Below, one piece after another: positions 1-16,376 of a DNA stretch of 16,376 nt (the first letter of the stretch is position 1; the number at the start of each line of letters is the position of its first letter). A program made the position numbers and the translations under genes. Below the pieces are notes generated by a model. That model worked only from the letters and a program-made list of their open reading frames with translations, made no database searches and was not told the DNA's origin. The stretch lies in contig JBDTZG010000091.1 in NCBI GenBank assembly GCA_040005235.1, positions 1 to 16,376 on the forward strand, given 5' to 3'. The DNA is from Acidobacteriota bacterium (GTDB taxonomy: Bacteria; Acidobacteriota; Thermoanaerobaculia; Multivoradales; UBA5704).

Positions 1-165
1 ACCACTGAGCTGGACCAGACCACTACTGAGCTGGACCAGACCACTACTGAGCTGGCCCGGATCACTACTGAGCTGGCCCGGAACACTACTGAGCTGGACC
101 AGACCACTACTGAGCTGGACCAGACCACTACTGAGCTGGGCCGAACCAGTGGCGACCTGGGAGAA
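1..165. repeat. 21-bp tandem repeat array, consensus ACCACTACTGAGCTGGACCAG, truncated by window start
   Basis: Partial unit at 1-18, full units starting at 19, 40, 61, 82, 103 and 124, and a degenerate unit at 145. The core CACTACTGAGCTGG is invariant in the six full units. Frame +1 reads TTTELDQ/ITTELAR heptads and stays open to TGA at 280-282. Confidence 0.95.
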
Positions 166-172
166 ATCTTCC

Positions 173-329
173 CTACGCCGGCAGGCGGAACCGCAGGTGC
201 GGTTCGCGTTCGAGCCGTTCTAGGAAATGGCGGACGTGTCGGGCAACTAAGCCGCTCGCCACCCTGCGCTCGCAGGTCCTGAACGAGAAGATGGAGCGCG
301 CTCTCCGCCTCGCTACCCGCACGGTAGTC
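173..329 (-). pseudogene. Detached C-terminal fragment of the 330..1565 TPR-family gene
   Basis: After the TAG at 332-330 the same frame reads DYRAGSEAESALHLL. Skipping one base near 284 gives FRTCERRVASGLVARHVRHFLERLEREPHLRFRLPA*. This aligns without gaps to the C-terminus of the paralog at 6744..8210 (ALRIKREQFAAVRLFLDAAEREAATAEMARRAAASLRAVRR). Confidence 0.7.
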
Positions 330-1565
330 CTAAAGGAGGCGCTGTGGGCCTTGATGCGACTTCGGAGCCGCACTCTGCGGCCGGAGGGATTCAAGGATCT
401 CTCTCCTGAGCGCGGCAGCCGCCGCCTGGCGGCCGTCCTGAAGGTAGAAATCCACGAGGTCGATACCCACAAGCGCAGCGTCGAAGAGTTGGCCCGCTGC
501 GAGAAATCTTCGGCGGGTTTCGCGAAAGACCTCTTCGGCGCGCTCGCGTTTGCCGAGTCCGGCAAGGGTTGCCGCTTCGACCCAGTCGACCTTGAGCAGG
601 AAGAGTGGTAGTTCTGCGCCAGCGCGCCGAAGACCACTCTCAAATAGGAGCCGTTGGCAACGCCGAAACTCGCCACAATCCACCAGCGTAGCGATCAAAC
701 TCTGACGTGCCGCAAGGGCCAGATCTGGGTCTCGATCGGAATCGATCGCCTGAATCCCCAGCTCGAAGAGGTCGCACGCCACTACGGGGTTTCCTCGATA
801 CCGTTCATAGATCGCGCGGGATATCAGCGTCCGCCCAGCCAAATGCTGGTCGCCGATCCGCCGATAAACCCTCTCAACGTCCCCCAGGATTTCGCATGCG
901 TCATCCCAACAGCGAGTCGAGCTGAGGTATGAAGCATAGAGGCCAGCTATCCGCGCTCCGACCCCTGGGTCTCCGGAACCGATCGCCAGCAACCCTGTCG
1001 CGCGATCGAAGGCGTGGAGCGCGGCACGGAAGCCTTCGTTCAGGCGATAGGCATTACCCAATTCCCCCCAAGCGTCTGCTCGTAGATCAGCCGTCGCTCT
1101 TGGTCCCAAATCCGCCGGATCAAGATCGTCGGCACCAGCCTGAGCCAGGAGAGCGAGCAGCAGCATACTTCGAGGATTGCGATAGCGCTCGGCAAAACTC
1201 TGATCCAGAAGTATCAACACCCGAGAGGATCTCGACGGAGTATCTCGCAGCGGAAGAGCGTCAGCAGGTTCAGCGGGCACGGGTTCTCGATTCTTCCAAT
1301 AGAGCGCTCCCTCAAGGGCCGCGTCGATTGCTGCGTCGTAGTCAATCGGCTGGACCGGGCTGGGGATCATCGCTTCGGACATTCGCTCGAACCGGCAGAA
1401 GAGCTCAACGCCGAAACGCGCTCGACACTTGGTGCACCCGGCGAGGAAATGACGTACAAGGCGGCGCAGCAGCACCCGATCCGGGTGCGCGCTATCCAAT
1501 TGCGCAAGGTGCGCAACCGTCATGTGGAAAACCGCGACGGTCTTTCGCTTTCGCGCCTTGGCCAT
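330..1565 (-). CDS. TPR-like helical repeat protein with N-terminal H-x4-C-x2-C (ZAS/zf-HC2-like) motif; 3' end probably disrupted
   Basis: 411-aa ORF with RHFLAGCTKC near the N-terminus and TPR-like helices (AWGELGNAYRLN). The C-terminal block WVEAATLAGLG...RRRF...FDAALVGIDL matches WLEARALAGLG...RRQF...YDAALAGLDL of 6744..8210. Confidence 0.85.
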   Translation of the reverse strand: MAKARKRKTVAVFHMTVAHLAQLDSAHPDRVLLRRLVRHFLAGCTKCRARFGVELFCRFERMSEAMIPSPVQPIDYDAAIDAALEGALYWKNREPVPAEPADALPLRDTPSRSSRVLILLDQSFAERYRNPRSMLLLALLAQAGADDLDPADLGPRATADLRADAWGELGNAYRLNEGFRAALHAFDRATGLLAIGSGDPGVGARIAGLYASYLSSTRCWDDACEILGDVERVYRRIGDQHLAGRTLISRAIYERYRGNPVVACDLFELGIQAIDSDRDPDLALAARQSLIATLVDCGEFRRCQRLLFESGLRRAGAELPLFLLKVDWVEAATLAGLGKRERAEEVFRETRRRFLAAGQLFDAALVGIDLVDFYLQDGRQAAAAALRREILESLRPQSAAPKSHQGPQRLL

Positions 1566-1749
1566 TCCTGGATTTTCTCATAGGGAGAGTGATTCCGCCC
1601 ACGGCGCAAGGGCCAGTCGGATCGAGCAGACGGCTGCCCGCATAAACAATGGGTCCAGGCCGCCCCTCAAACCCCGCCTACGCGATTCAATCTGAACAGC
1701 CCGAAAGAGAGTACATGCTGCATTTTTCCCCATCACCCCAACGGAATCC

Positions 1750-1778
1750 TTGACATTTCTCCGCGATTATCCAAAATT
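1750..1778 (+). promoter_or_regulatory. Putative sigma70 promoter, possibly giving a leaderless transcript
   Basis: Perfect TTGACA at 1750-1755 and a weak -10 (CAAAAT 1772-1777 or AAAATT 1773-1778) 16-17 bp downstream. The predicted start falls about at ATG 1785, and no Shine-Dalgarno is visible. Confidence 0.5.
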
Positions 1779-1784
1779 AGCCGC

Positions 1785-2330
1785 ATGATGGCTGATTCTT
1801 CACTGCCCAGATCTGATATCGCCAATCAGTTCGTTAAAGCATCGCGAATCCGCGCGATGCGCGGGCGCGTCGAGGCCTCGTCGGTCGAGGCGCAGGCGGT
1901 CGTGGTCAAAGAGCGGGCCGCGGCGGGCACTCTGCTCGTGGCGCTCCTCCGTTTGCCCGAACCGGAACGTGAGCCATCTCTACATCTCGACCCGAGGTAC
2001 CACACCGTTTCCTTCGGCCGGCTGCTGCTCGCATCCGGCGGATCTATCGATCCCGGAGAGCGCGAGGCGCTGTCTCGGCTGGCTCTGGCGGTCACCGACC
2101 TCCTGCCGCGAACGGGCCAACGGGCGGTGATGATCGCAAGCCTTCGTTCCTCGGCCCTGTTGCACATCGCCGACGCGTTACGGGATCAGAACCGGCTGGT
2201 TGAGGCCCGCGCCGCCCTCGCGCTCGTTCCAGCGGAGCTCGAGACCTGCGGCGACGTTCTGGACCAAGCGGGAATCCAAGGTGAAGAAAAGCCGCCCGAC
2301 CCGACCGGTCCCCTGGGAGCACAAGGGTGA
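1785..2330 (+). CDS. Truncated member of the same helical/TPR family (pre-TPR domain plus first repeat only)
   Basis: 181 aa. DPGEREALSRLALAVTDLL...LRSSALLHIADALR parallels NPRSMLLLALLAQAGADDL...LRADAWGELGNAYR (330..1565) and RPDTAMKLARLALRSAEL...GHIGNAYR (6744..8210). Its stop overlaps the next start (GTGA). Confidence 0.75.
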   Translation: MMADSSLPRSDIANQFVKASRIRAMRGRVEASSVEAQAVVVKERAAAGTLLVALLRLPEPEREPSLHLDPRYHTVSFGRLLLASGGSIDPGEREALSRLALAVTDLLPRTGQRAVMIASLRSSALLHIADALRDQNRLVEARAALALVPAELETCGDVLDQAGIQGEEKPPDPTGPLGAQG

Positions 2331-2893
2331 TTCATCTGGCGGAACGCAATCGGGCGATCGAACGGCTCGTGGTCGAAGAGCGTGGGCGAATCTTGCGCTA
2401 CTTGAGCGCGCTGCGCGTTCCGCCGCCGAATCGAGAAGACCTGCTCCAGACCGGCCTGGTGTTGCTCCTACAGAAATGGGAGTCGGTCGAGGATCCGTTC
2501 TCGTGGCTGCTCGGCGCTCTGCGCAACCTTCACCGGACCCAGATCCGCGATCAGAGTCGCCGGGAAAGGCTCCTTCAGCCGATGGCGCACCCCACCCCGC
2601 AAGCCATCCTCACGAAATCGATGACGCCCTCCACCCCCGACCTCCGCATCGATCTCACGCGCTGGCTCCTTGCACTCTCCCGCCAGCAGCGGATCCTCGT
2701 CGTGGGCCTCGTCCTGTTTGGCGAGCCGCTCGGCGAGGTGGCGCGACGAGCCGGCGTCAAACCGGCGTCGGCTCAAACTTTGAAGTCTCGTTCCCTCAAG
2801 CGGCTACGACGTCTGGCCGGACGGGACGGCGGCGCGCCGACTCGCCGAGCGCCCGGTGCCCACGATCCGGCGACGAACCGCCGGCTTCGGTAA
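2327..2893 (+). CDS. ECF-type (sigma70 group 4) RNA polymerase sigma factor
   Basis: 188 aa with region 2-like REDLLQTGLVLL..W....DPFSWLLGALRN and region 4-like HTH LSRQQRILV...GEPLGEVARRAGVKPASAQTLKSRSLKRLR. GGGAG at 2315-2319 precedes the GTG start. Confidence 0.85.
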   Translation: MIHLAERNRAIERLVVEERGRILRYLSALRVPPPNREDLLQTGLVLLLQKWESVEDPFSWLLGALRNLHRTQIRDQSRRERLLQPMAHPTPQAILTKSMTPSTPDLRIDLTRWLLALSRQQRILVVGLVLFGEPLGEVARRAGVKPASAQTLKSRSLKRLRRLAGRDGGAPTRRAPGAHDPATNRRLR

Positions 2894-4981
2894 CTAGTAC
2901 GCCACCAGCTCCCGTGCCGCGGCGACCACCTTTGCCGCGCTCGGCAGCAGCTCTTGTTCGAGCACCTTCGAGTAGGGCACGGGCCGATCCGGATAGGCGA
3001 CCCGGCGGATCGGCGCGTCGAGCCAAGAGAACGCGGCATCGGCGAGGCGCGCCGCCACCTCCGCCCCGAAGCCCAAGGTCAACGGCGCCTCATGGACGAT
3101 CAACGCCCGCGCGGTCTTCTTGACCGAGGCGAGCACCGTCTCCTCGTCGTACGGAATCAACGTCCGCAGGTCGATCACCTCGGCCTCGATGCCGTCCTGG
3201 GCCAAGGCCGCGGCGGCTTCCAGGCAGGTCCAGGTGGTCGCGCCATAGCCCACCAGAGTCAGGTCGCGTCCCGGCCGGACGACGCGGGCGATTCCGAGCG
3301 GCGCCGCATCGTCCCCCTCGGGCAAGCGCTCCTTGATCCGCCGGTAGAGAAACTTGTGCTCGAAGAACAGGACCGGGTTGGGATCGCGAATCGCCGCCTT
3401 GAGCAGCGCCCGGGCGTCGGCGGCGGTTGCCGGGCAGACCACCTTGATGCCGGCGGTCTGGGCGAACCATCCTTCCGGGTTCTGGGAGTGGAACGGCCCC
3501 GCGCCCACCCCGCCGCCCGACGGGCAGCGGACGACGATCGGGCAGGGCACCTGCCACCGGTAATAGAGCTTCGCGGCCACGTTGACCAACTGATTGAAGC
3601 CGCAGGAGACGAAGTCGCCGAATTGCATTTCGATCACCGGCCGATAGCCCATCAGGGCGGCCCCGATCGCGATGCCGATCGTGCCGCTCTCGGCGATCGG
3701 CGTATCGAGCACCCGTTTCGGCCACCGCGCGAAAAGCCCCCTGGTGGTGCGGAAGGGTCCTTCGAAGGCGCCGATGTCCTGCCCCATCAGAACCACCGTC
3801 GGATCGCGCTCCATCTCCTCGCCGAGCGCCTGGTTGATCGCATCCACGTAGGTGATTTCGCGCTCGGCGGGCGGGCCCGCAGCGGTGGAGATTTCGGGAG
3901 CCGGCGCGAGCGCGGGGCGTAGCGCGGTTGCTGGGTCGGGGGCTGGCGCTTCGAGCGCTCGCGAAAGCGCCCGCTCGACCAGCTCGGCGATGCGCGCCTC
4001 CAACCGTTCGCGAACCTCTGGGGTCAGCACCCCCTCCGCCGCGAGGCGCCGGGCATAGGTAGGGACAGGATCGGCTTCGAGGTAGGTCTTCAGCTCTTCC
4101 CGCGGGACGACTTTCAGCGAGTCGTCCCCCTCGCTGTGACCGCGCATGCGTCCGAGCATCGCCTCGATCAGCGTCGGCCCCTGGCCGGACCGTGCCCGTG
4201 CTACCGCGCGGTCGAGCGCCTCGGCCATCGCATCGGGATCGTTGCCGTCGACCGTCTCGGCCGGGATGCCGTAGCCGATTCCCCGATCGGAGAGCTTCGC
4301 CGCGGCGTACTGGAGCGACGCGGGGGTCGAGAAGGCGTAGCGGTTGTTTTCGATGATCAGCACCATCGGCAGCTTCCACACCGCGGCCATGTTCAGCCCC
4401 TCGTGGAAATCGCCGGTCGAGGTGGCCCCTTCGCCGATGAAATTGATCGCCACCCGGTCGGAACCGTCCTGTTTGAAGGCGAACGCGCAGCCCGCGGCGA
4501 CCGGAATCATCGCGCCCAGGTGGCTGATCATCCCGACATGGAGAATCCCGTGCTCGGGCGCCAGATAGCCGTAGTGGAAGGAGCGTTCGAACCCCTGCGA
4601 GAAGCCGGGCGCCTTGCCTAGCAGCTGGCAGGCCAACCGGGTCATGATCTCGTCGGGATCGGGGCGCCGGTCGTCCGGAGCCCCGAAGCCGAAACCGGGA
4701 AAGATCCGCGCGGGGTCGAGGTAGACCGGCAAGATCGCACCTAGGTCGCGGTGCAGAGTACAGAGCGCATCGCCGGCTCCAAGCGCGAGCCCCGCCGGAA
4801 TCGTGGTCGCTTCGTTGCCGACCTCGCTGTACCACTTGGAGACCCGGCCGGTCTTGAGCAGGTTTTCAAACCGCGCGTCGAAGTCGCGGGTCAATTTCAT
4901 GAAGGCGTAGCGCATCAGGCGCACGCTCGAATCGGAAGGGGAGGAAACGGGGGCGTCGGGGAGGGCTAAGGTGCTCGCCAT
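2894..4981 (-). CDS. Fused E1 alpha/beta subunit of a 2-oxoacid dehydrogenase (TPP-dependent; pyruvate/branched-chain type)
   Basis: TPP-binding motif GEGATSTGDFHEGLN...ENN, RMRGHSEGD loop, and beta-subunit motifs DTPIAESG, EMQFGDF, GPFHSQ, EVIDLRTLIPYD. Substrate specificity cannot be determined by eye. Confidence 0.96.
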   Translation of the reverse strand: MASTLALPDAPVSSPSDSSVRLMRYAFMKLTRDFDARFENLLKTGRVSKWYSEVGNEATTIPAGLALGAGDALCTLHRDLGAILPVYLDPARIFPGFGFGAPDDRRPDPDEIMTRLACQLLGKAPGFSQGFERSFHYGYLAPEHGILHVGMISHLGAMIPVAAGCAFAFKQDGSDRVAINFIGEGATSTGDFHEGLNMAAVWKLPMVLIIENNRYAFSTPASLQYAAAKLSDRGIGYGIPAETVDGNDPDAMAEALDRAVARARSGQGPTLIEAMLGRMRGHSEGDDSLKVVPREELKTYLEADPVPTYARRLAAEGVLTPEVRERLEARIAELVERALSRALEAPAPDPATALRPALAPAPEISTAAGPPAEREITYVDAINQALGEEMERDPTVVLMGQDIGAFEGPFRTTRGLFARWPKRVLDTPIAESGTIGIAIGAALMGYRPVIEMQFGDFVSCGFNQLVNVAAKLYYRWQVPCPIVVRCPSGGGVGAGPFHSQNPEGWFAQTAGIKVVCPATAADARALLKAAIRDPNPVLFFEHKFLYRRIKERLPEGDDAAPLGIARVVRPGRDLTLVGYGATTWTCLEAAAALAQDGIEAEVIDLRTLIPYDEETVLASVKKTARALIVHEAPLTLGFGAEVAARLADAAFSWLDAPIRRVAYPDRPVPYSKVLEQELLPSAAKVVAAARELVAY

Positions 4982-5068
4982 GGCGCGCGGAGTCTAGCAG
5001 GAGGGCTAGATCTGCCCGCTCCGCCTGCCGCTCGCCCGGCGCCGCATCCGCGGGGCGCGTCCTCTGAA

Positions 5069-5347
5069 TTTTGCAGTGGTGCAACCGACTTTTGCGCTGG
5101 TGCCCCTACGTTTTGCACTTGTGCGCTGGAGTTTTGCCGTGGTGCAACCGCCCAGTGCATAGGTGCGCTGGAACTTTGCACAGGTGCGCTGCAGCTTTGC
5201 AGTAGTGCCCGCGCGTTTTGTACAGGTGCACCGCGAAATTGCACAACTGCATTCCGCCAGTGAACCTGTGCAACGCCGCTGTGCACCTATGCACCCGGAT
5301 TTTGCAGTGGTGCGCGGACGCTATGCACCTCTGCACAGCGCTGTGCA
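5069..5347. repeat. Degenerate 21-bp tandem array, pattern NNN-TGCA-N4-TGC(A/G/C)-N6, 13 units plus a partial unit
   Basis: Units start at 5069, 5090, 5111, 5132, 5153, 5174, 5195, 5216, 5237, 5258, 5279, 5300 and 5321 (the last is 20 bp), with a partial unit at 5341. The second TGC is present in all 13 units and the first TGC in 11 of 13. Confidence 0.93.
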
Positions 5348-5559
5348 TCTGCCTCCCGCCGCTGTAGCCCCGCGGCCGGAACGCGGTGGAGGTGTCACAG
5401 GAACCGGCGTACAAAGAACGGAAACGAAAGGACTTGGGCCTGGCGCCCGGTGCTTTGGTTCCGGGAACTGCGCTCCACTTCCCGGGGGAAATGTCCCGAG
5501 ATCACCGGCGGTGACGCCGGCCCCCGGCGCCGTCTCCGGCTCCTTCCGCTCGGCGGTCT

Positions 5560-5886
5560 TCAGGAAAGTCCCCGGCTTCGCCGCTCGAAAAACTCCGCTT
5601 CCAAATCTGCGTCCGTGACCTGACCCGCGCGCTGCAATTCACGAATCGCAGGCCGCACGTAGTCCTCAAGTGCGCATTCGATCGTTGCGAGCACCTCCGT
5701 CGCCACGTCGAACGGCTTGCGGTGCTCTTGCCGGTCGTTCAGATCCGCAGGGGGCGGCAGGCTTTCGTGGACCAGCTCCAAAGCGTCCGCAACTCCGAGA
5801 AGCTGGTTGACCACCTCACCGAGCGCCAGCTGTGCCCGCTCGACCGTCAACGGCTCAGTCACCTTGCTCCCCGGGGTGTTAGCCAC
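5560..5886 (-). CDS. Small acidic helical hypothetical protein (108 aa)
   Basis: Start re-called to GTG at 5886, one base after the upstream ORF's TGA and preceded by AAGGA. Protein-like helical sequence (VERAQLALGEVVNQLLGVADALELV...DVATEVLATIECALEDYVRPAIRELQRA). Confidence 0.75.
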   Translation of the reverse strand: MANTPGSKVTEPLTVERAQLALGEVVNQLLGVADALELVHESLPPPADLNDRQEHRKPFDVATEVLATIECALEDYVRPAIRELQRAGQVTDADLEAEFFERRSRGLS

Positions 5887-5887
5887 C

Positions 5888-6568
5888 TCACGAAGGTTCC
5901 TTTTCTTCGTCGATCGGCGCTCCGACTTCGAAGGCCTGAACGGGCTTGAACAACCCCGCCAGCAAGGTGCCATCGAACCCGGCGGGCTCGCCGGCCGGCC
6001 GCGAAACCACCACGTTCGCGCCTCGGCGTTCGCGCCGTCGACCTTCGATCAGCTCGAACAACTGGACCGGTTTGCTTTCCGCCCTCCGAAGGATCTGCGC
6101 CCAGATGCGCAATCCGACGATGCCGCCGATCGGCAACGACGCCGAGTGCTCAGACGCCAAATTGTCGAGCCGGCCCGCGAGACTGGACAGCAACTCGCCA
6201 TGTCCGCACAGCAAAGCGCATCGCCCGACCTCAAGCGCAGCGTCCGCCGCCCGCAGCGGATCGCCCACCCCTTCCGAGATCGTGGCCGCTCCCTCGAAAT
6301 GGAACGCGGCCTCCAGGAAGTCGCCTTCGCGGGAGAGGTGCTCGCCGCGGACCAGGAGCAGCCGAGCCAGGCGGCGCAAGGTCGAGGGCTCCGGGCCGTT
6401 TTCGGCTCGCCAGGCCCGGCCCCGCGTCGGCCGCGGCGCGCTCGCTCTCTCGCCGCTTTCGACCTCAGCCGAGGTCAAAAAAGGAGGGCGCGCAAAGCCT
6501 TCCGCTTGCGCGCCCCGGGAATGGGGTGAGCGATCTTTTGCCATCTTGGGGAGGGGGTTGTCGGCCAC
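5888..6568 (-). CDS. Hypothetical protein with a TPR-like helical pair
   Basis: 226 aa. LARLLLVRGEHLSREGDFLEAAFHFEGAATISEGVGDPLRAADAALEVG resembles the last repeats of the TPR paralogs. Operon-like spacing with the downstream gene. Start is uncertain. Confidence 0.65.
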   Translation of the reverse strand: MADNPLPKMAKDRSPHSRGAQAEGFARPPFLTSAEVESGERASAPRPTRGRAWRAENGPEPSTLRRLARLLLVRGEHLSREGDFLEAAFHFEGAATISEGVGDPLRAADAALEVGRCALLCGHGELLSSLAGRLDNLASEHSASLPIGGIVGLRIWAQILRRAESKPVQLFELIEGRRRERRGANVVVSRPAGEPAGFDGTLLAGLFKPVQAFEVGAPIDEEKEPS

Positions 6569-6575
6569 GACGAAA

Positions 6576-6592
6576 GGCTAGGCCGACTAGCC
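6576..6592. promoter_or_regulatory. Palindrome GGCTAG-N5-CTAGCC, candidate operator
   Basis: Perfect 6-bp arms in the divergent intergenic region, just upstream of GTG 6568. Confidence 0.3.
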
Positions 6593-6743
6593 CTGTTCAA
6601 GCGCTAAATGTTGTTCGCTCACATCATCTGAGATACTTTTGGATCAAATCTTGGGGAACCGGAGAAACTTAGATGCGCCCGCACGCACTTTTTTGTCCTT
6701 CAAAACCGCTCGGCCGGCAACTAAGCTTTGAGGACCTTTCCCT

Positions 6744-8210
6744 TTGAGCCCCCCATCCCCAAAATCCCGCAAGCCCCCGACCGGTGCGGTGCTGCGCCAG
6801 ATCCGCGAGGATCTCGACCTCACCCAGGCCGGGCTGGCCGCGATCCTCCAGGTAACGACCCATACGATCTCCGATTGGGAGCGCGAAGATATTCTCAGTC
6901 CCACTCGGCTCGTTCGCGTCGCCGAACAGCTGGGCGTACCTCCGCAGGTGGTCGACGCGTATCTTGCGGCCCACCAGCTCCACCGCCACGCCCAAGCCCT
7001 CGACCTCCCCATACCTCTCGCCCCAAACGCCTCGACCGGCCTGTGGGCCACCGCGACGTCGATTTCCGGAGTCGCTCACGGCTCCCTCCTGGATACTCAC
7101 CTCTCCGCCCAGGCCCAGGCCGACCGCGCCGCGGCCGCGGCCCATTGGGCGGCTTTGTCGGCCGCCGCGGAAGTCGATCGCGGTGTCCTGATCGAGTTCG
7201 CGCCCGACGTGGCTACCTGGGCGCTCGTCGAGCGCTTGGCTGCCGAAAGCATCGAAGAGGCGCCCGACCGGCCGGACACCGCGATGAAGCTCGCCCGGCT
7301 GGCGCTCCGTTCGGCCGAGCTGGCGCCGGTTTCCGAGGCGCTCCGCGCTTGTCTGCTCGGGTACGCCCACGGGCACATCGGCAACGCGTACCGGGTCGCC
7401 GCCGAACTCCGCCCGGCCGAGGCGGAATTCGTCATAGCCCGAGAGTACTGGCCCGAGGGGATGACCGCGCCGGCCGGCCTGCTTTCCGAGGCTCGTCTCT
7501 TCGACCTGGAGGCCTCCCTCCGTCGCGATCTCCGACAGTTCGATAAAGCCCTCGAGTTGCTCGATCGGGCACTCGCCTTGACCCCCAACGGGCCGGCCGC
7601 CGGCCAGATCCTCTTGAATCGGAGCGCGGCTCTCAGGCAGATGCAAGACCCCGAGGGGTCTTTAGAGGCACTGCGCCGCGCAATACCAGCCTTCGGCGAA
7701 CAGTTGGCCGGCCGGCCCCGCTTTCAGGCTCTGTTCAACCTATCCTCAACCCTGCTCGACGTGGGCCGCTTTTCCGAGTCTCTCGAGCTTCTTCCGGAGG
7801 TGCGCGACCTCGCAACCCAATTGCGCCGTCAGTACGATCTGATCCGCCTGCTCTGGCTCGAAGCTCGCGCGCTGGCAGGCCTTGGCCGACTTGACGCCGC
7901 GATCGTTGGCCTCGACCAGGTGCGCAGACAATTCACAGCCCTGAGAAACCCCTACGACGCGGCGCTCGCGGGCCTCGACCTGGCCGCTCTGTACCTTGAA
8001 GCCGGGAAGAATTCCGAAACTCGCGATCTTGCGCGCCAGTTGGCGAAGGTTTTCGACGCGCTCCGAATCAAGCGTGAACAGTTCGCCGCTGTCCGCCTGT
8101 TCCTTGACGCCGCAGAGCGGGAGGCGGCTACGGCCGAGATGGCCCGGCGAGCGGCGGCTTCCTTGCGCGCCGTTCGCCGAACCCAAGAAACCGATGATAA
8201 GTGCGCCTGA
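6744..8210 (+). CDS. XRE/Cro-type HTH + TPR-array transcriptional regulator (RRNPP-like architecture)
   Basis: N-terminal GAVLRQIREDLDLTQAGLAAILQVTTHTISDWERE is an XRE HTH, followed by multiple TPR-like repeats (RQFDKALELLDRALAL; ALFNLSSTLLDVGRFSESLELL). TTG start with GAGGA at 6730-6734. Confidence 0.9.
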   Translation: MSPPSPKSRKPPTGAVLRQIREDLDLTQAGLAAILQVTTHTISDWEREDILSPTRLVRVAEQLGVPPQVVDAYLAAHQLHRHAQALDLPIPLAPNASTGLWATATSISGVAHGSLLDTHLSAQAQADRAAAAAHWAALSAAAEVDRGVLIEFAPDVATWALVERLAAESIEEAPDRPDTAMKLARLALRSAELAPVSEALRACLLGYAHGHIGNAYRVAAELRPAEAEFVIAREYWPEGMTAPAGLLSEARLFDLEASLRRDLRQFDKALELLDRALALTPNGPAAGQILLNRSAALRQMQDPEGSLEALRRAIPAFGEQLAGRPRFQALFNLSSTLLDVGRFSESLELLPEVRDLATQLRRQYDLIRLLWLEARALAGLGRLDAAIVGLDQVRRQFTALRNPYDAALAGLDLAALYLEAGKNSETRDLARQLAKVFDALRIKREQFAAVRLFLDAAEREAATAEMARRAAASLRAVRRTQETDDKCA

Positions 8211-8228
8211 TCTCCAATCCATTCAACG

Positions 8229-8558
8229 CTACGGCTTGCAACCTCCGTTTCCATCAATGTCGCAACCGGCCTCCCGATCGACCGCCAGGCCGCTCCGGCA
8301 ACTTCCGTTCCCATCAATGCCGCAACCGATCTCCCTCTCGGCCGCCGCACCGCTCCGGCAACGGCCATCCGGATCCATGATGCACCCCTCCTCTCCCCAA
8401 ACCGCCGACAGGGAGCCCCAGAGCCGGCCGACCCACGACGACACCCCTCCCTCATCCCACCCTGAGGAAGCTCGGGCTGCAGGGGGGCTCAAGAACGCCA
8501 AGACGAGAAAGCACAGGACCAAGGCGGGAACCAACGGACGCGACGTCGGTTTGGACAT
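8229..8558 (-). CDS. Secreted multi-core peptide precursor (109 aa) with three GCx[IM]D[PG][DN]GxC cores
   Basis: AAGGAG RBS at 8571-8566. Sec-type signal peptide ending in A-R-A, then a Trp-rich segment SWVGRLWGSLSAVWG, then cores GCIMDPDGRC, GCGIDGNGSC and GCDIDGNGGC. Confidence 0.88.
   Translation of the reverse strand: MSKPTSRPLVPALVLCFLVLAFLSPPAARASSGWDEGGVSSWVGRLWGSLSAVWGEEGCIMDPDGRCRSGAAAEREIGCGIDGNGSCRSGLAVDREAGCDIDGNGGCKP
8238..8390 (-). repeat. 60-bp (20-codon) tandem repeat encoding the three peptide cores
   Basis: Cores at 8358-8387, 8298-8327 and 8238-8267, with an exact 60-bp period. Linkers are RSGAAAEREI and RSGLAVDREA. Confidence 0.93.
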
Positions 8559-8584
8559 GACGGTTCTCCTTACGCCGAGGGATA

Positions 8585-8632
8585 CGTGGCGTTATGCCAC
8601 GCTCTTCGACGAAAAAACCGGACTTTTCCGGT
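8585..8632. promoter_or_regulatory. Two palindromes in the divergent peptide/double-HTH spacer, candidate operators
   Basis: CGTGGC-GTTAT-GCCACG at 8585-8601 and ACCGGA-CTTT-TCCGGT at 8617-8632, both with perfect 6-bp arms. Confidence 0.45.
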
Positions 8633-8641
8633 AAAACCATC

Positions 8642-9949
8642 ATGATTCATGATTCCGATTCTCTTCACACCCCCGAAGAAAGGCGTTTCCACCCCGCGGC
8701 GATCGTCGTTCGCCTTCTTCTCGCGTTGGGTGCGCTCACCCAGGCGCGACTCGCGAAAGCCTCCGGGGTCGATCAGAGCCTCATCTCGTTTTTTCAGCGG
8801 GGAGAGAAGGTCCCGAGCCCCGCGACACTCGCGCGGCTTGCCCAGGCCGCCGTCTGGCCCCTCCCCTTGGTCGAGCAGATGGCCGCCGCCGCAATCCGGT
8901 TCCGCGACAACCCGACGACGCTGTCGCTCGACTCACCCGCCGCCGCAATTGGCCGGCAGGTCGCGATCCTCGTCGAGGCCGCTCTGTTCGACCTTTGGTT
9001 GCTCCTACGGGCCGACCGCTCCGCGCGCATCCCGCGCGAGCCTTCCGCTCAAGATGCAATCGCCGAGGATCTCTGGGCACGGTTGAAGACTCTCAACGCT
9101 CGCCAGCGGCGAGTCCTGGTTGACTTCTCTCCGGCCTTCCGTCAGCCGAGCCTTGTTCTTCGGCTGGAACTTGAGAGCGAGCGGCTCGCCGCCGAGCGTC
9201 CTGCGGACGCCGCAGAACTCGCCCGGCTCGCGCAGCACATCGCGTCGCTTTGCAGGGACGCCAAGGCTACCCCGGCAGGCCCGACGCGGCGAGGTCGCGC
9301 AGCTCCTCGGCAACCTCTTGAAGCGCCCGCCGAAAGGTGTTTTCGCCACGAGGCGATCGTTATTCGCCTCCTTCTCGCCCTAGGAGGGCTCACCCGGGCG
9401 CGACTCGCAGAAGCCTCCGGGGTCGACCTGAGTCTCATCTCGTTTTTTCAGCGGGGCAAGCTGGTCCCGAGCCCCGAGACGCTCGCGCGGCTAGCCCAAG
9501 CCGCCGGCTGGCCCCTTCCCCTGGTCGAGCCGATGGCCACCGCCGCAATCCGATTCCGCGACAACCCCGCGATCCTCGAACCGGTGCCGCTCGAATCCCC
9601 CGCCGCCGACGTCGGCCGCCGGGTCGCGGTCCTCGCCGAGGCGGCTTTGCTCGACTTCGGCGTGCTCCTACCGGGCCACCGCTCCGCGCGCACCCCGAGC
9701 GAGCCTTCCGCTGACGATGCGATCGCCGAGGATCTTTGGGCGCGGTTAAAGACTCTTGACCCTCGCCAGCGCCGGGTCTTGATCGACTTCTCTTCGGCCT
9801 TTCGTCAGAAGAGCCTCGCCCTTCGCTTGGCCCAGGAGGGGGAGCACCTGGCGGTGGACCGTCCCGAGGAAGCGGCCGAGCTGGCCCGGCTCGCGCTGCA
9901 TGTCGAGGCGCTGTGCGGGTGGCTCGTTTTAAGGCGCTCGCGCACCTGA
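8642..9949 (+). CDS. Tandem-duplicated XRE-HTH + helical domain protein lacking the TPR array
   Basis: Two copies of LT[QR]ARLA[KE]ASGVD.SLISFFQRG..VPSP.TLARLAQAA, each followed by AEDLWARLKTL..RQRRVL.DFS.AFRQ.SL.LRL..E.E.LA..RP..AAELARLA. The start may be 8594 or 8642. Confidence 0.88.
   Translation: MIHDSDSLHTPEERRFHPAAIVVRLLLALGALTQARLAKASGVDQSLISFFQRGEKVPSPATLARLAQAAVWPLPLVEQMAAAAIRFRDNPTTLSLDSPAAAIGRQVAILVEAALFDLWLLLRADRSARIPREPSAQDAIAEDLWARLKTLNARQRRVLVDFSPAFRQPSLVLRLELESERLAAERPADAAELARLAQHIASLCRDAKATPAGPTRRGRAAPRQPLEAPAERCFRHEAIVIRLLLALGGLTRARLAEASGVDLSLISFFQRGKLVPSPETLARLAQAAGWPLPLVEPMATAAIRFRDNPAILEPVPLESPAADVGRRVAVLAEAALLDFGVLLPGHRSARTPSEPSADDAIAEDLWARLKTLDPRQRRVLIDFSSAFRQKSLALRLAQEGEHLAVDRPEEAAELARLALHVEALCGWLVLRRSRT
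8672..9916 (+). repeat. Intragenic direct duplication: about 8672-9253 and 9326-9916
   Basis: Nucleotide-level similarity throughout. The offset is 654 bp at the start and 663 bp at the end (9-bp in-frame indel). Confidence 0.93.
9864..9905 (+). repeat. Direct repeat copy 1 (partner at 11119-11160)
   Basis: CCGAGGAAGCGGCCGAGCTGGCCCGGCTCGC versus CCGAGGAAGCGGCCGGGCTGACCCGGCTCGC: 29/31 identical, and 35/42 over the extended match (hand count). Confidence 0.85.
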
Positions 9950-9968
9950 TCTTTTAAAGGAGGTCGAA

Positions 9969-10646
9969 ATGCGTCGAATTGCTGCTGCTCTGCTGATCGT
10001 CGTCCCAACCCTTGCCGGGGCTGCCCACGGCCAGGATTCTCCGCGGCCGCCCTGGAAGTGGACCGATGAGGAGCGAATCGCCAAACGCTATGACCCTTCT
10101 TCCATGCACTCCCGCGAAAACGACTACATCGCGAAGACGGAAGGCGCCGCTGTTGCCATCGGACGCGACGTCGTGGATGGCGACAAAAACCCCGAGCTCT
10201 TCCTACCCTCCGAGGTCTATCAAGGCCTCCTCAGGCGGGCCTTCTCTTCCGTGCCCGAGGCCAGCCAGGTCTTTCGCGACGGATATCAGTCCAAGTCCGG
10301 TGGCCTGCGGATCGACGACGACTTCTGGCAGCGACTTGAACGAACCGCCCGGCCCTATCTGGATTCGACCAAGGCGCAGCTAGCGCTCGTGAAGGAGTAT
10401 CAGACGGCGCACCCCGGCAGGCGGGCGGAAATCGACCGCCAGGCCGACGAGCGCGGCATCACGGATTGCCGGCTGGTCATCCAGAACCTCGAGGCGGCGC
10501 GCGCGACCTTCGGCCGGGAGGCGTTCGATCGCTTCCTCTACGAGGCTGTTGCGCCCGGCATGTCCAGTATCTCCGTCAATGGTGCCTCCGTCGACAGCTA
10601 CCTCTCCGCCGACCACCTTCGCTACCTCGCAGGAGGCTGCCAATGA
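9969..10646 (+). CDS. Secreted helical hypothetical protein (225 aa)
   Basis: AAGGAGG RBS at 9957-9963 and signal peptide ending A-H-G. It has two Cys (DCRL and terminal GGCQ). No family assigned. Confidence 0.85.
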   Translation: MRRIAAALLIVVPTLAGAAHGQDSPRPPWKWTDEERIAKRYDPSSMHSRENDYIAKTEGAAVAIGRDVVDGDKNPELFLPSEVYQGLLRRAFSSVPEASQVFRDGYQSKSGGLRIDDDFWQRLERTARPYLDSTKAQLALVKEYQTAHPGRRAEIDRQADERGITDCRLVIQNLEAARATFGREAFDRFLYEAVAPGMSSISVNGASVDSYLSADHLRYLAGGCQ

Positions 10647-11110
10647 AAGCCACCCGACTGGCCCCCTGGATCTTGATCGCTTGCTGTCTCGCCTGGGGGC
10701 TGATCCCCGCTTTCGCTATCGGTGAGCACTTCGAGGGTGGCGTCATGGTGAACCAACGGCCCCGCGCCGTCGACTCCGCCAGCGAGGCTACGTTGTTGAC
10801 GGGCATGAACACCGTCTCACAGAACAGCATCATCAAGGGGACTCATTTCCTCCTCTTGGACGGAAATATTCGGATCGCCGGGGGAACCTGGATCGGTGTC
10901 ACCGAATACATTGGATACGTGCGCACCCCGAGCCAAGAGGGGCGGTGCTATCTCGCGACGTTCGACGCGTACTACCCCCCTGATCCTAATGTCTTTGGCA
11001 TCTGGGGCTCCCCAATTGTCTGCGTCCCCGAACATTCGATGGATTGCGGACACTGTGGCCCGGGAACGGGCAATCCCTGTACCCTGGACACGGAGGAAAT
11101 CCCGGAGTAG
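10643..11110 (+). CDS. Secreted Cys-rich hypothetical protein (155 aa), possibly truncated
   Basis: Start re-called to ATG 10643 (ATGA overlap with the upstream stop). Signal peptide MKATRLAPWILIACCLAWGLIPAFA, a beta-strand-like body, and five Cys in the C-terminal third. Confidence 0.8.
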   Translation: MKATRLAPWILIACCLAWGLIPAFAIGEHFEGGVMVNQRPRAVDSASEATLLTGMNTVSQNSIIKGTHFLLLDGNIRIAGGTWIGVTEYIGYVRTPSQEGRCYLATFDAYYPPDPNVFGIWGSPIVCVPEHSMDCGHCGPGTGNPCTLDTEEIPE

Positions 11111-11118
11111 CGCGTTTA

Positions 11119-11160
11119 CCGAGGAAGCGGCCGGGCTGACCCGGCTCGCCGAGTACGTCG
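11119..11160 (+). repeat. Direct repeat copy 2; orphan coding remnant of an HTH/TPR-family gene
   Basis: Intergenic, yet translates EEAAGLTRLAEYVA, compared with EEAAELARLALHVE near the end of the double-HTH gene. Confidence 0.85.
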
Positions 11161-11177
11161 CCACGGCAAATCCGTCG

Positions 11178-13217
11178 TCAGCCCGCGAGCCCCTTGAGCT
11201 GCTTTTCCAGCCGCTTGCGGTGGCGGTTTTCGGGGTCCATCTGGACCAGGATCTTGAGCGCCAGCTCCGCCGAGCTGCTCTGGCCTTGGGCGAGGAACGC
11301 CTCCACTTGGCGGACGCCCTGCTCGATCGACTCGTGGCGCCGGTGCGCCGTCTCGGTCGAATCGATCTGGGCGAGCAGCCGGTCGCCCTGTTCGGCGCCT
11401 TCCGGCAGGCGCGCCAGCTCGTGCGCTGCTTGCCGGGCGGTCAGGAAATCCTTTTTTACGATCGCCTCGGCGGTCCGCCGCGCCAGCTCCGCGGAGCGGG
11501 CTTCGGTGCCAAGCGTCGCGCGCGCCGCGTCGATCCTTTCGCGATAGGCGTCGAGCATGACCCGCGGCACGTCGAGACGGGCTAGGTCGCCCAGCTCGCG
11601 CTCCGCCTCGGCGATCTTGCGGTTCGCAAGAAGCGTTTCGAGCCGGCGCCTACGGGCGGCGACGTCGATCGAATCGCGGTCCTCCCGCTCGGCGGCGACG
11701 ATCGACTCTTCGAGCGAAGCGACTCTTTCCACCGAGCCGCCGATCCGGCGCACGATCTCCACCTGGCTTCGCGCCCCGCGTAGGTCGCCCCGGAGGAGGG
11801 CGGCCCGGCCCTGCTCCAGAACGTCCTCGATCCGGCGATCGCGCTCGATCTCCTCAGCCAGGTTGGAGATGCGCGCCTCCATCTCGCTGCGCCTCGGATA
11901 ATTGGCCATCTGTTCGAGCAGGCTTTCAAGAGCGAACCGGGCGAGCGCCAACTGGCTCTTGGCCAAATACCCTTCGAGCACGCGTTCGGTTTCCCGGACG
12001 CTCGCTCCTATCTGATTCTTCGCTTCGGCCTCGGCCAGGCTCCGGCGCACGGCTTCGAGACCGGGCGTTTGCGGGTTGGTCGCTTCCAGCTTGTGCATTA
12101 GGTCGGCGGCTTGGACCAACTGCCCGGCAGCGATCGCCTCGCGGGCTCGCCCGAGCACCTGGTCGCCTTCCCGGGCTCGCGCCGCCGCCTTTTCGATCTG
12201 GGCGAGCAGCTCCATGCGTTCCTCACGGGTGAGCTCGGAAGAGCTGCGCGGTTTCTGGACCGCGGCCAGAGGGCTGAGCCGCCCGGCAGAGCCGACGAGC
12301 CTCGCGGGAATCTGGATCTCCTGGGTCGCCGCGGGGCTCAGGCCGTGTCCCACTTTTTCGAGCGCCAGGATGAAGCTCACCGCATCGGGAAAGCGCTGCT
12401 CGCGCTCGCGCTCCAGAGCCCGCAGGACCACCCGATCGAGCTCCGCCGGCACCGGAATCGCGGGATTGCGCCCGGACAGCGGCAGCGGATCCTCGGAAAG
12501 CCGCTTGAAGATGAAGCCGTGAGGGCTTTCCGAATCGAACGGCGGCCGGCCGCAGATCATCTCGTAGAGCACCAGGGCGAACGAATAGATGTCGCTCCGC
12601 CGATCGAGGCCCGCTTCGCTCGCCCCCGGACCGGCCTGCTCGGGCGAGCAGTACTGGAGCTTGCCCATGAACATGCCGGCCTTCGTGATCTCCAGGTTCG
12701 CATCGGGACCCGGATCGCGGGCGAGGCCGAGATCGATGATCTTCACCCGCAGCTGGCCGCGGCGGTCCTCGGTGATCATCAGGTTGTCGGGCGACAGGTC
12801 GCGGTGGATGACGCCGGTCGAGTGGATCGCCTCCAGGCCGCGCAGAGTCTGAATGCCGAGTTGGACCGCCACCGCTACCGGGAACGGCCCTTCGCGGCGC
12901 AGGCGATCGCCCACGTCCTGGCCCTCGATGTACTCCCAGACCATATAGAAGCTGCCGTCGGCGAGCCGGGAGTAGTCGTAGAGGATGGCGACGTTCGGGT
13001 GTTTGATCTGGGTGGCGAGCCGGGCTTCGCGCAGGAATCGGGCTTGAGCCACCGGGTCGGTCGCGAGATCCTGACGCAGGATTTTGACCACCCTCAGCTC
13101 CTGGAGGTGGAGATGGCGGACGAGATAGACCTCGCCCATGCCGCCGGCACCCAAGGGGCGTACGATCTCGTACTTGCCCTCGAGAACCGAGCCGATGTCC
13201 CGCGGGCTTTCGCCCAT
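11178..13217 (-). CDS. Hanks-type Ser/Thr protein kinase with a C-terminal helical/TPR-like region, no obvious transmembrane segment
   Basis: Motifs LGAGGMGEVY, VVKIL, HPNV, IHRDLSPDN, IIDLGLA, YCSPEQ, DRRSDIYS. Start re-called to ATG 13217 with GGAGG at 13226-13222. Confidence 0.95.
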   Translation of the reverse strand: MGESPRDIGSVLEGKYEIVRPLGAGGMGEVYLVRHLHLQELRVVKILRQDLATDPVAQARFLREARLATQIKHPNVAILYDYSRLADGSFYMVWEYIEGQDVGDRLRREGPFPVAVAVQLGIQTLRGLEAIHSTGVIHRDLSPDNLMITEDRRGQLRVKIIDLGLARDPGPDANLEITKAGMFMGKLQYCSPEQAGPGASEAGLDRRSDIYSFALVLYEMICGRPPFDSESPHGFIFKRLSEDPLPLSGRNPAIPVPAELDRVVLRALEREREQRFPDAVSFILALEKVGHGLSPAATQEIQIPARLVGSAGRLSPLAAVQKPRSSSELTREERMELLAQIEKAAARAREGDQVLGRAREAIAAGQLVQAADLMHKLEATNPQTPGLEAVRRSLAEAEAKNQIGASVRETERVLEGYLAKSQLALARFALESLLEQMANYPRRSEMEARISNLAEEIERDRRIEDVLEQGRAALLRGDLRGARSQVEIVRRIGGSVERVASLEESIVAAEREDRDSIDVAARRRRLETLLANRKIAEAERELGDLARLDVPRVMLDAYRERIDAARATLGTEARSAELARRTAEAIVKKDFLTARQAAHELARLPEGAEQGDRLLAQIDSTETAHRRHESIEQGVRQVEAFLAQGQSSSAELALKILVQMDPENRHRKRLEKQLKGLAG

Positions 13218-13243
13218 CGCGCCTCCGTTCGAAAACAGCCCGT

Positions 13244-13249
13244 ATTGTA
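13244..13249 (-). promoter_or_regulatory. Putative -10 element (TACAAT) for the kinase gene
   Basis: 5/6 match to TATAAT about 27 bp upstream of the re-called ATG, in a GC-rich context. No clear -35. Confidence 0.45.
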
Positions 13250-13449
13250 GCGCCGCTTCCCTCGCGTACCGTTCGCCTTCCACCATGAGCATGTCATTCC
13301 AGGCGAAGAGGTCGGCCTCGGCGTTACCGATCGCGGGCCACGCTCCCGCTCTCCTCCCGATCCCTGCATCCCCAAGGTGCGCCGGAGGAAAGAAACGAGC
13401 CGGCGGGGTCCGCTCATCCGCTATCCTTTGGCGATCCTCAATTCGCTCC

Positions 13450-15621
13450 ATGATCCGACTTCGCCAAATTCCTCAGCTCACACTCGCCCGGATCGCGGCT
13501 TTCGCGGTACTGCTGGCCCTCGGAATCCTCGGCGCATGCTCGCGGGAGGAGGTCTCGAAACCAAGGCCAAGGAATCTCGTTTTGGTGACGATCGATACGC
13601 TTCGGCGCGACCATGTCGGGGCCTACGGCGACGCCCAAGCAGCCACCCCGGCGCTCGACGAATTGGCGCGAGAGGGTCTTCGGTTCGACGCCGCGACCGC
13701 CAACGCCCCTCTGACCCTGGTTTCTCATTCGAGCCTTCTTTCCGGTTTGTTGCCGCCGCATCACGGATTACGCAACAACGGTGCCGGTGCTTTCCCCGCG
13801 GATAGCGAGACGCTCGCCACTGTGCTTTCGGCCGCGGGCTACGAGACCGGCGCGTTCGTTTCCGCGTTCGTGCTCGACCGGCGGTTCGGCCTCGGCCGCG
13901 GCTTTGCGGCCTATGACGACGAGATCGAGCGCGAGCCGGGAGGCCGTCCGTCGCTCGAAGCCGAGCGGCGCGGCGACCAGGCGATGGACCGGGCGCTCGC
14001 CTGGCTCGACGAGAAGACGAAGGGCGAAGCTCAGAAACCCTTCTTCCTCTGGGTCCATCTCTACGACCCGCACGCCCCCTACGCTCCGCCATCGCCATTT
14101 CGCGAACGTTTCCCGGGCGATCCCTACCGCGGCGAGATCGCGTTTGCCGATTCCCAGGTCGGGCGCCTGCTCGAAGATCTCGATCGCCGCGGACTCTCCG
14201 GCTCCACTCTGATCGCCGTCGCCGCGGATCATGGCGAGGGCCTAGGCGAGCACGGCGAAGCGACTCACGGCATGCTGATCTACGAGTCGACTCTCGCGGT
14301 GCCGCTGTTGCTGCGCGGCCCGGGCCTTCTGCCGCGAACGATCGCCGTGCCGGTCGGCCTGTGCGATCTGGGCCCCACCCTCGCGGGCCTGCTCGGCCAC
14401 CCCTTCCCGCCACCCGCGGCCGGCAAGACGCTCGACGGCCGCGATCTTTCCGACTCGCTTCGCCAGGGCAAAGAACCCGCGCGGGGCGAGGTCTACGCCG
14501 AGACCCGCTACCCCGAAATTTTCGGCTGGAGCCCGCTCTCGATGCTCCGGCGACGCGACGCGAAATACATCTCGGCGCCGCGCCCGGAGCTCTACGACTT
14601 GGCGAGCGACCCGGGCGAGCGACGGAACTTGCTATCGCCGCGACCTGCTCCGACAGCGCAAGATCCGGGCGCCGGCTTCGCGGCGCGCCTGGCGGAGATC
14701 GAAGCCGGCGCGGTGCAGACGACGTCACCGCCGATCGATGCCGAGACCGCGGCGAGGCTCGCGAGCCTCGGTTACGTCGCCGGAGGAAACCGCCAAATCC
14801 CCACACAGGCGGGCGCCGGGCGACCCGATCCGAAAGACCGGATCGGCTTGTTCCAGCGCTTCGAGGCGGCCGCCCTGGCACTCCGTTCGGGCGACTCGGC
14901 CCGGGCGATCTCCGAGCTGCGTTCCCTCGCCGCCGCCGATCCCGGCAACTCGACCTTCCGGAGCCGCCTCGCCCAGGCGCTGCGCGAGAGCGGCCGGCCG
15001 GCCGAGGCGGTCCCCGTGCTGCGCGAAGCGGCGCTCGCGGCTCCCGCCGATCCCGACGTCTGGTACGACCTCGCGGTGGCGCTCCAAGGAATCGGCCGAG
15101 CTGCCGAGGCGCAGATCGCGATCGAGCGCGCGATCCAGCTCGACGACACGCGCCCCGACCCGCACAACACCTTGGGGCTGCTGCTGCTCGCCCAAGGGCA
15201 CGGCGAGGAGGCGCGGCGCCAGTTCGAGCGCGCGGTAGAGATCGATCCGCGCGGCTCGGTCGCCCTCAACAACTTAGGCAACACCCTGCGCAGCCTCGGC
15301 CGGACGGCCGAAGCCGAGGGGGCGTACCGGCGCGCGATCGCCGCGGCCCCCGCCTACGCCGAGCCCTGGAACGGACTCGGGGCGCTCCTGGTCGAGGCCA
15401 ATCGCCCGCGCGAAGCAATAGACTGCTTCGATCGATCTAGAAAGCTCGCCCCGGGAAACCTGGAGACCCTGATCAACCGGGGCATCGCGTTGGAGCTGGC
15501 CGGCGACCGGAGCGGCGCCGCCGCGAGCTATCGCGATTTCCTCGCCGCCGCGGGCGGCGCCCCGGCCTGGGCCGAACAACGCCGGGCCGCCCAACAGCTG
15601 CTCGCCCGCCTCGTCCGCTGA
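13450..15621 (+). CDS. Sulfatase-like (alkaline phosphatase superfamily) lipoprotein with C-terminal TPR repeats
   Basis: Start re-called to ATG 13450. Lipobox LGAC, NLVLVTIDTLRRDH, TLVSHSSLLSG, HLYDPHAPY, ADHGEGLGEHGE, PELYDLASDPGE, then canonical TPRs (ALNNLGNTLRSLGRTAEAEGAYRRAIAAAP). Confidence 0.93.
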   Translation: MIRLRQIPQLTLARIAAFAVLLALGILGACSREEVSKPRPRNLVLVTIDTLRRDHVGAYGDAQAATPALDELAREGLRFDAATANAPLTLVSHSSLLSGLLPPHHGLRNNGAGAFPADSETLATVLSAAGYETGAFVSAFVLDRRFGLGRGFAAYDDEIEREPGGRPSLEAERRGDQAMDRALAWLDEKTKGEAQKPFFLWVHLYDPHAPYAPPSPFRERFPGDPYRGEIAFADSQVGRLLEDLDRRGLSGSTLIAVAADHGEGLGEHGEATHGMLIYESTLAVPLLLRGPGLLPRTIAVPVGLCDLGPTLAGLLGHPFPPPAAGKTLDGRDLSDSLRQGKEPARGEVYAETRYPEIFGWSPLSMLRRRDAKYISAPRPELYDLASDPGERRNLLSPRPAPTAQDPGAGFAARLAEIEAGAVQTTSPPIDAETAARLASLGYVAGGNRQIPTQAGAGRPDPKDRIGLFQRFEAAALALRSGDSARAISELRSLAAADPGNSTFRSRLAQALRESGRPAEAVPVLREAALAAPADPDVWYDLAVALQGIGRAAEAQIAIERAIQLDDTRPDPHNTLGLLLLAQGHGEEARRQFERAVEIDPRGSVALNNLGNTLRSLGRTAEAEGAYRRAIAAAPAYAEPWNGLGALLVEANRPREAIDCFDRSRKLAPGNLETLINRGIALELAGDRSGAAASYRDFLAAAGGAPAWAEQRRAAQQLLARLVR

Positions 15622-15738
15622 TTTTCCGTTCGGTAAACGAAAAGGCCTCCCGGGGACGGACCCTCTCGACCCTTCGGGCAGGTTGGCGTAGTCTATGGAG
15701 TAACGTCCCTTGACGTTCTTCCAAAGGAGATTGCAGCG

Positions 15739-16376
15739 ATGACAGGCAAGGCACTCTTGCTGCGGCGCGGACTTACCGTCCTCTGCGCCGTGGCGGCCCT
15801 CATGGGGATTCTCGCTCCACCGGCGGCCGCGCAGTCGGCCGCGGGCACCCTGATCGGTCGCGCCGTAGACGATTCCGGCGCCGGTCTGCCGGGCGTCACC
15901 GTGACCGCCACCAACACCGACACCGGCTCGTCCCGGCTCACGGTCACCGGCGAGGACGGCTCGTACCGTTTCGCCGCGCTGCCGGCCGGCCCGTACAAGG
16001 TCGTCACGGAGCTTGCCGGATTCTCGACCGTCACGGTCGAAGGGGTCGCCATTTCGGTCGCCTCCGAGCGGTCGATCGACATCACCCTCAAGCCGGCCGC
16101 CGTCGAGGAGTCGATCACGGTTGTCGACGAGGCGCCCCTGGTCTCCAACACCCCGTCGATCGGCGCCGTCATCAGCCAGGAAGAGCTGCAGAACCTGCCG
16201 CTCAACGGCCGCCAGTTCGCCAACCTCGCGGTGCTCGCGCCGGGCACCACGCTCGGCTACAACACCGACCCGACGAAGCCGGGCCAGCTGGTCGTCCAGC
16301 TGAACGGCGGCTTCGGCCGCAACGTCAACTACGTGGTCGACGGCGGCGACAACACCGACGACACGATCGGCGGCGC
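15739..16376 (+). CDS. TonB-dependent receptor (Oar-like, N-terminal carboxypeptidase regulatory-like domain), 3' truncated by the window end
   Basis: Not in the ORF track; translated by hand. AAGGAG RBS at 15724-15729, signal peptide ending AAA-Q, then GTLIGRAVDDSGAGLPGVTVTATN, LPAGPYKVVTELAGF, LQNLPLNGRQFANLAVLAPG and VNYVVDGGDNTD. Confidence 0.93.
   Translation, partial: MTGKALLLRRGLTVLCAVAALMGILAPPAAAQSAAGTLIGRAVDDSGAGLPGVTVTATNTDTGSSRLTVTGEDGSYRFAALPAGPYKVVTELAGFSTVTVEGVAISVASERSIDITLKPAAVEESITVVDEAPLVSNTPSIGAVISQEELQNLPLNGRQFANLAVLAPGTTLGYNTDPTKPGQLVVQLNGGFGRNVNYVVDGGDNTDDTIGG

Follow-up and report, generated by a model that had tools for sequence, protein, structure and literature searches.

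The closest described systems to the locus analysed here are the RRNPP/RRNPPA cassettes of Bacillota, especially those of the HTH plus 9-TPR type (NprR-NprX, PlcR-PapR), together with Rap-Phr. The RRNPP_detector paper presents peptide signals as typical of Bacillota, and its workflow legend covers Firmicutes and viruses (PMC10075063). A second paper describes RRNPPA propeptides with tandemly duplicated pheromones: in Bacillus-phage Rap-Phr systems, tandem duplication has given one propeptide several related putative pheromone units, each a linear penta- to heptapeptide, and known extracellular proteases mature them (PMC11343458). Peptide quorum sensing through a cytoplasmic receptor is treated as a Gram-positive trait. 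Supplements aside, our search of the literature found no report of such a system in Acidobacteriota or elsewhere beyond Gram-positives.

The window, meaning the whole 16,376-nucleotide stretch of Acidobacteriota DNA analysed here, comes from a genome of 6.2 Mb in 140 contigs. As in RRNPP cassettes, a small gene for a predicted secreted propeptide adjoins a regulator gene, and here the two genes converge with 18 bp between their stop codons. Like the Bacillus-phage Rap-Phr propeptides, the precursor carries several related units, yet each unit spans about 12-14 residues and contains a Cys pair. Further differences are evident. RRNPP systems belong to Bacillota, whereas this locus lies in an acidobacterium, of the Thermoanaerobaculia judging by one named homolog, that is presumably diderm. 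The cassettes here are usually arranged tail to tail, and no membership of RRNPP could be found at the sequence level. In place of a short linear C-terminal pheromone, the precursor has beta-turn repeats that a disulfide could close, along with a conserved Trp helix. The cassette also includes extra parts, a sensor-less regulator and a tail-copy protein, and its function is a prediction. The features of the locus are collected in Table 1.

Table 1. Features of the peptide-regulator locus, with positions counted from the first nucleotide of the window
Feature	Position	Strand	Basis or remark
Peptide gene (P0001), 109 aa	8229..8558	-	ORF, dN/dS, family profile matches
Predicted signal peptide, residues 1-30	8469..8558	-	Sequence reading, AF2 helix 9-23, plan shared by paralogs
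Trp-rich amphipathic pro-region, residues 31-57 (W34, W42, W47, W54)	8388..8468	-	AF2 helix 39-53
Core 1, GCIMDPDGRC, residues 58-67	8358..8387	-	Family-typical D-P-x-G type
Core 2, GCGIDGNGSC, residues 78-87	8298..8327	-	Rare D-G-N-G type
Core 3, GCDIDGNGGC, residues 98-107	8238..8267	-	Followed by KP and stop
60-bp tandem DNA repeat	8238..8362		TRF: 2.1 copies, 83% matches, score 173
Shine-Dalgarno AAGGAG, 7 nt 5' of ATG	8566..8571	-	Sequence reading
Palindrome ACCGGA-N4-TCCGGT, perfect 6+6, upstream of peptide gene	8617..8632		Candidate operator or small hairpin
Palindrome ATCATGA-A-TCATGAT, 7+7, divergent promoter region	8629..8643		Palindrome scan
XRE-HTH + TPR regulator, 488 aa	6744..8210	+	Pfam HTH_3 4e-10, TPR_12 1e-8
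Second regulator, divergent from peptide gene, without TPR sensor	8594..9949	+	Two HTH_3 stretches
Tail-copy protein, 226 aa, divergent from full regulator	5888..6568	-	Family profile against regulator alignment
Two secreted proteins, 225 aa and 155 aa, directly behind second regulator	9969..11110	+	Recurrence as a pair
Sensor-domain paralog without XRE HTH	330..1565	-	hhalign against regulator alignment: 99.9% probability, E 8e-32

The peptide gene is a genuine gene that evolves under purifying selection. Comparing six related same-genus genes two by two gives a dN/dS of 0.22-0.39 in its frame for all 15 pairs; dS is near saturation in most of them, and the closest pair (dS 0.20) has a dN/dS of 0.35. 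A GGAG-type site lies 5-11 nt upstream in each of the 15 paralog peptide genes listed. A longer ORF on the opposite strand (7996-8634) overlies the gene. Since the minus-strand frame has this dN/dS and its protein motif is kept in relatives, the longer ORF is read as a shadow frame in GC-rich DNA and not as coding sequence. Searches of Pfam and NCBIfam with the peptide returned zero matches.

Analysis of the translated ORF confirms the anatomy that a sequence-only reading of the window had described, namely three C-x7-C cores at an exact 20-residue period, each with Glu two residues ahead of its Gly and a basic residue behind it. The cysteines lie at residues 59/67, 79/87 and 99/107; the core glycines are preceded as EEG, EIG and EAG, and the closing cysteines are followed by R, R and K. 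On sequence reading, the predicted signal peptide has K3 and R7, a hydrophobic stretch at 9-23, and A-R-A ahead of S31. In the pro-region, W54 is invariant in a 22-row alignment and nearly so in a 101-row alignment. Cores 2 and 3, with their linkers, were generated by the 60-bp tandem repeat, and this repeat, together with the family-wide motif, shows that the core pattern is not due to chance. The AF2 model built with 101 relatives (pLDDT 60, pTM 0.26) contains helices at 9-23 and 39-53 and two-residue hairpin strands at cores 1 and 3 only; its linkers fall below 50 pLDDT, and it includes no globular domain. Tiny hairpins joined by low-confidence linkers would fit beads on a string, that is, independent mini-hairpins.

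At the DNA level, two of four DNA runs, the probable sources, carry the stretch unchanged, and no copy-number variants of the peptide repeat were seen in the four runs compared. The contig of a related strain (run X3) stops at 8396, beside the repeats. For the interval 7600-9400, no RNA data set covering it was listed. In the closest relative, the peptide gene is split over both ends of one contig (L031, L036; G002 contig C111), and the split falls inside the repeated cores, so the assembly apparently broke at the tandem repeat. The window contains other tandem repeats as well. At the left edge, positions 1-139 hold a 21-bp repeat of 6.5 copies with 93% matches; it reads as TTELDQT-like heptads, and its open frame continues past the end of the window. 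Further 21-bp repeats (about 2-4 copies, 66-88% matches) lie at 5069-5208, between an E1 dehydrogenase gene and a 137-aa ORF.

The core motif is conserved well beyond this gene. A set of 155 relatives was assembled from the listed profile matches, minus the query and the 731-aa protein P0148, plus seven sequences from a large-database search; the set is skewed toward Cys-type members because the profile was built mostly from Cys-type sequences. Within it, strict Cys cores number three in 85 proteins, four in 30, two in 24, one in six and five in three, while seven proteins have none. Copy number thus ranges from 0 to 5 with a mode of 3, and homologs keep the motif, as the sequence-only reading expected; close same-genus relatives carry two to four copies. 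The 442 cores of these relatives give the consensus [DE]-x-G-C-x-[ILV]-D-P-[NDS]-G-[RG]-C. The pattern of fixed G, C, D, G and C with variable positions in between, first noticed in the three cores of the window, holds across the family: Gly stands at -1 in 439/442 cores, Asp at +3 in 432/442 and Gly at +6 in 441/442. Pro at +4 is nearly as constant (427/442).

Comparative analysis also separates the traits of the family from those of the window gene. The exact 20-residue period belongs to the window gene, since core-to-core spacing in the relatives has a mode of 21 and can be as short as 13 or as long as 71. Cores 2 and 3 of this gene are likewise set apart by their D-G-N-G variant: only 9/442 family cores have Gly at +4, and D-G-N-G recurs in close relatives of the gene, where such cores are mixed with D-P-[DN]-G cores and the order of the two types varies. 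Behind the last core, 94 of the 148 core-bearing relatives end in a two-residue tail. No conserved cleavage site follows the cores, as the residue after the closing Cys is R in 96 of the 442, A in 80, L in 62 and G in 60. Conservation also reaches upstream of the loop, to the [DE]-x-G ahead of the first Cys, so that a functional unit of more than nine residues is probable. Moreover, family members that have no Cys retain G-x3-D-P-x-G-[RK]-P, so the disulfide is not the defining feature, and in sequence terms the predicted disulfide looks like a staple added to a beta-turn unit.

The paralogs share a common plan consisting of a signal peptide, a helix of the form W..[LF]LS.LW[AG]..G, and one to four units. 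P0148 departs in scale: it is a large secreted protein without a Pfam match, in which about 35 tandem, nonapeptide-like G-x3-DPNG-[RK] units, all Cys-less, lie between two unrelated domains. An array of this length indicates that the unit can also act as a structural repeat, without release.

Genome mining shows that the window gene is one member of a large, lineage-restricted family of peptide-regulator cassettes that has no name. A search of 5.8 billion proteins found seven relatives, one of them named, a 'hypothetical protein' from a Thermoanaerobaculia MAG. The 22-row profile matched 1784 cluster representatives among 1.84 billion proteins at E <= 0.001, of which 553 reached E <= 1e-10. 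In the ESM Atlas the matches were Acidobacteriota clusters only, all unnamed. Within the window's genome, tblastn gave 25 matches and the profile 22, and a 14-seed HMM run over all open frames recovered 34 frames at E <= 0.1, two of which look like false matches by sequence. Each of the 24 other genomes from the same GTDB family has 2-39 matches to the profile, and 4 of 16 genomes from other families of the order match as well. Elsewhere in the phylum, 200 genomes were sampled evenly, all from outside the window's own family; with 23 candidates scored per genome, the family was not found in them at E <= 1e-6.

The genes of this family lie almost obligatorily beside genes for HTH-TPR regulators. 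Of the 34 peptide-family frames in the window's genome, 29 have a regulator-family gene no more than 456 bp away; one more has such a gene at 1759 bp, and four have no regulator within 3 kb. Counted from the other side, a peptide frame lies no farther than 600 bp from 34 of the 43 full-length-like regulators, leaving nine without a detected peptide. Two layouts recur. In the first, which is that of the window, a full HTH-TPR regulator converges with a Cys-loop peptide, and a second regulator, short or full, diverges upstream of it. In the second, the peptide lies directly upstream of a TPR protein without an XRE HTH, on the same strand. Regulator and peptide distance matrices for 14 pairs are correlated (Mantel r 0.42-0.68, p <= 0.0016), which shows that the cassettes were duplicated as units; this is evidence of shared history and not of binding. 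When leader and HTH distances are taken out, the partial correlation between core and TPR distances is 0.16, too weak to argue for ligand-receptor coevolution. The pairing itself lends support to a signalling role. In the 18-bp gap between regulator and peptide genes there is no terminator-like hairpin, and so, from the sequence, the convergent transcripts may overlap.

The second regulator is an internal tandem duplication of the HTH and linker half, matches the regulator profile at positions 6-199, and may truly start at the ATG at 8642; its internal repeat is also visible in the DNA-run comparison, as a joint that goes back on itself. The tail-copy protein brings to mind SinR/SinI, in which a regulator is paired with a small protein that copies its oligomerisation helices. 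Here, the family of the 226-aa neighbour aligns with the C-terminal helices of the regulators, residues 72-165 on 371-462 (hhalign, 86% probability, E 5e-6), and the likeness is one of profiles, since the protein as a single sequence reaches only 2% probability and the family profile is required. Its genome contains 13 further matching open frames, many of them adjoining other cassettes.

The 225-aa and 155-aa secreted neighbours, which match nothing in Pfam, recur as a pair directly behind the regulator of the contig C20 cassette (G000 C20:11829-12961), with 78% and 71% identity. This recurrence makes them candidate outputs, and they are possibly the regulated cargo of the system. Farther along the window lie a 757-aa Ser/Thr protein kinase whose C-terminal region is long and coiled (11178-13451, minus strand) and an 827-aa sulfatase fused to many TPRs (13138-15621, plus strand); both are ordinary neighbours that do not recur with cassettes.

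Near the left end of the window, the sensor-domain paralog without an XRE HTH has an H-x4-C-x2-C stretch near its N-terminus and adjoins a 181-aa ORF and an ECF-type sigma factor (1785-2893, plus strand). No peptide gene was detected beside it, and the window's contig gave no second peptide match. On contig C103, genes for sigma factors and a Cys-less repeat peptide (IQIDGNG, three times) are interleaved with similar TPR genes, an arrangement that suggests a sigma/anti-sigma-like branch of the same family.

Promoter analysis points to possible operators. Palindromes with arms of at least 6 lie upstream of 13/15 paralog peptide genes, against a mean fraction of 0.33 (maximum 0.60) in 200 shuffles, and on sequence reading CATGAT or CATAAC-like elements recur upstream of paralogs. 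The perfect palindrome ACCGGA-N4-TCCGGT occurs once in the window, no more than expected by chance; genome-wide, with up to one mismatch, it has 48 sites against 10 for a control. Since these sites show no clustering at cassettes, the palindrome is no more than a candidate operator. The genome also encodes a single SBP_bac_5 protein, of the Opp-type importer kind, whose gene is followed by two permease genes and lies 3.4 kb from another cassette.

Structurally, the regulator resembles peptide receptors, yet in a generic way. Pfam places HTH_3 at residues 17-68 and TPR families at 255-357, and sequence reading revealed no hydrophobic membrane segment, in keeping with RRNPP receptors, which are cytoplasmic TPR-superhelix proteins that mostly carry an XRE HTH at the N-terminus. 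The AF2 model, built with 26 paralogs, is all-helical with a pLDDT of 90.2, and consists of the HTH, a long helix and a paired-helix superhelix at about 121-484. This predicted superhelix is of the kind that binds extended peptides, and the model matches peptide-binding TPR structures; in the structure comparison, the eukaryotic LGN TPR scores above Rap and NprR, which makes the match a generic one. The modelled fold would suit a receptor for extended peptides without singling one out. Membership of RRNPP by sequence was considered and rejected: Pfam and NCBIfam match the regulator with generic TPR and HTH families alone, phmmer against the PDB gives one weak HTH match, and no RRNPP receptor is among the best 60 of 199 PDB profile matches. 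A complex prediction joining TPR residues 121-488 to the mature peptide 31-109, run without controls, gave ipSAE values of 0.01 and 0.00 and carries no verdict either way.

The peptide, or fragments of it, could be the ligand of the adjacent regulator, in the manner of RRNPP quorum sensing, and we put the probability of this at roughly 45%. The ORF product would be a Sec-exported pro-peptide, of which about 79 residues would be left after removal of the signal peptide. This mature part would comprise the conserved Trp-rich amphipathic helix and three [DE]-x-G-C-x-hydrophobic-D-[PG]-x-G-x-C modules, each forming a tight beta-turn stapled by a periplasmic disulfide, with flexible linkers between them. 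It is one of about 20-30 paralogs in the genome, each encoded tail-to-tail or head-to-tail with its own cytoplasmic XRE-HTH and TPR-superhelix regulator; often a short regulator without a sensor, and a protein that copies the regulator tail on its own, are encoded with them. Whole or cut into modules, the peptide would be the cognate ligand of the neighbouring regulator. Its route would run from export through oxidation and possible trimming outside the cytoplasm to uptake by an Opp-type importer and binding in the TPR groove. Binding would then switch the regulator at palindromic operators within the peptide's own promoter and at the neighbouring secreted-protein genes. A diderm phylum would in this way have arrived, by independent evolution, at the logic of RRNPP peptide quorum sensing.

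This ligand role is favoured by the pairing with regulators (29/34 and 34/43) and by the duplication of cassettes as units in the Mantel analysis. It also agrees with the signal-peptide plan, the strong Shine-Dalgarno site, the dN/dS of 0.22-0.39 and a product without a globular fold, whose C-terminal end lies two residues past the last core in 94/148 relatives. Core copy number and variable positions differ between cassettes and between close relatives, and the phage Rap-Phr paper supplies a precedent for tandem pheromones (PMC11343458). The SBP_bac_5 gene with its two permease genes would provide an importer, and the palindromes enriched upstream of peptide genes would provide operators. Other observations weigh against it. 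The regulator is no RRNPP member by sequence, and it has a generic fold match. The organism is presumably diderm; social action would require a periplasmic peptide to cross the outer membrane, and the cytoplasm would reduce the disulfide. The best-conserved parts of the peptide are the Trp helix and the G-C/D-P-x-G scaffold and not a variable 'code', and the partial correlation of core with TPR distances is weak. Finally, P0148 uses the unit as a structural repeat, four family-like frames stand without a regulator within 3 kb, and nine of the 43 regulators lack a detected peptide.

A second explanation, unlikely but serious, reverses the roles: the peptide would be a regulated product, a small secreted effector used intact, and the HTH-TPR regulator would sense something else and control its expression. 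Such an effector might be, for example, a mini-protein whose multivalent beta-turn loops serve an adhesive, matrix, antimicrobial or protease-decoy function. Pairing and unit duplication are equally expected for a regulator and its target, and two further traits of the family, scaffold residues that are more conserved than any specificity positions and cores without a conserved cleavage site behind them, agree with intact use. The explanation keeps its standing mainly because of P0148, where the unit forms a long structural array. About 30 dedicated regulators for about 30 small effectors would nevertheless be unusual, the predicted TPR superhelix is of the kind that binds extended peptides, and the peptide has no stable predicted fold. 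The genomic neighbourhood of the cassettes also argues against an effector. Of 165 ORFs selected within 4.5 kb of peptide genes at 19 loci of the window's genome, 152 were scanned, the other 13 being left out as overlapping peptide ORFs or as shadow frames. The only recurrent Pfam families among the 152 are HTH_3, HTH_31 and TPR_12, and no immunity, export or anchoring genes recur.

The peptide might also feed a private, non-social loop, although we regard this as distinctly improbable. Periplasmic oxidation or proteolysis would report the state of the envelope, and re-imported fragments would be sensed, so that the cassette would act as an envelope or redox sensor. The expected anatomy is identical to that of the ligand proposal, and a presumably diderm host would retain a Sec substrate in the periplasm, where oxidation would determine the state of the Cys pairs; the single Opp-like importer of the genome would also serve. 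About 30 diversified channels per genome are, however, hard to justify for one envelope signal, and the existence of Cys-less members also counts against the loop.

Multi-core RiPP precursors, such as those of cyanobactins and the KEX2-processed repeats of fungi, combine a leader with repeated cores in variable copy number. The peptide here has a similar layout, repeated core cassettes of variable number behind a conserved leader-like helix, and the sequence-only reading had raised the idea that enzymes encoded elsewhere modify and release the cores. We consider this very unlikely. Such precursors are made with a cytoplasmic leader, whereas this one has a Sec signal peptide, which would take the protein away from cytoplasmic maturases, and no maturation enzymes are linked to it at the 19 loci. 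Among the 152 neighbour ORFs, no maturase family recurs, whether radical SAM/SPASM, YcaO, lanthipeptide, prolyl-oligopeptidase or C39-transporter; the only radical SAM protein near the loci is of the lipoyl-synthase type, at one locus, and a subtilase occurs at one locus. This subtilase gene (Peptidase_S8; L024:2213-4036, G000 C118) lies about 4 kb from the Cys-less peptide of contig C118 and encodes the sole protease near the 19 loci.

A calcium- or metal-binding loop repeat of the D-x-[DN]-G type is barely credible: core 3 reads D-I-D-G-N-G, which we take to be the first half of an EF-hand loop, but this EF-hand-like D-x-D-G-N-G is present in one core of the window gene, the first position of the relatives' D-G-N-G cores is G, V or D, and across the family a single acidic residue, the Asp at +3, is conserved while +1 is G, I, S or T and +4 is Pro in 427/442, so that the consensus C-x-[ILV]-D-P-x-G-x-C does not contain the EF-hand/Excalibur-like pattern D-x-[DN]-x-[DN]-G. 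A deamidation timer, a further suggestion of the sequence-only reading, fares no better, since Asn precedes Gly in only 156/442 cores. What stands from that first interpretation is a secreted, multi-core, precursor-like protein; its RiPP, calcium-loop and timer ideas found no support.

Returning to the peptide as a ligand of its regulator, a broader proposal is doubtful but would have wide consequences: one Thermoanaerobaculia family, a diderm soil lineage, may have invented RRNPP-type sensing independently, beyond the Gram-positives, and operate dozens of orthogonal peptide channels per genome. Each channel would pair a cognate cytoplasmic HTH-TPR receptor with a Sec-exported precursor whose several cores are beta-turn pheromones stapled by disulfides. 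Under this proposal, the D-P-[DN]-G and D-G-N-G flavours that coexist in one precursor in the clade of this gene could possibly form an agonist-antagonist pair or serve as two signals.

Direct tests are feasible, as the candidate ligands are short and synthesisable and the receptor is soluble and predicted with high confidence. If the ligand proposal is true, cytoplasmic-receptor peptide communication would extend to a soil phylum that is abundant, poorly cultured and equipped with an outer membrane, and a naturally diversified set of ligand-receptor pairs would become available for study.

What the first reader, a model, noticed from the sequence alone, without database searches (positions are those of the whole stretch)
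8642..9949. Single-chain pseudo-dimer: two fused HTH modules that stop where the receptor's TPR array begins
Seen: each half has an XRE HTH plus the helical segment homologous to the receptor's AAAHWAAL...DRPDTAMKLARLALRSAEL, and ends before the first GNAYR repeat. The frame is intact across both copies and the putative recognition helix SLISFFQRG is identical. Inference: a ligand-blind, pre-dimerised repressor or dominant-negative partner that could set the threshold of the neighbouring peptide gene.
Basis: partly seen in the sequence, partly recalled or inferred. Interest (0 to 1): 0.7.

Follow-up and report, generated by a model that had tools for sequence, protein, structure and literature searches.

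The report
Naturally fused double DNA-binding regulator
A small gene regulator that sits beside a secreted-peptide gene in a soil acidobacterium has been duplicated head-to-tail inside its own gene, so that one protein chain now carries two complete DNA-binding units that probably pair with each other, a natural version of the "single-chain dimers" that protein engineers build.

Summary
ORF 8642..9949 (alternative start 8594) holds two in-frame copies of a ~200-residue module, an XRE-type HTH plus a helical tail. The copies are 71% identical in protein and 78-84% in DNA. Neither copy has a TPR match.

It is not an assembly artefact. Two relatives about 80% identical carry the same fusion, and contigs from another sample cross the junction. 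Close relatives, including the syntenic gene of a congener, have one module. A tree points to one duplication. Both halves are under purifying selection (omega 0.28-0.38; 0 of 2000 bootstraps reach 1).

The gene is the third member (R2) of a cassette: HTH-TPR regulator, small secreted Cys-loop peptide, short regulator. This scan already reported that cassette on other contigs of this genome, but not the fused form.

A complex prediction pairs the two halves through their HTH domains (0.71 against 0.00 for controls). The whole-chain AlphaFold model does not fix the arrangement (pTM 0.38).

A 16-bp palindrome (8617-8632) is the candidate operator. Its arms are invariant in 7 of 7 related loci.

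"Pre-dimerised and TPR-less" is supported. Repressor, dominant-negative and threshold roles are untested. This is a new variant of a known kind, of moderate interest.

The parts
8642..9949 (+). R2 regulator gene carrying the in-frame tandem duplication (435 aa from ATG 8642; 451 aa if ATG 8594 is used)
   Evidence: Open frame. P0004 is the 435-aa called product. Orthologs P0005 and P0006 have the same architecture.
8663..9253 (+). Module A (P0001 residues 24-220): XRE HTH, connecting helix, 4-helix tail
   Evidence: AlphaFold2 whole-chain model: HTH helices 18-89 and tail helices 136-209 in P0004 numbering, pLDDT mostly >90.
9254..9316 (+). Linker (residues 221-241, RDAKATPAGPTRRGRAAPRQP), derived from the ancestral basic C-terminal tail; the duplication junction lies at about 9314/9315
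   Evidence: Alignment with single-module P0007/P0008 and with the C-tail of P0005. DNA junction comparison. pLDDT <50 at model residues 213-224.
9317..9916 (+). Module B (residues 242-441). Its last ~60 codons are closer to the single-module gene of G016 than to the G015 ortholog (mosaic).
   Evidence: Windowed nucleotide identity: B0 vs S16 0.82-0.85 against B0 vs B15 0.72-0.73. AlphaFold2 model of this half: pLDDT 86.8.
9917..9949 (+). Short C-terminal end (GWLVLRRSRT, stop). The basic tail kept by P0005, P0007 and P0008 is missing here.
8617..8632 (.). 16-bp palindrome ACCGGA-N4-TCCGGT, candidate operator, 10 nt upstream of ATG 8642 and 59 nt upstream of the peptide gene's ATG
   Evidence: Both arms are invariant and the 4 central bases vary in 7 of 7 genus loci. 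2 exact copies in the 6.2-Mb genome against 0.73 expected. It also scores as a weak terminator-like hairpin on the minus strand.
8585..8601 (.). Second palindrome CGTGGC-N5-GCCACG, imperfect in relatives; its centre lies 31.5 bp from the first palindrome's centre
   Evidence: Sequences of the relatives. Weak evidence, not tested further.
8229..8558 (-). Divergent small secreted peptide gene (109 aa): hydrophobic N-terminal leader, W..LS.LW motif, three C-x-[IM]-D-x-[DN]-G-x-C loops; AAGGAG 6 nt before its ATG
   Evidence: It belongs to a 23-member peptide family in this genome. The 60-nt tandem repeat at 8238-8357 encodes the loops.
6744..8210 (+). R1: full-length HTH-TPR regulator of the cassette (488 aa)
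   Evidence: Pfam HTH_3 E 4e-10 and TPR_12 35.6 bits against cut-off 30.1. Homology to both halves of R2.

Best explanation
The gene encodes the short, TPR-less second regulator (R2) of an acidobacterial cassette: HTH-TPR regulator, secreted Cys-loop peptide, short regulator. In one lineage within the genus, an internal in-frame tandem duplication of about 654 bp joined a point in the basic C-terminal tail back to about codon 8 (counted from ATG 8642). One chain therefore carries two complete modules (XRE HTH plus 4-helix tail) joined by a disordered linker of about 20 residues (shown). The most likely working model has inferred steps. The two HTH domains pair with each other within the chain, through helix 1 and the helix after the HTH, as the single-module ancestor would pair as a homodimer. 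The resulting pseudo-dimer, whose pairing does not depend on concentration, binds the conserved palindrome ACCGGA-N4-TCCGGT in the 83-bp region between its own start and the divergent peptide gene. From there it controls one or both promoters without sensing the peptide, since it has no TPR array. Covalent linkage also lets the halves diverge: half B has lost the Gln that precedes the recognition helix in the other modules examined.
For: Real and inherited:
- Orthologs P0005 (461 aa, 81% identical) and P0006 (464 aa, 82%) have the same double architecture.
- G015:C111 carries it next to the same peptide gene.
- Logan contigs of X1 and X2 span 8200-10200 with 0 differences. X3, another sample that is 90-96% alike, has a piece at 9268-9427 across the junction.

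Single-module state in close relatives:
- P0007 (258 aa) and P0008 (259 aa) have one module.
- So does the syntenic gene of G016:C53.

One duplication event:
- The A halves of three lineages form a clade with 99/98 support.

Selection on both halves:
- Omega A0-A15 is 0.38 (CI 0.22-0.65).
- Omega B0-B15 is 0.28 (CI 0.18-0.45).
- Omega A0-B0 is 0.36.
- 0 of 2000 bootstraps reach 1.

Pairing:
- Complex prediction on half A plus half B scored 0.71 (runs 0.76, 0.70, 0.71). The best of 3 controls scored 0.00.
- That mark was reached by 58 of 80 solved complexes and 2 of 110 mismatched pairs.
- The runs share at least 41% of contacts, and the partner's pLDDT is at least 70.
- The interface is symmetric: chain 1 residues 15-31, 52, 72-87; chain 2 residues 12-28, 49-50, 69-84.

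Fold:
- The HTH domain matches dimeric XRE regulators: 5WOQ Z 12.1 (rmsd 2.4, 80 aligned), ClgR 3F51 Z 11.8, C.BclI Z 11.1.

Operator:
- The palindrome arms are invariant in 7 of 7 loci whose R2 proteins are 53-84% identical to P0001.
- Other cassettes of this genome have ACC...GGT-framed palindromes of their own at the same place: C76, C107, C111 and C59.

No TPR:
-.
Against: - AlphaFold2 on the whole chain gives pTM 0.38 and a disordered inter-half linker, so it does not define any inter-half arrangement. The half alone gives pTM 0.50.
- The complex prediction pass may reflect memory of solved XRE homodimers. My own alignments were used, so the calibration counts hold only roughly.
- The palindrome is not significant by itself. 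In the window's region a 7-bp-arm palindrome is matched by 40 of 1000 shuffles. In the other 11 cassettes scored, the best palindrome is matched by 66 to 995 of 1000 shuffles.
- The same sequence scores as a weak terminator-like hairpin followed by T6 on the minus strand.
- No sigma-70-like promoter was found in 8150-10100.
- Omega of 0.3-0.4 is only moderate constraint.
- The start codon is ambiguous. If ATG 8594 is used, the palindrome lies inside the coding sequence.
- No DNA binding, expression or regulation was measured.
Confidence: 0.5

Rival explanations
1. The halves do not pair within a chain. Each pairs with a half of another chain, or with the HTH of R1 or of paralogous regulators. 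This would give chains or tetramer-like assemblies that bridge two DNA sites, for example the palindromes at 8585-8601 and 8617-8632, and loop or coat the shared promoter.
For: AlphaFold2 on the whole chain does not fix an intramolecular arrangement (pTM 0.38). Two palindromes lie 31.5 bp apart centre to centre, about three helical turns. The genome holds at least 19 matches to this module that could offer partner interfaces.
Against: A disordered linker of about 20 residues plus about 12 N-terminal residues gives a very high local concentration of the cognate half. The predicted A-B interface is a closed, two-fold symmetric one. The second palindrome is imperfect in 5 of 7 loci.
Confidence: 0.2
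2. It is a dominant-negative or anti-receptor protein. The receptor-like 4-helix tail(s) bind R1 (6744..8210), or occupy R1's DNA site, and so damp the peptide response.
For: The tail is homologous to R1 residues 146-194 and is the best-conserved part. Omega for the tail is 0.19-0.29 in the four comparisons. R1 and R2 flank the peptide gene in 12 of 23 peptide loci of this genome.
Against: R1 and R2 differ in the recognition helix (TTHTISDWERE vs DQSLISFFQRG), which argues against a shared DNA site.
Confidence: 0.15
3. It is a tolerated fusion with no new property. The duplication is a near-neutral accident, the protein works exactly like the single-module R2 homodimer, and the second copy persists only because losing it would need a precise deletion.
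For: Single-module orthologs with the same palindrome arms exist in the same genus. Multi-HTH forms recur in this protein neighbourhood, in 9 of the 150 best representatives, so duplication is frequent.
Against: Both halves keep open frames and omega well below 1 in three lineages, over a synonymous divergence of 0.46 between the copies. Direct repeats 80% alike are easily lost by recombination, yet both copies are retained.
Confidence: 0.15
4. It is an assembly artefact: a collapsed or expanded repeat, or a chimera of two strains.
For: The window is a whole 16.4-kb contig of a metagenome-type assembly. Only contigs, not raw reads, could be laid.
Against: The copies differ at about 20% of bases, so they cannot be confused by an assembler. 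Two other assemblies, about 80% identical in protein, show the same architecture. X3's contig crosses the junction.
Confidence: 0.02

Closest known systems
Dimeric XRE/Cro-C1 HTH regulators (ClgR 3F51; M. smegmatis XRE protein 5WOQ; R-M controller C-proteins such as C.BclI 2B5A and C.Esp1396I; SinR 1B0N)
   Same: Each half has the five-helix XRE HTH fold: 5WOQ Z 12.1, ClgR Z 11.8, C.BclI Z 11.1, SinR Z 10.1; Pfam HTH_3 matches twice. The candidate target is a 16-bp inverted repeat. That such proteins bind these repeats as dimers is recalled knowledge.
   Different: Those proteins are non-covalent homodimers of one HTH per chain. Here two HTH-plus-tail modules are in one chain, and each carries a further 4-helix domain that had no match in the PDB searches run. 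Those searches covered it poorly.
Natural two-HTH XRE proteins, e.g. Wolbachia prophage Wmk
   Same: Two XRE-family HTH domains in one polypeptide (PMC12504857, passages read).
   Different: Homology to Wmk was not tested. Wmk is a prophage gene acting in an insect host. Here the whole 200-residue module is duplicated, recently, and single-module orthologs survive for comparison.
Engineered single-chain dimers (single-chain 434 repressor, Cro and Arc), recalled, no paper read
   Same: Two DNA-binding units of a homodimer are linked covalently by a flexible linker, which makes dimerisation independent of concentration and allows asymmetric variants.
   Different: Those are laboratory constructs. 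This one arose naturally and has been kept under selection.
RRNPP(A) peptide quorum-sensing cassettes of Bacillota (PlcR-PapR, NprR-NprX, Rgg-SHP, PrgX)
   Same: The cassette context matches: an HTH-TPR regulator next to a small secreted peptide gene. PlcR, Rgg2 and NrpR models align weakly over HTH plus following helices (Z 7.2-8.8, rmsd 10-13).
   Different: The protein in question has no TPR domain. The phylum is Acidobacteriota. The peptides carry repeated Cys loops. A second, short regulator is part of the unit. No paper in the library pairs Acidobacteria or Acidobacteriota with RRNPP (0 hits each).
SinR/SinI-type truncated-paralog antagonists
   Same: A shortened paralog of a regulator is encoded beside the full-length one.
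   Different: SinI lacks the DNA-binding domain and keeps the oligomerisation helices (recalled). This protein keeps, and doubles, the DNA-binding domain and lacks the ligand domain.

Membership tests
XRE / Cro-C1 HTH superfamily (Pfam HTH_3 PF01381, HTH_31 PF13560) | Profile match above the curated cut-off | tested here: met
   HTH_3 52 bits (cut-off 23) and HTH_31 44.6 bits (cut-off 27), two stretches each.
XRE / Cro-C1 HTH superfamily (Pfam HTH_3 PF01381, HTH_31 PF13560) | Five-helix lambda-repressor-like fold | tested here: met
   AlphaFold2 model of half B has pLDDT 86.8. 5WOQ Z 12.1, rmsd 2.4, 80 aligned; ClgR Z 11.8. Foldseek's best hit is ClgR at E 2.7e-3.
XRE / Cro-C1 HTH superfamily (Pfam HTH_3 PF01381, HTH_31 PF13560) | Sequence-specific binding to an inverted-repeat operator | not testable with these tools
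   There is only a candidate site, ACCGGA-N4-TCCGGT at 8617-8632.
RRNPP(A) peptide receptors | C-terminal TPR-type peptide-binding domain | tested here: not met
   No TPR family matches P0001 at E <= 0.1. Both halves end before the neighbour's first TPR.
RRNPP(A) peptide receptors | Adjacent gene for a small secreted propeptide | tested here: met
   A 109-aa ORF at 8229..8558(-) is divergent from the gene. It has a hydrophobic leader, judged by eye, and an AAGGAG ribosome-binding site. 17 of 23 such peptide ORFs in the genome lie within 1.5 kb of a family HTH gene.
RRNPP(A) peptide receptors | Re-imported mature peptide binds the receptor and switches its activity | not testable with these tools
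Single-chain / tandem-HTH XRE regulators (as Wmk) | Two XRE HTH domains in one polypeptide | tested here: met
   9 of the 150 best library representatives also have two or more HTH domains.
Single-chain / tandem-HTH XRE regulators (as Wmk) | The two domains pair within the chain | tested here: inconclusive
   Complex prediction scored 0.71 against 0.00 for controls, but the whole-chain AlphaFold2 pTM is 0.38.
Acidobacterial R1-peptide-R2 cassette (this scan's earlier notes; undescribed in print as far as searched) | Layout: HTH-TPR gene, opposite-strand Cys-loop peptide gene, then a second family HTH gene divergent from the peptide gene | tested here: met
   In the window: 6744..8210(+), 8229..8558(-), 8642..9949(+). 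The same layout occurs at 12 of 23 peptide loci of the genome.
SinI-type antagonist | Lacks a DNA-binding domain | tested here: not met
   Two HTH domains are present.

The most novel reading that the evidence does not exclude
In a genome with at least 12 paralogous two-regulator peptide cassettes that share one HTH dimer interface, covalent fusion of the two subunits is an evolved insulation device. It would guarantee cognate pairing, with no mixed dimers with paralogs, and make promoter occupancy independent of regulator concentration. It would also free the two DNA-reading heads to diverge: half B has already lost the conserved Gln next to the recognition helix. The single-module and fused orthologs in one genus would then be a natural before-and-after experiment on how a homodimeric repressor becomes an asymmetric single-chain one.
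Probability: 0.2. Interest if true: 0.7.

Novelty: new variant of a known kind. Interest (0 to 1): 0.45.

Why it matters
Single-chain versions of dimeric repressors are a classic protein-engineering device. A natural one that arose within a genus, with single-module orthologs and the same candidate operator still available for comparison, would allow a direct test of what covalent dimerisation buys a cell in affinity, cooperativity, insulation from paralogs and asymmetric site recognition. It also marks one cassette of the peptide-plus-two-regulator system that is expanded and undescribed in Acidobacteriota. In that cassette the short regulator's dimeric state is fixed, which makes it a convenient entry point for biochemistry on the whole system.

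Tried and rejected
- **Assembly artefact:** rejected. Only Logan contigs could be laid, not raw reads. X4's 35-nt piece (9281-9315) runs on into the ancestral C-tail sequence and says nothing either way.
- **RNA evidence:** no RNA holder was listed.
- **Rfam:** 0 matches at gathering score in the window.
- **Sigma-70-type promoters:** 0 found in 8150-10100.
- **NCBIfam:** only sub-threshold HTH families for P0001, and nothing for the peptide or for the 9969..10646 product.
- **Fold of the 4-helix tail:** Foldseek and VIA-wide rows cover essentially only model residues 8-92. A profile search against PDB sequences gave only HTH and TPR hits. The ESM Atlas gave only Acidobacteriota hypothetical proteins, best score 0.91.
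- **Palindrome statistics per cassette:** of 13 cassettes tried, one could not be scored because its anchor motif was not found. The test was weak in the other 12 (40 to 995 of 1000 shuffles match). Several region boundaries were wrong because longest-ORF starts overshoot; C76 and C111 were cut. I therefore rest the operator idea on conservation across 7 loci, not on these tests.
- **Ungapped identity of intergenic versus coding DNA** (0.75 vs 0.70-0.72) is not informative, because one locus has a 1-nt indel.
- **Whole-chain alignments:** MAFFT put all single-module homologs on one half only. The whole-chain AlphaFold2 model therefore had deep information for one half alone.
- **Terminator-like hairpin:** I considered that the hairpin on the minus strand attenuates the peptide gene. 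The T-run is absent from the palindromes of other cassettes, so this is less likely, but it is not excluded.
- **Supplementary files** of papers were not consulted.
Full report
**1. The observation**

The window is a whole 16,376-bp contig (C124) of a 6.22-Mb, 140-contig genome with 66% G+C. ORF 8594..9949 (+) is open for 451 codons (P0001).

Two direct DNA repeats cover it. They are 8661-8918 vs 9315-9572 (84% identity) and 8919-9218 vs 9582-9881 (78%). The start-to-start spacings are 654 and 663 nt, both multiples of three.

Protein residues 24-220 and 242-441 align at 142 of 200 identities (71%), E 4e-94, with one 3-residue gap. Pfam HTH_3 (52 bits, cut-off 23) and HTH_31 (44.6 bits, cut-off 27) each match twice. 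No TPR family matches at E <= 0.1.

The neighbour 6744..8210 (P0002) is an HTH plus TPR protein: HTH_3 at E 4e-10 and TPR_12 at 35.6 bits against a cut-off of 30.1. Its residues 26-188 align to P0001 266-435 (34% identity, E 3e-7). Its residues 146-194 align to P0001 172-220 (45% identity, E 8e-5). P0002's GNAYR motif is at residue 213, so both halves do stop where the TPR array begins.

SLISFFQRG is identical in both halves, but the preceding residue is Q in half A and L in half B. By my recollection of the 434 repressor, the position aligned with this residue contacts bases. This is recalled, not tested.

**2. Not an artefact, and older than three lineages**

The copies differ at about one base in five. 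A word-indexed search of 5.8 billion proteins returned two other double-module proteins and two single-module ones:
- P0005: 461 aa, 81% identical. Its source labels it a helix-turn-helix regulator of a Thermoanaerobaculia bacterium.
- P0006: 464 aa, 82% identical.
- P0007 (258 aa, 77%) and P0008 (259 aa, 70%): single-module.

A search of 92 genomes of the same family found a match at E <= 1e-10 in 68. Only G000 and the congener G015 match over both halves in one frame. In G015 the gene again lies divergent from a Cys-loop peptide gene.

In another congener, G016, the syntenic cassette has a single-module gene. Its R1 ortholog and peptide gene are recognisable.

Logan contigs of runs X1 and X2, which may be the source samples, span 8200-10200 with no difference. 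Run X3 is another sample that is 90-96% alike. It has pieces at 8871-9248 and at 9268-9427, and the second crosses the junction. Only contigs were available, not raw reads.

A maximum-likelihood tree of 17 modules puts the three A halves in one clade (99/98). That clade sits inside a 100/100 clade with the three B halves and the two close single-module proteins. The B halves themselves are unresolved. This fits one duplication before the three lineages split. It cannot say whether P0007 and P0008 predate the duplication or lost a copy afterwards.

**3. How the duplication happened**

The single-module proteins and P0005 end in a basic tail (...ATPAGPTRRGRAAPRxPRPPARRRxPGRRPQ). In the fused proteins the first part of this tail is the inter-module linker. 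It is followed directly by LExPxER..., which is residue ~24 of the module.

At DNA level the linker and G015's C-tail are collinear up to ...GGCAACC. The tail then continues with ACGGCC..., while the linker continues with TCTTGAAG..., the counterpart of 8661 onward.

In the window the second copy has lost the basic tail and ends GWLVLRRSRT. Its last ~60 codons are closer to G016's single-module gene (82-85% nucleotide identity) than to the G015 ortholog (72-73%). The 3' end is therefore mosaic.

**4. Selection**

Nei-Gojobori estimates between the two halves of the window's gene are dS 0.46, dN 0.17 and omega 0.36. Codon positions 1, 2 and 3 are 84%, 86% and 70% identical.

| Comparison | Omega | Bootstrap 95% interval |
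|---|---|---|
| Half A, G000 vs G015 | 0.38 | 0.22-0.65 |
| Half B, G000 vs G015 | 0.28 | 0.18-0.45 |

Of 2000 bootstraps, 0 reach 1 in any of the four comparisons made. Constraint is moderate. It is strongest in the C-terminal tail (omega 0.19-0.29) and weakest in the connecting segment (0.36-0.81).

**5. Context**

The gene is the third member of a repeated cassette.
- An HMM built from five small ORFs found 23 peptide-like ORFs in the genome at E < 0.01. Each has a hydrophobic leader, a W..LS.LW motif, and then repeats of G-C-x-[IF]-D-P-x-G-x-C or cysteine-free [IV]-D-P-N-G units.
- 17 of the 23 lie within 1.5 kb of a family HTH gene, and 6 do not.
- 12 of the 23 are flanked by two family HTH genes, in the order R1(+), peptide(-), R2(+) or its mirror image.
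- R2 is short (122-334 aa by longest ORF) in eight loci, long with TPRs (479-654 aa) in five, and fused-double only in the window.

I had found this cassette before I read that earlier agents of this scan had reported it on other contigs of this genome and placed the genome in Acidobacteriota.

No paper in the held library contains both RRNPP and Acidobacteria or Acidobacteriota (0 hits each).

An exhaustive phmmer search of 1.84 billion representatives gave 356 proteins at E <= 0.001 and 3 at E <= 1e-30. Of the 150 best:
- 105 are <= 350 aa and 41 are >= 450 aa.
- 9 have two or more HTH domains (P0005, P0030, P0052, P0082, P0098, P0099, P0105, P0137, P0145).
- Only P0005, which represents the window's own cluster, repeats the whole 200-residue module.

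**6. Structure**

AlphaFold2 on half B, with a 104-row alignment, gives mean pLDDT 86.8 and pTM 0.50. The model has three parts:
- an HTH domain (residues 9-91);
- a less confident long helix (99-121);
- a confident four-helix tail (136-213).

Foldseek's best PDB hits are ClgR (3F51, E 2.7e-3) and an M. smegmatis XRE protein (5WOQ); none reaches E <= 0.001. VIA-align against 48,161 chains gives 5WOQ Z 12.1 (rmsd 2.4, 80 aligned), ClgR Z 11.8, C.BclI Z 11.1 and SinR Z 10.1. These rows cover only model residues 8-92. PlcR, Rgg2 and NrpR align over more of the chain, but at rmsd 10-13 (Z 7.2-8.8).

The tail was not tested on its own. A profile search against PDB sequences and an ESM Atlas look-up gave nothing beyond HTH, TPR and Acidobacteriota hypothetical proteins.

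Complex prediction was run with half A and half B as separate chains, each with its own alignment.
- The score was 0.71 (runs 0.76, 0.70, 0.71), and the best of three controls scored 0.00.
- That mark was reached by 58 of 80 solved complexes and by 2 of 110 mismatched pairs.
- The runs share at least 41% of contacts, and the partner's pLDDT is at least 70.
- Because my own alignments were used, these counts hold only roughly.
- The confident contacts are two-fold symmetric. They are made by helix 1 and the helix after the HTH: chain 1 residues 15-31, 52, 72-87; chain 2 residues 12-28, 49-50, 69-84.
- Solved XRE homodimers exist, so the pass may partly be memory of that likeness.

AlphaFold2 on the whole 435-aa chain gives pLDDT 81.8 but pTM 0.38, with the linker (residues 213-224) below pLDDT 50. 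It therefore neither confirms nor contradicts intramolecular pairing. Its alignment was deep for one half only.

**7. Candidate operator and start codon**

The 83 nt between the peptide gene's ATG (8558, preceded by AAGGAG) and ATG 8642 are conserved across seven loci of the genus. The R2 proteins at those loci are 53-84% identical to P0001.

The stretch GCGAAAAAACCGGA-N4-TCCGGT(A/C)AAACCATCATGA is invariant apart from the four central bases and that one A/C position. The central bases read CTTT twice, ATTT twice, AATT twice and AAAT once. The palindrome ACCGGA-N4-TCCGGT lies at 8617-8632. It occurs twice in the genome, against 0.73 expected.

Other cassettes of this genome carry similar ACC...GGT-framed palindromes at the corresponding place: ACCCGTTTAAACGGGT (C76), CCCGTTTAAACGGG (C107), ACCCAAAATTTTGGGT (C111) and AACCCAAGTTTTTGGGTT (C59). 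Cassettes with like palindromes have like recognition helices. The cassettes are related by descent, however, so this is not independent covariation.

Taken singly, these palindromes are not significant against shuffles. On the minus strand the window's palindrome plus T6 also scores as a weak terminator-like hairpin.

The palindrome lies inside the putative N-terminal extension MPRSSTKKPDFSGKT. Variable sites there fall 5:3:4 on codon positions 1, 2 and 3 (my count on the sequences). I therefore favour ATG 8642 as the start, but ATG 8594, which is preceded by GAGGGA, is not excluded.

The Gln before the recognition helix is present in 5 of 5 single-module genus proteins, in 3 of 3 A halves and in 1 of 3 B halves. 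It is Leu in the B halves of G000 and P0006 (sequences).

**8. Reading**

Shown:
- a real, inherited, selected in-frame duplication of a whole HTH-plus-tail module in the cassette's short regulator;
- no TPR;
- a flexible linker derived from the old C-tail.

Inferred, in decreasing order of confidence:
- the halves pair through their HTH domains as the ancestral homodimer would;
- the pair binds the conserved palindrome;
- it regulates the peptide gene, itself, or both, without sensing the peptide.

The rivals are listed with their odds: intermolecular bridging, tail-mediated antagonism of R1, and a tolerated neutral fusion.

**9. Comparison and novelty**

Proteins with two XRE HTH domains are known, for example Wolbachia Wmk (PMC12504857, passages read). 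Engineered single-chain repressors are a textbook device (recalled). The kind is therefore known.

What is new here:
- a recent natural fusion of a complete regulator module;
- single-module orthologs and an unchanged candidate operator in the same genus;
- a setting inside a peptide cassette for which my four library searches turned up no description in Acidobacteria.

I rate it a new variant of a known kind, of moderate interest.

Noticed in passing
window 9969-10646 (+): The gene just downstream encodes a 225-aa protein with a signal-peptide-like N-terminus and no Pfam or NCBIfam match. Its only paralog in the genome (C20:12287-13114, E 3e-113) lies about 2 kb from another member of the peptide family (C20:14946-15374). 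It may be cargo or output of the cassettes. It is not conserved downstream of the G015 ortholog.
   Followed up: partly
window 330-1565 (-), with 1785-2330 (+) and 2327-2893 (+): A 411-aa protein without an HTH carries the same GNAYR-type repeat region as the cassette receptors, behind an N-terminus with a CxxC motif. It sits next to a weak ECF-sigma-like gene (Sigma70_r2 and r4_2 below cut-off). It could be a TPR relative of the receptors recruited as an anti-sigma-type partner.
   Followed up: no
window 8238-8357 (peptide gene, minus strand): A 60-nt tandem DNA repeat (82% identity) encodes the second and third Cys loops of the peptide. Peptide paralogs differ in loop number (2 to 4), and some have cysteine-free [IV]DPNG repeats instead.
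   Followed up: partly
G000:C107:5180-5821: The short regulator of the C107 cassette has its HTH in one frame (5190-5513) and its tail in another (5135-5818). This is a frameshifted copy or a sequencing error.
   Followed up: no
G000:C8:56424: A near copy of the window's palindrome (GCCGGAAATTTCCGGT) lies about 1.5 kb upstream of the C8 cassette. It was not examined.
   Followed up: no
proteins P0052, P0099, P0030, P0098, P0082 (library representatives): These are independent multi-HTH chains among relatives. P0052 and P0099 have two HTH-plus-short-helix modules, P0030 and P0098 have three HTH domains, and P0082 has six or more. Internal duplication of XRE modules is therefore recurrent in this protein neighbourhood.
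   Followed up: partly
G017 contigs C10, C4, C47, C77 (loci L012, L025-L027): Fragments 62-80% identical to different parts of P0001 sit at contig ends in congener G017. This could be another fused copy that broke the assembly.
   Followed up: no
window 8638-8652: The palindrome ATCATGAtTCATGAT (7-bp arms) overlaps ATG 8642. It is not conserved in G016 and is imperfect in G015.
   Followed up: partly
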